Shown: positions 1-64,000 of the stretch, one piece after another | How the letters are laid out: each line of letters starts with the position of its first letter | Position numbering within the stretch: position 1 is the stretch's first letter | Assembly: GCA_017694425.1 (NCBI GenBank) | Contig: JADIMX010000078.1 | Coordinates: 1,351-65,350, forward strand | Direction: 5' to 3' | DNA length: 64,000 bases | Source: Candidatus Fimicola merdigallinarum | GTDB taxonomy: Bacteria; Bacillota; Clostridia; Lachnospirales; Anaerotignaceae | The notes under the pieces: generated by a model | Told to the model about the DNA's origin: nothing | Databases searched by the model: none | Seen by the model: the letters and a program-made list of their open reading frames with translations, nothing else | Program-made: the position numbers and the translations under genes

Positions 1-159
1 TACAAACCTATAAAATACAGTGATTGTTTATATGTATAAGCATAGTGTTACACTTGTTATTGCACTGATAAAAGGTTATTTCTCTATTTGTATAAATATA
101 TTAGCAATATGCAATATATTTAAATGATATATTTAAATGATACTTTTAAATTTTATAAT

Positions 160-186
160 AAAAAAAGTGGGTTTAACCCCACTTTA
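160..186 (-). terminator. Rho-independent terminator of the FMN-dependent dehydrogenase gene
   Basis: GTGGG..CCCAC stem at 167-182. An A-run on the + strand gives a U-run on the - strand transcript. It overlaps the stop codon at 184-186. Confidence 0.6.
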
Positions 187-1200
187 ATATCGTATAATAT
201 CCCTTGTTATATCATTTATAGAAAATGCTCCACACATCTGCATTGTATCTTTAAGTTCGCCTGCTATTTTATCTATATATGCTTTTACACCTTCTTTATC
301 TCCGCCATAGACTGCTGTTACAAATGGTCTACATATCAAAACACCGTCTGCTCCCATTGCAAGTGCTTTAAACACATCTGTACCTGTTCTTATTCCTCCG
401 TCAACAAATACTTTCATACTTCCGTCAACAGCCTTTACAATTTCCTCTAAAACTTCAGCAGTAGATGGACATTGGTCAAGAACTCGCCCTCCGTGGTTAG
501 AAACAACTATGGCTGAAGCTCCTGCCTCCTTAGCCTTTAACGCACCTTTAACTGTCATTATACCTTTTACTATGAATGGTAATCCGGAAATATCAATTAT
601 TTCTTTTAATTCTGATACAGATTTACTGCCGGAAGGTGGGTTTGTATTTTTTAAAAATGGAAGCCCTGAGGCATCAATATCCATAGCAACGGCGAAAGCT
701 CCTGATTCTTTTACAAGCTCCATTTTTTCTTTTATTGTATTTATGTTCCAAGGTTTTACTGTTGGTATCCCTAAGCCATTTTTAGATTTTATAGCTTTTG
801 TTGAGGCTATCATAACATTGCTATCAACACCATCACCGGTAAATGCACATATGCCATTTTCGGCACAAGCAGAAACTAGCACATCATTATATGTAACATC
901 ATTGTATTTATCACTATAATGAAGTGTTACTGCTCCAACAGGCCCTGCGAAAAATGGATATTCAAATTTTTTGCCAAATAACTCTATAGATGTATCGACT
1001 GGTCTATTCTCGCATAAAGTATCCATATTTACACGTATTTCTTGCCATTTAGAATAGTTTCTTATGGCAGTATCTCCAACACCTTTCGCCCTAGGCCCTG
1101 GCATTTTATTTTTACAGGCAACGCCGTTACAAATGGTACACGCCTTGCAATACTCTCCTATATTTCCTCTAGCATTTTCTATAACTTGGTTATAATCCAT
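184..1200 (-). CDS. FMN-dependent alpha-hydroxy acid dehydrogenase/oxidase family protein
   Basis: 338-aa ORF. TIM-barrel FMN motifs are present (SNHGGRVLD, VFVDGGIRTGTDVFKALAMGADGV). The Cys-rich N-terminus CKACTICNGVAC is typical of clostridial members. Confidence 0.8.
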   Translation of the reverse strand: MDYNQVIENARGNIGEYCKACTICNGVACKNKMPGPRAKGVGDTAIRNYSKWQEIRVNMDTLCENRPVDTSIELFGKKFEYPFFAGPVGAVTLHYSDKYNDVTYNDVLVSACAENGICAFTGDGVDSNVMIASTKAIKSKNGLGIPTVKPWNINTIKEKMELVKESGAFAVAMDIDASGLPFLKNTNPPSGSKSVSELKEIIDISGLPFIVKGIMTVKGALKAKEAGASAIVVSNHGGRVLDQCPSTAEVLEEIVKAVDGSMKVFVDGGIRTGTDVFKALAMGADGVLICRPFVTAVYGGDKEGVKAYIDKIAGELKDTMQMCGAFSINDITRDIIRY

Positions 1201-1350
1201 AAAAAGTACACACTCCTTTCTTATAAATATAATTATAAATCCATTTTATTAAATATTTATTACAAATGGTACTATTTACTAGAATTTTTACAAATTTCAA
1301 TTTATAATTTAAGTGTAAATAATTTAAATAAATTACAAGGGGGAATTTAT

Positions 1351-2880
1351 ATGAAACGAAATATTATTAAAAGTTTAGCTTTTGCTACTATGTTATCACT
1401 TACAGTTTCAAGCGTTTCTTTAAGTGCTTTTGCATATACAGAAAACCACGTAACAAACCAAGTTAGAGTAAAATCAGGTGTAGAATTAGACGAAAAAACA
1501 GCTCCTACACTTGTTATAGAAGCTAGTGATGACCATACTAGTGACTTCTCATTTGAAGTTTACCTTGAAAACGGAGAATGGACAGATAAATATGCTGATG
1601 AGGGTACATTAGTAGATGGTATAAGCTATTCAAAAATTTCAGATACAAGATTAATTTTAAATGTTGATGTTGCAGTTTTTGATGCTACAACAGAAGATAT
1701 AGAAATACCTCTCTATGCTTCAACTGATAAATCTGGAAATGTATATGTTGGTGTAAATTCAAAAGATTCTACTGTTTCTGACGGAAAATACGTTTTCGCT
1801 ATAACAGGTACAAGTGAATTAGAGATTTACAATGAGCCTGTTGAAAATATGGAGGAAAACGGAACTATAAACGACATTAGAATTGAAGATGACTTTGATT
1901 CTTCTGTAAAAAAAGGAACTAAATACACTATAAAACTTAATAGTGGTTTTGCTTTCTTTAGCCTTCCAACAGTAGATGAAACAGGCAAATATTCAGGTAA
2001 AATCGATATAGACTTTGCTAACTCAGATAGAACTGCTATTGTTCTTACTGTAAACAGCGATACATCAGCAGGAGATGGTACTATAAATCTTTCAGATATA
2101 GAGATTGATACAGACAATGCTTCTTATGGTGATATTAAAGCTGAATTTACAAGTAGTGCAGGTGGTAGCACAGACCTTAACTTAGGTACATTTGGTGGAG
2201 AAAGCCGTACACCTAGCGAAATCAAAATCAATAAGGATATAGACTTCGTTAAAGACAATGCTTATATAAGCGGTAAAGCAACAGAGGGTAAAATCCTTAA
2301 ACTTACAATAGATGGAGAGGACTACGGTCAGACTAGAGTTGACGTTGACGGCGATTGGCAGTTTGAAGTAGATAAAACTATATTTGAAGACGAAAAAATT
2401 CACATCATACAGGTAGGCTATGTAAATGCTGACAGCAACGAATTAGTATATTCAACAAAAACAGAATATAATATGGCGGAGGATAGAAGATTTGTTGAGT
2501 ACACAATAGACGAAAGTGGATACATTGCTAATGGAACTAAAGTTGAAACTGACGGTGTAAGCTACATTGACGGTTCAGGTAGAACTATGATTCCACTTAG
2601 AACATTCTCAAATTCTATGGGAATACCTAACGAGGATATAGCTTGGAACGGGGCAACAGGTGAGGTAAGTATAGATACACCTTTTGGCTACATCAATTTA
2701 AAAATAGGTTCAACAAAAATGACATCTCCAAATGGTGATATAACTCTTGAAAGCCCAGCAGTTATAAAAAATGATAGAACATATATACCTTTAAGAGCAG
2801 TACTTAATGCTTATGGTATTGATGATGACCACGTTGTATGGAGTTCTGACGAGAGAACAGTTAAAATATTCTTAGACTAA
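1351..2880 (+). CDS. Secreted cell-surface protein with C-terminal copper-amine-oxidase-N-like (stalk) wall-binding repeats
   Basis: Track ORF 1042..2880 trimmed to the in-frame ATG at 1351, which sits behind a GGGGGA RBS. Signal peptide MKRNIIKSLAFATMLSLTVSSVSLSAFA. Tandem C-terminal repeats GRTMIPLRTFSNSMGI and DRTYIPLRAVLNAYGI. Confidence 0.75.
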   Translation: MKRNIIKSLAFATMLSLTVSSVSLSAFAYTENHVTNQVRVKSGVELDEKTAPTLVIEASDDHTSDFSFEVYLENGEWTDKYADEGTLVDGISYSKISDTRLILNVDVAVFDATTEDIEIPLYASTDKSGNVYVGVNSKDSTVSDGKYVFAITGTSELEIYNEPVENMEENGTINDIRIEDDFDSSVKKGTKYTIKLNSGFAFFSLPTVDETGKYSGKIDIDFANSDRTAIVLTVNSDTSAGDGTINLSDIEIDTDNASYGDIKAEFTSSAGGSTDLNLGTFGGESRTPSEIKINKDIDFVKDNAYISGKATEGKILKLTIDGEDYGQTRVDVDGDWQFEVDKTIFEDEKIHIIQVGYVNADSNELVYSTKTEYNMAEDRRFVEYTIDESGYIANGTKVETDGVSYIDGSGRTMIPLRTFSNSMGIPNEDIAWNGATGEVSIDTPFGYINLKIGSTKMTSPNGDITLESPAVIKNDRTYIPLRAVLNAYGIDDDHVVWSSDERTVKIFLD

Positions 2881-2889
2881 AAAGTATTA

Positions 2890-2917
2890 AAGGGTGTTTA
2901 AAAGCACCCTTTTTTAT
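2890..2917 (+). terminator. Rho-independent terminator
   Basis: AGGGTG(2891-2896)/CACCCT(2905-2910) stem followed by a T-run. Confidence 0.8.
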
Positions 2918-2946
2918 TGTTTATGAATTTGAGAGGTAAAAACTTT

Positions 2947-3492
2947 ATGAAAGAAAAAGTTATAAATAAAATTTTTGAAATGTTTTTATTTTTCTATATA
3001 GTTTCGGTTATAGGTTGGATATATGAGGTTTTTTTAGAGGTAGTTGTTTATAGGTGGGGATTTTCAAACAGAGGCGTATTATTTGGGCCATATTGCCCAG
3101 TATACGGCTGTGGGGCTTTGGCTATGATTATTTGTCTTGGCTGGCTTATGGAACGCAAAATAAGGCTTTTTAAACTTAATATAACACCGTTATTAGTTTT
3201 TATTGGGATAGTTATTGTAACTACTACAATAGAGCTTATATCAAGCTATATAATGGAATTTACAGTTGGTAGCTTTATGTGGGACTACACAAGGTTTAGT
3301 TTTAATTTCCAAGGTAGAATTGCCCTAAACCCTAGTATAAGATTTGGCATAGGTGGAATGGTTATACTATACGTTTTATACCCACTCTTTAAAAAGGTTA
3401 TAAATTATTTAGGCACTAGAAAAACAAATATTATTTCGGGTAGTTTAGCTTTTACTATGGTTATAGATTTTTTATTTACATTTGTAATATAG
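2947..3492 (+). CDS. Polytopic membrane protein (putative ABC-transporter type IV / CmpB-like family)
   Basis: ATG at 2947 behind a GAGAGG RBS. Multiple TM helices. The N-terminal pattern GWIYEVFLE..GVLFGPYCPVYG resembles PF06541-type proteins, recalled from memory. Confidence 0.55.
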   Translation: MKEKVINKIFEMFLFFYIVSVIGWIYEVFLEVVVYRWGFSNRGVLFGPYCPVYGCGALAMIICLGWLMERKIRLFKLNITPLLVFIGIVIVTTTIELISSYIMEFTVGSFMWDYTRFSFNFQGRIALNPSIRFGIGGMVILYVLYPLFKKVINYLGTRKTNIISGSLAFTMVIDFLFTFVI

Positions 3493-3584
3493 CTATTTAT
3501 TGATTTTAGCATAGAAATATGATACAGTTTTTTATAATAAAATTTTTAGATTACAAGGCATTTGCCATAGGAGGATATAGAAAA

Positions 3585-5420
3585 ATGTGTGGTTTTTGTG
3601 GTTTTACAGGACAGCTTGTAAATAGTGAAGAAATTCTCACAGGTATGATGAATAAAATAATTCATAGAGGCCCTGACAGTGATGGAAAACATATTGATGA
3701 AAATGTTGCCTTAGGTTTTAGAAGATTAAGTATTATAGACCTTGACCACGGTTCACAGCCTATGTACAACGAAAATGATGATATAGTTATAACATTTAAC
3801 GGTGAAATATATAATCATCAGGAGCTTAGAGAGGACCTTAAAGCTAAAGGACATATATTTAAAAATAATTCAGACACAGAGGTTTTAATACACTCATATG
3901 AGGAGTACGGCGAAAAAATGCTTGAAAAACTTAGGGGTATGTTTGCTTTCGTTATATGGGATAGCAAAAACGAAACTCTTTTCGGTGCTAGGGACTTTTT
4001 CGGTATAAAACCTTTCTATTATGCTGAAATAGACGGACAGCTTGTTTTCGGTTCTGAGATAAAAAGTATATTAGAATACCCTAAATATAAAAAAGCTGTA
4101 AATACTGTTGCTTTAGAAAATTATCTTACTTTCCAGTATTCAGTTCTTGAAGAAACATTCTTTAAAGGTATATATAAACTTATGCCTGCTCATTGTTTCA
4201 CATTCAAAAATGGTAAAATGGATATTAAGAGATACTGGGAGCCAGTTTTTGAGGCTGATGAAAATAAGAGCCTTGATGAGTTTGTAGAAGAAATCGATAA
4301 TGCTATGCAAAACTCAATAAAGAAACACAAAATAAGTGATGTTGAGGTTGGTTCATTCCTTTCAAGTGGTGTTGACTCAAGTTATGTTGCATCTTGCTTT
4401 AAAGGCGATAAAACATTTACTGTTGGTTTCGATTACGATAAATACAATGAAATTGACTATGCTAAAGCACTTTCAAAAAATGTTGGCATAGACAATTACA
4501 GCAAAGTAATAACAACTGAAGAATACTGGGATACAATATCAAAGGTTCAGTATTTTATGGACGAGCCTTTAGCTGACCCGTCAGCCGTTGCCCTTTACTT
4601 TGTAAGTCAGACTGCAGCTAAACACGTTAAAGTTTCTCTCTCAGGTGAGGGTGCTGACGAATTTTTCGGTGGGTACAATATATACAGAGAGCCACACTCT
4701 TTAGAGCCTATAGCTAAACTTCCTATGCCTGTTAGAAAAGGTCTTGGAAAAATTGCAAAGGCTATTCCTTTTAAAGTAAAAGGTAAAAACTATCTTATAA
4801 GAGGTAGCAAGACTTTACAGGAAAGATTTATAGGTAATGCTTTTATGTTTAACGAGGAGGAAAGAGAAAGAATATTAAAAAATCCTACTGGTAAATATAA
4901 CCATACAGAGCTTACAAAGCCTTTCTATGATAAGGTTAAGGATAAAGACGAAGTTACACAGATGCAGTATATAGACATACATTTCTGGCTTATAGGTGAC
5001 ATACTCTTAAAGGCTGACAAAATGAGTATGGCTCACTCCCTTGAGGTTAGAGTACCTTTCCTTGATAAAGAGGTATTCAATGTAGCTAGAACTATACCTA
5101 CTAAGTATAAAGTTAATAAAGAAAATACAAAGTATGCTATGAGAATGGCTGCACACAGATATCTTCCGGATATGGTAGCTGAGAAAAAGAAACTCGGTTT
5201 CCCTGTGCCTATTAGAATATGGCTTAAAGAGGATAAGTACTACAATAAAGTTAAAAAAGCATTTATGGGTACAGCAGGTAGAGAGTTTTTTGATGTTGAT
5301 GAGATTGTAAAACTTCTTGACGACCACAAAGCAGGCAAGGTTGATAACAGTAGAAAGATATGGACAATATATGTATTCTTACTTTGGCATAAAGAATACT
5401 TTGGTAAAAAATCAGCTTAA
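3585..5420 (+). CDS. asnB: Asparagine synthase (glutamine-hydrolysing)
   Basis: Trimmed to MCGFCGF (Ntn Cys2) behind an AGGAGGA RBS. GATase-II motifs (HRGPDS, FNGEIYN) and the synthetase PP-loop SGGVDSS-like FLSSGVDSS are present. Confidence 0.9.
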   Translation: MCGFCGFTGQLVNSEEILTGMMNKIIHRGPDSDGKHIDENVALGFRRLSIIDLDHGSQPMYNENDDIVITFNGEIYNHQELREDLKAKGHIFKNNSDTEVLIHSYEEYGEKMLEKLRGMFAFVIWDSKNETLFGARDFFGIKPFYYAEIDGQLVFGSEIKSILEYPKYKKAVNTVALENYLTFQYSVLEETFFKGIYKLMPAHCFTFKNGKMDIKRYWEPVFEADENKSLDEFVEEIDNAMQNSIKKHKISDVEVGSFLSSGVDSSYVASCFKGDKTFTVGFDYDKYNEIDYAKALSKNVGIDNYSKVITTEEYWDTISKVQYFMDEPLADPSAVALYFVSQTAAKHVKVSLSGEGADEFFGGYNIYREPHSLEPIAKLPMPVRKGLGKIAKAIPFKVKGKNYLIRGSKTLQERFIGNAFMFNEEERERILKNPTGKYNHTELTKPFYDKVKDKDEVTQMQYIDIHFWLIGDILLKADKMSMAHSLEVRVPFLDKEVFNVARTIPTKYKVNKENTKYAMRMAAHRYLPDMVAEKKKLGFPVPIRIWLKEDKYYNKVKKAFMGTAGREFFDVDEIVKLLDDHKAGKVDNSRKIWTIYVFLLWHKEYFGKKSA

Positions 5421-5426
5421 ATCAAT

Positions 5427-5459
5427 AAAAAAAGAGGTGCTTTTAGCACCTCTTTTTAT
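5427..5459. terminator. Bidirectional rho-independent terminator shared by asnB and murG
   Basis: AGAGGTGCT/AGCACCTCT stem at 5433-5453, flanked by an A-run and a T-run. Confidence 0.75.
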
Positions 5460-6520
5460 TTTACATATTTATTTATAACTTTCATTACCTCTTTTACACC
5501 GTTAGATAAACTGCTGTTTTCCATATTTTTAATGTATTCTTCACGTTTTTCATATAAATCTCTTATAGATTTCTCTAAAGAAACGTAAGTCATATTATCC
5601 TCGTCAAGTACCATTGAGAACCCTTGTTTTTCAAAAGATTTTGCGTTTAATATTTGGTCGCCTCTGCTTGCTTTTGCTGAGAGAGGTATTAATAAATTAG
5701 GTTTTTTTAAGGCTAAAAACTCGGATATTGAGTTTGAACCGGCTCTTGAAACAATAATATCAGCCATAGCCATAATGTGTGGCAACTCATCTGAAATATA
5801 TTCAAATTGTTTGTATCCTTTTTTGCCCTCAAGTGTAGGGTCAACATTTCCCTTTCCACAGAGATGACAAAGGTCAAAGTCTTTTAAAAGTGTTTTAAGA
5901 GAACCTCTAAGCTGTGTATTTATCTTAACAGAGCCAAGACTACCGCCCATAACCATTATAATAGGCTTTGAACCTTCAAAACCACAAATCTCCATTCCCT
6001 TTTTCTTGTCACCAAAGAAAAGTTCTTTTCTTATAGGTGAGCCTGTGTTTACACCTTTATCCTTAGGTATATAGTTTAATGTTTCAGGAAACGTTGTACA
6101 TACACATTTTGCAAAAGGTATAGCTATTTTGTTTGCAAGACCTGGCGTTATGTCTGACTCGTGGATTACAACTGGAATGTTATTAAGTTTTGCACCTAAA
6201 ACCACCGGTACAGCCACAAAGCCACCTTTTGAAAAAACTATGTCAGGTTTTAATTTTTTTAAAAGGAAAAAGGACTCTTTAACACCTTTTACAACTCTAA
6301 ACATATCTGTCACATTTTCTTTTGAAAGGTATCTTCTAAGTTTTCCAGTAGGCACAGAGTGATACTCTATGTTTTCTTTTTCAATAAGTTTTCTTTCGAT
6401 ACCGTCTTTCGTTCCTATATAGGCTATTTCGAAGCCTGCCTCCTTTAAAGAGGGTAAAAGTGCTATGTTTGGTGTAACGTGTCCTGCTGTACCTCCACCA
6501 GTTAAAACTATTTTCTTCAT
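5456..6520 (-). CDS. murG: UDP-N-acetylglucosamine--N-acetylmuramyl-(pentapeptide) pyrophosphoryl-undecaprenol GlcNAc transferase
   Basis: 354 aa. The N-terminal [10 protein letters not shown] motif and overall GT28 pattern are present. Confidence 0.9.
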
Positions 6521-6671
6521 TTTCTTACCAACTCCGTATTAATACTTTTCGTTATATTATATTTTATAAATATAATATCAAAGTTTTATACACAGTTCTA
6601 TCAAAAAATAAAATAAATGTATCTATTTTTACATTTTGTTTCGGTTTCAATATTAATACATTTATGATATA

Positions 6672-8318
6672 ATGTATAAAAATATTACTCGTTTTTTTAA
6701 GTTGGGAGGTATTTTTATCAAATACAGAATATTTTTAATTTCGATATTATCAGCAATAATGTTATTATCAGGCTGTTCTAAACCAGTTGAAAATAAGCCT
6801 GTAGATAACGAGGTTGTTACTGAAGAACAGCCTGAACAGACAGAAGATGAAAATAAGGAAGAACGTTTTTATACAAACTATAACGCTACTGTGGAGTTTT
6901 CTCCTGATACAAACTCTATTAAAGGTATTGAGAAGATTACATATAAAAACACAACATCTAAAAAGCAACACGAGATTTATATGAATATATATGCTAATTC
7001 ATTTAATGAGGATAGCCCTATACTTCCTTATGCCAATGCTATAAGCCAGGAGCTTTCACATAGTATTAATGAATATGCAAACTTTAATATAAGCTCTCTT
7101 ACAGTAGGCGGTAAAGAGGTATCTTACAGTGTTTCGGGTTCATCACTTTGTATACAGCTTCCAGAAACCCTTGAGGTCAATGGAGAAACTGAAATAGCTG
7201 TACAGTTTGAAAGCAGTATACCAAATATGAGTTATGCCGGTTTAGGTAAAAACGAAAATATTTTTTGGACAGGTAACATTATTCCGGTTATGGCTGTTTA
7301 TGATAATTACGGCTGGAATAAAAGTGTTGTATATCCTCTTTGGGATACAAACTATAACGATATAGGAAATTACACAATATCAATTAAAACTCCTGAAGAA
7401 TATACTGTTTTAGGTACAGGAAATGAGCTTGTAAATAGTTCTGATGGTGTAAAGACAACTGTTGTAGAGGGCAAATTTATAAGAGATTTTGCCTTTGCAA
7501 TAGGTAAGAACCTTAAGACAAAAAGTATTCAGAAAGATGAAAACAGCACTAAAATCAATGTGTATTACTATTCAGATGATACACCTATGGTTGATTTAAT
7601 ACTAGAAAATGTAAGTAATATGGTTGATTACTATGGTAAAATATGTGGTACTTATCCTTATAGCCATATAGATATTGTGGAAACAAGTTTATACAGACCG
7701 GATAATGCACAGTTTTCAGGTATGGCATTTGTAGATGAAAGTTTTTTCTCTGCCGATGCTGACATAAATTCTTTTGTTTTAGATTTTGACTTAGGTTATC
7801 AATGGTTTTCAGGTATAGTTGAAACAGACGTAAAGAAAGAGCCTTGGATTAGAGAGGGTCTTAGCGAGTTTTTGAATGCTAGATTTTTATACGGCGAAGA
7901 TGGTATTGACGCATATATGGAAGTTGAATATGCTAACCTTAAGGGATTAATAGAGGGTGAAAAGCATCAGGCTTTAAGTACTCCACCTACAAAGTATACA
8001 ACAGAGGAGTCCTTTGAAACAGTTCAGAGGAAAAAATCAGCTATGATGATGTATGCTTTATATAATAAAATAGGTGCAGAAAAATTTGACGAGTTTTTAA
8101 AAACTTACGTTTCTGAATATTCATTTAAAACAGCTACATCAAATGAATTTTTCAGAACAGCTGAAGATGTTTACGGTAAGAGCTTATACAGTTTCTTCAA
8201 TGATTGGGTAAATGGAAATAAGCTACCTAAAGTTCATTTTGACACAGCTATAGATGAGGTTCCTGATACTGTTGAAGAGGAAAATCAGACTACTACTGAT
8301 GATATAGTAGTTGAGTAA
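6672..8318 (+). CDS. M1 (aminopeptidase N-like) family lipoprotein with a degenerate zinc-binding motif
   Basis: Lipobox LLSGCS. FSGMAF lies at the GAMEN position. FDLGYQWFSG replaces HExxHQWFG, with a conserved Glu 19 residues later in WIREGLSEF. Confidence 0.6.
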   Translation: MYKNITRFFKLGGIFIKYRIFLISILSAIMLLSGCSKPVENKPVDNEVVTEEQPEQTEDENKEERFYTNYNATVEFSPDTNSIKGIEKITYKNTTSKKQHEIYMNIYANSFNEDSPILPYANAISQELSHSINEYANFNISSLTVGGKEVSYSVSGSSLCIQLPETLEVNGETEIAVQFESSIPNMSYAGLGKNENIFWTGNIIPVMAVYDNYGWNKSVVYPLWDTNYNDIGNYTISIKTPEEYTVLGTGNELVNSSDGVKTTVVEGKFIRDFAFAIGKNLKTKSIQKDENSTKINVYYYSDDTPMVDLILENVSNMVDYYGKICGTYPYSHIDIVETSLYRPDNAQFSGMAFVDESFFSADADINSFVLDFDLGYQWFSGIVETDVKKEPWIREGLSEFLNARFLYGEDGIDAYMEVEYANLKGLIEGEKHQALSTPPTKYTTEESFETVQRKKSAMMMYALYNKIGAEKFDEFLKTYVSEYSFKTATSNEFFRTAEDVYGKSLYSFFNDWVNGNKLPKVHFDTAIDEVPDTVEEENQTTTDDIVVE

Positions 8319-8324
8319 GTATAT

Positions 8325-8358
8325 AAAAAAAGCTGACTTTTAAGTCAGCTTTTTTTAT
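8325..8358 (+). terminator. Rho-independent terminator
   Basis: AGCTGACTT/AAGTCAGCT stem at 8331-8350 followed by T7. Confidence 0.85.
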
Positions 8359-8419
8359 TTTTTGTGTTAAACAATTAGGCGTTAATCATATAAATAAAAT
8401 AAAAAGGAGTTTTTTAAGA

Positions 8420-8914
8420 ATGTATCCATACAATGTAGCCCCTAATTATAAAAACAACACAAATATAAAATCTATGGAGGGTGACAAGAAAAATACTAAT
8501 AATCTTTGCTATGATAAAAGATTATTGGAGCTTTTATCACTTATAACATCAGAGGCCAAGTGTCTTTCAGAGTATTTTGAAAAGCTTTACAAGAAAGCTA
8601 CAGACAAAAATGATAGAGAAAACCTAAAGTGTATATACGTTGACACAGTAAAGGCTAGAAGATTCCTTGAGGATATATACTATAAATCAGCAGGGGATAA
8701 GGTTTCATACTGTGATGATTATAAAAAGAAGATGACAGGCGATTATTTAAAGGATTTAAAAAAGAGTATGATGTATCTTTCTGATTACGTAAGAAGTGTA
8801 AGGGCGTTGTACGTTCTTTTTCAGGACTTAGAAGTTAAGGATATGCTTTTTGAGATAATAACAGATATGCTAGGAGATGTAAACACAGTAACTTATATGT
8901 GTATAGAAAGATAA
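8420..8914 (+). CDS. Hypothetical protein (helical, no family recognised)
   Basis: 164-aa ORF with a good RBS (AAGGAG). It sits between two terminators as a monocistronic unit. Confidence 0.5.
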   Translation: MYPYNVAPNYKNNTNIKSMEGDKKNTNNLCYDKRLLELLSLITSEAKCLSEYFEKLYKKATDKNDRENLKCIYVDTVKARRFLEDIYYKSAGDKVSYCDDYKKKMTGDYLKDLKKSMMYLSDYVRSVRALYVLFQDLEVKDMLFEIITDMLGDVNTVTYMCIER

Positions 8915-8962
8915 ATTTTTTTGTGATATACTTATAATATACTAATGAAAGGTGTGAGAAAT

Positions 8963-9373
8963 ATGAGTGATTGTATATTTTGTAAAATAATAAAAGGCGA
9001 GATACCGTCAGCTACAATATTTGAAAATGATGAGTTTAAAGTTATATTAGACAGATTTCCTAGTGGGAAAGGTCACGTTCTCATATTACCTAAAAACCAC
9101 GTTGAAAATATTTTCGAGATAGACGAGAAACAGGCTGGCAGACTTTTTGAGCTTGCTGTTAAAGTTTCTAAAGTTATGAAGAAAACTTTAGGTTTTGAAA
9201 ATATGAACGTACTTCAGAATAACGGTACTGTTGCAGGTCAGAGTGTATTCCACTTCCATATGCACCTTATACCACGATATGAAAATGATGGCATAGATAT
9301 TAAATGGAACCCTACAAACCCTACTGATGAGGAAATAGAGGCAGTAAGAAAAGAGCTTGCCGAAAATATGTGA
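8963..9373 (+). CDS. HIT family (histidine triad) protein
   Basis: Contains the HFHMHLIP histidine triad. N-terminus is CIFCKII. Confidence 0.9.
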   Translation: MSDCIFCKIIKGEIPSATIFENDEFKVILDRFPSGKGHVLILPKNHVENIFEIDEKQAGRLFELAVKVSKVMKKTLGFENMNVLQNNGTVAGQSVFHFHMHLIPRYENDGIDIKWNPTNPTDEEIEAVRKELAENM

Positions 9374-9482
9374 TTTTTAAGTTAATTTAGGAGTGGAAAC
9401 ACTCCTTTTATTTATTGACAAAGATATTTTTAAATAATAAAATTAAATCTAATTCACATTACAAAAGAAAGGAATGTTTATT

Positions 9483-10301
9483 ATGCTTAAGAAAATATTA
9501 CTAGCAAGTTTTGTTGCAGTTATGATGCTTTCAGGCTGTTCTTCAACAAAAGATGTAAATGACAATACAACTAAAAATGAGGAAGCAAATTCACCTGATG
9601 ATGAATATGAGGATTTAAAGAAAAAACTTCTTGCCGGTGGAGATGAGTTCCCACAGCTTGAAGAACCTAAAGAGGGTGAAGAAATAGCTATTATACAGAC
9701 TAATATGGGCGATATAAAGGTGAAATTCTGTAAAGATGAAGCCCCTAAGGCTGTTGAAAACTTTGTAACTCACGCAAAGGAAGGATATTTTGACGGTCTT
9801 ACATTCCACAGAGTTGTAGAAGATTTCGTTATACAGGGTGGTGACCCTACTGCTACTGGTATGGGTGGCGAAAGTATATGGGGCAAGCCTTTTGAAGATG
9901 AATTTAGCCCTAATATGTACCACTTTAACGGTGCTTTAGCTATGGCAAATAGTGGTGCAAATACAAACGGAAGTCAGTTCTACATTGTTTCAAAGCCGGA
10001 GGTTACTGCTGGTTACTTTGAATACGTTGAACAGGTTAAAAATGAAAATGGTACAGACGAGCTTCTCGTAAACGGAAACACAAATAAAATGTTTAAGTTT
10101 AACTATTCTGATGAGGCTAAAAAGCATTATGAGGAGCTTGGTGGAACACCTGAGCTTGACTACGGATATACTATTTTCGGTCAGGTTTTCGAGGGTATGG
10201 ACGTTGTAGATGCCATAAACTCTGTTGAGGTTGATTCAAGTGATAAACCTGTAAATGATGTTGTAATCGAAAAAGTTACTATAACTGAATATAGCAAATA
10301 A
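9483..10301 (+). CDS. Cyclophilin-type peptidyl-prolyl cis-trans isomerase, lipoprotein
   Basis: Lipobox MLSGCS. Cyclophilin motifs FHRVVEDFVIQGGDP and GSQFYIV. The second ATG was chosen for RBS spacing. Confidence 0.85.
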   Translation: MLKKILLASFVAVMMLSGCSSTKDVNDNTTKNEEANSPDDEYEDLKKKLLAGGDEFPQLEEPKEGEEIAIIQTNMGDIKVKFCKDEAPKAVENFVTHAKEGYFDGLTFHRVVEDFVIQGGDPTATGMGGESIWGKPFEDEFSPNMYHFNGALAMANSGANTNGSQFYIVSKPEVTAGYFEYVEQVKNENGTDELLVNGNTNKMFKFNYSDEAKKHYEELGGTPELDYGYTIFGQVFEGMDVVDAINSVEVDSSDKPVNDVVIEKVTITEYSK

Positions 10302-10310
10302 TGATATTTT

Positions 10311-10341
10311 AAGTCTGCAATTATATTGCAGACTTTTTTTG
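10311..10341 (+). terminator. Rho-independent terminator
   Basis: AGTCTGCAA/TTGCAGACT stem followed by T7. Confidence 0.85.
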
Positions 10342-10457
10342 TACACTTATTAAGAAAATTTTAATAATATGCACAATGAAAAATTTTCGTTTTTGTGGTA
10401 TCTTATAGTTGTAGTATTTTTTATGGCTATATAAAAAGGAGGAGAGTAACTTTGGTT

Positions 10458-10904
10458 ATGGATATTAATGATGATGTAAATGATGAACTAACCTTAAATA
10501 CGGACAAGGTTCTTGTGTGTATAACAGCTCAAAGTAACTCTGTAAGGCTCATTGATAGAGCTTATGATATTTCCTCTAAAGAAAATGGGGAGCTTCATAT
10601 ACTCCACGTTTTAAGAGGGAACAATGTTTTTAACAATGACGAAACTTTAAGACTTTTACAAAGACTTTTTACATATGGCGGTGGAAAAGGTGGAATTATT
10701 CACGCTCTTTGTGATGATGATGTTTGTAAAAGTATTTCTGACTTTGTTTCAAATGAGAGTATAACAAAAATTGTTTTGGGCGAGCCTCCTTCAAATAAAG
10801 GTCAGAAAAATAAGAAAAATACCGAGAGCTTTTTCGATAGGATAATTAAATCCTTGCCGAAAAATGTTGAAGTCATTATTGTTGAAAAGGAAAATACGAA
10901 ATAA
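10458..10904 (+). CDS. Universal stress protein (Usp/KdpD-Usp-like) domain protein
   Basis: ATG at 10458 behind AAAGGAGGAG. The VLVCITAQSNSVRLIDRA...LHILHV pattern resembles Usp-like alpha/beta domains. Confidence 0.5.
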   Translation: MDINDDVNDELTLNTDKVLVCITAQSNSVRLIDRAYDISSKENGELHILHVLRGNNVFNNDETLRLLQRLFTYGGGKGGIIHALCDDDVCKSISDFVSNESITKIVLGEPPSNKGQKNKKNTESFFDRIIKSLPKNVEVIIVEKENTK

Positions 10905-11047
10905 TGACAAAATTTAATTTTTATAATATTTAAATATGATGTAATTTGTGTTATTTTCAAATTTTTGTTGCAATAACTCGGATTATATATTATCATTTGA
11001 ATTATATGTTAGTTTAAAATTTGTTTTTTAAAAGGAGAGAATTTAAA

Positions 11048-11542
11048 ATGACTTTATATCAGAATTGGATGAGCAGAGCCTTCACAAAAGAGGGTAGAAG
11101 CGTAGATGCTGTTTGGGACCAGTACCTTCCAAGAGAGCAGAGAATATATGAATACATTATAGGTGAGAAAGTTACTACACTTGAAGGTAAAGTAGCTGAG
11201 CTTGCTGCTAAATTTAATATGACAGCAGAAGAAATCGTTGCTTTCGTTGACGGTATCAACGAAGTTATTCCAGAAAGCTACGACTTAAACACTCTTGAAG
11301 AAAATTCAGATGTTAAACTTGTTATTGATTTTGAAAAACTTTTCAAAAAAATGGTTGAGTACAAAGCTGAGCATCTTTACACACTTCCACAGTGGGAAGG
11401 CATTTTTGATGCTAAGAAAAGACACGAGCTTACATTACAGCAGAAAAAATCAAGAACTATCGTAAAGGCAACTAAAGTTGGACGTAACGACCCTTGTCCT
11501 TGCGGTAGCGGTAAAAAATATAAAAAATGTTGTGGGGCGTAA
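11048..11542 (+). CDS. SEC-C metal-binding motif protein
   Basis: C-terminal [19 protein letters not shown] motif. RBS is AAAGGAGAG. Confidence 0.7.
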
Positions 11543-11546
11543 TTAA

Positions 11547-12599
11547 ATGAATACTATTTTGGCTAAAATAGATTATGACGACCCCGATTTAAGCCAAATT
11601 AGAAAAGCTGCCGACATTCTCAAAAGGGGAGGGTTGGTGGCTTTTCCTACAGAAACGGTTTATGGTCTTGGGGGGAATGGTCTTGATGCCCTTGCCGGTA
11701 AGAAGATATATGAGGCGAAAGGGCGACCTTCAGACAACCCTCTTATACTTCATATTTCCGATATTTCTATGCTTTCTCGTATAGTTTCTGAAATACCTAA
11801 AAAGGCTTATGCCATTATGGAAAAATTTTGGCCAGGACCTTTAACTCTTATATTCCCTAAGGCAGATATTGTGCCATACGAGATTACAGGCGGTCTTGAA
11901 ACTGTAGCGGTGAGATTTCCATCACATAAAATAGCACAGTTACTTATAAAAGAGGCCGATTTACCGATAGCTGGACCTAGTGCTAACTCATCAGGTAAGC
12001 CTAGTCCAACAAGAGCCTCCCACGTTATGTATGACCTTTCTGGTAGGATAGATATGATTCTTGACGCAGGAGCTACTGAAGTTGGTCTTGAGTCTACAAT
12101 ACTTGATATTACAAGTGAAGTGCCTGTTCTTTTAAGACCAGGGGCTATAACTAGAGAGATGATTGAGGAAGTTATAGGCAAAATAGAGGTTGACCCAGCT
12201 GTGTTTTTAAAACCAAGTAAAGACCTTGTGCCTAAAGCTCCAGGAATGAAGTATACCCATTATTCGCCTAAGGCTGATATCACTCTTGTAAGAGGAGATT
12301 TAGAAAAAGTTGTACAAAAAATAAATAGCCTTACTCTTGAAGATGAAAAAAAAGGCGTTAAGGTTGGAATAATGGCTACAACACAGACTAAGGATAAGTA
12401 CAAAAGTGGTACTGTTTTAGTTGTAGGAGATAGAGAGAAGCCTGAAACTATAGGCAGTAATCTATTTAAAATACTTAGGAAATTTGATTTTTTAGAAGTT
12501 GATGTGGTATATTCTGAAGTTTTTGACGAGTCCGGCGAAGGTGTCGCCATAATGAATAGACTTAACAAATCTGCAGGATACAAATATATAGATGTGTGA
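11547..12599 (+). CDS. tsaC: L-threonylcarbamoyladenylate synthase (Sua5/YwlC type)
   Basis: 350 aa. YrdC-domain motifs (FPTETVYGLG, KGRPSDNPLILH) plus a Sua5 C-terminal domain. Confidence 0.9.
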   Translation: MNTILAKIDYDDPDLSQIRKAADILKRGGLVAFPTETVYGLGGNGLDALAGKKIYEAKGRPSDNPLILHISDISMLSRIVSEIPKKAYAIMEKFWPGPLTLIFPKADIVPYEITGGLETVAVRFPSHKIAQLLIKEADLPIAGPSANSSGKPSPTRASHVMYDLSGRIDMILDAGATEVGLESTILDITSEVPVLLRPGAITREMIEEVIGKIEVDPAVFLKPSKDLVPKAPGMKYTHYSPKADITLVRGDLEKVVQKINSLTLEDEKKGVKVGIMATTQTKDKYKSGTVLVVGDREKPETIGSNLFKILRKFDFLEVDVVYSEVFDESGEGVAIMNRLNKSAGYKYIDV

Positions 12600-12621
12600 T
12601 TATTTGAAAGGACGTGTATTT

Positions 12622-13050
12622 ATGATAGCTTTAGGTTGTGACCACGGTGGTTTTTCTCTTATGAAAGAGGTTATTGCATACCTTGACAGCAAGGGATACG
12701 AATATAAAAATTTTGGAACATACTCAGAGGAATCTTGCGATTACCCAGACTTTGCAAAAAAAGTTGCAAATGCTGTTGTATCAGGCGAGTGTGAAAAGGG
12801 TATACTTATCTGTGGAACAGGTATAGGTATATCTATAACAGCAAACAAATTTAAAGGTATAAGATGTGCCCTTTGTGGTGACTGTTTCTCTGCTCAGGCA
12901 ACAAGAGAGCATAATGATGCAAACATTCTTGCTTTAGGCGAGAGAGTTACAGGCCCAGGACTTGCAGTAAAAATCGTTGACACATTCCTTAATACACCTT
13001 TCTCAAATGATGAAAGACACATTAGAAGAATAGAAAAAATTGAAGATTAA
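12622..13050 (+). CDS. rpiB: Ribose-5-phosphate isomerase B
   Basis: MIALGCDHGG start, ICGTGIGISI motif, and LpiB/RpiB length. Confidence 0.9.
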   Translation: MIALGCDHGGFSLMKEVIAYLDSKGYEYKNFGTYSEESCDYPDFAKKVANAVVSGECEKGILICGTGIGISITANKFKGIRCALCGDCFSAQATREHNDANILALGERVTGPGLAVKIVDTFLNTPFSNDERHIRRIEKIED

Positions 13051-13071
13051 TAAATTTACGGAGGAAGTTTT

Positions 13072-13701
13072 ATGAGTAAATTATTCGTTTCTTCACACCC
13101 ACTTATTGCACATAAGATGACTATGCTTAGAAATAAGGATACAGGTGCGAAAGAATTTCGTGAGCTTATATCAGAGGTAGCTACACTTCTTTGTTACGAG
13201 GCTACAAGAGATGTACCTCTTGGCGAGTGTGAGGTTACTACACCTATACAGACAACAAAAAGTAAAATTATAGAAACAGGCTTTGCTGTTGTGCCTATAC
13301 TTCGTGCCGGAATCGGTATGGTTGACGGTATGCTTAGCCTTATGCCAACAGCTAAAGTTGGACATATTGGTCTTTACAGAGACCCTGAAACTTTACAGCC
13401 AGTTGAATACTACTGCAAACTCCCTAGCGATATTGCAAGTAGAAAAGTATTCCTTGTTGACCCTATGCTTGCTACTGGTGGTACAGCAGAGGCTGCTATC
13501 GGTTTCTTAAAAGATAAAGGAGTAAAAGATATTACACTTTTATGTATCCTTTCTGCTCCAGAAGGTGTTGAAAAAGTACAGAACGCACACCCAGATGTGG
13601 ATATATACACAGCTGCATATGACGAAAATCCTTTAAATGACCACGGTTATATAGTTCCAGGTCTTGGCGACGCCGGTGATAGAATTTTCGGCACTAAATA
13701 A
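13072..13701 (+). CDS. upp: Uracil phosphoribosyltransferase
   Basis: 209 aa. PRPP-binding motif [13 protein letters not shown] and C-terminal [15 protein letters not shown]. Confidence 0.95.
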
Positions 13702-13724
13702 TTGCCAAAAGGGAGAGGATTTAA

Positions 13725-14765
13725 TTGGTTCATAATTGGGTTTTATATATTGCAATTTTCGCAAGTGCTTTCGCTATAACACTTGTGACTACACCATTAG
13801 CAAAAAAAATATCCATAAAATGTGGTGCTATCGACTACCCTAAGGATAGAGGTATGCACAAAAAGCCTATGCCTCGTATGGGTGGTATAGCTATTATATT
13901 AGGTTTTATGATTTCAGTTCTTTTGCTAATTCGCTATATACCAGATATAGAAATGAAACAGTTTATCGGTTTTATGGTCGGTGCAAGTATAATAGTCGTT
14001 TTAGGTATCTTTGACGATATATACACTCTTAGAGCAAGACTTAAACTCTGTATTCAGATTATAGCAGGTCTTGTGGTGGTTTACACAGGTACAAGAATAA
14101 ATGTGGTGCTTTGGCCTTTTACAGCATACTTACAGAAGTTAAGTGGCCCTATAACTCTTATATGGATTATAGGTGTTACAAATGCTGTTAACCTTATTGA
14201 CGGTCTTGACGGACTTGCTGCAGGTGTTTCATCAATAGCATCTCTCTGCCTTATGGTATTATGTATACTTACAGGTAGCGAAACTGCCGTTGTTCTTACA
14301 GCAGCTTTAGCCGGTTCTTGCCTTGGTTTCTTACCTAGAAACTTTAATCCGGCTGAGATATTTATGGGTGACACAGGTGCTACATTCTTAGGCTTCGTTC
14401 TTGCTGTTACAAGTATTATGGGTGTATTTAAAGGATATGCTATACTTGCTGTTATAGTTAGTATGCTTTCTTTAGGCTTACCTATATTCGATACTCTCTT
14501 TGCTATGGGTAGACGATTTATACAGCATAAGCCTATTATGGAGGCTGACAGAGGTCATCTTCACCACCGACTTATAGATAGAGGCTTTTCTCAAAGACAG
14601 GCTGTTATCATACTTTACGGTATAAGTTTATGTTGTGGTATGGTTGCTATATTTATATCATTAAGGGATATAAGAACTCTTATTATAGCTATTGGTTCTA
14701 TTATTTTATTAAGTTTCTTAATATATTACTTTAATTCTTACATAAACAATAAAAAAGACGAGTAA
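13725..14765 (+). CDS. MraY-like glycosyltransferase family 4 (undecaprenyl-phosphate GlcNAc-1-P transferase, TagO/WecA type)
   Basis: TTG start behind GGGAGAGG. Polytopic membrane protein with NAVNLIDGLDGLA and PAEIFMGDTG motifs. Confidence 0.85.
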   Translation: MVHNWVLYIAIFASAFAITLVTTPLAKKISIKCGAIDYPKDRGMHKKPMPRMGGIAIILGFMISVLLLIRYIPDIEMKQFIGFMVGASIIVVLGIFDDIYTLRARLKLCIQIIAGLVVVYTGTRINVVLWPFTAYLQKLSGPITLIWIIGVTNAVNLIDGLDGLAAGVSSIASLCLMVLCILTGSETAVVLTAALAGSCLGFLPRNFNPAEIFMGDTGATFLGFVLAVTSIMGVFKGYAILAVIVSMLSLGLPIFDTLFAMGRRFIQHKPIMEADRGHLHHRLIDRGFSQRQAVIILYGISLCCGMVAIFISLRDIRTLIIAIGSIILLSFLIYYFNSYINNKKDE

Positions 14766-14767
14766 AG

Positions 14768-14796
14768 AAGAGTGCCTAAGGCACTCTTTTATTTTT
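14768..14796 (+). terminator. Rho-independent terminator
   Basis: AAGAGTGCC/GGCACTCTT stem at 14768-14788 followed by a T-run. Confidence 0.85.
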
Positions 14797-15273
14797 AGGT
14801 TTAATTTGATTTACATAACGCAAAAAAAGGAAGTTGTGTTAAAAAAGTGTAAGGAAAATTGAAATGGCTTTGTAGATGGGTTTGTGTTGGAATTAGGGAA
14901 TGGAAAACAGCTAGAAACGGGGGAGGAGTAGGCGAGATATGATTTGAGAATAAACTTGAATTTACAGAAAAGTATTTTTAGGTTTAATTTGATTTACATA
15001 ACGCAAAAAAAGGAAGTTGTGTTAAAAAAGTGTAGGATAAATTGAAATGGCTTTGTAGGTGGTTTTGTGTTGGAATTTTGGAATTGGAAACAGCTAGAAA
15101 TGAGTTGAGAAGTAGGCAATATATGACTTTAGAATAAACTTGAATTTATGTGAAAGTATCTGAGATGTAATGTCAAAGTATTTTTTGTATTAAATTAATT
15201 TAGTGCTATCACGAGTTAGGGTTAAGATTAGGCAATATATAAGTTGAAATAAACTTGAATTTATATTAAAAGT
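14791..15273. repeat. Non-coding tandem repeat, 183-bp period
   Basis: There are two near-identical units plus a degenerate, shortened third. Unit 1 (14791-14973) and unit 2 (14974-15156) both begin ATTTTTAGGTTTAATTTGATTTACATAACGCAAAAAAAGGAAGTTGTGTTAAAAAAGTGTA. A diverged third copy spans about 15180-15273 and shares ..TAGGCAATATAT..AATAAACTTGAATTTAT..AAAGTAT. No ORF on either strand. Confidence 0.85.
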
Positions 15274-15312
15274 ATGCACCGTTTCCAAGAGGTGATATTG
15301 TGGAAAAGTTTC

Positions 15313-15341
15313 AAAAAATAAAAAGGGGGATACCCCCCTTA
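15313..15341 (-). terminator. Rho-independent terminator of the dnaC-like gene
   Basis: GGGGGA-TA-CCCCCC hairpin preceded by an A-run on the + strand, which is a U-run on the - strand. Confidence 0.75.
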
Positions 15342-16346
15342 TCATTTACTCCCCGAAAATTTCTTTATAACTCGTATATCGTCGCCGAAAAACTCCATAG
15401 ATGTATAGTTTCCTATAATCCTTGAAACTATTCTATCGCTATACTGGTTGGCTATATCCTGTAAAGAAAGGTTTGTGGATATAATAACTGACTTTTTATT
15501 AAGCAGACGTGTATTTACTATATTGAAAAGCTCGGAACTTGAAAGTATAGTTGAAAACTCCGTTCCCAAGTCATCTATTATAAATAAATCAACGGATAGT
15601 ATATCGTCCATATAGTGTGACGGTATATCCTCATCACCGATACGGTTAAATCTATCTTCTTCAATAAGTTTGAAAAGCTGTGACGCTGTAACGTACATTA
15701 CAGTTTTGCCCTTATCCAAAAGTTCTTTAGCTATACAGTTACAAAGGAATGTTTTCCCTAAGCCTGTACTACCATATAAAAGAAGATTTTGGAAAGATGT
15801 ATCGAAGTTTCGTGTAAAGTTTACGCAAGTACCGAATATTCTCTGCATATTCTCACGAGGGGACATACCCATTTTTTCGTCAACCTCAGTTGAGTAATAT
15901 CTGAAATCGAAAAAGTCGAAATTCTCCACCTTTAAAGTAGGTTTTAAATTTGACTGGTCGTAGGCTTTATCCACAAGTCGCTGTTTAAAGCAAGAACACT
16001 CTTTTCCGTCAACAATGCCTGTATCGTGGCACTTCTCACAATTATAAGACATTTCAAGGTAATTTTTAGGTATATTGTTATCTTCAAGTATTGAATTTTT
16101 TTCAGCCTTAAGACTTGCCACATTCTCCCTAAGTCTTCTTGCTTTCTCCTCGAAATCCTGTGGTTTCTCAAGCAAAAGCCTTGCAAGTCGAACCCCCGTA
16201 AGGTTAAGCTCTCTATCTATATCGGCAACTCGTGGAAACTTTGAGTACACTTCAGTCTGTTTATCCCTAAGTTTTGAGGCATTATCGTTTCGTATTCTCT
16301 CGTAGTCCCTAAGGACTTCCCTGTAAATATCGCTTTTCTTTGACAT
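15342..16346 (-). CDS. DnaC/DnaI-like replicative helicase loader ATPase
   Basis: Walker A GSTGLGKTF and Walker B LFIIDDLG. N-terminal zinc-ribbon-like CEKCHDTG..CSC. Co-oriented directly downstream of a DnaD-domain gene. Confidence 0.8.
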   Translation of the reverse strand: MSKKSDIYREVLRDYERIRNDNASKLRDKQTEVYSKFPRVADIDRELNLTGVRLARLLLEKPQDFEEKARRLRENVASLKAEKNSILEDNNIPKNYLEMSYNCEKCHDTGIVDGKECSCFKQRLVDKAYDQSNLKPTLKVENFDFFDFRYYSTEVDEKMGMSPRENMQRIFGTCVNFTRNFDTSFQNLLLYGSTGLGKTFLCNCIAKELLDKGKTVMYVTASQLFKLIEEDRFNRIGDEDIPSHYMDDILSVDLFIIDDLGTEFSTILSSSELFNIVNTRLLNKKSVIISTNLSLQDIANQYSDRIVSRIIGNYTSMEFFGDDIRVIKKFSGSK

Positions 16347-16373
16347 ATATATTCACTTCCTTTTTTAAGAATA

Positions 16374-17450
16374 TCACTCGTTTTTATTATCTCTATCACT
16401 AACACTAGAACTAGAATTAGTTTTGACCTGATTATCTATATACCCCTGTTCCAGCTTTCTTATTCTGTCAAAGTCCCAATTACGCTGGGTATAGTTGACA
16501 AATCTATTCTTTTTAACTGGTGCAGGTTGTGTGTTCTGCTGTACCTGTGGTTTTGGGCTTGGCGAACTATTTTCAACAGCCTTTGATTGTTTATACTCAT
16601 TATCGATACGTTCGATATCGGCCCTAGTCTTAACACTTTTGCTGTACCACCCCGATAAAATCTTATCTGCATATGAAAAACTAGGCTTGCCCGTAGCCAT
16701 AATAGTTTTTTCACAGGCTACTTTTATTATATCTACTGTCATATTGTAATCTTTAATCCATTTGTTGATAAACTTTTCTTCCGTAGGCGTAGGCGTTCTG
16801 CCCATTATCCCCATAGCTCTAAGAATGTCTTTGTAATCCTTATTGTGAAGCTGTATATACTCTGATGCCTTATTGGGTGTGTCGATTCCTTTTTCTGCCC
16901 AGTCCAAAGCCACAGCCTCAATGTATTTTAAAGAGTAGTGGTTATTGTCGGTACAGTATACAAAAAGAACCTCTATAACATCTAGGGGAAGTCGTAACCA
17001 GTCGTATATACCAAGTATAATGCTTAAATCGTTTTGGGATAGCATTTTACCTAAATGCCCTTGAGCCATAGAGAAAAGTGTTTTTATATTTTCGTTGGTT
17101 TTTGAAAATACGCTTATCTCCTCCGGCGAATACTCAGGTCGGCTTTTTATTATAACCGGTCTATTTTCTGTATTCCTTTTTATAGGAACAAACTCCTTAA
17201 TTTTTACGGAAAAAGGGTTTTCGCTATATTCGATTAATCCCTCTGACGCAAAGTATTTCCAAGCAGAGGTTACGTCGGAAAGAGGTAGACGCAAGGCATT
17301 AGCCACATTTTCGTTTGTAACACTTTCCCCACCGGCTATTATACGACAAGCATATATATATACAAGACAGTATACATAAGGTGCTTTATTAAAGTAGGTA
17401 TCTATAAAGCTGTTGGCTATATTTGTTGTACCACCCTGTATTTTAAACAT
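16374..17450 (-). CDS. DnaD-domain replication initiation / helicase-loading protein (DnaB/DnaD-like)
   Basis: Trimmed to MFKIQGG (ATG at 17450) behind an AAGGAG RBS. The DnaD-like C-terminal repeat pattern is present (YIEAVALDWAEKGI..., ADKILSGWYSKSVKT). Confidence 0.75.
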   Translation of the reverse strand: MFKIQGGTTNIANSFIDTYFNKAPYVYCLVYIYACRIIAGGESVTNENVANALRLPLSDVTSAWKYFASEGLIEYSENPFSVKIKEFVPIKRNTENRPVIIKSRPEYSPEEISVFSKTNENIKTLFSMAQGHLGKMLSQNDLSIILGIYDWLRLPLDVIEVLFVYCTDNNHYSLKYIEAVALDWAEKGIDTPNKASEYIQLHNKDYKDILRAMGIMGRTPTPTEEKFINKWIKDYNMTVDIIKVACEKTIMATGKPSFSYADKILSGWYSKSVKTRADIERIDNEYKQSKAVENSSPSPKPQVQQNTQPAPVKKNRFVNYTQRNWDFDRIRKLEQGYIDNQVKTNSSSSVSDRDNKNE

Positions 17451-17493
17451 AAAAATAATCTCCTTATTATATTGTAATAAAACTATACTTATA

Positions 17494-17522
17494 ATTGTAA
17501 ATAGATAATGGGATTTTATCAA
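17494..17522 (-). promoter_or_regulatory. Putative sigma-A promoter of the dnaD-like/dnaC-like operon
   Basis: On the - strand: TTGATA (17517-17522), a 17-nt spacer, then TACAAT (17494-17499). This lies about 45 nt upstream of the ATG. Confidence 0.45.
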
Positions 17523-17535
17523 GATAGAGTTTAAA

Positions 17536-17610
17536 TGTGGATAAATATGTGGATAACGTGGACAAGTCCTGTGGACAGCAAGGTAAAAACTGTGACATTT
17601 TTGTGGATTA
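17536..17610 (-). promoter_or_regulatory. Cluster of five same-orientation DnaA-box-like 9-mers
   Basis: On the + strand, TGTGGATAA occurs at 17536-17544 and 17548-17556. These are two perfect complements of TTATCCACA. One-mismatch copies are CGTGGACAA (17557-17565, two mismatches), TGTGGACAG (17570-17578, two mismatches) and TGTGGATTA (17602-17610). Confidence 0.6.
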
Positions 17611-17776
17611 GCCGAGTTACTTTACAAAAATATTACAAGATAAGTAAAACTGTTGAAATTTTTAAAGGGTGGGGGTATAATGTTTTCAGCATAAAGGAAT
17701 TGGTTAGTGTTGGCTTTAGCAATATTTACTGTGTGTAATCAAATATTACAGTAATGTTACACTTTGTTAAAAATAG

Positions 17777-17806
17777 TTGACCTAATTGCAGTTTGGGTGC
17801 TATAAT
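17777..17806 (+). promoter_or_regulatory. Putative strong sigma-A promoter of the S-layer-like gene
   Basis: TTGACC (17777-17782), an 18-nt spacer, then TGcTATAAT (extended -10, TATAAT at 17801-17806). An approximately 80-nt leader follows, with a TTTGTA..TGAGT / ACTCATACAAA hairpin. Confidence 0.5.
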
Positions 17807-17889
17807 GCAGTTTGTAAATGAGTATGTATGCCGGAAGCAAACTCATACAAAATAATAAGTTTTTTTAATTTAAGAGGAGGAAATATAAA

Positions 17890-20547
17890 ATGAAAAGATT
17901 TTTATCTTTAGCATTAGCTGCAGCTATGACACTTAGCTTAGTGCCAGTTTCAGCTTTCGCTTCAAGCTACAACAGAATTTCTAAAGTTGTAACAGTAGAA
18001 AAAGATGATGTAATTACTGAATCAAAAGCTCCAAGCGTTGTTATCAATGACGAAAACGGAGACCTTGCAAGAGAACTTTCAAAAACAAATGGTTCTGTTG
18101 AATTCGAACTCGTACTTAACGGTGCTGAGTGGGACGATATGGAAAAAGAAGTTACAGTTGATTCAACAGCTACTACATTAGTAAAAGTTTCTGAATTTGA
18201 CGGTTCAAAAGAGGCAGATACAAAAGCAAGTGCTAGAGTTGCAGGAGCAGATATTGTTGCAACAACTGTAGAAGGAACAGTAAATAAAAAAATAACACCT
18301 GTAGATGTAACTGTTAAATTAACAGATGATACACTTGCAGCAGAACTTACAAAGGGTACAAATGTATCAACTTGGTTTAAAAATTTACCAGCAGGTTTAG
18401 TAGCAGAAGTTAAAACAACTGCAAACAAAGGTGCAGCTGAAGTTGCTGTAACAATATCAGGAACACCAACAGAGAAAGCTGATGCTGTAAAAATTCCAGT
18501 TAAAGTTCCAGAAACTGCATTAACAGGTGCAGCTGAACTTACAACAACAAATGTTGTTACATTTAATATTGCTGAAGCAACACAGATACCACCAACTACA
18601 CCAGGTGGCGGAGATGAAGAACAGACTCCAGCAGAAACTCCAGTTACAATCAAAAAATTAACATCAACAAGAGCTTTAGTAACTGTAAAAGGTACACCAG
18701 CAGCAAAAGAAGGTGGAGAATTAGTTATCAATCTTGCAGGTGTTAAAGTAACTGATTCAAGAGCTACTGTAACAATCAACCCTAAAGAATCACCAGTATC
18801 AGCTGATACATTCACATTTGCTAAATCAGTAGATGGTGGTACAATCGTTAGCGTTGAAGGTACAAAGAACTTCTCAGGTGCTGAAACAATGAAACCTATC
18901 TTCATTGAAGAAGTTACAGATGGTACATTCAAAGCTGGCGAGAAAATGACACTTAAACTTAACAGCGGATTCAAATTCGTTGGTAAACCAACTGTAGAAG
19001 TAGTTTCAGGTGACCTTGCTATCAAAAGCCCTACAGTAACAGCTCAGGACGAAAGAACAATTGAAATCGTTCTTGACAATACAGCTAAATCAAAAAAAGC
19101 ATCTATGATTAAAATCACAGGAATCAAAATCGATGAAGACGGTGCTGATTTCGAAGACGTTGCTGAAATCACAGTAAGAGGCGACAATGTAGATAAAACA
19201 ACAGTAGAAATGGGTAAATACATTGACTGGGGTGTAAAAGTTTCTGCAGAAGACAAAACACTTCCTACAATTTACTCAGGTGCTAAAGACGACGAAAAAG
19301 ATCAGGAAACACTTAAGTTAACACTTAAAGAAACAGCTGCTAATTCTTGGTTAACAAACAGAAAAACAACATTAACATTCCCAGAAGGCGTTAAAGTAAC
19401 TGATGTAACTGTTGATACAAACAAAAATATGACAGTTGCTGATTCAGACTTCGATATCGACGGAAATGTTATCACATTACCAGCTGGTGTTGCTGAAATC
19501 ACAGACAAATCTAAAAAAGCTGAATTAGGTCTTATCTTCAACGTAGAAGTTGCTCCAGACTTCACAGGTGACATCACAGTTGAAGTTGGTGGCCCAGCTC
19601 TTGGTGCTACATCAAAAGTAACTTTAGCTAAAGCTGTTGCTCCTATCACAGTTGAAGCTGAAAAAACATCAGTTGCTATCGACTACAGAAATGTAGAAGT
19701 TGCTGACATTATCGTTAAAGAAGCTGAAGCTGGACTTTGGGAGAAAAAACAGACAATTATTCTTTCAGCTGAAAATATGGAATTCGAAAAAGGTATTAAA
19801 GCTGAAATCGTTGAGGGTGACGGAGAAATCAAGAAACTTGACGTAAACAAAGGCTTAATCACAATCACAATCGATTCTGAAAGCTCAAAAACACCTATGA
19901 CAATCAAACTTACAGATGCTTCTCTCTACTTAGACAGAACATTACCAGCTGGTGACTACGCTCTTAGCTTAGTTAAAGGTGATGGCGCTCTTATGTTTGA
20001 AACATACAACGGAGAAGACGGTAACGACCCATCAAACGACAAAGAATTCGGTTTCGACGTTGATGAAGTTGTTATGGTTAAAGATTACGTAACAGTTGCT
20101 ACAGCTGGTCGTGACCAGGGTACAACATTCACAACAAACGTAGTTGTAACAATCGACTCTGACAAAATGATAGTTGATGGTCAGGAAGTTGCTCTTGACG
20201 TTCCTGCTTTCCTTTCAGCAGACGGTAGAACAATGCTTCCAGTAAGAGCCGTAACAGAAGCTCTTTCAGACCCATCAAATACACAGCCAGTTGACTGGAT
20301 TGCTGGTAACCCAGGAACAATTATGATTTACTACGGAGACAAAACAGTTTCTATGACACTTGGTTCAACAACAATGTACATCAACGGTACTCCAGTGCCA
20401 ATGACAACTGCTCCAGTTATCGTTAACGATAGAGCATTCCTTCCAATGAGAGACCTTGGACGTGCTCTTGGTCTTAGCGACAACCAGATTGAATGGGATG
20501 CTACAGCTAGAACAGCTACATTCAACCCAGTTGCTGAAGCTAAATAA
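17890..20547 (+). CDS. Candidate S-layer / major cell-surface protein with C-terminal copper-amine-oxidase-N-like wall-binding repeats
   Basis: 885 aa. Very strong RBS AAGAGGAGG. Signal peptide MKRFLSLALAAAMTLSLVPVSAFA. Highly restricted codon choice; composition is rich in Thr, Val, Ala and Lys with no Cys. C-terminal repeats DGRTMLPVRAVTEAL and DRAFLPMRDLGRALGL. A strong terminator follows. Confidence 0.75.
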   Translation: MKRFLSLALAAAMTLSLVPVSAFASSYNRISKVVTVEKDDVITESKAPSVVINDENGDLARELSKTNGSVEFELVLNGAEWDDMEKEVTVDSTATTLVKVSEFDGSKEADTKASARVAGADIVATTVEGTVNKKITPVDVTVKLTDDTLAAELTKGTNVSTWFKNLPAGLVAEVKTTANKGAAEVAVTISGTPTEKADAVKIPVKVPETALTGAAELTTTNVVTFNIAEATQIPPTTPGGGDEEQTPAETPVTIKKLTSTRALVTVKGTPAAKEGGELVINLAGVKVTDSRATVTINPKESPVSADTFTFAKSVDGGTIVSVEGTKNFSGAETMKPIFIEEVTDGTFKAGEKMTLKLNSGFKFVGKPTVEVVSGDLAIKSPTVTAQDERTIEIVLDNTAKSKKASMIKITGIKIDEDGADFEDVAEITVRGDNVDKTTVEMGKYIDWGVKVSAEDKTLPTIYSGAKDDEKDQETLKLTLKETAANSWLTNRKTTLTFPEGVKVTDVTVDTNKNMTVADSDFDIDGNVITLPAGVAEITDKSKKAELGLIFNVEVAPDFTGDITVEVGGPALGATSKVTLAKAVAPITVEAEKTSVAIDYRNVEVADIIVKEAEAGLWEKKQTIILSAENMEFEKGIKAEIVEGDGEIKKLDVNKGLITITIDSESSKTPMTIKLTDASLYLDRTLPAGDYALSLVKGDGALMFETYNGEDGNDPSNDKEFGFDVDEVVMVKDYVTVATAGRDQGTTFTTNVVVTIDSDKMIVDGQEVALDVPAFLSADGRTMLPVRAVTEALSDPSNTQPVDWIAGNPGTIMIYYGDKTVSMTLGSTTMYINGTPVPMTTAPVIVNDRAFLPMRDLGRALGLSDNQIEWDATARTATFNPVAEAK

Positions 20548-20613
20548 TTAACATTAAATACAACAACTGATATTCACATTCCGGCAGAAATAAACGAATA
20601 TTAGATTTTGATA

Positions 20614-20646
20614 GGAAAGCTCCCCAAGGGGAGCTTTCTTTTTTTG
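20614..20646 (+). terminator. Rho-independent terminator
   Basis: GAAAGCTCCCC/GGGGAGCTTTC 11-bp stem followed by T8. Confidence 0.9.
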
Positions 20647-21208
20647 TGCTTTTAAAGGGTTTAGAGGTTAGATAAAGTGCTTGCATAATGTTTGAGGAGT
20701 ATTTGAGGAGTGTTTGCGGAGAGGGATATATTAAAGTTTACCCGATTTTTATAAATATATTGAGTATTTTGAGTGTAATGTGGGTGTGTGGTGTGGTTTT
20801 TGTGTGGGTTGTATTTATAGTTTTAGTGGATACTCATTTAAAGTAAAGAGTGTAGGGGTAAGGGTTCTAGGTTGTTTTTGTATATTAATTAAATGGGAAG
20901 TTTTAAAATCCCTTAAGTTGATTAGTTTAGTAGTATTATAGATATAAGGCTTGTGATAATTATTTCTTATGTGTTTTAGATTATTTTACTTTTGCTTTTA
21001 TAGTTTGGAGTTTACATAAAATTTATTAGATTATTTTATCTTTGGATATTGCCGACTGGAGGGGGTAAGTATAATCCTTTACTAATCTTACAAAAACATT
21101 ACAATATTATAAATGTTGTTAAAAATAAAATAGTTTTATTGTATAATTAAATATATATTGAAAGACTTATGCACGTTTATTCGTATAATTATAAAAGGGG
21201 GAATTTCT

Positions 21209-21928
21209 ATGAAATTTAAGTCTGCGATTTTTGGATTTATTGCCGGTGCAGTTACAGTTGCTACACTTGGAACGGCTATCGGTGCTGATACTGTTGTTGT
21301 AGGTACATTAAAACCTAATATAAGTTTTAAAATTGACGGGGAGATTAAAAAAGCTCCACACAGTATGACACCTATAAACTACAATGGTTATACTTATGTG
21401 CCAGTTAGATATATATCTGAAATGCTTGGCTGTAATGTTGACTGGAATGCTTATGGGGATATGGTAATTGTAGATTTCCCTGAGGACAGAATCAAAGAGG
21501 TTGTAAGGGAAGTTGAAAAAATCGTATATGTAGATAGTAGTGATAAAGTTGACGGTACTGTTTACAAAACACTTCCAGTTAGATTAGTTACTTCTGACGC
21601 TGAGATAAATGTTACAGGCATTACAAGAGATGATGTTTTAAATACTACAAAGGTAATGCTTAAGGTTAAAAATACTGAAAGCGAAAACAGAAATATACAG
21701 CTTGACCAAGACAGATGTGTTCTTATTGCTGACGGTAAGGAGTATAATTTAACTGAAAGAGTATCTTATACTGATAGTAGATGGTACAACAACATAAGAA
21801 GTGATAAGGAAGTTGAGGGTTACCTTACATTCGACCTTGTGCCAGAAGATGTAAAAGAATTTACATTAAAACTTGTAACTACAAAGAATGGAAAAAGTAC
21901 AACAAGTACTATTAATTTTATTAAATAA
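21209..21928 (+). CDS. Membrane-anchored/secreted protein with an N-terminal copper-amine-oxidase-N-like repeat and a beta-rich C-terminal domain (DUF4352-like)
   Basis: ATG at 21209 behind AAAGGGGGA. Hydrophobic N-terminus. NGYTYVPVRYISEMLG motif. Confidence 0.6.
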   Translation: MKFKSAIFGFIAGAVTVATLGTAIGADTVVVGTLKPNISFKIDGEIKKAPHSMTPINYNGYTYVPVRYISEMLGCNVDWNAYGDMVIVDFPEDRIKEVVREVEKIVYVDSSDKVDGTVYKTLPVRLVTSDAEINVTGITRDDVLNTTKVMLKVKNTESENRNIQLDQDRCVLIADGKEYNLTERVSYTDSRWYNNIRSDKEVEGYLTFDLVPEDVKEFTLKLVTTKNGKSTTSTINFIK

Positions 21929-21943
21929 TTTTTTAGAAAAGAG

Positions 21944-23074
21944 ATGAATTTATTAATGAAAAGAGGCTTTTTTAATTTAAAAGGAATTGTTTCTTGTTTA
22001 GTTGTTGCAGGACTTATGACATCAACTGTTTTTGGTGCTGAAAGTAAAGGTGGCGAAGTTAGAGTTATAACTTACGAGGAGGCAATAGACCTTGCCACAA
22101 AGGAAAACTCAAGCTTAAAAGAAATAGCGGATACATTAGATTACATAAACGATACAAAAGAGCTTATGTTCTCTGGTACAAATTATCCAATGCTCCCTGA
22201 TGACGGTAGCAACTATCTTGTTACAGCAGCTAGATTTCAGCGATTAAGTGCTGTAAATAGTCTTACTACACAGCAGAAAAATTTACGTCTTACAAAAGAG
22301 GTTACTGACCTTTCCATAAAAGCAGGGGTTAAAGGTGAAATGACAACTATCACTACCTTTGAAAACAATTATGACCTTGCAAAAGAGGGCTTAGACCTTG
22401 CAGTACAACAGCTTTCACAGAAAAGCACAATGTACCGTCTTGGAATGATAAGCAAAGTTGACTATGACAAGGCTGTTAAAGATGTGGAAAGTCAGAGAGA
22501 ACAGCTTAAACAGTTGGAAATGACTATCGAGCAGGAGTATAATTCTTTAAGAAAGCTTCTTGGACTTAATGAAGACGAAAAAATTCAGATAGAGTACAAT
22601 GTGGAGTATGAACCTGTTGAAACTGTGACAGATATGGCATCTTTCGTAAATACAAAGGTTAAAACTGACCTTGCACTTAGAATTGAGGAAGAAAACGTTA
22701 AATCTGCATCTTTTGGACTTAATCTTTTTGTAGATACAGGCAACGGAACAGATTACGATAGACAGGAGCTTGATGTTAAATCAGCTGAGAGAAAATACAA
22801 AAACAATGTTTTAGCTAAAGAAAATAGTATTATAAATGCTTATATTGGATTACAGAATACAGAAACTGAAAGAAAAGTTTTAGAGAATAATCTTGCGCAG
22901 GCAAAAGCTGACCTTGAAACAGCAAGAATTAATTACGAGGTTGGCAATATAACAAAATTACAGTATGATAGTGCAAATATGGCTGTTAAGCAGGCTGAGT
23001 TTGCTATTGAGCAGAACACTTTAACTCACGATATAAATAAGTTTATGCTTGATAATACTTGCCTTCTTCAGTAA
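21944..23074 (+). CDS. TolC-like (outer membrane efflux protein family) protein
   Basis: Signal-like N-terminus. ITYEEAIDLATKENSSLKEIA opening and two coiled-coil repeats with the Y..G.I..L.Y pattern (YRLGMISKVDYD, YEVGNITKLQYD), typical of OEP family repeats. Confidence 0.6.
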   Translation: MNLLMKRGFFNLKGIVSCLVVAGLMTSTVFGAESKGGEVRVITYEEAIDLATKENSSLKEIADTLDYINDTKELMFSGTNYPMLPDDGSNYLVTAARFQRLSAVNSLTTQQKNLRLTKEVTDLSIKAGVKGEMTTITTFENNYDLAKEGLDLAVQQLSQKSTMYRLGMISKVDYDKAVKDVESQREQLKQLEMTIEQEYNSLRKLLGLNEDEKIQIEYNVEYEPVETVTDMASFVNTKVKTDLALRIEEENVKSASFGLNLFVDTGNGTDYDRQELDVKSAERKYKNNVLAKENSIINAYIGLQNTETERKVLENNLAQAKADLETARINYEVGNITKLQYDSANMAVKQAEFAIEQNTLTHDINKFMLDNTCLLQ

Positions 23075-23129
23075 TGTGAATAAAATCACTTTTTTGGAAA
23101 ATAATATTTCCAAAGGAGTGATTTTTTTT

Positions 23130-24587
23130 ATGGCGAAAAATCTTTCAGAAAGTTTAGATAGGAATATTGAGTATATACGATATGTGTTTTCTGACTGCGA
23201 AGATATAGTTTACAGGGAGTTTTTTGCAGGCTGTAAAATGTGCCTTGTGTATATAGATAACATTATAAATAATACTTCCATAGAGGAGTCTATACTCACA
23301 AACCTTATGAATAGGTCGGATATGTGGGGTGACGGTAACGAGTTTATCGAAAAAAGCATATCTGAGGTTATATCTGTAAAAGACGGTAAGAAGATTTATA
23401 CCTTTGATGATGTGTTTAATGCCATTCTTTCCGGCGATACAGTTATACTCTGTGATGATGCTAACGTGGGCATACAGGCATCAACAAGGGGATACCCTAC
23501 AAGGGGCGTTGGTGATGTAAGAACGGAGGTTTCCATACTTGGCTCTAAAGATGCTTTTAACGAGGCTTTAGCTATAAATATCGTTCTTATCAGAAGAAGA
23601 ATAAAAGATTATAGGCTAAAGATGAAAAGAAAGAGTGTGGGTACAAATACAAAGACTGATGTTGGTATTATGTATATGGAGGGTATTGTAAATAAAAATG
23701 TCCTTAAAAGTATAGAGAGAAGTATAGAAAATATAGATATTGACGGTATTTACGATAGTGGCTATATGGAACAGCTTATGGAGAAAAATGTTTTAAGCCC
23801 ATTCCCGCAGATACAGATTACAGAAAGACCGGATAAGGTTGCCTCATCACTTATGGACGGACGAGTTGCAGTTGTGGTGGATAATTCACCTTTTGTAATA
23901 CTTTTGCCAGCACCTTTAAATGAGTTTTTTCAGTCGGCTGATGATTATTACGAGCGTTGGGAGATAATGAGCTTTCTTAGATTTCTAAGGTATGTAGGCT
24001 GTTTTTTAGCTATTGCTCTTTCGGGACTTTTTATAGCTTTTGCTGTCTATAATCCATCAATGTTGCCGGTTTCATTGGCACTTAAAATTGCCGGAAGTAG
24101 GCAGAATATACCTTTCCCAACAGCAACAGAGATTATAGTAATGGAGATAGCCTTTGAGCTTTTAGTTGAGGCAGGTATAAGACTTCCGTCGCCGGTAAGC
24201 TCCACCATAGGTATTGCTGGAGGTATAATAATCGGTCAGGCAGCAGTTGAAGCAGGTATAGTAAGTCCGGTTATAATAATAATTACTGCTCTTACAGCTA
24301 TATGTACCTATGTTGTGCCTAATACATCTGTCACAGCCGGTATAAGAATATTTAAGTATATAGTCATATTGCTTTCGGCGTTTTTAGGGCTTTTCGGCTT
24401 TTGGGTAGGAATACTTCTACTACTTATTCATCTTTCAAATATGGAAACTTTCGGCGTGCCTTATCTTTATCCTTTCTGCTCCGGCTCACAAAATGGCTAT
24501 AGCGATTTAAAGGATAGTATATTTAGATTTCCTATATTTAGTATGAAGAAAAGACCGGTATATGCCGATAGAGAGGAGGAGAAGTAA
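23130..24587 (+). CDS. Spore germination receptor subunit A (GerA/GerKA family)
   Basis: Contains ITERPDKVASSLMDGRVAVVVDNSPFVILLPA and C-terminal TM helices. ATG behind AAAGGAG. Confidence 0.85.
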   Translation: MAKNLSESLDRNIEYIRYVFSDCEDIVYREFFAGCKMCLVYIDNIINNTSIEESILTNLMNRSDMWGDGNEFIEKSISEVISVKDGKKIYTFDDVFNAILSGDTVILCDDANVGIQASTRGYPTRGVGDVRTEVSILGSKDAFNEALAINIVLIRRRIKDYRLKMKRKSVGTNTKTDVGIMYMEGIVNKNVLKSIERSIENIDIDGIYDSGYMEQLMEKNVLSPFPQIQITERPDKVASSLMDGRVAVVVDNSPFVILLPAPLNEFFQSADDYYERWEIMSFLRFLRYVGCFLAIALSGLFIAFAVYNPSMLPVSLALKIAGSRQNIPFPTATEIIVMEIAFELLVEAGIRLPSPVSSTIGIAGGIIIGQAAVEAGIVSPVIIIITALTAICTYVVPNTSVTAGIRIFKYIVILLSAFLGLFGFWVGILLLLIHLSNMETFGVPYLYPFCSGSQNGYSDLKDSIFRFPIFSMKKRPVYADREEEK

Positions 24588-25658
24588 ATGTTTTCTTCTA
24601 ATAATAAAATATCGGTGCGACAGTTACAGGTTTTTATAATATTGAATGGTATTGCTGTTGCACTTACATTACTTCCAAGATTTTTGGCAAATACTGTGGG
24701 AAACTTCGGTTTTTTAATGATACTTATTTCAGGGATTTTGGTAGCCTTTTTCGTGTCGGCTGTGCTGTCTGTCTTTAATAGAGTTGGAGAACGTGATTTT
24801 AAAGGTGTAATTGAGTATGCTTTCGGCGAGAAAGTGGGAAAGGTTTTGTGCTTTATTATATCTTTAAAAATGGTTATTTCCGGTGGGCTTATGCTTAGGA
24901 TACTTTGCGAGGTTATAAGGGAAACGGCACTTTTTAAAACCCATATAAGTATAACAGCATTAATTATAATTGGTCTTTGTGTATATGGCTTAAAAGGTGG
25001 AGTTGAGGGCTTTTCTAGGCTTTGCGAAGTTATATTTATAACATCTCTTGTACCTATTTTAATTGTGTTTATATCGGCTATAAAGGATACAGACTACACT
25101 AATATATTACCTATATTTGATTTTAGGGATAGTAGCTTGTTGTATGGATTTATTGTAAGTCTTTCGGTTTTCTTTGGTGTGGAAAATGTGTTTTTCCAGT
25201 ATAGCTATGTAAATAGGAAACGGGGAACGAGTAGTGTATTTTTGGCTATTTTGGTGCTTTCCATATGTGCCTCAGTATCCTACTTTTTTACAGTCACAAG
25301 GTTTGGTCATATTACCGCAGGTCTTAGAACTTTTCCTACTATAACAATGCTTGATACTATTGAAATTGCAGGGGCATTCATAGAAAGACAGTTTGTATTT
25401 GTAATATGGGCAGTTATATCCTCATCTTTTGTGTTTATAAACTCATCACTTGTTTTTAGTCAGGGAGTTAAAAGGGATTTGAAAAGTACTGTATTTTTCT
25501 CTGTAATTCTATTTGCTACTTGCCTTTTACCTACAAGTTTATCACAGGCCTTAAGTTGGTTTTTCGGTGTTAATATTTTCGGTGGCGTATTTTCGGTTAT
25601 AATTTTGCCCCTTATACTTTGTGGCTATATTCTTTTGAAAGGGGGTAGGGAAAGTTGA
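24588..25658 (+). CDS. Spore germination receptor subunit B (GerAB-type permease)
   Basis: N-terminal KISVRQLQVF motif and about 10 TM helices. Start abuts the upstream stop (TAAATG). Confidence 0.8.
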   Translation: MFSSNNKISVRQLQVFIILNGIAVALTLLPRFLANTVGNFGFLMILISGILVAFFVSAVLSVFNRVGERDFKGVIEYAFGEKVGKVLCFIISLKMVISGGLMLRILCEVIRETALFKTHISITALIIIGLCVYGLKGGVEGFSRLCEVIFITSLVPILIVFISAIKDTDYTNILPIFDFRDSSLLYGFIVSLSVFFGVENVFFQYSYVNRKRGTSSVFLAILVLSICASVSYFFTVTRFGHITAGLRTFPTITMLDTIEIAGAFIERQFVFVIWAVISSSFVFINSSLVFSQGVKRDLKSTVFFSVILFATCLLPTSLSQALSWFFGVNIFGGVFSVIILPLILCGYILLKGGRES

Positions 25659-26716
25659 GAAAAGTTTTTATATTGTGTGTATTTTGCTGTATTTTTCTTT
25701 CTGGCTGTATGGATAAAACTGAAGCAGAGGATAGGGGCTATGTAATAACTGTGGGAGTTGATATGGGGGAAAATGAGAGATACGATATATCTTTTGTTAC
25801 TGCTGACCTTTCCGGTGACGGTAGCGATATAAAAGGTAAGGTTATAAATGTTTCGGCAGATAGCATTGTGGAGGCATTGAAAAAAGGAGATAGTAATACA
25901 AATAAACTTTTATATTTGGGACAGCTTAAAACTGTTGTTTTAGGTGAAAGCATTTTAGGTGATAGTGAGGGGCTTTATGAATTTTTAAGTCAGCTTGAAA
26001 ATAATAGAGATGTGAGTATAAAAACTATAATGCTTGGAACGGAGAAGAAAGCATCAGAGGTTACGAAAGAAATATCGGAAAAGGAATTTTCGGCTGGGGT
26101 ATATATATATGATTTTTATAAAAATTCGGCTGAAAAGACTGCTTTTACGGAAAAAATGGAGCTTGAAAACTTTATATCAAGTATAAGGGAAAATAAGAGC
26201 GTTACAGTGCCCCTAATAGATTTTAATGATGACGATATAAAGATAGAGGGGGCAATTATTGTAGGTGAAAATGGAGTTAGTAGGAAGATTGAAGATAAAG
26301 ATGTTATGAGCGATATATGGCTTAAAAATAAGGGTGAGGGAGCTGTTATCGTAAATGAGGAGGGAGATACACTATCTATACTTGATAACTACTGTAAGTA
26401 TAAGTTTTATGAGAAAGATGGAAAGCTTTTTTGCGATATAAATATAACTGGGCGAGGTAGTACGGATAGCCTTTATAATGGTGGAAATACTGGGGATTTA
26501 GAGGGCTATTTTGAGAATGTTATGGAGGAAGATATAGAAAGTTATATAAACCTTTTGCAGAAAGATTTAAAACTTGACCCACTTGGCTTTTCCAGAAAAC
26601 TTAGGAAATATAAAAATAATCTTTATTATAAGTACGGTGAGGATAATTCCTTTTATAATATGAATTTCAATATTAATTGCGATATAAAAATAAAAAGTAT
26701 TGGAATGGGTGGTTAA
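25655..26716 (+). CDS. Spore germination receptor subunit C (Ger(x)C lipoprotein)
   Basis: Lipobox FLSGCM. The AEDRGYVITVGVD opening is typical of GerAC family. 4-nt overlap with the B subunit gene. Confidence 0.8.
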   Translation: MRKVFILCVFCCIFLSGCMDKTEAEDRGYVITVGVDMGENERYDISFVTADLSGDGSDIKGKVINVSADSIVEALKKGDSNTNKLLYLGQLKTVVLGESILGDSEGLYEFLSQLENNRDVSIKTIMLGTEKKASEVTKEISEKEFSAGVYIYDFYKNSAEKTAFTEKMELENFISSIRENKSVTVPLIDFNDDDIKIEGAIIVGENGVSRKIEDKDVMSDIWLKNKGEGAVIVNEEGDTLSILDNYCKYKFYEKDGKLFCDINITGRGSTDSLYNGGNTGDLEGYFENVMEEDIESYINLLQKDLKLDPLGFSRKLRKYKNNLYYKYGEDNSFYNMNFNINCDIKIKSIGMGG

Positions 26717-26764
26717 TGTATAAAAATATTTTCTGTGTCAATAATTCCTATTGAGGTGATAAAG

Positions 26765-27472
26765 GTGGGAAATATTTATAATACATTTAAGAAAATATGG
26801 ATTAGAGAGGGGAAATATATAGCGGTATCATTATTATTAGGTTTTGTTATAGCTTTAAGTTTTGCAATTATATCTTCTTATAGATATAGCGAAAGAATTC
26901 AAAGTGATATTGCAAAAAAGGTGGTTCGTTTTCACGTTTTAGCTAATAGCAACTCCCCTTATGATATAGATTTAAAATATAAAGTAAGAGATGCAGTTAT
27001 TGAATATACAAAGAATTTTAAAGATTATAAAGATAGAGAAGAATTTATTGGGATTTTAAGTGAAAATATTGATAATATAAAAAATATTGCCGACAATACT
27101 TTAGCTATGAATAACAGTAATTATAAAACTAAGGTGTTTTTAAGTAACGATATATTTCCTTATAAGGAGTATGGCAGTGTTTCTTTTCCGGCAGGAGAAT
27201 ATTTAGGTCTTAGGATAGAAATAGGCGAGGGCAAAGGCGATAATTGGTGGTGCGTTATGTTTCCGTCTATGTGCTTTACAGATGAAAGTTGTCAAAGTGT
27301 GGAAGATGAGGGACTAGAAAATTTAAAAGATACACTTGATTTTGAGGAGTACAGTATAATTACTTCTAGAGATAGCGAAAACGTAACTCCTAAAATGAAG
27401 TTTAAGGTTGTTGAAATGTGGCAAGAGAGGAAATATAGTAGTGATGACTTTGTTACAAACAGTGATAAGTAA
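26765..27472 (+). CDS. spoIIR: Stage II sporulation protein R
   Basis: Contains VRFHVLANSNSPYDIDLKYKVRDAV and GDNWWCVMFPSMCF motifs. The start is uncertain: GTG at 26765 behind GAGGTG, or GTG at 26735. Confidence 0.8.
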   Translation: MGNIYNTFKKIWIREGKYIAVSLLLGFVIALSFAIISSYRYSERIQSDIAKKVVRFHVLANSNSPYDIDLKYKVRDAVIEYTKNFKDYKDREEFIGILSENIDNIKNIADNTLAMNNSNYKTKVFLSNDIFPYKEYGSVSFPAGEYLGLRIEIGEGKGDNWWCVMFPSMCFTDESCQSVEDEGLENLKDTLDFEEYSIITSRDSENVTPKMKFKVVEMWQERKYSSDDFVTNSDK

Positions 27473-27600
27473 ATATATATTTATATTTTTATCTAATTCT
27501 GTTGTCAAGAGATACCCAAGTGAATATAATTAAAATAATGGTTTTGAATTTCCATTTGAAAGTTATAGATTTTTTAATATAGAGAAAAGAGGGGATTCTT

Positions 27601-28677
27601 TTGAATAAAAAGACAGTAGCTGTTCTCTTTGGTGGACAGTCATCAGAACATTCTGTTTCCAGAATTTCAGCAACAACAATAATTTCAAATATGGATAGCG
27701 AGAAGTACTATGTCATTCCTATTGGTATAACAAAAGAGGGCAAATGGCTTATATATAATGGTCCTGTTGAAAATATTAAAAATGGCGATTGGGAGAAATA
27801 CGGCACACCGGCTGTTCTAAGTCCTGATGCCGGAATGAAAGGCATTATAAAAATAGTGGGAGATAAGGCTAAAATAATACCTGTTGACGTTGTTTTCCCA
27901 GTATTACACGGTGCTTGGGGAGAAGACGGTACAATTCAGGGACTTTTAGAGCTTGCAAAAATACCTTATGTAGGCTGTGGAGTTATAGCCTCAGCTGTAA
28001 GTATGGATAAGGTATACACAAAAATAGTGTGTAAAGAGGCAGGAATACCACAGGCTAAATATACTTGGATATTCTCATCAATGATAGATAATGAGGAAAA
28101 ATTAGCTAAAATAGAAAAAGAAATAGGCTATCCTATGTTTATAAAGCCATCTAATGCTGGTTCATCTGTAGGTATTTCAAAGGCTAGAAATAAAGAGGAG
28201 CTTTTAAATGGTCTTAAACTTGCCGGTAAATACGATAGAAAAATCGTTATTGAGGAGTTTGTAAACGCTAGAGAGCTTGAGTGTGCCGTTTTAGGTAACG
28301 AGGATATAAAGGTTACTAGAGTTGGAGAGGTTTTATCAGCTGAAGATGCTGAATTCTACGACTTTGACGCAAAATACAATAATCCAGAGTCAAGAACGGT
28401 TATACCGGCTGATATTCCTAGCGAAAAAGAGGAAGAAATAAGAGGTCTTGCAAAGAAAGTATTTAAGGCTGTTGACGGTAGCGGTCTTTCAAGAATAGAT
28501 TTCTTTATGGATAAGGAAAGTGGCAAAATCATATTTAATGAGCTTAACACACTTCCAGGCTTTACATCAATAAGTATGTACCCTATGCTTTGGGAGGAGG
28601 CAGGACTTCCAAAAAATCAACTTATAGATGAACTTATAGACCTTGCTATTAAAAGAGATAACGGTATAAGAGGCTAA
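27601..28677 (+). CDS. ddl: D-alanine--D-alanine ligase
   Basis: TTG start behind AGAGGGGA. GGQSSEHSVS and EDGTIQGLLE motifs with an ATP-grasp pattern. Confidence 0.95.
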   Translation: MNKKTVAVLFGGQSSEHSVSRISATTIISNMDSEKYYVIPIGITKEGKWLIYNGPVENIKNGDWEKYGTPAVLSPDAGMKGIIKIVGDKAKIIPVDVVFPVLHGAWGEDGTIQGLLELAKIPYVGCGVIASAVSMDKVYTKIVCKEAGIPQAKYTWIFSSMIDNEEKLAKIEKEIGYPMFIKPSNAGSSVGISKARNKEELLNGLKLAGKYDRKIVIEEFVNARELECAVLGNEDIKVTRVGEVLSAEDAEFYDFDAKYNNPESRTVIPADIPSEKEEEIRGLAKKVFKAVDGSGLSRIDFFMDKESGKIIFNELNTLPGFTSISMYPMLWEEAGLPKNQLIDELIDLAIKRDNGIRG

Positions 28678-28695
28678 GTTTTGGGGGTATCAAAA

Positions 28696-29499
28696 ATGGA
28701 TAATAGACCGATAGGTATTTTTGACTCTGGAGTTGGTGGTCTTACTGTTGCAAAGCAAGTGATGAAAGTTTTGAAAAATGAGAATATAGTATATTTTGGT
28801 GATACTGCAAGGCTTCCTTACGGTAGTAAGTCAAAGGAAACTGTAACACGATTTTCAAAACAGATAGTTAGGTTTCTTTTAACAAAGAATGTTAAAGCTA
28901 TAATAATAGCCTGTAATACAGCCAGTGCTAATAGCCTTGAGGAGCTTAGAAAAACCTTTGATGTGCCTATATTCGGCGTTGTTGTTCCTGGGGCGTCAGA
29001 GGCAGTTAAAGCTACTAAAAATAAGAAAGTCGGAATAATAGGAACTTTGGGAACTGTTAGAACTGGTGAGTATAAAAAACTTATATGTGAGGCTGACAGC
29101 AGTATACAGGTATTTTCTAAGGCGTGCCCTCTTTTTGTGCCACTTGTGGAGGAGGGCTGGACAAATACAGAGATTACAAAACTTACTGCAAAAGAGTATC
29201 TCGGAGAGCTTTTAAAAGAAGGTATAGACTCCCTTGTTTTAGGTTGTACCCACTACCCACTTTTAAAAAGATGTATAGGCGATATTGTAGGGGAAAATGT
29301 AAAACTTGTAGACCCTGCAAAGGAAACAGCTATTACAGTAAAGAATTTTCTAATTGATAACAATATGATTAATGACGGTAAAGAGGATAAAAATCATATA
29401 TTTTATGTAAGTGATTACACAGAACAGTTTGATGTTCTATGCGAAAAGGCACTAAAAAAAGTTTATAAACCACAGGTTATAGATATAGAAAGTTACTAA
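28696..29499 (+). CDS. murI: Glutamate racemase
   Basis: Contains IGIFDSGVGGLTV, ACNTAS and GCTHYP motifs. Confidence 0.95.
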   Translation: MDNRPIGIFDSGVGGLTVAKQVMKVLKNENIVYFGDTARLPYGSKSKETVTRFSKQIVRFLLTKNVKAIIIACNTASANSLEELRKTFDVPIFGVVVPGASEAVKATKNKKVGIIGTLGTVRTGEYKKLICEADSSIQVFSKACPLFVPLVEEGWTNTEITKLTAKEYLGELLKEGIDSLVLGCTHYPLLKRCIGDIVGENVKLVDPAKETAITVKNFLIDNNMINDGKEDKNHIFYVSDYTEQFDVLCEKALKKVYKPQVIDIESY

Positions 29500-29608
29500 A
29501 GAATATATACACCTATCAAACATAAGTTGTAATTCCAACGTATATATGGTATGATGTAACTAATAATAACAGAGAATTATATACTTTGTTTATAAGGAGG
29601 AAATAAAA

Positions 29609-29923
29609 ATGGTTAGTTTAAAATCTGAAGATTTTGAAAATAGTGTTTTAAATAATAATAAACTTGTAATGATAGATTTCTATGCTGTTTGGTGTGGACC
29701 TTGTAAAATGGTTAGCCCAATTATTGAAGAAATCGCTGAGGAGTACAAAGATGTGTGTGACGTATTCAAATTAGATATTGACGTTGCACCAGACGTTGCT
29801 ACAAAATACAACGTGCTTGCTGTACCTACAATAATATTCTTCAAAGACGGAAAAGCTGTTGATACAATCGTTGGAGCTGTTCCAAAAACAGAATTAGTAT
29901 CTAAAATTGAAAAATATAAATAA
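29609..29923 (+). CDS. trxA: Thioredoxin
   Basis: 104 aa with the WCGPCK active site. Confidence 0.95.
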   Translation: MVSLKSEDFENSVLNNNKLVMIDFYAVWCGPCKMVSPIIEEIAEEYKDVCDVFKLDIDVAPDVATKYNVLAVPTIIFFKDGKAVDTIVGAVPKTELVSKIEKYK

Positions 29924-30190
29924 TTTTTAATGTGCGATTTTTTCGCACATTTTTTTTGCGAAAATTTTCTGTGATAGAATTGTTTTGGCAACTAAAAATA
30001 GAATTGTAGTAGCTTTTATTATGAAAGATATAAATAATTTATGGAATTCTAAATGGAGATGAAAATGTCATATAGTATTTGCACCAAAATATGTAATTGT
30101 TAGACCATTTAAGGATTAAAATAATAAATGATTTGCAAAAAAATAAAGGCTGATTACTAAAAATCAGCCTTATATTTTTCTTAACCTAAA

Positions 30191-30451
30191 TTACTTAATT
30201 TCAAGTCCTGCTAATTTTGCCATTTCGATTATAGAAGCTTTAGAAACTTTTTTTCCTTTATAATCGATAAGTTCGTCCATACTTCCTGTAAATATGTCAG
30301 CAGGTTCATATTTTTTAAGGACTATTTTCTCGTCATCAACAAAAATTTCAAGTGCATCTTTCTCGTTGATGTTAAGATTTCTTCTGAGCTCGATAGGTAA
30401 TACAACTCTTCCAAGTTCGTCAACCTTTCTTACAATCCCAGTTGATTTCAT
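30191..30451 (-). CDS. abrB: AbrB-family transition-state regulator
   Basis: Begins MKSTGIVRKVDELGRVVLPIELRRNLNI, a SpoVT/AbrB swapped-hairpin domain. 86 aa. Confidence 0.9.
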   Translation of the reverse strand: MKSTGIVRKVDELGRVVLPIELRRNLNINEKDALEIFVDDEKIVLKKYEPADIFTGSMDELIDYKGKKVSKASIIEMAKLAGLEIK

Positions 30452-30622
30452 AAAAAACCTCCTAAAAATAACCTAAAACCAAATATACTACTTTAAAATA
30501 ACATAAATTTTTTGAAAAGTCAATAATTAGGATAAAATGTCAAAAAAAATTTACAACTTTTGTTATAGACACCATATAATTTGCATAAATTTTAATGTAA
30601 TTGTAAGTGGAGTGTTTAAAAA

Positions 30623-31216
30623 ATGTTAAATTTCATTTGGGGTACTTTTATAATAGGAGGTTTAGTTTTTTCGATTATTACTGGAAAAAGTGATACCATA
30701 ACTGACTCTATATTGAGCGGAGGCAAGGAAGCCATTTCACTTTGCATAACAATGGCAGGAGTTATATCCATATGGACAGGCATAATGGAAATTGCAGAAA
30801 AAAGTGGAATGATAAAAGGTATATCTAAAAAATTAGACCCAATACTTTCATTTCTTTTTCCCAATATACCGAAAAACAGCGTTGCTAGGGAATACATAGC
30901 TACAAACTTTACAGCCAATTTTTTTGGTCTTGGTTGGGCATCTACACCGGCAGGGCTTTTGGCTATGGAGGAGCTTCAAAAACTTAATAAGAAAAAAGAT
31001 ACAGCTAGTGATGATATGTGTATGTTTATGATAGTCAATATGTCATCATTACAGCTTGTTACAATGAATATAATAGCATATAGAAGTCAGTATATGTCAA
31101 AAAATCCTTCGGAGATTATATTTGCAGGTATACTTGCAACCGTAGTTTCGACTATTGCTGGAGTTATATTTGCAAAGGTAATGGGAAGGAGAAATAAAAA
31201 ATGGAAAAGTTTATAA
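30623..31216 (+). CDS. spmA: Spore maturation protein A (nucleoside-recognition membrane protein)
   Basis: Begins MLNFIWG. Membrane protein whose 3' end overlaps the start of the spmB-like gene (31201). Confidence 0.85.
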   Translation: MLNFIWGTFIIGGLVFSIITGKSDTITDSILSGGKEAISLCITMAGVISIWTGIMEIAEKSGMIKGISKKLDPILSFLFPNIPKNSVAREYIATNFTANFFGLGWASTPAGLLAMEELQKLNKKKDTASDDMCMFMIVNMSSLQLVTMNIIAYRSQYMSKNPSEIIFAGILATVVSTIAGVIFAKVMGRRNKKWKSL

Positions 31217-31728
31217 TAATATCTAACCTTATAATACCTGTTATAGTTTTTTCCACAGTTCTTTTCGGTGCAACAAAAGGCATATCAATATATGAAACAT
31301 TTGTTGACGGTGCGAAAAAGGGTATCGCCACAGTATTTGATATTGCACCAACCCTTATTGCACTTATGATGTCTGTATATATTCTTCGCTCGTCAGGACT
31401 ACTGGATATAGTGGCAAATTTATTTAAGCCTATAACAAGTATTACTGGATTTCCAAAAGAGCTTGTTCCGCTTTGCATTATGCGACTGGTTTCCTCCTCG
31501 GCATCAACAGGACTTTTGACAGATATTTTTGCTACATATGGGCCAGATTCCTTTATGGGTAGGCTGGCATCAGTTATGATGAGCTGTACAGAAACTGTGT
31601 TCTATACTATGTCACTTTATTTTTTACATATAAACATAAGAAAAACAAGATATACTTTAGCCGGTGCTATAATATCAAATATTTTTGGCATTATAGGTGC
31701 ATACATATTAACCCTTTTACTTTTTTAA
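31201..31728 (+). CDS. spmB: Spore maturation protein B
   Basis: 175-aa membrane protein overlapping the spmA 3' end, which is the canonical spmAB arrangement. Confidence 0.85.
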   Translation: MEKFIIISNLIIPVIVFSTVLFGATKGISIYETFVDGAKKGIATVFDIAPTLIALMMSVYILRSSGLLDIVANLFKPITSITGFPKELVPLCIMRLVSSSASTGLLTDIFATYGPDSFMGRLASVMMSCTETVFYTMSLYFLHINIRKTRYTLAGAIISNIFGIIGAYILTLLLF

Positions 31729-31804
31729 AAAAATAGCAATATTCTTATATTTTATGCTATAATCAGTATATTAAATTTTTACTCTACGTAGGGGTGCTGA
31801 TTAT

Positions 31805-33175
31805 ATGTTTATTAAGAAAATATTTATTTTGCTTGCTATGACTATTTTTATTACAGGCTGTGGCAATAAAAATGATGATAGCAACTCTGTTTCTCTAAAT
31901 TTTAATGAGAGAGAGAAATATAAGGAACAGATATACGCTCTTATGTATGATTACTACTGGAGATACGACAGCTCAACAGTTGAATTTTTTGCCTCTAGCG
32001 TGCCGGAAGATATAGAAGAAAATGAAAAAATATTTGATGCATCTTCTGATATAGATTTAAGTCTTGAAAGGTACTCGGGGGATAATTGTGTTGTTGTTAC
32101 TATGGATTTACAGCATTTTAACGGTGATTATGCAGGAAGAGGATATTACTATTTTATAAAAGATAAACTTAGAGGGGCTTATTACACAGCCAATGACGAC
32201 AAGCCTTATAGTTTTGGTATAAGAAATATATTCGTAAATTCGCCTAGCTTTACAGGTTATGAAAGTGATGAGGTTATGGCTACCTTTAAAGAATATAAGT
32301 CTTATGTAGATGTTGACGGTTTTTCCGATACATCTAAGGATAATTCGGGAAAATTTATGGCTTTGTCTGTAAATGGTGATAATTTAAACATTTACAAATA
32401 CTCTAATAAAAGTCTTGTTAGAAGCAAGTCTGTTTATATGTCGTCTAATGGTCTTGTCCCACTTTCTGCTTGCTTTATAGGAAGTGATGATGATTTTTCA
32501 GGTGTTGCAGTCATTATGGGTGAGTATGTAGTTGAGGAGGACGAACATTCTCACGAGGAGGGCGATACTTATTCCCACGAGGAGGATATATACACAGTAT
32601 CTAAAAAGGTTGTTTTCTTAAATGATAATTTTAATAAAACAGGTCAAGAGATTTTATTATCAGATAGTAACTGTAATAGTATATTCTATGATGATGATTA
32701 TCTTTCTATTGTTGCTGGGGATTATATAGAGTATTATGCTAATGGCGAAAATGGTTTTGAAAAGGTAGGCCAGTTTAGATTAGGTCATACAGCTAACCAC
32801 GTTCACATTACAGACCTTGACGGTGACGGAAGCAAAGAGTATATTATGACAGACGGGTTCGACCTTTATATGTATAAAAAAGAGGGTACAGACTTTATAA
32901 ATGTTTGGCGTACCCATATAACTGTAAACAACTTTACAGGTTATATATATTCAGGTGACCTTAATAATGACGGTACAAAAGAAGTTTATGTAAGCGATAT
33001 AACAGGGACTGCTATTAGATATATATTAAAAGAAAATGGTCTTATTACAAGTAATGAAGATATTGAATATGGCAACAATATATATGCTTGTGATTTTAAT
33101 AATGACGGAAAAGACGATTATATAAAAATAGTATTTGGTGAAAATACAAAGCAGTCTATGTGTATACAGCAGTAG
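31805..33175 (+). CDS. Lipoprotein with FG-GAP/VCBS-like calcium-binding repeats
   Basis: Lipobox ITGCGN. Repeats DLDGDGSKEY, DLNNDGTKEV and DFNNDGKDDY. Confidence 0.6.
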   Translation: MFIKKIFILLAMTIFITGCGNKNDDSNSVSLNFNEREKYKEQIYALMYDYYWRYDSSTVEFFASSVPEDIEENEKIFDASSDIDLSLERYSGDNCVVVTMDLQHFNGDYAGRGYYYFIKDKLRGAYYTANDDKPYSFGIRNIFVNSPSFTGYESDEVMATFKEYKSYVDVDGFSDTSKDNSGKFMALSVNGDNLNIYKYSNKSLVRSKSVYMSSNGLVPLSACFIGSDDDFSGVAVIMGEYVVEEDEHSHEEGDTYSHEEDIYTVSKKVVFLNDNFNKTGQEILLSDSNCNSIFYDDDYLSIVAGDYIEYYANGENGFEKVGQFRLGHTANHVHITDLDGDGSKEYIMTDGFDLYMYKKEGTDFINVWRTHITVNNFTGYIYSGDLNNDGTKEVYVSDITGTAIRYILKENGLITSNEDIEYGNNIYACDFNNDGKDDYIKIVFGENTKQSMCIQQ

Positions 33176-33189
33176 TTTTGAGGTAAGTT

Positions 33190-33681
33190 ATGAATGATGA
33201 GTATTATATGAGAGAGGCACTTATTGAGGGGAAAAAGGCTTATGATGTTGATGAAGTCCCTATAGGTGCTGTTATGGTGAGAAATGGGGAGATTATAGCT
33301 AGAGGGTACAATAAAAGAAATACACTTAAAAATCCCCTTTGTCACGCCGAAATAGAAGTTATAAATAAGTCGGCTGAAGTTTTGGGCGACTGGCGACTTG
33401 AAGACTGTACGCTTTATGTTACAGTTGAGCCTTGTCCTATGTGTGCCGGTGCTATTGTGCAGGCTAGAATACCTAAGGTTGTTTTTGGCACAGCAAATAA
33501 AAAGGCTGGGTGTGCCGGCTCGGTTTTAGATGTTTTAAATGAGCCAAAGTTAAATCATCAGGTAAAAGTTTTATCTGGAGTTCTTGAGGAAGAATGTAGT
33601 CAGATTATGAGTTCATTTTTTAAAGAATTTAGAGCTAAAATGAAAGAAAATAAAAAGAAGTGTAGTGAAAATACTTTGTAA
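33190..33681 (+). CDS. tadA: tRNA-specific adenosine deaminase
   Basis: CHAE and PCPMCAGA zinc motifs. Confidence 0.9.
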   Translation: MNDEYYMREALIEGKKAYDVDEVPIGAVMVRNGEIIARGYNKRNTLKNPLCHAEIEVINKSAEVLGDWRLEDCTLYVTVEPCPMCAGAIVQARIPKVVFGTANKKAGCAGSVLDVLNEPKLNHQVKVLSGVLEEECSQIMSSFFKEFRAKMKENKKKCSENTL

Positions 33682-33702
33682 AATACTGTAACATTAATTA
33701 TA

Positions 33703-33731
33703 TTGACATAATCATATAAAACAGGTATACT
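33703..33731 (+). promoter_or_regulatory. Putative sigma-A promoter upstream of the SRP RNA
   Basis: TTGACA (33703-33708), a 17-nt spacer, then TATACT (33726-33731). Confidence 0.5.
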
Positions 33732-33759
33732 TATTAATGTTAAAAAAGTTTATAAAATT

Positions 33760-34024
33760 TCTGTGCTAGCCGGGGCGGTAGTGGTGCCCTGTACTCTCAA
33801 TCCACTATAGTGAGGGTGATGCCTACTCTAGGCTTTTCAGGTTAGAGTCTGCCCTTTTAAGATGGCGTTGAAGACTGAGTCTTGTGCAACAGCAACCTGT
33901 GAACCGTGTCAGGTCCGGAAGGAAGCAGCACTAAACAGCCCCTGTTGTGTGCCGCAAGGTCGCTTAGTCTGAGTTGTCGAGACTGGTAACGTCTGGTTTG
34001 GACTGTCGAAAGTAGGTGCACAGA
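33760..34024 (+). ncRNA. ffs: Signal recognition particle RNA, long (Bacillus/Clostridium) type
   Basis: The universal domain IV motif GTCAGGTCCGGAAGGAAGCAGC is present. The 5' TCTGTGC pairs with 3' GCACAGA. The location immediately downstream of tadA is conserved in Firmicutes. Ends are approximate. Confidence 0.85.
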
Positions 34025-34114
34025 TTCTTAATATATAAAATATATCTGCCATATGTTTATGAAGTTTCATAAATGTATGGCATTTTTCAAGTCTTAATTA
34101 AGGAGGGGTATTTT

Positions 34115-34960
34115 TTGGAATTAATAGAATTTATAAAGGCTATTATACTAGGTATCGTTGAAGGTATTACGGAGTGGTTACCTATAAGTAGTACAGGACA
34201 TATGATACTTGTTGACCAGTTTTTAGTGCTTAACACAACTGATGCTTTCAAAGATATGTTTTTTGTTGTAATACAGTTAGGTGCTATACTTGCTGTTGTT
34301 GTTATGTACTTTAAAAGGCTTATACCGTTTACTTTAAAGGGTGGTTTTAAGCTTGATATGGATAAAATATCTATGTGGTTAAAAATTCTTGTAGCATCTA
34401 TACCTGCTGGTGTGGTGGGAATACTTTTTGATGATGTTTTTACAAGACTTTTCTATAATTATCAGACAGTAGCAATAATGCTTATATTATTTGGTATACT
34501 CTTTATAATTGTTGAAAATAAAAATAGAAATCAAATACCAATAGTTAAAAGTATAGATAGAATAAATTATCGTCTTGCCTTTGCAATAGGTGTGTTTCAG
34601 CTTATAGCTGCTGTTTTCCCAGGAACATCTCGTTCTGGTGCTACAATAGTAGGTGCTCTTATGTTAGGTGTTTCAAGAACAGTTGCAACAGAGTTTACAT
34701 TCTTCCTTGCAATACCGGCTATGTTCGGTGCTAGTGCCTTAAAAATGGGCAAATTCTTTATGAATGGTCAAGTTATGAGCGGTAGCGAAATAGGAATACT
34801 TTTAACAGGAATGATAGTTGCTTTTGTAGTTTCTATATTAGCTATAAACTTCCTTGTAGGTTACATAAAGAAAAACGATTTCAAAGCTTTTGGTTGGTAT
34901 AGAATAGTTTTAGGTATTATAGTTCTTCTATACTTCTTACTTACAAGCTATATATTATAA
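34115..34960 (+). CDS. uppP: Undecaprenyl-diphosphate phosphatase
   Basis: TTG at 34115 behind AAGGAGGGG. EGITEWLPISSTGHM and PGTSRSGATI motifs. Confidence 0.9.
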   Translation: MELIEFIKAIILGIVEGITEWLPISSTGHMILVDQFLVLNTTDAFKDMFFVVIQLGAILAVVVMYFKRLIPFTLKGGFKLDMDKISMWLKILVASIPAGVVGILFDDVFTRLFYNYQTVAIMLILFGILFIIVENKNRNQIPIVKSIDRINYRLAFAIGVFQLIAAVFPGTSRSGATIVGALMLGVSRTVATEFTFFLAIPAMFGASALKMGKFFMNGQVMSGSEIGILLTGMIVAFVVSILAINFLVGYIKKNDFKAFGWYRIVLGIIVLLYFLLTSYIL

Positions 34961-34998
34961 AAAAAGTGTCGGTTTTAAAACCGACACTTTTATTTTTA

Positions 34999-36105
34999 TC
35001 ATATTTTAATAAGTTCGTATTCCTGAGTTCCAAGTCCAAGTTTTTCTGCGTGTGTAAGCTGAGATTTCCAGTTTGTTTCTGGGTGGTTGTTGCAGAAATG
35101 GTCATCGTGATTATGTTCTGCTTTATCAAGTTTACTTCCTGGAGTTATAGGCTGTCTATTTACTGCGTCAGCACAAGCCTTATCAAGGGCTACAGGGTCG
35201 AAAGAAGCGAACATTCCAACATCTGGTACAATAGGAATATCGTTTTCTGCGTGACAGTCACAGTATGGTGAAACGTCAATAACAAGGCTAATATGGAAGT
35301 GAGGACGATTATTTAAAACAGCGTATGTATATTCAGCCATTTTGTAGTTTAAGATATCGTTTGACTCATCAAATAATGTATGTATTGCGTCAACTGGACA
35401 GACACCGATACATCTGCCACAACCAACACATTTATTTGTGTCGATAGTTGCTTTTTTATCTTCCATTGTTATTGCACTATGGGCACAAACCTTTGTACAA
35501 GAGCCACAGCCAACGCAACCCTGGTGGTTAACAGCAGGTTTTCCGGCATTGTGCATTTCCATTTTACCAGCTCTTGAGCCACAGCCCATACCGATATTTT
35601 TTATAGCACCACCGAAACCTGTTGATTCGTGACCTTTAAAGTGGCTTAATGATATTACAATGTCAGCGTCCATTACAGCACGACCGATTTTTGCCTCTTT
35701 TACATATTCTCCGTTAGGAACAGGAACGTATGCTTCGTCAGTACCTTTAAGACCGTCTGCTATAATAACGTGACAGCCAGTTGAAAATGGAGAAAATCCA
35801 TTTAAGTATGCTGCGTCAATATGGTCTAAGGCATTTTTTCTTCCACCTACATATAAAGTGTTACAGTCTGTAAGGAAAGGTTTTCCGCCAAGGTCTTTTA
35901 TCACATCAGCAACTGCCTTTGCATAGTTTGGTCTAAGGTAGGCAAGGTTTCCAGGTTCACCAAAGTGAATTTTTATAGCAACATATTTCTTATCAAAGTC
36001 AATATTTCCAATACCGGCAGTCTTCATAAGTCTTTGTATCTTCTGAAGAAGGTTTTCGTTAAATGTTGTGTGCATATCGGTATAATAAACTTTTGATTTT
36101 TCCAT
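34999..36105 (-). CDS. DUF362 domain protein with a 2x[4Fe-4S] ferredoxin insert
   Basis: CVGCGSCTKVC and CVGCGRCIGVCP clusters. The start was set at MEKSKVYY for RBS spacing (GGAGG). Confidence 0.8.
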   Translation of the reverse strand: MEKSKVYYTDMHTTFNENLLQKIQRLMKTAGIGNIDFDKKYVAIKIHFGEPGNLAYLRPNYAKAVADVIKDLGGKPFLTDCNTLYVGGRKNALDHIDAAYLNGFSPFSTGCHVIIADGLKGTDEAYVPVPNGEYVKEAKIGRAVMDADIVISLSHFKGHESTGFGGAIKNIGMGCGSRAGKMEMHNAGKPAVNHQGCVGCGSCTKVCAHSAITMEDKKATIDTNKCVGCGRCIGVCPVDAIHTLFDESNDILNYKMAEYTYAVLNNRPHFHISLVIDVSPYCDCHAENDIPIVPDVGMFASFDPVALDKACADAVNRQPITPGSKLDKAEHNHDDHFCNNHPETNWKSQLTHAEKLGLGTQEYELIKI

Positions 36106-36346
36106 TTTCATTACCTCCATTTTAAAATAATAGTATATAATAATTATAAGGTATTTAGTATACTAGGTCAATTAAATGGTGTTAATATTTGTAAAACCTG
36201 TATAGGTGATTTAGTCGATATATGGTAGCTAAAGCATATTGACAAATTATAGAGGTTACTGTATAAAATACTTATTATGTATTGTTTAAAAAACAAGTAA
36301 AGTATAGAAAATTTAAGTGTTATTTTATATAAAAGGAGATGGGCTG

Positions 36347-37642
36347 ATGAGTAAATTGCATAGGGACGGAGTGCTTAGTGCAAGGGAGAGAATTTCAAGG
36401 CTTTTAGATAACCATACATTCGTTGAGATTGGTGCTTTAGTTGGGGAGAATGACAGTGTTATAACTGGATACGGAAGTGTTTTAGGTAGACTTGTTTTTG
36501 TATATGCTCAGGATAGTAGTGTTTCAGATGGTTTTATTGATGAAAGACAGGCGAAAAAAATCTGTAGTTTATACGATAAGGCTATGAAAATGGGTGCTAC
36601 TGTTGTAGGTTTTTTAGATTCAAAAGGCTTTAAAGATGACAGAGGTTTTTCTGGTTTAGGTGATGTTTTTAGCACTATGATTAAAGCCTCTGGAGTAATA
36701 CCTCAGGTTACAGCTATTATGGGAGAGTGTACAGGTGCAAGTTCTATTATACCAACTCTTTCAGACTTTATATTTACTGTTAAGGATAACTACAAGTTTT
36801 TCTTAGTAGAGCCTAGTAGCGACCCTAAGGAGAATGGAAAAAAAGGAGATACAAGTTCAAAGCCGGATAATAGCATAACTCATTTTGTGTGTGATACAGA
36901 AGCTAGTTGTATTTCCGATATGATAAGACTTATAGACATTATACCGTCAAACAATATGGAGGACGCACCTTTCTTTGGCACAGGTGATGATTCTAGTAGG
37001 GAAGATGAATTTCTTAATAGTATAGTTTCTGAAAACTTAGATAATTTAGATATGGAAAGAATAATAAAATCTATTGGTGATAACGGTGATTTTATAGAGG
37101 TTCAAAAAGACTTCTCACCGGAGGTGAAAGAGGGCTTTATAAGAATAAGTGGTTATACAGTTGGAGTTATAGCTAATAATAGCTGTAAACTTACACATCA
37201 CAGTACAGGAAAAGCATTAAGATTCCTTTCTTTCTGCGATTCTTTCAATATACCTGTTGTAACACTTACAGATGTTTGTGGATTTAAAGGTGGCGTAGGT
37301 CAGACAGTTCTTATAAAGAGTGTAACAAAACTTTTAGCCGGATTTAACAACGCTACTTGTCCTAAAATAAATGTTATAGTTAGAAATGGCTTTGGAACAC
37401 CTTCCCTTGTTATGAACTCTAAAGCTACAGGTGCTGACATTGTTGTAGCTTGGGAAGGGGCAAATGTTTCTTCAAGTGAAAATTACTCCGATTGTGGAGT
37501 TAGTGATGCAGTTTTAAAAGGCTTTGTTGATGATGTGATAAAACCATCTAAGACAAGGGGATATCTTGCAAATGTTTTAGAAATGCTTTCTACAAAGAGA
37601 GATACTGCACCAAGTAAAAAACATTCTAGCTTAAGTCTTTAA
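36347..37642 (+). CDS. Divergent carboxyltransferase-domain protein (acyl-CoA carboxylase beta / decarboxylase alpha-like)
   Basis: The N-terminal pattern LSARERISRLLDNHTFVEIG and VIPQVTAIMGECTG align to the carboxyl-transferase fold. It is shorter than canonical members and its conserved glycine motifs are altered. Confidence 0.6.
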   Translation: MSKLHRDGVLSARERISRLLDNHTFVEIGALVGENDSVITGYGSVLGRLVFVYAQDSSVSDGFIDERQAKKICSLYDKAMKMGATVVGFLDSKGFKDDRGFSGLGDVFSTMIKASGVIPQVTAIMGECTGASSIIPTLSDFIFTVKDNYKFFLVEPSSDPKENGKKGDTSSKPDNSITHFVCDTEASCISDMIRLIDIIPSNNMEDAPFFGTGDDSSREDEFLNSIVSENLDNLDMERIIKSIGDNGDFIEVQKDFSPEVKEGFIRISGYTVGVIANNSCKLTHHSTGKALRFLSFCDSFNIPVVTLTDVCGFKGGVGQTVLIKSVTKLLAGFNNATCPKINVIVRNGFGTPSLVMNSKATGADIVVAWEGANVSSSENYSDCGVSDAVLKGFVDDVIKPSKTRGYLANVLEMLSTKRDTAPSKKHSSLSL

Positions 37643-37659
37643 AATAAAAAACAGACACT

Positions 37660-38742
37660 TTAATTAGTGTCTGTTTTTTTGTTTCTTTCGCTTTCCTCAG
37701 AGGCTTCAAAAAATGCCTGTATTATTACAGCGATAATAGGTCCTATAATCATTCCAAGTACACCTAATAGCTTTAATCCTACATACATAGATACAAGAGC
37801 CATAAGTGGGTGTATACCTATCTGTGTGCCTAAAATCTTAGGTTGCATTATCTGTCGCATAAGATTTATTATAAGGTATATTACAATGTATCCAACAGCT
37901 AAGAAATATTCGCCTGAAAATAGATATATTACAGTTGCTGGCCAAAGTATAAATCCACTTCCGAAAAATGGGAGAGCATCTATTACACTTGTAACAAAAC
38001 TTAAAAGTAGTGCGTAAGGTGATTTTATTACAATAAGACCTATTATACATATAGTGAATGTATAGCACATAAGTATAAGCTGTGTTTTAAAGTATCCTCC
38101 TAAAGAGCTTGAAAGTTTATTTTTTATTATAAGCCAATGGTTGTTTTCAGATATAGGAAGATGTTTTTTAATTAATCTTTTAATCTCATATTTATCCTTT
38201 GCGAAAAAGTATGATGATAAAAGTGCCATAATAACTAACATAAAGAAACCAGGTATTGCTTTTACTAATGTAAAGCTACTGCTACCACCAGTTTTTATTA
38301 TAGGTGTTATTATATCTGAAATATTTATGTTTGTTATTCCTATTTCAATATTATTTATAAAAGGAATATTTTTTGTAAAGTTTTCTATATTTTCTATAAG
38401 GTTTATTGATATAACCTTAAGATGTTCTATATATTCAGGCAGTTTCTCCATAAAAAGCTCTGCCTCTGATACAAGCTTTAGTACTGCACCAGTTACAACT
38501 GATGAGAAGAATCCTATAAGTATCAATATTGCTATTAAAGTGCCTAGCCACCTTTTTACTTTAAATCTTTTTTCCAAAAAATCTACAAGAGGGTTGTATA
38601 TAAGACTTAAAAGCCAACCTATAATAAAAGGGGCAATATATTTGAATACATAATCAAATAGTATATATGAAAATAGTATTGCAAGTCCTATTATAGATAT
38701 ATTCTTAATAAGCCTCTCGTTATTTTTGATAAATTTTTCCAT
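37660..38742 (-). CDS. AI-2E family transporter (YtvI-like sporulation integral membrane protein)
   Basis: Polytopic membrane protein with the PerM/AI-2E C-terminal pattern (PLMALVSMYVGLKLLGVLGMIIGP). ATG at 38742 behind AAGGGAG. Confidence 0.7.
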   Translation of the reverse strand: MEKFIKNNERLIKNISIIGLAILFSYILFDYVFKYIAPFIIGWLLSLIYNPLVDFLEKRFKVKRWLGTLIAILILIGFFSSVVTGAVLKLVSEAELFMEKLPEYIEHLKVISINLIENIENFTKNIPFINNIEIGITNINISDIITPIIKTGGSSSFTLVKAIPGFFMLVIMALLSSYFFAKDKYEIKRLIKKHLPISENNHWLIIKNKLSSSLGGYFKTQLILMCYTFTICIIGLIVIKSPYALLLSFVTSVIDALPFFGSGFILWPATVIYLFSGEYFLAVGYIVIYLIINLMRQIMQPKILGTQIGIHPLMALVSMYVGLKLLGVLGMIIGPIIAVIIQAFFEASEESERNKKTDTN

Positions 38743-38969
38743 ATAAATCACTCCCTTAGCGATTTTATAAATCTTCATTTTGTATTATATTATTGTATAA
38801 AAATATACGTTTTAAATCAAACAAAATAATGAATAAATTTTAAATATATTGTATTTTGTGACATAAAAAATATATTGTTAGATTTTGTATTTTATAGTAG
38901 AATATATTAAGTATACAGTATATAAAAAATCAATATTTTTTTGATTCTCATAGATTTTTGGAGGCTGTT

Positions 38970-39851
38970 TTGAAAGAGATAAGATTAAAGGCGAGAGCCA
39001 AAATAAATTTAACACTTGATGTTTTAGGTAGACGTGATGACGGTTATCACGACCTTAAAATGATAATGCAAAGTATAAGTCTTTATGATAGTGTTTTTAT
39101 TAAAAAAACAGACAAAAACAATATAAAGTTAAAAAGCAATATTGATTGGTTGCCTTCTGACGAAAGAAATTTAGCCTATAAGGCTTGTAAAGTTATGAAG
39201 GAAAGGTTCAACATAAAAGAGGGAATATTTATAGAGATTGATAAGAGGATACCTATTTCTGCCGGTCTTGCTGGTGGTAGTAGTGACTGTGCAACAGTTC
39301 TTTTTGGTATTAATAAACTTTTTAATTTAGGTCTTACCCAAAAAGAGCTTATGGACATAGGCTTAACATTAGGTTCTGATGTTCCTTACTGTATTATGAG
39401 AGGAACAGCTCTTGCTGAGGGTGTAGGTGATATTTTAACTCCACTTCCACCTTGTCCTGATATGCACGTAGTACTTTTAAAACCTGCTATAAGTGTTTCT
39501 ACAGCTGTTGTATATAATGGTTTAAATCTTTCTGAAGTCAAAGAAAGACCTGACACCGAAAAAGTTATTGAGGCCATAAAAAATGGGGACAGAGATGGAA
39601 TTTCAAAGGGTCTTTCAAATGTGCTAGAAAGTGTAACGCTTTCTATGTATCCTGAACTTAATGATTATAAAAAAAGGCTTATGGAAAAAGGTGCTAATGC
39701 TACACTTATGAGTGGTAGTGGTCCTACAATATTTGGTCTTTTCTACGAGAAAGAAGATGCTTTAAGGGCTTATAATGAATTTAAGGCTGAGGGGGATATA
39801 AAGCACGTTATTTTAACTAAGATATATAACACAAAGAAAAGAGGGGGATAA
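38970..39851 (+). CDS. ispE: 4-diphosphocytidyl-2-C-methyl-D-erythritol kinase
   Basis: AKINLTLDV motif and GHMP kinase motif PISAGLAGGSSD. The TTG at 38970 follows GGAGG; the alternative TTG is at 38958. Confidence 0.9.
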   Translation: MKEIRLKARAKINLTLDVLGRRDDGYHDLKMIMQSISLYDSVFIKKTDKNNIKLKSNIDWLPSDERNLAYKACKVMKERFNIKEGIFIEIDKRIPISAGLAGGSSDCATVLFGINKLFNLGLTQKELMDIGLTLGSDVPYCIMRGTALAEGVGDILTPLPPCPDMHVVLLKPAISVSTAVVYNGLNLSEVKERPDTEKVIEAIKNGDRDGISKGLSNVLESVTLSMYPELNDYKKRLMEKGANATLMSGSGPTIFGLFYEKEDALRAYNEFKAEGDIKHVILTKIYNTKKRGG

Positions 39852-39854
39852 AAA

Positions 39855-40532
39855 ATGGCAGATTATAAATTTAGCATAAATACAAACGAATATCTTCCGT
39901 TAAGAGATGTGGTATTCAACACACTTAGAGATGCCATACTTACAGGAAAGTTACAACCAGGGGAAAGGCTTATGGAAAACCAGCTTGCAGAAAAGCTCGG
40001 TGTTAGCCGTACTCCTATAAGAGAAGCACTTAGAATGCTTGAAATAGAAAATCTTGTTAAACTTGTACCTAGAAAAGGGGCACAGGTTTTAGATATGACA
40101 GAGAAAGACATTATAAATGTTCTTGAGCTTAGAGGGGCTTTGGAATCTTTAGGTGTTAAACTTGCTTGTAAAAATATGAGTGAGGAAGATATTGAAAAGC
40201 TTAAACTTGCAGAGGCTGATGTTGAGTCTGCTCTTGCCGGTGATGACGTTGAGAAAATGGCAGAGGCTGACCAGAATTTTCACGATATTATATTTAACTC
40301 AACAGGTAATGACAAGCTTATTCAGATAATATCAAACCTTGATATACAGCTTTATAGATATAGACTTGCACACCTTAGAATTAAAGGGCAAAATCAGTCT
40401 ATTATAAAAGAACAGCATACAAAGATAATAAATGCCATAGAAAATAGACTTCCTAAGGAAGGTTCAGAGGCTGCCAACGAGCATATAAAATATCATACAG
40501 AATATACATTAAGTTTGCTTAATAGAGAGTAA
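39855..40532 (+). CDS. GntR family transcriptional regulator (FadR/FCD subfamily)
   Basis: wHTH LAEKLGVSRTPIREALRMLE plus a helical FCD-like C-terminal domain. Confidence 0.85.
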   Translation: MADYKFSINTNEYLPLRDVVFNTLRDAILTGKLQPGERLMENQLAEKLGVSRTPIREALRMLEIENLVKLVPRKGAQVLDMTEKDIINVLELRGALESLGVKLACKNMSEEDIEKLKLAEADVESALAGDDVEKMAEADQNFHDIIFNSTGNDKLIQIISNLDIQLYRYRLAHLRIKGQNQSIIKEQHTKIINAIENRLPKEGSEAANEHIKYHTEYTLSLLNRE

Positions 40533-40573
40533 TAAAAAAGCATATCCTAAAAGGATATGCTTTTTAAAAATTC

Positions 40574-41026
40574 TTAATTTTTAGTGTGTTTTTTTACCAT
40601 AAGAGAAGCTTTTTCGCGTAAAGTTTTCTTTTTCTTGTCGGCAAGGTTCATACCTTTTATGCTTACAATGTACACACCTGCAATTTCAACCTTAACATTT
40701 TTCTTTGTAGGTAAAACTTCGTAAACAGGTTTGTCGCACATAAGAGTTACTATTTGAGGACCTACTTTAGCTTTTACAATAGCCATTTTTTTAAGTTTTG
40801 CTGACTTTGGAAGCTTTTCAAATATATTTTTTGGAAGATTATTTTCTGTTGGTCTTTCAAATTTTTTATCAATAACAAATATTTGCACTGTCATTTTATT
40901 AGCTTCTATGAAGTCCTGTGACTCTATTACTTTTTTATAGTTTTTTCTGCTAAAGTATACGAGTCCTGCCATAACTAATGCAATTATGATTGCGGTAATG
41001 ATAAAATAGTCACTTGCTTGTAGCAC
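40574..41026 (-). CDS. Hypothetical N-terminally membrane-anchored protein
   Basis: 150-aa ORF with one N-terminal TM helix and a lysine-rich C-terminus. No family recognised. Confidence 0.45.
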   Translation of the reverse strand: MLQASDYFIITAIIIALVMAGLVYFSRKNYKKVIESQDFIEANKMTVQIFVIDKKFERPTENNLPKNIFEKLPKSAKLKKMAIVKAKVGPQIVTLMCDKPVYEVLPTKKNVKVEIAGVYIVSIKGMNLADKKKKTLREKASLMVKKHTKN

Positions 41027-41175
41027 TTTTGTGTTCCTCCTTTGTTTTAATTGAAACTAGTTTGTTCCAATTTACATATTTAATTATATTTTATCATTTA
41101 TTTAAACTTTAGTAAATAAATTTATGTACATTAATTTGTCAATATGTTGTATTATATCTTTAGGCGGTGATTTTA

Positions 41176-42645
41176 ATGAGTGAAATATTTAATACTATTT
41201 ATGGTGGAGTGGGAATGATATTTACATTGAATGTTATTCTTGCAATATTTATGCTTTTTTCTGAGAGAAGAAAGCCGGCTAGTACTTGGGCTTGGCTTTT
41301 AGTATTATTCTTCATACCGATTTTTGGGTTTTTAATATATCTTATTTTCGGTAGAGATAGCAAGAGAGAAAAACTTTTTTCGGATAAGGATAAGTTCGAT
41401 ACAGAAGTTTATTTTGACTATCTTTTAAAAAGCGATAGATATATGGATAAGGTTAAGTGGCAACAGAAAGCTATGGAGAATAAGCTAGATGTTTTAAACC
41501 AAAGGTATTTAGATAGCCTTTTATACTTGAATATAAATACAGGAAATTGGTATACTTCAAATAATGAAATTGAAAGATTTACAGATGGAACAGCTAAGTT
41601 TGAAGCCCTTATAAAAGATATAAGACGAGCGAAAAAGTTTATCCATATGGAATACTATATTATAAGAAATGACGGTTTAGGTAAAAGAATTGTTTCGGAG
41701 CTTTCAAAAAAAGCAAAAGAGGGTGTAGAGGTAAGGCTTTTGTATGACGGTATGGGTTGCAGTAGATTACCTAAAGACTTTTTTTCTGAGCTTACGGAAA
41801 ACGGGGGCAGGGCTGTACCATTTTTGCCACGACTTATGGTAAGAATTAATTACAGAAACCATAGAAAAATATGTGTTATTGATGGAAAAGTTGGATATAT
41901 AGGCGGTTTCAATATAGGTGATGAGTATTTAGGAATTGTAAAAAGATACGGTAGATGGCGTGACACCCACATAAGAGTTTGTGGTGATGCCGTAGACCAA
42001 CTTCAGATTAGATTTATAATGGACTGGAACTTTATTGCCGAAGATTTTAAGGTTGAACTTGATAAAAAATATTTCCCACCTAAAAAAGATTTTGACGGTG
42101 TTAAAATGCAGATAGTTTCAAGTGGCCCTGACACAGAGTGGAAAAATATAAGAAATGCCTATTTGAAAATGATAAATGATGCCAAAGACCACGTTTATAT
42201 ATCAACACCATACTTTGTGCCTGATGACAGTATACTTAATGCCCTTAAGGTTTCGGCTCTTTCCGGTGTAGATGTAAGAATTATATTCCCCGGAAACCCT
42301 GACCACCCCTTTGTTTACTGGGCAAGTATGTCATATTTAGGTGAGCTTTTATATGCAGGTGTAAAGTGCTATCAGTATCAAAATGGATTTACCCATACAA
42401 AGTATATATCTATTGATGGAAATGTTTCTTCGGTAGGTACTGCGAATATGGATATACGAAGTTTCGCTGTTAACTTTGAAACAAACGCATTTATATTTGA
42501 TGAAGGTGTTACTAAACTTCTTGAAAAAGATTTTGATAATGACCTTAAATCTTGTTTTGAAATTACGACAGCTTGGTATGAAAAGAGAAAGTTAATGTTT
42601 AGGTTTAAGGAGGCTATATCAAGGCTTATATCACCTATACTTTAA
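41176..42645 (+). CDS. cls: Cardiolipin synthase
   Basis: Two N-terminal TM helices and two HKD motifs (HRKICVIDGKVGYIGGFN, HTKYISIDGNVSSVGTAN). Confidence 0.9.
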   Translation: MSEIFNTIYGGVGMIFTLNVILAIFMLFSERRKPASTWAWLLVLFFIPIFGFLIYLIFGRDSKREKLFSDKDKFDTEVYFDYLLKSDRYMDKVKWQQKAMENKLDVLNQRYLDSLLYLNINTGNWYTSNNEIERFTDGTAKFEALIKDIRRAKKFIHMEYYIIRNDGLGKRIVSELSKKAKEGVEVRLLYDGMGCSRLPKDFFSELTENGGRAVPFLPRLMVRINYRNHRKICVIDGKVGYIGGFNIGDEYLGIVKRYGRWRDTHIRVCGDAVDQLQIRFIMDWNFIAEDFKVELDKKYFPPKKDFDGVKMQIVSSGPDTEWKNIRNAYLKMINDAKDHVYISTPYFVPDDSILNALKVSALSGVDVRIIFPGNPDHPFVYWASMSYLGELLYAGVKCYQYQNGFTHTKYISIDGNVSSVGTANMDIRSFAVNFETNAFIFDEGVTKLLEKDFDNDLKSCFEITTAWYEKRKLMFRFKEAISRLISPIL

Positions 42646-42661
42646 TTTGGGAGAGGTTTAT

Positions 42662-43420
42662 ATGGATAAAGTTTTTAATGTTGATTATACAATAGGATAT
42701 TTTGAGGTAGACAATGACCTTTGCCTTACACCACAATCTTTAAGTGTGTATTTACAGGATATTGCTATACTCCATTCAGATTCTGTAGGCTATACAATAG
42801 ATTACTTTAATAGAGAGAAAAAAGGTTGGGTAATAATAAACTGGCATATAGAAATATCAAGAATGCCTAAAAAAGGCGAAACTATAAAGATTTGTACTTG
42901 GTCTAGCGAGCTTAAAAGAATGCAGGCCGAAAGAAGTTTTTTAGTCTATGACGAAAACGAAATACCTATTGCAAGAGCCATAAGTCGCTGGATATATATG
43001 GACTTAGAGAGAAGACGACCTGTTAAAATAGATGAGGAAATGGGCAAAAGCTATAATACAAGGGATTTTAAATCTATAGAAAATGAGGATTATAAAATGC
43101 CTGAAATAGACGAAAGTCAATTTGTTTCCAAAAGAGATTTTGTTGTTACTAGAAGAGAAACAGATTCAAATGGCCATACAAATAATACTAAATATATAGA
43201 GTGGGCTATTGATGATATACCTGATGATATATATGAAAATGGTAAGATTTGTGATATACGAGTAGTCTACAGAAAAGAGTGTTATAGAAATTCTAAGGTA
43301 TCTAGTAAATGCTATGTAAAAGATGTTGATAACGGAAGAAAGTGTGTAGTGTCTGTATTTTCTAATGCAGATGATGAAACTTCTGTGTTGGCAGAGGTTT
43401 CTACTATATGGTCGTTGTAA
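42662..43420 (+). CDS. Acyl-ACP thioesterase
   Basis: Double hot-dog pattern typical of the FatA/B-like PF01643 family (DNDLCLTPQSL.., DSNGHTNNTKYIEWA). Confidence 0.75.
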   Translation: MDKVFNVDYTIGYFEVDNDLCLTPQSLSVYLQDIAILHSDSVGYTIDYFNREKKGWVIINWHIEISRMPKKGETIKICTWSSELKRMQAERSFLVYDENEIPIARAISRWIYMDLERRRPVKIDEEMGKSYNTRDFKSIENEDYKMPEIDESQFVSKRDFVVTRRETDSNGHTNNTKYIEWAIDDIPDDIYENGKICDIRVVYRKECYRNSKVSSKCYVKDVDNGRKCVVSVFSNADDETSVLAEVSTIWSL

Positions 43421-43523
43421 TATTACTATATTATTACAGTATCTTACATATTGGTTACAGTTGTTGAAAAAAATATAGTATTGAAATAAAATGTATATAT
43501 TATATTTTTGTAGGAGGCTAACA

Positions 43524-44609
43524 ATGGCTGAATTTAACAATAGAAATTTTAATGGGAGAAAGAGGGTTAACGCACCACATCTTAGAGATGTTAGTAAGGG
43601 CGTTTACACTCCACCTCCCGTTGAAAAGAAAGTTAAGAAAAAGAAAAGAAAAAAAAGAAACTTACGTTTAAATAAGCAGGATAGATTTATGGTATTAGGT
43701 GGCGGTTTACTTCTTGTAATACTTATTGCCATAATAACTATATTTAGTAGAAATGCTTATGATGTAACGGTTTCCGGCAAAAGTGTTGGAGTTATAAAGA
43801 AAACTAATATAGAGGTTAGTGACATAAAAAATACTGTTGTTGCAGGTCTTGAGCAACAGGCAGGTTCTAAAATAGAGCTTAATGAGGAAATAGGTCTTAA
43901 ACCTGTTAGGGCATCTAAAAAAGATATGGTTACTGTAGATTATGCCATATCGAAAATAAAAGAGGTTGTGACTTATAAGGTTGAGGCATCTGTAATAACT
44001 GTAGATGGAAAAGAAGTTGCTGTTTTATCCAACAAAGCTGAGGCCGAAAAAATTCTTGAGGATATAAAAAGCGAGTACATACCTGAGGATAAAAAGGATA
44101 AAATGGAGGCTAGTTTCGTTGAGGAGGTTCAGATTGTATCTAAGTACGTTGATTCTAAGGAAATATCAAAGCCTGAAGTTGTGAAAGATATGTTTGTTCA
44201 GACTACAAAGGTTCAAAAGCAGTATACAGTTGATTCTGGTGATACAGTTTCCAAAATAGCAGGTTTATACAGTATGACTTTAGATGAACTTTATGCAGAA
44301 AATCAAGGTCTTACAACTAATATACATAAGGGACAAGTTGTAAATGTTTTAGTGGATAAGCCTATGCTATCTGTTAAAACAGCGGAAACAAATGTATTTA
44401 CAGAAATAGCTAAAAAGCAAGTTAAGTATCAGACAGATACATCAAAGCCATCATCATATCAAAAGGTTATACAGCAGGGTAGTGACGGGCAAAAAGAGGT
44501 TACTGTACAGACTATCCGTATAAATGGTTTTGAGGAAGATGAGGTTATCATTTCTGAAAAGATAATACAAGACCCTGTTGATGAAATCATAGAGGTAGGC
44601 AGAAGATAA
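43524..44609 (+). CDS. Membrane-anchored LysM and G5 domain protein (YabE-like, no catalytic domain seen)
   Basis: Basic N-terminus followed by a TM helix. LysM domain YTVDSGDTVSKIAGLYSMTLDELYAENQGL. G5 domain ...QQGSDGQKEVTVQTIRINGFE. Confidence 0.7.
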   Translation: MAEFNNRNFNGRKRVNAPHLRDVSKGVYTPPPVEKKVKKKKRKKRNLRLNKQDRFMVLGGGLLLVILIAIITIFSRNAYDVTVSGKSVGVIKKTNIEVSDIKNTVVAGLEQQAGSKIELNEEIGLKPVRASKKDMVTVDYAISKIKEVVTYKVEASVITVDGKEVAVLSNKAEAEKILEDIKSEYIPEDKKDKMEASFVEEVQIVSKYVDSKEISKPEVVKDMFVQTTKVQKQYTVDSGDTVSKIAGLYSMTLDELYAENQGLTTNIHKGQVVNVLVDKPMLSVKTAETNVFTEIAKKQVKYQTDTSKPSSYQKVIQQGSDGQKEVTVQTIRINGFEEDEVIISEKIIQDPVDEIIEVGRR

Positions 44610-44677
44610 GAGGGGAGAAATCTCCTCTTTTCTTGACAATAAATGTGTTATATAATATTATTATAAAAGTTTTATAG

Positions 44678-44761
44678 GTGGATATGGTGGAATTGGCAGA
44701 CACGCAAGATTCAGATTCTTGTCACCTTTCGGTGGTGCAGGTTCAAGTCCTGTTATCCACA
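44678..44761 (+). tRNA. tRNA-Leu (anticodon CAG)
   Basis: Acceptor GTGGATA/TATCCAC. D-arm GGTGGAATTGGCAGACAC. Anticodon stem-loop CAAGA-TTCAGAT-TCTTG. Long variable arm, T-arm GGTTCAAGTCC. CCA is not encoded. Confidence 0.9.
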
Positions 44762-44769
44762 TTTTTAAG

Positions 44770-44797
44770 AAAAACCGATTTTTTCGGTTTTTTTTAT
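44770..44797 (+). terminator. Rho-independent terminator after the tRNA
   Basis: AACCGA/TCGGTT stem followed by a T-run. Confidence 0.8.
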
Positions 44798-44866
44798 TTT
44801 TATTGATTTTTTTAATGCTCTGAAATAATATATAGGTATATACATATTTTTTTGGGAGGAATGGTT

Positions 44867-45319
44867 ATGGGTATAATAGATAAATTAGGTGGAAGTTTAG
44901 TAAACGGTGCAATGGGCAATATGAGTGAGGTTTCTTTAGATAACCTTATAAAAGAATATGGCGACTATATTATGGCTGATGAGGAGATAAAAACTGGTTT
45001 TAAATTAATTCGTGATGTTATGATTATAACTGATAAACGACTTATTGAGTTTGACAAACAAGGGGCTACTGGTCAGAAAATGCGTGTAAAATCTATATAC
45101 CTTGAGTCTATTGTAGATGTTACTGTTGAAACAGCTGGTTTCGGTGTTGATGATAGCGAGCTTACTATAACTTATATAACTTCACCTTATTACAAGGTTT
45201 CTGGTGGGGCAAGTGTTAGTGATAAAACCTTTGAATTCCCTAAAAGCTTTGATGTAGTTGGTCTTTATAGACTTCTTCAGGAGATAGCTTATAAAAATCA
45301 TATAAAGATTAACGGTTAA
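44867..45319 (+). CDS. Bacterial PH-domain (YokE-like) protein
   Basis: ATG behind GGGAGGA. The LIRDVMIITDKRLIEFDKQG pattern resembles bacterial PH (bPH) domains. Confidence 0.55.
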   Translation: MGIIDKLGGSLVNGAMGNMSEVSLDNLIKEYGDYIMADEEIKTGFKLIRDVMIITDKRLIEFDKQGATGQKMRVKSIYLESIVDVTVETAGFGVDDSELTITYITSPYYKVSGGASVSDKTFEFPKSFDVVGLYRLLQEIAYKNHIKING

Positions 45320-45503
45320 TAGATTTAAATTTTTGGAGCTATCTTTCGGTAGCTCTTTTCTATTTTTATTTAAAAAGATATTTTTAAAATCATTTAGAAT
45401 ATGATATACTATACATTAGCTTAAAATGTACGAGGAGGAAATTATAAGTTATTAAAAATATAGATAAATATACCTAAAAGTGATATGCTGTGTTTATAAG
45501 GAA

Positions 45504-46691
45504 ATGAGGACGAAGAAATTGTTAAAGAGTTACAAAACGGAAATTGACCCAACCTTGGAACAAATACAAAAAATCAATAGAACAGTAGGTACTTGCCGTT
45601 TTGTGTATAACTTTTATTTGGCTCATAATCAAGAGATTTATAAAAAAGAAAAGAAATTTATATCTGGTATGGATTTCTCAAAATGGTTAAACAATGTTTA
45701 TTTACAAGAAAATCCTGAATATAAATGGGTAAAAGATGTCAGTTCAAAATCCATAAAGCAAAGTATTATGAACGCCGAAAGAGCATTTAAACAATTTTTC
45801 AAAGGTAAAACCAAATTTCCTAAATTCAAGAAAAAAAGCAAATCAGACGTAAAAATGTATTTTGTAAAAACAGATTCTAAAACAATCATACAATGCGAAA
45901 GACATAGGATTAAAATACCAACCCTTGGCTGGGTAAAGATAAAAGAAAAAGGTTATATCCCTACAGACTCAAGCACTTATACAATTAAAAGTGGAACTAT
46001 TTCCTGTAAAGAAGAAAGATATTATGTTTCAGTTTTGGTCGAACAACCGACACCCCAGAACCAACAGTTAAAAAATTTTGGGTTAGGAATTGATTTAGGT
46101 ATCAAGGACTTTGCAGTTGTAAGCAATGGAATTGTAAAGAAAAACATCAACAAAACAGCAAGATTAAGGAAATTAGAAAAACAATTAAAACGAAAACAAA
46201 GATGCCTTTCGAAGAAATACGAAAGTGCAAAAAAACATAGAAAAAATAAGAAAGGAGAAGCTACTCGACAGAATATCCAAAAGCAGTTATTAATGGTACA
46301 AAGACTTCATCACAGAATTGAAAATATTCGTACAGATTATATCAATAAATGTGTAAGTGAGATAGTGAAAACCAAGCCATCTTATATTACTATTGAAGAT
46401 TTGAACGTATCTGGAATGATGAAGAACCGGCATCTTTCTAAAGCAGTTGCTTCACAGAAATTTTATGAATTTAGAATGAAACTGGAAGCAAAATGCAAAG
46501 AATATGGAATTGAATTGAGAATTGTAGACAGATGGTATCCATCTAGTAAGCTTTGCAATAAATGTGGTCGTATTAAGAAAGACTTAAAGCTTTCAGACAG
46601 AGAATATGTATGCCAATGTGGATATCATTCAGACAGAGATTATAATGCAAGTCTTAATTTACGAGATGCCATATCCTACAAAGTAGCATAA
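45504..46691 (+). CDS. tnpB: TnpB (OrfB) RNA-guided DNA endonuclease
   Basis: 395 aa. N-terminal KTEIDPT opening. RuvC-I GIDLGIKDFAV, RuvC-II ITIEDLNVSGM, zinc ribbon CNKCG..x..CQCG, and RuvC-III DRDYNASLNL. Confidence 0.9.
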   Translation: MRTKKLLKSYKTEIDPTLEQIQKINRTVGTCRFVYNFYLAHNQEIYKKEKKFISGMDFSKWLNNVYLQENPEYKWVKDVSSKSIKQSIMNAERAFKQFFKGKTKFPKFKKKSKSDVKMYFVKTDSKTIIQCERHRIKIPTLGWVKIKEKGYIPTDSSTYTIKSGTISCKEERYYVSVLVEQPTPQNQQLKNFGLGIDLGIKDFAVVSNGIVKKNINKTARLRKLEKQLKRKQRCLSKKYESAKKHRKNKKGEATRQNIQKQLLMVQRLHHRIENIRTDYINKCVSEIVKTKPSYITIEDLNVSGMMKNRHLSKAVASQKFYEFRMKLEAKCKEYGIELRIVDRWYPSSKLCNKCGRIKKDLKLSDREYVCQCGYHSDRDYNASLNLRDAISYKVA

Positions 46692-46870
46692 GCAAGCGTT
46701 TGTAGGTATGTACCGATGGCTAGTCGGGAATTGACGACTGTGGAGTGTACAAGAACTTGTGAGTAGTATCTGGATTTATCCAGTACGAAAGCATACACGA
46801 CGAAGCAGTAAGAAATGTCCGTAAGGACTTTCAACCTCTCGATATGGATATATATGTCTATATTTTGAGT
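46570..46870 (+). ncRNA. Candidate omega RNA (reRNA) scaffold spanning the tnpB 3' end and element right end
   Basis: The block is GC-richer and self-complementary. Stems: CCTACAAA(46675-82)/TTTGTAGG(46699-706), CCGA(46713-16)/TCGG(46724-27), CTGGA(46770-74)/TCCAG(46779-83), and GAAA-GTCC(46812-20)/GGAC-TTTC(46825-32). The position matches known TnpB omega RNAs. The ends are not determined. Confidence 0.45.
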
Positions 46871-46883
46871 AGCAGGAAAAAAG

Positions 46884-48698
46884 ATGTCTTTAAACAGACA
46901 GGAAAAAATAAGAAACTTTTGTATTGTTGCACATATAGACCACGGTAAGTCTACATTGGCTGACCGTCTTATACAGAAAACAGGTCTTTTGACTGAAAGA
47001 GAAATGCAAGAACAGGTTCTTGACAATATGGACCTTGAAAGAGAAAGAGGAATTACAATAAAAGCTCAGGCTGTACGTCTTGTATATAAGGCTTCTGACG
47101 GGGAGGAGTATGTATTTAACCTTATAGATACACCGGGACACGTTGACTTTAATTACGAGGTTTCAAGAAGTCTTGCCGCCTGTGAGGGTGCTATACTTAT
47201 TGTAGATGCTGCACAGGGTGTAGAGGCACAGACTTTAGCAAACGTGTATCTTGCTATAGATAATAACCTTGAAATATTACCAGTTATAAATAAAATAGAC
47301 CTTCCAAGTGCTGACCCAGAAATGGCTAAAAATGAAATAGAGGACATTATAGGTATACCTGCCGAAGATGCCCCTATGATTTCTGCTAAAAACGGTATCA
47401 ACATTGAAGATGTTTTAGAGAGAATAGTTACAGACATTCCAGCTCCTAAAGGTGATGAGAATGCTCCGTTAAAAGCACTTGTATTCGACTCAGTTTATGA
47501 CCCTTATAAAGGTGTTATAGTTATTATGCGTGTCTTTGACGGTACTATTAAAAAAGGTACAAAGGTAAGAATGATGGCCACAAAGAAAGAATTTGAGGTT
47601 GTTGAAACTGGTTTCTTTGGCCCAGGTAGATTTATACCTTGTGATGAGCTTAAAGCTGGTGACGTTGGATACTTTACTGCAAGTATTAAAAATGTTGCTG
47701 ACACTCGTGTAGGTGATACTGTAACAGAGGTTAATAATCCTACACCTGAACCACTTCCAGGGTATAAAAAAGTTAATCCTATGGTTTACTGTGGTATTTT
47801 CCCAACTGACGGCTCAAAATATCCAGACCTTAGAGATGCCCTTGAGAAACTTCAGTTAAACGACGCATCACTTTTCTTCGAGCCTGAAACATCTGTAGCT
47901 TTAGGTTTCGGATTTAGATGTGGTTTCTTAGGACTTCTTCACCTTGAAATTGTTCAAGAAAGACTTGAAAGAGAGTATAACTTTGATGTAGTTACAACTG
48001 CACCTAGCGTTATATATAAGGTATACCTTACAGACGGTACAAGTATGGAAATATCAAATCCAAGTAATATGCCTGACCCAGTTAGAATTGAATATATGGA
48101 AGAACCTATTGTTCGTGCTGAGATTATGCTACCTAAAGACTATATAGGTACAATTATGGAGCTTTGTCAGCAAAGACGAGGTGAGTATATAAGTATGGAG
48201 TATCTTGACGATATAAGAGCTAGACTTATATATGAAATACCATTAAATGAGATTATATATGACTTCTTTGATGTTTTAAAATCAAGAAGTAGAGGATATG
48301 CTTCATTCGATTACTCATTAATAGGATATAAAAGGTCAGACCTTACAAAACTTGATATTCTTGTTAATCGTGAGGTTGTTGACGCCCTTTCATTTATCGT
48401 TCATACTTCATCAGCTGTTGAAAGAGGTAGAAAGATATGTGAAAAACTTAAAAAAGAAATTCCAAGACAGCTTTTTGAAATACCTATTCAGGCTGCTATC
48501 GGTAGCAAGATTATTGCTAGGGAAACTGTAAGTGCTATGAGAAAAGACGTACTTGCTAAATGTTACGGTGGTGACATTTCCCGTAAGAGAAAACTTCTTG
48601 AAAAACAGAAAGAAGGTAAAAAGAGAATGCGTCAGATTGGTAGCGTAGAAGTGCCACAGTCTGCATTTATGAGTGTTCTTAAACTTGAAGAAGAATAA
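46884..48698 (+). CDS. lepA: Elongation factor 4
   Basis: Contains [21 protein letters not shown] and DTPGHVDF. The C-terminal LepA domain ends ...[12 protein letters not shown]. Confidence 0.97.
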
Positions 48699-48703
48699 TA
48701 TTA

Positions 48704-48731
48704 GGCGACGTGATATTCACGTCGCTTTTTG
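48704..48731 (+). terminator. Rho-independent terminator of lepA
   Basis: GCGACGTG/CACGTCGC stem followed by a T-run. Confidence 0.85.
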
Positions 48732-48738
48732 TGTATAA

Positions 48739-48997
48739 AATATAGATTTAGTTAATTCATATCCTGATATTACAGATGAAGAGAAGGATATATTAAGGTA
48801 TATAGCTGAAAGTGGTAAACCTCAGTCTGTTAACAGTATAAAGTATAGAATAGGTATTACAGAGTATAAGACAAGAAATACTATACGTAATTTAGAGAAA
48901 AAGATTGATTATAAAAATGGGAAATGGTCCATCAACTAAGTATATGATATCCATTAATAGCATTGATTATTTAGCATCATTACAGTTGATAAAATAA
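48739..48997 (+). pseudogene. Remnant of the C-terminal winged-helix domain of a larger regulator/ATPase-type protein, frameshifted
   Basis: An open frame with no start codon reads PDITDEEKDILRYIAESGKPQSVNSIKYRIGITEYKTRNTIRNLEKK. The +1 frame continues RLIIKMGNGPSTKYMIS, the typical end of such wHTH domains. The shift lies at an A-run near 48898-48902. Confidence 0.4.
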
Positions 48998-49569
48998 AAA
49001 GTGAAATAATTAAAAGATAACTTGTGATTATCTTATGAAAATCTTTTGATTTTTAATATATTTTAAGGTGATGTATATATTACATCATTTTTTTTATATA
49101 TTGTGGTTACAAGAATATGAGTTATATTTAACATAAATTGTTTTTGTGAATATATAACAATTTGTTATACATAATATAATAATAAATTTGTGATAAAAAA
49201 CAACAAAAATATTACGTTAAAACTAAGGAATAAACAGCTATTTTTATTCGTTCAAAACGAACATTACAAAAAATGTATATATTTTAATGCAATACAAGTG
49301 TAAAAATGTGTAAATTAACAACAAATTTAACATATTTTTATGCCTATATACACTAATATATCTAAAAAACTCTATAGATTGACAGGGGTTATCTTGAATG
49401 ATAGTATTTAATTTAATAATTTATAGGAAGTGGTTTGACATAATTTTATAATATCTTTTTTGCATAAAATTGGTGTGAACTTTTGTGTTGCATATTATTT
49501 TTTGGCATTATAACGATTACCATTTATTCTATAAATTTTGATTTAAAATATCAAAAGGAGGTAAGTGTG

Positions 49570-50512
<943 letters not shown>

Positions 50513-50529
50513 TAAGGAGGCGTTTTTTT

Positions 50530-51012
50530 ATGTTGACGCTGAATTGGAATATAATTTGGATATTTGTAAACTTAATAGTTTTATATCTTCTTCTTAATAA
50601 GTTTTTATTTGGGAGAGTTCAAGATATTCTTAAGCAGAGAGAGGAACTTATAAACAGTAGCATTGAAAGTGCTAAGGCTAATGAGGAAATAGCTAAGGAA
50701 AATGTAGTTAAAGCACAGGCTATGGTTGACAATGCCAAAAAAGAGGCAGAAGAAAAAGCTAATAGTATAATCGAAAAGGCTAAGAAAGAAGAAAAAGAAC
50801 GTATAGAAGCATCTGAAAATGAGGCTAGACGTATTTTAAAAGAAACAAGAGAAATAGCAGAAATAGAGAGAAATAGAATTCTTGCCGAGGCCAAAGACGA
50901 TATGGTTACTATGGCTATGCTTACAGCTAGAAAAGCTGTTGGTACTATGGATAATGAGGAAAAAGAGAGAGAGCTTTTTGAAGATTTGCTTAAGAAGGTG
51001 GGAGATGCGTGA
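50530..51012 (+). CDS. atpF: F0F1 ATP synthase subunit b
   Basis: One N-terminal TM helix followed by a long charged helix. 160 aa. Confidence 0.9.
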   Translation: MLTLNWNIIWIFVNLIVLYLLLNKFLFGRVQDILKQREELINSSIESAKANEEIAKENVVKAQAMVDNAKKEAEEKANSIIEKAKKEEKERIEASENEARRILKETREIAEIERNRILAEAKDDMVTMAMLTARKAVGTMDNEEKERELFEDLLKKVGDA

Positions 51013-52773
51013 TGGCAGAGAACTTTACAAAGAAATTTTTTGAGGAAAATCGTATTTTGAAGGCAACTATTCATTATGCAAAAAGACCTTCTGACAACGA
51101 TTTAAATCAGTTAAAGAATATATTATTAAAAACATATGATGCAACAGAGGTAATATTAGAAGAACGCCAGAATGATGAAATTCTCGGTGGTTATTTATTA
51201 CAGGTAGGGGATAAAGTATTTGACAATACTTATAAACTTACATTTGATACTCTTGAGCGTCAGCTTAGAAAAGAAAAGGGTAAAGAGGACATTATATCAA
51301 TAATGAAAAGTGATATAAATGGCTTTGAAGGTGAGTTTTCCATTGAGGAAGGTGGATACATACACAGTATTCACGATGGAATAGTTTCTGTAAAAGGCAT
51401 TTCTAAAGCTATGTATGGAGAGATTGTTCTTTTTGAAAATGGTATTAAAGGATTAGTTCAGAACATAGATGAAAGCGAAGTTTTATGTATCGTTCTCGGT
51501 GACGAGGAAACTTTAACAGAGGGAAATCGTGTTATAAGAACTAAAAGAAGAGCCGGTATACCAGTAGGTGAGGGATTACTTGGTCGAGTTGTAGATGCTT
51601 TAGGTGCGCCTATTGACGGTAAAGGCGAGATTAAAACTGATGACTGGTACACACTTGAGAGAAAAGCTCCTAGTGTAATTGATAGACAGTCAGTAAATGT
51701 ACCTTTACAGACAGGTATTATGTCTATTGACTCTATGTTCCCTATCGGTAGAGGTCAGAGAGAGCTTATAATCGGTGATAGACAGACAGGTAAAACTTCT
51801 ATTGCCATTGACACTATAATAAATCAGAAAAATGAAGATGTTATCTGTGTTTACGTTGCTATTGGTCAGAAGGCTTCTACAATAGCACAGGTTATATCAA
51901 ACCTTAAAAAACACAAAGCTTTAGACTATACAGTTGTTGTTACAGCAAATGCTAGTGCACCGGCATCATTACAGTATCTTGCACCATACTCAGGTACTGC
52001 TATTGCAGAGTACTTTATGGAAAAAGGTAAAGATGTTCTTATTGTATATGATGATTTATCAAAACACGCAGTAGCTTATCGTGCTTTATCATTACTTTTA
52101 GAGCGTTCTCCAGGACGTGAGGCTTACCCAGGTGACGTATTCTATCTTCACTCAAGACTTTTAGAGCGTTCTTGCCGTCTTGATGAGGCTCACGGTGGCG
52201 GTTCTATAACAGCTTTACCTATAATTGAAACTCAGGCCGGCGACGTTTCAGCTTATATACCTACAAACGTTATATCTATTACAGATGGTCAGATTTTCCT
52301 TGAAAGTGACTTATTCTATGAGGGTATCCGTCCTGCTGTAAACGTAGGTCTTTCTGTATCTCGTGTTGGTGGTGCAGCACAGACAAAGGCTATAAAAGCG
52401 GTTAGCGGTACACTTCGTATTGACTTAGCACAGTATAAAGAGATTGAGTCATTCTCACAGTTTAGCTCTGAGCTTGACGCAAGTACAGTACAGCAGATAG
52501 AATACGGAAAACAGCTTACAGAATTACTTATACAGCCTTTATATAGACCTAAATCATTATCAAAACAGGTGGTTTCACTTTGCATTGGTACAAGCAAAAA
52601 ACTTTTAGGTATACCTAAGGAGAAAGTAAGTAAATTTGTTGAAGATTTCTATGAATATTTAGAAGAAACTTCTGCTGATATGATTAATGATATATTAACT
52701 ACTAAAAAGTTTACTGATGAACAGAAACAGGAAGTTTTATCTAAGTTAGAAGAATATAAGAAGGAGCAGGGAT

Positions 52774-52787
<14 letters not shown>
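51012..52787 (+). CDS. atpA: F0F1 ATP synthase subunit alpha with an N-terminal delta(OSCP) C-terminal-domain-like extension
   Basis: 591 aa. Residues about 1-90 resemble the C-terminal half of delta (LGGYLLQVGDKVFDNT...LERQL). The rest is full-length alpha (GRGQRELIIGDRQTGKT Walker A). The ATG overlaps the atpF stop (GTGATGG). Confidence 0.85.
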
Positions 52788-55093
<2,306 letters not shown>

Positions 55094-55113
55094 TATAGAA
55101 GGGGGAGAGATTT

Positions 55114-55518
55114 ATGCAATTTAATTTGAAAATTTCTTCTAGTAGTGGTCTTTTTTATGACGGACCTTGTGATAGCTTAGTTGTGCCTACCCTTGACGGT
55201 GAGTATGGTATACTTGCAAACCATTCATCTATGGTAATAGGTGTTACTGTAGGTATTTTGCGTTATCGTACAGAGGATAAGTGGAAATATGTTGCAGTAG
55301 GAGAGGGTTTTGCGCGTGTTGTAGGTAATACAGTTACTATGGTTTTAGATAGTGCTGAAAGACCTGAAGATGTAGATGCAAAACGTGCTGAGGAAGCTAG
55401 ACAGCGTGCCGAGGAGCGTATTGCCCTTAAAGAGAGCCGTAAAGAATACTATCGTGGTCAGATGGCTATGGCTAGAGCTAGAACACGACTTAAAATTAAA
55501 GAGAAAAAATTTATGTAA
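55114..55518 (+). CDS. atpC: F0F1 ATP synthase subunit epsilon
   Basis: 134 aa. Beta-sandwich domain plus a C-terminal helical hairpin. Last gene of the operon. Confidence 0.9.
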   Translation: MQFNLKISSSSGLFYDGPCDSLVVPTLDGEYGILANHSSMVIGVTVGILRYRTEDKWKYVAVGEGFARVVGNTVTMVLDSAERPEDVDAKRAEEARQRAEERIALKESRKEYYRGQMAMARARTRLKIKEKKFM

Positions 55519-55524
55519 TAGAAA

Positions 55525-55556
55525 GGTCATACGTCTTTTAGGCGTATGGCTTTTTT
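55525..55556 (+). terminator. Rho-independent terminator of the atp operon
   Basis: GTCATACGTC/GGCGTATGGC stem (with G-U pairs) followed by T6. Confidence 0.7.
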
Positions 55557-55990
55557 GTTGCCGAATAGGTTAGATATAAAATATGGGTTATGTTTTGTTA
55601 GCTGAAAATTATTACGGAAAAATAAAAATATCCTATTATAGAATATAATTGCTTTGATAACCCCAAATTATAAAATAGTAGTGTAGTTGTCAGACTATTC
55701 AGTGTTAGAGGCTTATAATAATAAAAAACTCTTGTAGGACTTGAGTAAAAAAACTCTTTTAACGGGTGGTTTTGATTATTATATATTAACACCTATTCTA
55801 GGGATATAATGGATTTATATTTAAATATTAAGACATAGGTATTGCTTTTACTTGGAAAAATCTATATGAATAAGAGTTAAGTAAACAATAGTATGAAAAT
55901 GATTATATCCTGTGATACATAAAATAGGGTTGTAAATATATTATATTTTGGTAAACTCTATTTATAATTAAAAATAAAGGGGGTTTTATA

Positions 55991-57127
55991 TTGAAGCCTT
56001 TAAGTTTATATATACATATACCTTTTTGTGTGAAAAAATGCTTTTACTGTGATTTTCCATCATACGGTGGTCTTGAGAATATTTTTGATGATTATGTAAA
56101 TTCTCTTATAATGGAAATGAAAGAAACTAAAAATTCATTTTCCGACTATGAGATGAAGTCTATATTTTTCGGTGGTGGTACTCCGTCTATACTTCCTTTT
56201 AAACTTACAGGAAAGATTATGGATACTATTTTTTCTAGTTTTAATGTAGCTAACGACTGCGAGATTACAACGGAGGCGAACCCTAAAACTGTAGATGATG
56301 TTAAGTTAAGGGAATATAAGGCTATGGATATAAATAGGCTTAGTTTCGGTGTTCAGGCTTGGCAGGATAAAATACTTAAATCTTTAGGGCGAGTGCATAC
56401 AATAGACGATTTTGTAAGAAATATGGCGCAAGCGAAAGACGTTGGCTTTAAAAATATAAATGCTGATATTATGTTTGCACTTCCTAATCAAACTATATCT
56501 GACTGGGAGGAAACTGTGGAAAAGGTTATTAAGCTAGAGCCTACCCATATTTCGGCTTACAGCCTTATTATAGAAGATGGAACTCTTTTCGGTAAAATGT
56601 ATGACGAGGGAAATCTTAAACCTTGTGATGAGGTTTTAGACAGGAAAATGTATGAGTTGGCAAAGGAAATGCTTAGAGATAAAGGGTATCATCAGTATGA
56701 AATATCTAACTTTGCTAAAACTGGTTTTGAATGTTATCACAACAAGGTTTATTGGAAATGTGATGAGTATATTGGTTATGGATTAGGTTCCCACTCCTAT
56801 TTTAACGGTGAAAGATTTAATAATACTTATGATATGGATAAGTATATAAGAGCTAAGGGGAATTTTTCTACTATAAAGGAAAGTGTGGAGAAGTTAGATG
56901 AAAAGGATATGTATGCCGAATTTATGTTTATGGGTCTTAGAATGACTGAGGGTATAGAGAAGAAAAGATTTTTTGAAAAATTTAAAAAAACTGCGTATGA
57001 TATTTACGGTAACGAGATAAAACATCTTAAAGAGGTTAATCTTATTGAAGAAACAGACAGCAATATAAGGCTTACAGATAAGGGTGTTGATGTTTCAAAT
57101 ACAGTTTTTGAAAAATTTATAATTTAA
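55991..57127 (+). CDS. hemW: Radical SAM heme chaperone HemW (HemN-like)
   Basis: TTG start behind AAAGGGGG. Contains the CVKKCFYCDF radical-SAM CxxxCxxC motif. Its position upstream of hrcA is conserved in Firmicutes. Confidence 0.9.
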   Translation: MKPLSLYIHIPFCVKKCFYCDFPSYGGLENIFDDYVNSLIMEMKETKNSFSDYEMKSIFFGGGTPSILPFKLTGKIMDTIFSSFNVANDCEITTEANPKTVDDVKLREYKAMDINRLSFGVQAWQDKILKSLGRVHTIDDFVRNMAQAKDVGFKNINADIMFALPNQTISDWEETVEKVIKLEPTHISAYSLIIEDGTLFGKMYDEGNLKPCDEVLDRKMYELAKEMLRDKGYHQYEISNFAKTGFECYHNKVYWKCDEYIGYGLGSHSYFNGERFNNTYDMDKYIRAKGNFSTIKESVEKLDEKDMYAEFMFMGLRMTEGIEKKRFFEKFKKTAYDIYGNEIKHLKEVNLIEETDSNIRLTDKGVDVSNTVFEKFII

Positions 57128-57232
57128 ATGAATACTTTTTAAAATTGTTGCGTATATATTAATACAAAAAGATATAAAAATTAAAAAATCACTTGACATT
57201 ATTGCCGTCAAGTGATATTTTAAGAGTATGAC

Positions 57233-57259
57233 TTAGCACTCATACAAAGTGAGTGCTAA
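57233..57259. promoter_or_regulatory. CIRCE operator (HrcA binding site)
   Basis: TTAGCACTC-N9-GAGTGCTAA, a perfect match to the consensus. It lies just downstream of a TTGACA (57193-57198)-17-TATTTT promoter and upstream of hrcA. Confidence 0.9.
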
Positions 57260-57285
57260 CAAAATTAAAAATAGGGGGTTTGGAA

Positions 57286-58335
57286 ATGGCTTTAAATGAA
57301 AGAAAAATAAAGATTTTAAAAGCTATTATAAGTGACTATATAGCTACTGCTGAGCCTGTTGGTTCCCGAACCCTTGCTAAAAAGTATGATTTGGGAGTTA
57401 GCTCAGCTACCATAAGAAATGAAATGAGTGACCTTGAGGATATGGGTTTTATAATTCAGCCCCATACATCGGCAGGTCGTGTACCTTCAGAATTAGGATA
57501 CAGACTTTACGTTGATAGGCTTATGAATAGAAGTGAGCTTACACTTGAGGAACAAGAATTTCTACACAATGTGGTTTCAAGAAATACTAACAGGATAGAT
57601 TATCTTATGGAGGAAACTGCTAAGGTTTTATCTTTTTTGACAAATTATACAACGGTAATATCTGAGCCTGTGCTTAAAGCTACAACACTAAAACAAATAA
57701 GGCTTATGCCTCTTGATAATAGCTCTATAATGCTTATAATCGTTACGGAGGGTAACTTCGTTAAAAACCATATAATACGAGTTAACCAAGCTCCTAGCGA
57801 GGAGGAACTTTTTTCTGTTTCCATTAAGATTAATAACATATTAAAAGGGCATACCCTTGAGGATATTAACGAGAATACGATAATTGCACTTCAAAAGGAG
57901 CTTAAAGAGTATGGTGGACTTTTAAGTCCGGTGCTTAAAGCGGTACAAAAAACTATACGCTCTGCTGAGAATGTTCATATTCATATGAGTGGTGCTAGAA
58001 ATATTCTTGCTTTTCCTGAGTTTAGTGATGTGTCAAAGGCTAAGGAATTATTTAGAGCATTTGAAGAAAAAAATAGTCTTGTGAGTCTTCTTGAAAATTC
58101 ATCTAAAAGTGATGATATAAAAATACTCATAGGAAATGAGATAAACATAGAAGAAATGAAGGACTGTAGTGTTATAACAACAACGTATCGTATGGGTGAC
58201 GGTAAGACCAAAGGTAGTATTGGTATTATAGGACCTACACGAATGAATTATGACCAAGTTGTTTCAGTTCTTAATGAAATGGTTAAAAATATTGAAAATG
58301 TATTGAAATCCGTTCCTGAGGGTAAAAATACATAG
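57286..58335 (+). CDS. hrcA: Heat-inducible transcription repressor HrcA
   Basis: Begins MALNERKIKILKAIISDYIATAEPVGSRTL. Followed by grpE-dnaK-dnaJ. Confidence 0.92.
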   Translation: MALNERKIKILKAIISDYIATAEPVGSRTLAKKYDLGVSSATIRNEMSDLEDMGFIIQPHTSAGRVPSELGYRLYVDRLMNRSELTLEEQEFLHNVVSRNTNRIDYLMEETAKVLSFLTNYTTVISEPVLKATTLKQIRLMPLDNSSIMLIIVTEGNFVKNHIIRVNQAPSEEELFSVSIKINNILKGHTLEDINENTIIALQKELKEYGGLLSPVLKAVQKTIRSAENVHIHMSGARNILAFPEFSDVSKAKELFRAFEEKNSLVSLLENSSKSDDIKILIGNEINIEEMKDCSVITTTYRMGDGKTKGSIGIIGPTRMNYDQVVSVLNEMVKNIENVLKSVPEGKNT

Positions 58336-58348
58336 TGGAGGTTTTTAG

Positions 58349-58897
58349 ATGGAAGAAAATAAGAATATGACTGAAGAAGAAAAAATTATTGATGAATGTG
58401 AAGAAACTATTGAAAAAGCTGACGAGGAAATCTTAGAAGAGTTTAATACTTCTGAAGATGAACTTAAAGAGGCTATTGCTAAAGCTGATGAATATCTTGA
58501 CAAATATCAGCGTACACTTGCCGAGTTTGACAACTTTAGAAAAAGAACTTCTAAAGAGAAAGCAAGTATGTATGATGACGGTATCAGAGATACAGTTTTA
58601 AAACTTCTTCCGGTTGTTGATAATTTTGAAAGAGCCATATCATCTTGTCAGAACACAGATGACGGTTTCTACAAAGGTATTGAAATGATACTTAAACAGT
58701 TTAAAGAAATATTTACATCTATGGGTGTAGAGGAGATACCGGCTGTTGGCGAGAAGTTCGACCCTAATCTTCACTCTGCTGTTGCCCACGAGGATAACGA
58801 GGAGTATGGCGAAAATGAGATTATGGTTGAAATGCTTAAGGGATATAAGCATAAGGACAAAGTTATTCGCCATAGTATGGTAAAGGTTGCTAACTAA
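58349..58897 (+). CDS. grpE: Nucleotide exchange factor GrpE
   Basis: LAEFDNFRKR motif and C-terminal beta domain. Confidence 0.95.
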   Translation: MEENKNMTEEEKIIDECEETIEKADEEILEEFNTSEDELKEAIAKADEYLDKYQRTLAEFDNFRKRTSKEKASMYDDGIRDTVLKLLPVVDNFERAISSCQNTDDGFYKGIEMILKQFKEIFTSMGVEEIPAVGEKFDPNLHSAVAHEDNEEYGENEIMVEMLKGYKHKDKVIRHSMVKVAN

Positions 58898-58922
58898 TAT
58901 TTATATATAAATTTTTGAATAA

Positions 58923-60806
<1,884 letters not shown>

Positions 60807-60944
60807 AATAAAGAATAGCTTTTAGGCTATGACCCTAAAAAATGAAAAAGGGGCAGGTGGTAGTGCCTGTTCCCTTTTTTAAATGATTAAAAATAGTGTA
60901 TATTTTATATACATAATTCGAATTTTTAAGGCTGGTGAGAAATT

Positions 60945-62096
60945 TTGGCAAATAAACGTGATTATTATGAGGTGCTTGGCGTTAGCAAGGGGGCAAGTGA
61001 TGCTGAGATAAAAAAGGCATATAGAAAACTTGCTAAAAAATATCACCCAGATGCTAACCCTGGAGATAAAGAGGCTGAGGCTAAGTTTAAAGAGCTTGGA
61101 GAGGCTTATGAGGTTTTAAGTGACCCGCAGAAAAAAGCTCAGTACGACCAGTTCGGTCATTCTGCCTTTGAACAAGGTGGCTTTGGTGGAGGCGGTGGCT
61201 TCTACGGTGGCGGAATGGAATTTGATATGGGCGATATCTTCGATATGTTCGGTTTTGGTGGTTTCGGTGGTTCTGGTGCAGGGCAGAGAAGAAATGGACC
61301 AAAACGTGGAGATGACATACACGTTTCTATATCAATAACATTTGAAGAGGCTGTTTTCGGTGCTAAGAAAGAAATACAGATTAATGTTATAGATAAGTGT
61401 GAAACTTGTGATGGTAGTGGCGCTAAACCGGGAACTCACGCTGAAACTTGTAAAAGATGTAACGGTACAGGTCAGGAAAGAGTTGTTAAACAGTCTATGT
61501 TCGGTGCTGTTACAAGCGTTAGAACTTGTTCAGCTTGTGGTGGTACTGGAAAAACTGTTAAAGACCCTTGTACATCTTGTAACGGTACTGGAAAAGTTAA
61601 AAAACAGAAAAATATTGAGGTTAATATTCCTAAAGGTATCGACAATGGTCAGACAGTACGTCTTGCCGGCAAAGGTAATGCAGGAGAAATGGGTGGACAA
61701 AATGGCGATATCCTTGTAACTGTATATATACAACCACACAGAATGTTTAAAAGACAGGGTAACAACATTTACAGCAATGTAGAGATAAACTTTGTTGATG
61801 CTAGTTTAGGTGCAGAAATAACTATACCTACTATTGATGGCGAGGAGAAATACACTGTAAAAGCTGGTACACAGCCTGATACAAACGTGGTTTTAAGAGG
61901 TAAAGGTGTTCCTAATGTTAGAAACCCTAGGGTAAGAGGTGACCATATTGTCACATTAAAAGTTAAGATACCTACTGATATGTCTGAAAGACAGAAAGAC
62001 CTTCTTCGTCAGTTCTACGGTGGACCAACTGCCAGTGATGAACATAGCGAGAAGAAAGGTTTCTTTGAAAAGTTTAAGGATTCTTTTAAAGATTAA
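60945..62096 (+). CDS. dnaJ: Molecular chaperone DnaJ
   Basis: TTG start. J-domain HPD, a G/F region and four CxxCxGxG zinc motifs. Confidence 0.97.
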
Positions 62097-62108
62097 GGGG
62101 GTATATCA

Positions 62109-62363
62109 ATGAAACACGAGTATAAAACAAGTGGTGTATGTGCTATGAAAATTGACTTTGAGGTGGAGGATAATAAACTTAAAAATGTAGTTTATTACGG
62201 TGGTTGTAACGGAAACCTTAAAGGTATTTCTAGCCTTCTTGAGGGAATGGATATTGACGAGGCTATTCCTAAACTTGAAGGTCTTACTTGTGGAATGAAG
62301 AAAACAAGTTGCCCAGACCAACTTGCACAGGCTTTAAAGGCTTATAAAAACGGCGAGATTTAA
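62109..62363 (+). CDS. TSCPD-domain small protein (TIGR03905-like)
   Basis: 84 aa with GGCNGNLKG and KKTSCPDQLA motifs. Confidence 0.7.
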   Translation: MKHEYKTSGVCAMKIDFEVEDNKLKNVVYYGGCNGNLKGISSLLEGMDIDEAIPKLEGLTCGMKKTSCPDQLAQALKAYKNGEI

Positions 62364-62657
62364 AAAATTACGCACCCTTTGGGTGCGTTTTTATATATAA
62401 ATTCTTTTTATACATTAATTTTATATAAATAAAACACCAAAAACTGTAAGTCTATTATATAATTTATATCAAATTATAAAAATATCTTTAAATGTGTTTA
62501 CATAAATGTCATTGTGATGTATTATAAGTAGGCTGAAATGCTGATTTTATGGCATAAATTTGTATTGACAAAACACTGTTACTGTGATAAATTTATTGAT
62601 AGAAAGACGTAAGTCTTTTTTTTATGCAAAAATTTGTATTAATCGGAGGTGGAAGTG

Positions 62658-62807
62658 TTGAGAACAAGAATTACCTTAGCTTGCACAGAATGTAAGCAGA
62701 GAAACTACAGCACAACTAAAGACAAAAAAACTCAGCCAGACAGAATGGAAATCAAAAAATACTGTAAATTCTGTAAGGCTCACACATTACACAAGGAAAC
62801 TAAGTAA
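62658..62807 (+). CDS. rpmG: 50S ribosomal protein L33
   Basis: Not in the ORF track because it is short with a TTG/GTG start. Manual translation gives (M)[59 protein letters not shown]. Followed by secE-nusG. Confidence 0.85.
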
Positions 62808-62840
62808 TGTGCTTACAACCTGAAGAGGGAAGTGAAAACA

Positions 62841-63122
62841 ATGCAAAAACAGAACACCACAAACCCAAATGAGAAAAACGAATCTAAAGAAAAGAAATCC
62901 AAAGCAAAAAAACAGTCAAAGAAAAGCGATAAGCCTTCTTTTGCTGAAACTGTAGCGGATTACAAGGCTGAATTCAAAAAAATCATATGGCCTAATCGCA
63001 GTGAAACAGTAAAAAACACAATTACGGTCATCGTTACATCCTTACTTATGGGTGCCATAATCTTCTGCATTGACACAGTGGTTGCTGGAGGTTACAACTT
63101 TATTTTAGGTCTTTTGGGCTAA
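62841..63122 (+). CDS. secE: Preprotein translocase subunit SecE
   Basis: Lys-rich N-terminus, the KAEFKKIIWP motif and a single C-terminal TM helix. Confidence 0.85.
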   Translation: MQKQNTTNPNEKNESKEKKSKAKKQSKKSDKPSFAETVADYKAEFKKIIWPNRSETVKNTITVIVTSLLMGAIIFCIDTVVAGGYNFILGLLG

Positions 63123-63162
63123 TTTAAAAAGGTATAATAAGTTTATAAAAAAGGATGATAAT

Positions 63163-63717
63163 ATGTCTGAAGAATTAAATAAATCAGAAGAAAAAAATTT
63201 AGAAACCGAATCAAGATGGTACGTTGTTCATACCTATTCAGGATATGAAAACAAAGTAAAAGCCAATATTGAGAAAATTATCGAAAACAGAGGTATGGAG
63301 GACCAGATACATCAGGTTATCGTTCCTTTACAGGACTGTGTTGAGATAAAAAACGGTCAGAAAAAAAATGTTCAGCGAAAAGTTTTTCCAGGCTATGTAC
63401 TACTCAAAATGTTTATGAATGATGATACTTGGTACGTTGTTAGAAACACAAGAGGTGTTACAAGCTTTGTTGGGCCAGGTTCAAAACCTGTTCCACTCAC
63501 TGATGAGGAAGTAAGAGCTATGGGAATTGGCGATACTGTTGAAGAACTTGACATTGAAATCGGTGACACTATTGAAGTTAAAAACGGCCCATTTGCTGAG
63601 GCTGTAGGTCAGGTTGACGAAATCAATGAACACAAGAGAACAGTCATTGTTAAACTGTCCATATTCGGCAGAGAAACACCTGTCGAGCTTGACTTTAATC
63701 AGATTGAGAAGTTATAA
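63163..63717 (+). CDS. nusG: Transcription termination/antitermination factor NusG
   Basis: WYVVHTYSGYENKV motif (NGN domain) and a KOW domain. Confidence 0.95.
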   Translation: MSEELNKSEEKNLETESRWYVVHTYSGYENKVKANIEKIIENRGMEDQIHQVIVPLQDCVEIKNGQKKNVQRKVFPGYVLLKMFMNDDTWYVVRNTRGVTSFVGPGSKPVPLTDEEVRAMGIGDTVEELDIEIGDTIEVKNGPFAEAVGQVDEINEHKRTVIVKLSIFGRETPVELDFNQIEKL

Positions 63718-63818
63718 GTAAATTAAATTATTCGTTTTTTAGTAGTGTGCGGAGATTTTAACCCGCACGTGGGAGGGAAAATCCCCGTTAATTACCACAT
63801 TTATTAGGAGGTGCCGAA

Positions 63819-64000
63819 ATGGCAAAGAAAGTTACAGGTTATATTAAATTACAGATTCCAGCTGGAAAGGCAACACCAGCACCACCTGTTGGTCCAGCTC
63901 TTGGTCAGCACGGTGTAAACATTATGGGCTTCTGCAAGGAGTTCAATGAAAAAACAGCACAGCAGGCTGGTCTTATCATTCCTGTTGTAATCACAGTATA
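63819..64000 (+). CDS. rplK: 50S ribosomal protein L11 (5' part, runs off the window)
   Basis: Begins [36 protein letters not shown], behind an AGGAGG RBS. Confidence 0.9.

Follow-up and report, generated by a model that had tools for sequence, protein, structure and literature searches.

The tnpB locus analysed here is, with high probability, a non-autonomous insertion sequence of the IS607 family, 1438 bp in length, which has lost tnpA by deletion, carries an intact TnpB together with a RAGATH-18-type guide-RNA scaffold, and occupies a site within the lepA Shine-Dalgarno sequence, at its GG, in Candidatus Fimicola merdigallinarum (Lachnospiraceae). It lies in a 64-kb stretch of DNA, hereafter referred to as the window; its features are collected in Table 1. 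Judged from its sequence, the family is the one already described by Ren et al. 2024, that is, IS607-type TnpBs with a RAGATH-18-derived RNA. The empty site, the TAM, the guide and the tnpA-deletion junction are all exact, which takes the description beyond the bare label 'transposase' and allows a confident annotation of the locus. With its sharply defined limits, the element serves as a natural instance of a TnpB-guide RNA pair that has no transposase.

Table 1. Features of the element and its flanks, by position in the window
Feature	Position	Strand	Basis
Promoter-like site TTTAAA-16-TATACT, with upstream TG	45383-45410	+	Consensus scan; same sequence in L002
AGGAG, predicted left-flank TAM (lepA Shine-Dalgarno)	45433-45437	+	L002 empty site; published family TAM (PMC11061315)
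GG crossover dinucleotide (G45437 and G45438)	45437-45438	+	Empty-site comparison; PMC4058570
Left end, 66 bp, fused straight to tnpB by the tnpA deletion	45438-45503	+	87% identity to the L043 left end upstream of tnpA
Subterminal inverted repeat, left arm	45450-45472	+	Repeat I1
tnpB, 395 aa from ATG	45504-46691	+	ORF list, Pfam, NCBIfam, alignment to ISFba1
Stem P0: CCTACAAA (46675-46682) paired with TTTGTAGG (46699-46706); tnpB stop at 46689-46691	46675-46706	+	
Guide-RNA (omega/reRNA) scaffold	46692-46875	+	RF03064 match, alignments, covariation, ISFba1 reRNA layout
5′ hairpin, loop GGCUA	46713-46727	+	Alignments/covariation
Pseudoknot, GCUA with UAGC	46719-46722 with 46870-46873	+	Matches published ISFba1 reRNA
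RAGATH-18 core	46737-46811	+	Rfam RF03064
Optional stem-loop	46812-46832	+	Alignments/covariation
3′ stem-loop	46836-46869	+	Alignments/covariation
Subterminal inverted repeat, right arm (right end)	46849-46871	+	Repeat I1
Predicted 20-nt guide, GAAAAAAGATGTCTTTAAAC	46876-46895	+	Conservation stop after 46875; empty-site junction
lepA (elongation factor 4), ribosome-binding site split by the insertion	46884-48698	+	ORF and protein comparison

The bounds of the element were taken from an empty site. Contig L002, from a strain whose LepA is identical, reads ...AGGAGGAAAAAAGATG at this locus, and this exact empty site fixes the element at 45438-46875 on the + strand. The insertion point is the GG within AGGAGG, the Shine-Dalgarno sequence of lepA. 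A GG is present at both junctions (45437-45438 and 46875-46876), as is typical of IS607, for which a GG overlap dinucleotide is known as the crossover (PMC4058570). Comparison of the occupied site with L002 revealed a single AGGAGG at the empty site and no target-site duplication. The TAM of this family is AGGAG or GAGGG (PMC11061315), and the AGGAG directly 5′ of the element is the predicted TAM of the window TnpB. Near the termini, the subterminal inverted repeat I1 (23 nt, 83% complementary) is present, both transposon ends having been kept.

The original prediction of an intact 395-residue TnpB carrying its catalytic set was upheld by domain models, motifs and alignment alike. Pfam matches to PF12323 (HTH_OrfB_IS605), PF01385 (OrfB_IS605) and PF07282 (Cas12f1-like_TNB) were all above their cut-offs, giving the TnpB architecture of HTH, OrfB_IS605 (RuvC) and zinc ribbon, and the NCBIfam model NF040570 (guided_TnpB) scored 315 bits (cut-off 100). 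The motifs GIDLG (D197), TIEDLN (E298), DRDYNA, CNKC (351-354) and CQC (370-372) were all seen. When the protein was aligned to the ISFba1 TnpB (PDB 8iaz; 67.5% identity), the RuvC triad D197, E298 and D379 fell on D194, E290 and D371, the RuvC-III catalytic aspartate being the second D of DRDYNA. The zinc ligands C351, C354, C370 and C372 are all retained, and 13 of the 16 RNA-contact residues are identical. Inactivating substitutions in the RuvC motifs had been named as a possible objection; the catalytic residues proved intact against this solved and biochemically active homologue. Four of the six TAM-contact residues of ISFba1 are kept (N63, N64, K82 and K85), while T123 and D124 take the place of N121 and N122 beside an indel, where the alignment is uncertain. 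Since these two residues differ from ISFba1, the exact TAM could differ as well.

The start of tnpB allows several readings. A GTG at 45480 would give a longer protein of 403 aa, and the ribosome-binding site of the ATG at 45504 is poorly spaced; from the sequence context, the ancestral start is probably the TTG at 45519 (390 aa), which is preceded by a well-spaced GAGGA. In an exact-protein look-up, neither the 395-aa nor the 390-aa TnpB was on record; the close relatives used here came via homology search.

Immediately 3′ of tnpB and on the same strand, the covariance-model search that had been proposed for this region returned a full-length match to Rfam RF03064 (RAGATH-18), which scored 73 bits, the threshold being 44.9. 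On both sides of its core, 5′ and 3′, the scaffold (~185 nt) has conserved flanking motifs, seen in alignments of 24-28 copies, together with a pseudoknot, and it terminates, at the right end, in GAGUAGCAG. Covariation was strong: compensatory changes on both sides were found in 28 of the 55 modelled base pairs, and 89.2% of the cells were paired, whereas shuffles reached 75.0% and slid partners 31-47%. Across 27 other copies conservation reaches ...GAGTAGCAG at 46875 and then ceases; it thus runs well beyond 46700, and also past 46840, where the structured block had been thought to end. The GC-richer, structured character noticed at first sight was borne out, the GC content being 0.41-0.44 at 46650-46850 and about 0.20-0.36 in the adjoining sequence, and the fold of 46670-46895 having z = -3.06, with none of 200 shuffles as good. 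Taken alone, 46692-46875 folds less well (z = -2.3), the longer segment having the guide and the 5′ strand of the stop-codon stem in addition. The RNA type is not new: it is an Rfam family already, with more than 10,000 loci published, and its function has been published (PMC11061315).

A stem straddling the tnpB stop codon, which the original prediction had also noted, does exist; we refer to it as P0 (Table 1). P0-type stems of 6-9 bp, in the same register and with differing sequences, were present at 24 of 25 loci. Their mean length in an anchored analysis was 7.5 bp, compared with 4.97 +/- 0.22 for shuffles, and five of the nine P0 pairs change on both sides. A fixed-column count gave only 78% pairing because the register of P0 in the MAFFT alignment shifts in part from clade to clade, and we judged the anchored analysis to be the better test. 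One half of P0 is the only part of the scaffold structure that overlaps the coding region. Thus, the placement of a guide RNA at the 3′ end of tnpB stands as regards the scaffold, but the RNA lies mostly past the stop codon, and the conserved structure begins about 15 nt, not about 100 nt, inside the ORF. As a separate observation, a covarying stem across the tnpB stop codon may be new.

The predicted guide consists of host DNA spanning lepA -8 to +12. The expectation that it would come from the lepA leader was correct in that it is flanking DNA, but the segment includes the start codon and is not leader alone. The 20-mer is unique within the window at up to 3 mismatches. For ISFba1, a 20-nt guide is optimal (PMC11061315).

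The absence of tnpA from the window, claimed at the outset, was confirmed: tblastn with three IS607 serine-recombinase TnpAs gave nothing in the window (all E > 2), and neither a Y1_Tnp nor a Resolvase domain was found in 20 ORFs of 84-256 aa within it. A serine-recombinase TnpA (MerR-like HTH plus resolvase), as encoded by IS607-family elements, is encoded neither by the element nor elsewhere in the window, so the element ranks as a non-autonomous derivative and falls short of a complete IS607. What was lost can be read from relatives. L043, whose TnpB is 93% identical, has an intact 212-aa TnpA with MerR and Resolvase Pfam matches; a second relative, L019, has a 204-aa ORF in the same place, a putative tnpA. 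Compared with L043, the window copy is a 607-bp deletion of tnpA, joined at a short repeat, with both ends kept. The serine recombinase of L043 makes the element IS607-type, and the initial assignment to IS200/IS605 with a Y1 TnpA was mistaken. Loss of tnpA has been reported for this group, ~20% of loci being without it (PMC11061315).

A copy with a 97% identical TnpB adjoins thiI. It lies on a 3.7-kb contig with 2.3x coverage that shares the left flank of the window, which raises the possibility of a chimeric assembly. Contigs of the size of the element (1437 bp) were also found and, together with the thiI copy, point to several copies. The same lepA insertion occurs in at least four samples, as would also be expected of a copy that has become immobile. 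A scan of metagenome contigs for the right end, as an exact 32-nt string, gave no match, and a scan of genome contigs yielded relatives at 53-77% identity only; either the representative genome of the source species does not have the element, or the element was missed in the scan.

The insertion alters the upstream region of lepA. The promoter-like site at its far side, also found in L002, is probably the native lepA promoter, to judge by its consensus match. With the element in between, lepA is cut off from this promoter and from the greater part of its Shine-Dalgarno sequence; AGGAGGA is trimmed to AGGA. Nothing resembling a terminator was found in the stretch from the scaffold to lepA, and lepA expression probably relies on read-through of the element. 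This arrangement would suit a fixed, domesticated element whose TnpB and RNA, or whose transcribed scaffold by itself, work for the host; lying between the promoter and the start codon, they might tune the transcription or translation of lepA, for instance. The clean removal of tnpA, the recurrence of the insertion in several samples and the purifying selection on tnpB (see below) also speak for such a role. We nevertheless regard it as unlikely. The conspecific strain with an identical LepA is without the insertion, which is therefore a polymorphism and not fixed. In contrast to the known domesticated, nuclease-dead relatives of TnpB, this one keeps an intact RuvC; both transposon ends are intact, and near-identical copies stand beside other genes and in a phage-like contig. 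The purifying selection is explained by selfish maintenance alone.

Substitution patterns bear on whether the element is merely a silent relic, with an ORF and RNA block that have lost expression or activity so recently that decay has yet to set in. The lack of a transposase, the poorly spaced ribosome-binding site of the ATG start and the two TAM-contact residues unlike those of ISFba1 would be in keeping with a relic. Nonetheless, tnpB has a dN/dS of 0.15-0.31 against close relatives, over 11-53 substitutions, and no stop codons were found in it across five close copies; the close copies are under purifying selection. Close copies share 96.7-100% identity in the scaffold, whose base pairs are maintained, the catalytic residues, the zinc ligands and most RNA contacts are kept as described above, and the TTG start has a well-spaced GAGGA. 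A relic is thus quite improbable.

Membership of IS200/IS605, with a lost Y1 (HUH) transposase and a guide RNA that reaches back into the 3′ part of tnpB, is contradicted by the data and was rejected: although Pfam names are shared with IS605 OrfB, one stem half lies inside the ORF and NCBIfam IS200_TnpB (NF038281) gave the second-best score, that score (292.7 bits) is under the 425-bit cut-off, no Y1_Tnp domain was found in the ORFs of the window that were scanned, the relatives have serine recombinases, the junctions carry the IS607 GG, the RNA is of the RAGATH-18 type, which has been reported from no TnpBs but those of IS607, the predicted TAM is AGGAG and not of the TTGAT type, and the protein aligns far better to the TnpB of ISFba1 (565 bits) than to that of ISDra2 (168 bits).

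For the non-autonomous IS607-family element that we favour, the following course of events can be proposed by analogy with the family. Transcription from the lepA promoter, a left-end promoter or both would run through tnpB and the scaffold into lepA. TnpB would bind the scaffold, and the bound RNA would carry ~20 nt of flanking lepA as the guide. The occupied locus would be immune because its right end presents AGCAG instead of the TAM AGGAG. Should the serine-recombinase TnpA of a full-length copy excise the element, or an empty allele enter the cell, AGGAG and the target would come to adjoin. Precise excision by TnpA would leave the donor joint AGGAGGAAAAAAG; according to the literature, TnpA_S yields precise donor joints. 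TnpB would then cut AGGAG-GAAAAAAGATGTCTTTAAAC, and homologous repair from the occupied copy would restore the element. Since both ends are retained, the element should still be mobilisable in trans; excision is reported in the literature to need only about 40 bp of the left end and 60 bp of the right end.

Family-wide, the right end was observed to lie 5-13 nt before a start codon, which may be new. At this spacing, the TAM coincides with the Shine-Dalgarno site. A broader idea, which we put forward tentatively and hold to be possible rather than probable, is that the Shine-Dalgarno consensus (AGGAG plus the GG core) serves the RAGATH-18/IS607 clade as TAM and integration motif alike, its elements systematically lodging after the ribosome-binding site and ahead of the start codon in host and phage genes, and that the stop-codon stem couples tnpB termination to the guide RNA. 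If this is true, the element would borrow the host promoter, each natural guide would be a translation-initiation region, the downstream gene would keep a weakened ribosome-binding site (AGCAG-N), and the stop-codon stem would tie the termination of tnpB translation to how the guide RNA folds or is processed at its 5′ end. The literature that we searched contained nothing tying the IS607/TnpB TAM to Shine-Dalgarno, ribosome-binding-site or start-codon positions, nor a role of a stop-codon stem in tnpB termination or guide RNA maturation, which is not proof of novelty. If general and functional, the ribosome-binding-site preference and the stop-codon stem would inform on target choice and guide RNA maturation, and would be relevant to the engineering of compact editors from this clade.

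Among known systems, ISFba1 (Ren et al. 2024, Cell Res, PMC11061315; PDB 8iaz) resembles the window element in a TnpB of ~390 aa with the D/E/D triad and zinc ligands, in a scaffold located 3′ of the stop codon (~50-nt 5′ flank, RAGATH-18 and a 64-nt 3′ flank ending in G), in the same pseudoknot from loop to 3′ end (GGCUA with UAGCA), and in an AGGAG adjoining the left end. RNA-guided cleavage by the ISFba1 TnpB with the TAM 5′-AGGAG has been demonstrated biochemically (PMC11061315). The window copy differs in being without tnpA and in having T123/D124 in place of N121/N122 in the TAM pocket. Its clade also has a conserved stem joining the last tnpB codons to the scaffold start, unlike in the account of ISFba1, whose reRNA was called independent of the coding sequence, that region being disordered and dispensable (PMC11061315).

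Full-length IS607 elements (IS607; CboIStron, Zedaveinyte et al.) share with the window element the GG crossover without target duplication, the subterminal inverted repeats, the placement of tnpB and guide RNA at the right end, and the logic of homing and retention. The window element, however, has neither tnpA nor a group I intron, its left end is just 66 bp and fused to tnpB, and its TAM/target motif is AGGAG(G) instead of TGGG. ISDra2 and the IS200/IS605 elements likewise have an RNA-guided RuvC nuclease, a guide past the right end and a TAM in the left flank, and the role of the ISDra2 TnpB is also transposon maintenance; they differ in their Y1 partner, their T-rich TAM and an omega RNA that largely overlaps the 3′ coding region of tnpB. 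TldRs, lastly, combine a TnpB fold with a guide RNA, have no transposase and lie beside host gene expression signals, as does the window element. They are nuclease-dead, whereas the window element has transposon ends, an empty-site polymorphism and an intact RuvC with all three catalytic residues, and a TldR-type domestication was rejected because of this intact RuvC.

We determined the extent of the tnpB insertion upstream of lepA by comparing contigs that encode exactly the LepA of the window, a protein identical to MBO8434493.1 of Candidatus Fimicola merdigallinarum, a Lachnospiraceae member known from a metagenome-assembled genome. These contigs fell into two classes: occupied (L001, with the gene order bPH-tnpB-lepA as in the window) and empty (L002). 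L002, which is without the insertion, aligns to window positions 45205-45441 and 46871-52698, and its empty site reads ...AAAATGTACGAGGAGGAAAAAAGATGTCTTTAAAC. With the slash marking the junction, the window reads ACGAGGAG/GAAATTATAAG at the left and GAGTAGCAG/GAAAAAAGATG at the right. The L002 alignment and these junctions give an element size of 1438 bp. Because an AGGAAA hexamer is common to both junctions, the empty site alone leaves an ambiguity of a few nucleotides, which was resolved by the family alignment; in 27 other copies, whose TnpBs are 53-77% identical, non-coding conservation stops sharply at ...TTTTGAGTAGCAG and the next base is variable. Conservation in these copies thus continues to 46875 and does not end before 46700. 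Each element junction has a GG, the empty site has a single one, and the target is not duplicated. This pattern fits the overlap dinucleotide of IS607 serine transposases, which is GG (PMC4058570; integration data in 10.1101/2023.11.20.567912). No further copy of the element or of tnpB was found within the 64-kb window.

Features of the element and its surroundings (window positions)
Feature	Position	Strand	Remarks
Terminator-like hairpin	45335-45356		closes upstream bPH gene
Promoter-like site	45383-45410		extended -10
Predicted TAM AGGAG, flanking	45433-45437	+	empty site and family alignment
Element	45438-46875	+	empty site and family alignment
tnpB ORF	45504-46691	+	395 aa from ATG; 403 aa from upstream GTG
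Second promoter-like site	46619-46646		TGGATA-16-TATAAT, 10/12 matches; inside 3' end of tnpB
Stop-codon stem	46675-46682 with 46699-46706	+	CCTACAAA with TTTGTAGG; last tnpB codons pair with first scaffold nucleotides
5' hairpin	46713-46717 / 46723-46727	+	loop GGCUA
Pseudoknot	46719-46722 / 46870-46873	+	loop GCUA with UAGC
RAGATH-18 stems	within 46737-46809	+	
Stem-loop of 3' flank	46812-46832	+	in only 8/25 copies (alignment A2, columns 177-198)
3' stem-loop	46836-46869	+	
Predicted guide start	G46876	+	sharp end of family conservation
lepA ATG	46884	+	

The identity of the family was established from both the RNA and the protein. An Rfam scan of the whole window gave a full-length match to RAGATH-18 (RF03064) at 46737-46811 on the + strand (73 bits; gathering score, 44.9), and no other Rfam family matched within 45200-47100, even at E <= 1. 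In IS607-type TnpBs of ~390 aa, the guide RNA (reRNA) has RAGATH-18 as its core (Ren et al. 2024, PMC11061315). The window protein matches the NCBIfam 'RNA-guided endonuclease TnpB family' with 315 bits (cut-off 100) and contains the Pfam domains HTH_OrfB_IS605 (residues 7-51), OrfB_IS605 (176-309) and Cas12f1-like_TNB (320-386). The full set of catalytic and zinc motifs that had been read from the sequence is present in the ORF: D197 in GIDLG, E298 in TIEDLN, DRDYNA from residue 377, CNKC at 351-354 and CQC at 370-372. The protein shares 67.5% identity over 391 aa with the structurally solved ISFba1 TnpB (PDB 8iaz; 565 bits, E = 1e-168), whereas ISDra2 TnpB scored 168 bits. Residue mapping equates D197, E298 and D379 with the ISFba1 catalytic residues D194, E290 and D371 (PMC11061315), the sole triad mismatch being due to the engineered D371A in the structure. 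Among the ISFba1 contacts, 13/16 RNA-contact residues are identical, with two of the others being R-to-K replacements, 5/5 non-target-strand contacts are kept, and 4/6 TAM contacts are kept; N121 and N122 align with T123 and D124, beside a one-residue indel. At the level of sequence, the analysis confirms the observation and supports the central interpretation of the original prediction, a TnpB-omega RNA module, with its IS200/IS605 assignment corrected to IS607/RAGATH-18 and its boundaries to those in the table.

The predicted RNA lies in a GC-richer block (GC 0.41-0.44 over 46650-46850, compared with ~0.20-0.36 nearby), and the 46670-46895 segment folds at -60.2 kcal/mol (z = -3.06), with 0/200 shuffles as stable. 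These values and the RAGATH-18 match confirm the structured 3' block. We built a structure model from the Rfam consensus (core), the minimum-free-energy fold of the window (3' flank) and the pseudoknot as published, and evaluated it on a scaffold alignment of 25 loci that included 24 nt of coding sequence. Standard pairs occupied 89.2% of cells, versus 75.0 +/- 0.8% after column shuffling; sliding the partners by 1-3 columns lowered the figure to 31-47%. Both sides had changed in 28/55 scaffold pairs, and the covariation score of 0.396 (shuffles, 0.186) was reached by 0/500 shuffles; an independent RNAalifold run found compensatory changes in 12/20 predicted pairs. The window pseudoknot is the counterpart of PK2 in the ISFba1 structure. 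In L005 and L009, extra hairpins are inserted in the first RAGATH-18 internal loop, in place of the 46812-46832 stem-loop. The scaffold thus tolerates modular insertions, as this stem-loop is itself confined to a minority of copies.

The stem proposed to straddle the tnpB stop codon is real and covaries: it has 6-9 bp and keeps the same register in 24/25 loci, the 5' half beginning 14-18 nt before the stop and the 3' half adjoining a conserved AUGUAC. Its sequence varies by locus (ACTTATCA with TGATAAGT, ATATACC with GGTATAT, ATCTATCA with TGGTAGAT), and its mean length is 7.5 bp, versus 4.97 +/- 0.22 bp with the 3' half shuffled. Given this register, the structure reaches only ~15 nt into the ORF, not the ~100 nt originally predicted. 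The RNA bound by ISFba1 consists of a 5' flank from 13 nt past the stop, RAGATH-18 (~73 nt), a 64-nt 3' flank and the guide; in the description of Ren et al., the reRNA does not depend on the coding sequence, and the 5' 21 nt that correspond to this region were disordered and could be dispensed with in vitro (PMC11061315). Any role of the stop-codon stem is probably limited to the precursor transcript.

The absence of a transposase was confirmed in two ways. No TnpA was detected in the window by tblastn with the tnpA-position ORFs of three related loci (L019, L023 and L024; 199-204 aa, called serine-recombinase TnpAs by position and sequence, without a domain scan), and twenty window ORFs of 84-256 aa contained no Resolvase or Y1_Tnp domain. 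The relatives represent all stages of tnpA loss: the ORF is intact in the three query loci, a C-terminal remnant is left in L004 and others, and tnpA is absent, with a short left end, in L005-L008, L010, L011 and L026. The closest full-length relative, L043 (TnpB 93% and DNA ~95.6% identical), encodes a 212-aa TnpA with MerR and Resolvase domains; it lies on a 57-kb contig (ERZ28615941) directly after a terminase large-subunit gene and, for that reason, probably belongs to a phage or prophage. Upstream of its tnpA, L043 has a left end that matches that of the window element (45440-45507) with 87% identity, and homology picks up again at 45501, with the 3' end of L043 tnpA. From this alignment, the window copy is a 607-bp deletion joined at a short AAAG/GAG repeat. 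ATG 45504 is the product of a G-to-T change at a position that, in L043, lies within the GGAGGA ribosome-binding site of a TTG start; the real tnpB start may for this reason be TTG 45519, the start picked by gene callers, which would give 390 aa, not 395 aa. The best inverted repeat in the element pairs 45450-45472 with 46849-46871 (23 nt, 83% complementarity). Since this repeat is kept, and ~40 bp of left end plus 60 bp of right end are enough for excision in a related IS607 system (10.1101/2023.11.20.567912), mobilisation of the element in trans is plausible.

The tnpB gene is without stops in five close copies, with dN/dS of 0.15-0.31 (comparisons with 11-53 substitutions) and scaffold identity of 96.7-100%. 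The window and L001, which comes from another sample, differ at 12/9815 positions; 11 of these are inside tnpB, and ten lie within 127 bp (region 45980-46271). This clustering suggests exchange or gene conversion between copies, or assembly mixing of copies. In L044 (ERZ24773368; a 3.7-kb contig at 2.3x coverage), the TnpB is 97% identical to that of the window and the left flank is the window's (bPH gene, lepA promoter), while the right end abuts thiI (...GCAG/GTAAAAATGG), with the start codon 7 nt further on. This locus is either a second copy upstream of thiI that recombined with the lepA copy or a chimeric assembly. Two other TnpBs, P0002 and P0005, 95-97% identical to the window's, are on 1437-bp contigs, a length close to that of the element and typical of a collapsed multi-copy repeat. 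The L001 differences, the thiI junction and the element-sized contigs suggest that these populations contain more than one copy, but do not prove current mobility.

At lepA, the insertion lies inside the Shine-Dalgarno sequence AGGAGG, of which the AGGAG TAM is a part, and cuts the ribosome-binding site from AGGAGGA to AGGA. The first promoter-like site precedes the insertion and is shared with the empty allele, which makes it the probable lepA promoter. The -10 box of the second consists of the codons for DYNA in the RuvC-III motif; this putative promoter could allow the guide RNA and lepA to be transcribed without tnpB. With these sites, and with no terminator-like sequence detected in the interval from scaffold to lepA, tnpB, scaffold and lepA are probably co-transcribed. 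The right end provides AGCAG where AGGAG stood; judging from the effect of single TAM mismatches in ISFba1 (PMC11061315), the occupied site would be expected to escape cleavage by TnpB. The optimal guide length for ISFba1 is 20 nt (PMC11061315), and the predicted 20-nt guide sequence is unique within the window. Elsewhere, the window contains two ordinary housekeeping RNAs, tRNA-Leu(CAG) (44678-44761, ~675 nt upstream of the element) and the large bacterial SRP RNA (33761-34023), and a small ORF with a MazE-antitoxin (AbrB/SpoVT-type) domain (30194-30451, - strand).

The position at lepA recurs across the family. In the genome loci (L003-L038), 23/28 right-end junctions were followed, 6-12 nt on, by the start codon of an ORF of at least 50 aa, and almost always of one longer than 100 aa; three of the 23 are one orthologous Bacillus site. 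An independent set of 29 distinct junctions came from 46 hits to the 21-nt right-end pattern TGTCYATATTTTGAGTAGCAG in IMG/VR viral contigs (L045-L090), three of them in one 148-kb viral genome. Such a start lay 5-13 nt downstream of 14/29 viral junctions; a further three have an ATG at 9-12 nt that the count missed because of a GTG at the junction itself (14-17/29). By comparison, random positions in these loci have such a start in just 7.2% of cases. Left flanks end in AGGAG in 7/12 copies inspected, the rest being close variants such as CGGAG, GGGAG and AAGGG. Together with the lepA empty site, these sequence patterns indicate that the TAM/integration motif of the clade coincides with the Shine-Dalgarno sequence of the interrupted gene, and that its elements habitually sit between ribosome-binding site and start codon. 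Ren et al. reported 5'-AGGAG TAMs in 18/22 strains and GAGGG in 4/22, and mention only 'AG-rich cognate TAMs' beside the left end (PMC11061315); we found no statement linking the TAM to the Shine-Dalgarno site in the literature searched.

Such systems are already known, and they abound in gut Bacillota: 10,258 RAGATH-18/TnpB loci have been reported, with TnpA carried by ~80% of loci (PMC11061315), and the window TnpB has at least 8000 homologues at E <= 1e-50. The present analysis adds slightly to this picture with an exact empty site, the pattern of targeting ribosome-binding sites and the conserved stop-codon stem.

Follow-up and report, generated by a model that had tools for sequence, protein, structure and literature searches.

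A natural fusion of the delta C-terminal domain to the alpha subunit in an Anaerotignaceae ATP synthase operon

In normal ATP synthases, the N-terminal helical bundle of delta occupies the three-fold axis of alpha3beta3 and restricts the complex to one peripheral stalk, and the C-terminal alpha/beta domain of delta docks the C-termini of the b dimer. The ion/ATP ratio of the enzyme is a central bioenergetic constant that used to be regarded as fixed by c-ring size only. Operons that seemingly lack delta form an annotation gap. The ATP synthase operon in the 64-kb stretch of DNA analysed here (the window) looks like such a case, and we asked in what form delta is encoded in it and how many peripheral stalks an enzyme with such a subunit would build. 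The delta C-terminal domain is present in this operon as the first part of an enlarged alpha subunit, an architecture that has already been described (PMC12229609) and of which the window is a natural example from Anaerotignaceae.

The fused gene, its operon and its conservation

Assignment of the genes by Pfam gave the order a-c-b-[fusion]-gamma-beta-epsilon, with overlapping or tightly spaced genes, in agreement with a sequence-only reading of the window. On the forward strand, Fo subunit a (atpB, 49570..50256, 228 aa; PF00119, E 1e-45) is followed by Fo subunit c (atpE, 50285..50512, 75 aa; PF00137, E 3.5e-20) and by subunit b (atpF, 50530..51012, 160 aa, of normal length; PF00430 at residues 8-136). 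Downstream of the fusion, on the same strand, lie gamma (atpG, 52774..53685, 303 aa; PF00231, E 9e-83), which shares 14 nt with the 3' end of the fusion gene, beta (atpD, 53702..55093, 463 aa from ATG 53702; PF02874, PF00006 and PF22919) and epsilon (atpC, 55114..55518, 134 aa; PF02823 and PF00401), whose C-terminal helical domain is present. The independent assemblies L011-L014 have the same gene called for atpB and an identical 463-aa call for atpD. Upstream of atpB, which has a strong Shine-Dalgarno sequence (AAAGGAGG), we found a terminator-like hairpin of lepA (48703-48727) and a promoter-like site on the forward strand (49379..49407; TTGACA, a 17 nt spacer and TAGTAT, with an upstream TG). 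The latter comes from a consensus scan only and is weak evidence, because such sites are no commoner in this region than in shuffled sequence.

Between atpF and atpG, the open reading frame at 51009..52787 (forward strand) comprises 592 codons when counted from GTG 51009 and encodes 591 aa when counted from ATG 51012. Orthologues carry CAA (L004) or ATA (L005) at the position of the GTG, and an exact look-up of the 592-aa GTG-start form found no match. Since GTG 51009 is not conserved among orthologues, ATG 51012 is the real start of the fusion gene; its first base is also the last base of the atpF stop TGA (51010-51012). This gives the 591 aa that the sequence-only reading had stated. The fusion protein is made from one strong, translationally coupled start.

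The first part of the protein (residues 1-85 of 591 aa; 51012..51266, forward strand) is delta-derived: it opens with the last stretch of the helix that connects the two delta domains and continues as the C-terminal alpha/beta domain. Positions 88-172 of the 172 positions of the OSCP profile PF00213 match residues 2-86 in the 592-aa GTG numbering (E 2.1e-12), and the 47.9 bits exceed the gathering score of 22.3; the delta model TIGR01145 scores the fusion at 36.8, under its cut-off of 57.5. The next six residues (86-91; 51267..51284, forward strand) form the junction RKEKGK, which is basic, comes out as disordered or low-confidence in the predictions, and contains neither a stop codon nor a frameshift. 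A complete F1 alpha subunit follows (51285..52787 with the stop codon included, forward strand; TIGR00962, PF02874, PF00006 and PF00306), composed of the N-terminal helix EDIISIMKSDINGFE, a beta-barrel, a nucleotide-binding domain in which the Walker A motif GDRQTGKT is present, and a C-terminal helical domain. Positions 4-500 of 503 of the atpA model TIGR00962 match residues 92-586 with 745.3 bits (cut-off 484.45), the Pfam alpha domains occur in order (ATP-synt_ab_N 116-178, ATP-synt_ab 236-451 and ATP-synt_ab_C 458-582; all in 592-aa numbering), and solved alpha subunits are matched with E-values of 1e-150 to 1e-190. About 3 residues lie between the point where the OSCP profile ends and position 1 of the atpA model, and the delta C-terminal domain is joined almost linker-free to the alpha N-terminal helix. 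The in-frame fusion that had been read from the letters is thus borne out by profile searches that find OSCP and alpha domains in this order, although the retained segment begins ~12-15 residues earlier than the delta C-terminal domain alone, in the helix that links the delta domains.

Structure prediction agrees with this assignment. The full-length AlphaFold model, built on a 9-sequence alignment, is poor (mean pLDDT 59), and the fold search was therefore run with a model of the 120 N-terminal residues. This model adopts the topology of the delta C-terminal domain, which is characterised by a sheet of four strands and two helices (H2-12, E15-22, H28-42, E46-53, E61-65, E68-71, H78-88), with pLDDT values of 75-82 over residues 11-70, and each of its 42 best Foldseek matches in the PDB is a delta/OSCP chain (6n2y_I, E 1e-5).

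The N-terminal helical bundle of delta is absent from the fusion protein, as had been noticed from the sequence: the OSCP profile is unmatched before position 88, and tblastn alignments of the fusion with full-length deltas start at delta residue 75-82 or later. Nor is the bundle hidden in subunit b, again as proposed, because the 160-aa b aligns with b models from one end to the other (NF009992: residues 7-158 at model positions 7-158 of 159). Furthermore, neither the 64-kb window nor the 11-17-kb loci L001-L005 gave a match to a delta N-terminal domain in tblastn with six full-length deltas.

The fused gene is widely conserved in this form. Its product is 100% identical to NCBI MBO8434497.1 from the Anaerotignaceae gut bacterium 'Candidatus Fimicola merdigallinarum', and the exact 591-aa protein (ATG form) was found in 36 index blocks, with the same operon in each of the 23 contigs read. 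At 82-100% identity there are over 100 protein clusters, all of 591-592 aa and all with PF00213, PF02874, PF00006 and PF00306; they include the isolate Anaerotignum lactatifermentans DSM 14214 and contigs of up to 2.8 Mb. Six orthologues have an identical ORF length (592 codons from the listed start) and no stop between the delta part and alpha, and length and frame are unchanged in orthologues at 76-84% identity, among them the isolate genome and contigs seen hundreds of times. This recurrence of an identical protein in many independent assemblies, an isolate included, excludes the assembly indel that the sequence-only reading had asked about.

Engineered and natural counterparts

The closest counterpart is an engineered enzyme. 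Ueno et al. (Nat Commun 2025, PMC12229609) fused delta minus its N-terminal domain to alpha in the FoF1 of Bacillus PS3 (PDB 9JC1). By cryo-EM, the preparation was a mixture of particles with one to three stalks; a and b were present at about twice the normal amount, the H+/ATP ratio was 5.8 compared with 3.0, and the equilibrium pmf was halved (PMC12229609). The extra stalks, on average about two per complex in total, assembled spontaneously from an operon that was otherwise unmodified (PMC12229609). Residues 16-583 of the window protein align in one HMMER stretch with residues 4-573 of 9jc1_I (E 3e-183); the two are collinear over 568 residues, lack a separate delta and have an otherwise standard operon. 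In contrast to 9JC1, the window protein is natural, keeps ~12-15 more N-terminal residues of the inter-domain delta helix, has a junction that is 4 residues shorter and without Gly/Ser linker, and is accompanied by an epsilon that keeps the C-terminal domain missing from the engineered enzyme. The window enzyme is known here from its genes, whereas stalks and H+/ATP ratio of 9JC1 were measured. That the covalent link stands in for the interaction of the delta N-terminal domain with alpha, as had been suggested, is plausible, since the engineered equivalent assembles and works (PMC12229609, 9jc1_I).

The same authors noted a natural fusion of the delta and alpha genes without the delta N-terminal domain in Acidaminococcus fermentans (PMC12229609, Discussion and Supplementary Fig. 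9), represented by UniProt D2RLW6 and, as further entries of this type, G4Q3K6 and A0A1I2C5T3. The remark of the sequence-only reading that the architecture is not known to have been described is thus outdated. Gene architecture and operon logic are alike as reported, the comparison being one by description only, while the lineages differ: the window belongs to Anaerotignaceae (Clostridia) and Acidaminococcus to Negativicutes. A further paper mentions Clostridia operons without delta, and a search of its supplements (PMC5709465) for the identity of these operons yielded nothing useful.

Multi-stalk F-ATP synthases exist in nature, since the F1Fo of Chloroflexus aurantiacus carries a pair of peripheral stalks along with two a subunits (PMC12002316; PDB 9ITJ). 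In this enzyme, more than one delta C-terminal domain sits on the alpha N-terminal barrels, each with a b dimer and an a subunit; however, delta is free and unfused, its shortened four-helix N-terminal domain dimerises atop F1, and the maximum is two stalks (PMC12002316). We rejected a delta of the Chloroflexus type for the window, which contains neither a free delta nor a delta N-terminal domain.

Two further systems share single features with the locus. In the b-delta fusion of mycobacteria, which is likewise a covalent delta fusion in the peripheral stalk of an F-type enzyme, the partner is b, the delta N-terminal domain is kept and there is one copy per complex. This type was rejected for the window, where b is a separate 160-aa protein and the model NF009961, with a cut-off of 328, gives 25 and 14.6 bits. 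N-ATPase operons resemble the locus in having no annotated atpH; they are arranged as atpD-C-Q-R-B-E-F-A-G (beta-epsilon-...-a-c-b-alpha-gamma) and encode no delta domain. An N-ATPase was rejected as well, as TIGR03324 stays at 611.2, under its cut-off of 750.5, TIGR00962 is passed and the gene order of the window is standard.

One peripheral stalk or several

On balance, we lean towards a functional fusion of the delta C-terminal domain and alpha that acts as the sole delta-like module and makes a multi-stalk enzyme with a higher ion/ATP ratio. The fused gene would provide alpha and, in an F-type ATP synthase that is ordinary in other respects, the only delta-like module, and each of the three alphas in a complex would carry a docking site for a b dimer. 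By analogy with 9JC1, the complex may then accommodate two or even three b2-a peripheral stalks. Every stalk would bring its own proton-conducting a subunit to the c-ring and could raise the ion/ATP ratio about two- to three-fold, so that the enzyme could make ATP at much lower ion-motive force or, in reverse, move more ions per ATP. ATP synthesis at low force would suit a fermenter that lives on small gradients of the Rnf-complex kind. Anaerotignum depends on Rnf-linked chemiosmosis, although for A. neopropionicum the use of a V-type ATPase has been reported (PMC9205015). The sequence-only reading had regarded an attachment module on all three alphas as a difficulty. All three alphas would indeed carry it, but this poses no problem in the engineered enzyme, where it allows two to three stalks; because the engineered fusion gains stalks, the module on every alpha is probably the point of the design. 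In the literature, we found no natural truncated delta-alpha enzyme that had been purified or imaged, and the proposed stalk number is carried over from one engineered enzyme.

Alternatively, the fusion may merely substitute a covalent tether for the non-covalent contact that the delta N-terminal domain makes with alpha, giving a single-stalk enzyme with two idle docking domains. As a and b would be made in normal amounts, one of the three delta C-terminal domains would be occupied, and the ion/ATP ratio would stay at the number of c subunits / 3. Consistent with this, structurally normal single-stalk particles were among those of the engineered enzyme (PMC12229609). In the window, atpB and atpF are single-copy genes with a Shine-Dalgarno strength like that of unfused relatives (hybridisation energies for the two genes do not distinguish fused from unfused operons), and b has an unchanged length and a C-terminal motif, LFEDLLKKVG, that resembles the b of relatives with unfused delta. 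The sequence likewise gives no sign of the three-fold higher a and b output that a triple-stalk enzyme would need. However, single occupancy would require active limitation, because the extra stalks of the engineered enzyme formed spontaneously, to an average of about two (PMC12229609). Moreover, the design recurs in probably independent lineages, and triple fusions of b', delta and alpha exist, which argues for a selected functional gain over neutral compaction. Altogether, we consider a single-stalk enzyme possible but rather unlikely.

About one stator module per complex would also be restored if the locus gave two products, mostly free alpha and a little fusion or free delta domain, either through an internal start or through proteolysis at the junction. 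The candidate start, ATG 51303 (51303..51305, forward strand), encodes Met98 of the 591-aa protein (MKSDING) and had been put forward as a second origin of alpha. Met98 is kept in all six of the closest orthologues, where unfused alphas have Leu; in the window, a Shine-Dalgarno-like GAGGA lies 13 nt 5' of the ATG, and the junction RKEKGK, being basic and predicted to be disordered, might be open to cleavage. Yet conservation ends with these six orthologues: P0007 has Leu and P0008 has Ala at this position (about 60% identity), and the distant fusion clades P0020, P0076, P0135 and P0129 have no equivalent Met. The GAGGA motif occurs in the window only and is missing in A. lactatifermentans (-6.0 kcal/mol with a long spacer in the window compared with about -2). 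A chain from Met98 would, furthermore, lose part of the alpha N-terminal helix, and the engineered enzyme works without free alpha (PMC12229609). As the start is not conserved, we rejected the internal-start hypothesis; ATG 51303 is probably not used, and a two-product arrangement of either kind appears very unlikely.

Just as improbable is a full-length delta encoded elsewhere that caps F1 and leaves the fused delta domain as an accessory or redundant remnant. The delta search covered the 64-kb window and the 11-17-kb flanks of five relatives, which leaves room for such a gene. A redundant domain is, however, at odds with the substitution pattern: the delta part has a dN of 0.12-0.21, comparable to that of alpha, at saturated dS, and the close pair L001/L003 gives an omega of 0.025, indicating from the aligned sequences that purifying selection on the delta part is as strong as on alpha. 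The alpha N-termini that a delta N-terminal domain would need are, in addition, capped by the fused domain, and the Acidaminococcus fermentans atp operon is reported with a delta-alpha fusion from which the delta N-terminal domain is missing (PMC12229609). Among the named matches of the profile search there was no delta from Anaerotignum or Tyzzerella, which is weak evidence in the same direction.

A sequencing or assembly artefact, or a decaying pseudogene with a lost stop or a frameshift between an atpH remnant and atpA, is effectively refuted, for although the metagenomic fragments P0002 and P0004-P0006 have frameshifts or chimeric ends 3' of the junction, the identical 591-aa product recurs in many independent assemblies, 76-84% orthologues including the isolate agree in length and frame, and omega is far under 1.

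Spread, consequences and origin

Beyond the closest relatives, 69 of the 150 best cluster representatives are fusions of the same kind, so that the proposed survey for the same fusion found it both here and in the more than 100 clusters at 82-100% identity. This spread was seen by exhaustive representative search and with the full-length query; word-indexed homologue searches with the 130-aa N-terminus or its profile returned short fragments only. Christensenellaceae and other MAGs with the fusion have it in the same operon. Full-length delta-alpha fusions also occur, and the divergent P0152 and P0122 are single chains in which a b-type subunit is combined with the delta C-terminal domain and with alpha, an architecture that would give each alpha its own stalk. 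Compared with what was already described, the Anaerotignaceae member, the at least 69 fusion clusters in other lineages, the origins of the fusion (probably two or more), the full-length delta-alpha fusions and the b'-delta-alpha triple fusions are new here.

The engineered fusion of 2025 established that the ion/ATP ratio can be doubled by additional stalks and a subunits (PMC12229609). Members of a common family of gut fermenters, among them the cultivable A. lactatifermentans DSM 14214, carry this design naturally and under selection, and so do many uncultured lineages, where it is annotated merely as 'subunit alpha'. Since a cultivable type strain has it, the hypothesis of a natural multi-stalk enzyme is directly testable. 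The finding is relevant as well to metabolic models of propionate producers, in which the ATPase coupling ratio currently has to be fitted (PMC9205015). If true, the multi-stalk reading would mean that the bioenergetic gear ratio is naturally tuned independently of c-ring size and that ATP can be synthesised on the very small gradients of Rnf-type fermentative metabolism; lineages with the triple fusion of b-type subunit, delta C-terminal domain and alpha would be the extreme of the design.

More tentatively, and with nearly as much to be said for it as against it, Anaerotignaceae and other strictly anaerobic fusion-bearing Firmicutes could in general build two to three stalks and a subunits, with at least two origins of the fusion and with triple fusions as obligatory three-stalk enzymes. 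This wider reading also includes an ion/ATP ratio well above the c-ring range and origins that probably passed through full-length delta-alpha intermediates.

The unfused relatives L006, L009 and L010 encode a separate delta of 168-177 aa and an alpha of 502-512 aa, with atpH and atpA overlapping or abutting and in different frames. Judged by sequence comparison, this separate arrangement is the ancestral state. The fusion likely originated when a small indel hit the overlapping atpH stop and atpA start and the 5' half of atpH was lost. A neighbour-joining tree of delta C-terminal domains, which carries no support values, hints that a fusion arose at least twice. The alpha core of the window protein is closer to the unfused alphas of Lachnospiraceae (73-74%) than to the P0020 clade (67%). 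The P0020/P0012 clade, for its part, has the N-terminal peptide MAxxF[ST][KR]xFF in common with the window and a delta part that is 44% identical; its contig has 55% GC, and the clade may be of the Acidaminococcus type.

The delta-alpha fusion gene and its operon

The fusion belongs to a compact operon for an F-type ATP synthase (+ strand) that is flanked by lepA (46884-48698) and its terminator-like hairpin (48703-48727) on one side and by hemW/hrcA on the other. Pfam searches confirmed each of its genes, namely atpB (49570-50256), atpE (50285-50512), atpF (50530-51012, 160 aa), the delta-alpha fusion ORF (51009/51012-52787, also matched by TIGR00962), atpG (52774-53685), atpD (53702-55093) and atpC (55114-55518). 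The lepA terminator is separated from atpB by an AT-rich stretch of ~840 bp (48728-49569) that lacks atpI and holds neither an Rfam match nor an ORF above 37 aa; its best promoter-like site, a candidate, is at 49379-49407. Just upstream of lepA is an IS605-family OrfB/TnpB gene (45480-46691, +) with HTH_OrfB_IS605, OrfB_IS605 and Cas12f1-like TNB domains, followed by a RAGATH-18 RNA (46737-46811, +; 73 bits). This insertion is present in assembly L011 and absent from the same site in L012, and is thus polymorphic in the population. A large bacterial SRP RNA (33761-34023, +), a tRNA (44678-44761, +), a gerA-type spore-germination operon (23049-27472, +) and spoIIR complete the ordinary housekeeping context of a spore-forming member of the Clostridia.

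The listed start, GTG 51009, is not kept in orthologues (CAA in L004, ATA in L005), and we therefore place the start at ATG 51012, giving a product of 591 aa. This ATG has one base in common with the atpF stop (TGATG) and is preceded by AAGGTGGGAG. In 592-aa numbering, residues 2-86 match positions 88-172 of the 172-position OSCP/delta profile PF00213 (E 2.1e-12; 47.9 bits, gathering score 22.3), and residues 92-586 match positions 4-500 of the 503 in the atpA equivalog TIGR00962 (745 bits, cut-off 484), the delta profile ending only ~3 residues from position 1 of the alpha model. The three Pfam domains of alpha all match, and its Walker A motif reads GDRQTGKT. Delta profile positions 1-87 have no match in the fusion protein. 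Subunit b is of normal length and its C-terminus resembles the one in unfused lineages; since b models cover it from end to end, it does not hide the missing delta domain. The profile searches thus bear out, with defined domain boundaries, the sequence-only reading of an in-frame fusion that lacks the delta N-terminal bundle, in an operon with no free delta gene.

An AlphaFold model of residues 1-120, built on a 58-sequence alignment (pLDDT 75-82 over residues 11-70), shows a helix, a strand-helix-strand-strand-strand-helix arrangement and then the alpha N-terminal helix. All 42 best Foldseek matches of this model in the PDB are delta/OSCP chains, headed by Bacillus PS3 delta (6n2y_I, E 1e-5). 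The alpha N-terminal helix, which contacts delta in wild-type enzymes, is kept. A delta C-terminal domain stands at the N-terminus of every alpha chain.

Conservation of the fusion

The exact 591-aa protein was found in 36 blocks of public assemblies, 23 contigs of which were read, with the same operon in the loci shown. It corresponds to MBO8434497.1 (NCBI) and UniRef100_A0A9D9H452 from 'Candidatus Fimicola merdigallinarum' (a MAG labelled Tyzzerella sp.), and its annotation reads 'F0F1 ATP synthase subunit alpha' only. More than 100 clusters of 591-592 aa, at 82-100% identity, all combine PF00213 with PF02874, PF00006 and PF00306; they include Anaerotignum lactatifermentans proteins from hundreds of contigs and from a 2.8-Mb contig. 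The arrangement is identical in the isolate A. lactatifermentans DSM 14214 (L001). Five orthologues have exactly equal length and zero indels; they are 81-99% identical over alpha and 70-99% over the delta part. With synonymous sites saturated, dN is similar for the delta part (0.12-0.21) and for alpha (0.10-0.15); for the close pair L001/L003, omega of the delta part is 0.025. Judged by these sequence comparisons, the fusion is real and under selection. In the same species group, the variant P0227 (639 aa, NCBI) has 48 residues of its alpha C-terminal domain repeated exactly in tandem (SQFSSELDTS...LCVATS, twice), probably an artefact of assembly.

Precedents and the peripheral-stalk count

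The architecture, for which the sequence-only reading named no precedent, was in fact published in 2025 (Ueno et al., Nat Commun 2025;16:5410; PMC12229609). These authors reasoned that the delta N-terminal domain, on the pseudo-three-fold axis atop alpha3beta3, restricts F-ATP synthases to one peripheral stalk; in Bacillus PS3 they deleted delta residues 2-104 and joined the C-terminal domain to the alpha N-terminus (PMC12229609). The engineered enzyme kept all subunits, with a and b at ~2x, and cryo-EM revealed one, two or three b2-a stalks, each canonically bound; its H+/ATP ratio was 5.8 versus 3.0, and it made ATP at half the pmf (PMC12229609). In a single unbroken alignment, residues 16-583 of our protein pair with 4-573 of the engineered chain 9jc1_I (E 3e-183); the sole gap is at the junction, where the natural protein has 4 residues fewer than the engineered linker. 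Two stalks and two a subunits also occur naturally in the Chloroflexus aurantiacus F1Fo solved in 2025 (PMC12002316), although there delta is free, has a shortened N-terminal domain and dimerises (PMC12002316). The fusion described here adds a well-supported new member to this kind, which was recognised in 2025; it is from a different family, one with a cultivable strain.

By analogy, a b dimer with its a subunit could dock on each of the three alphas; if so, a complex can have several stators and proton paths, and more ions would be moved per rotation. Ueno et al. noted a natural counterpart of their fusion in Acidaminococcus fermentans and called a multi-stalk structure 'highly likely' (PMC12229609). 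We consider it somewhat probable that a substantial fraction of native complexes has at least two stalks. The main rival, a single-stalk enzyme with two idle domains, appears rather unlikely to us. An unlinked full-length atpH elsewhere in the genome is possible; tblastn with six full-length deltas against the window and L001-L005 (five related loci) detected no delta N-terminal domain, alignments starting at delta residue 75-82 or later. The proposal of the sequence-only reading that alpha is also made from the internal ATG 51303 (Met98) is weak: this Met is kept in the nearest clade only (Leu in P0007, Ala in P0008, absent in the P0020, P0076, P0135 and P0129 clades), the GAGGA upstream of it occurs in the window only, a chain begun there would be short of some of the alpha N-terminal helix, and the engineered enzyme needs no free alpha (PMC12229609).

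Species of Anaerotignum are acrylate-pathway fermenters that depend on Rnf for chemiosmotic coupling (PMC9205015). A genome-scale model of A. neopropionicum had to fit an unknown ATPase coupling ratio and ascribed the activity to a V-type ATPase (PMC9205015). An F-type enzyme of high ion/ATP ratio would permit ATP synthesis on small gradients or, in reverse, might maintain a gradient economically. Our literature search found no paper characterising a natural fused enzyme.

Distribution and origins

An exhaustive phmmer search with residues 1-140 against 1.84 billion cluster representatives gave 252 matches. The best 150 comprise 69 delta C-terminal-domain-alpha fusions whose start lies no more than 15 residues from that of the window protein, 12 fusions with at least 65 extra upstream residues (mostly full-length delta-alpha, two b'-delta-alpha and one aberrant 2115-aa protein), three intermediates, 60 delta-only and 6 alpha-only proteins, counts that overstate the number of lineages because many matches are fragments. 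Complete a-c-b-[fusion]-gamma-beta-epsilon operons occur in a Christensenellaceae MAG (P0076, 594 aa, L015), around P0135 (595 aa, L021) and on a 55%-GC contig (P0020, L019). Such matches are evidence that fusions of this design occur widely and recurrently.

Relatives at a greater distance (L006 and L009, which carry the label Lachnospiraceae or 'Eubacterium', and L010, Elusimicrobiales) have separate delta (168-177 aa) and alpha (502-512 aa) genes that overlap or abut, which is the ancestral state; a small indel at this junction would be enough to fuse both. In Erysipelotrichaceae MAGs, delta at full length (OSCP positions 3-172 of 172) is joined in frame to alpha (P0124, 689 aa; L017 8001-10070), within an operon that has atpI as well; P0038, P0048, P0061, P0065, P0070, P0072, P0086 and P0132 are fragments of further such fusions. 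The F1 axis cannot take all three delta N-terminal domains of such complexes, and full-length fusions may be intermediates toward the truncated form. In a neighbour-joining tree of delta C-terminal domains, computed without support values, one group unites the window, Anaerotignum, P0007, P0008 and P0020/P0051, which have the N-terminal peptide MAxxF[ST][KR]xFF in common, while P0076, P0129 and P0135 are nested among free Lachnospiraceae-type deltas and full-length fusions. The tree suggests at least two origins of the truncated fusion, by a route via full-length fusion. The delta part of the window protein is 44% identical to the fused P0020 clade versus 27% to free Lachnospiraceae deltas, whereas for its alpha core unfused Lachnospiraceae alphas (73-74%; L006, L009) are nearer than P0020 (67%); this discordance could stem from partial transfer, from convergence or from rates that changed once the two parts were fused.

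Two divergent proteins, P0152 (724 aa, L020 1920-4094; 3' end frameshifted) and the 320-aa fragment P0122, are single chains made up of ATP-synt_B (PF00430, with a transmembrane helix), the OSCP C-terminal domain and alpha. The L020 operon reads a, c, b (145 aa), triple fusion, gamma, a separate b gene thus preceding the fusion. If genuine, the triple fusions would place a stalk subunit covalently on every alpha, making three stalks obligatory, and would give the strongest indication from nature that having multiple stalks is the trait under selection. Among free delta-like proteins, P0144 (134 aa), P0109, P0120, P0131 and P0141 (~133-139 aa, some of which may be fragments) have only ~47 residues before the C-terminal domain, an N-terminal region smaller than the shortened one of Chloroflexus. 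The free deltas P0074 (364 aa) and P0082 (412 aa) combine one N-terminal domain with three tandem C-terminal domains (three OSCP stretches by Pfam), which may be another way of offering several docking sites for b dimers.
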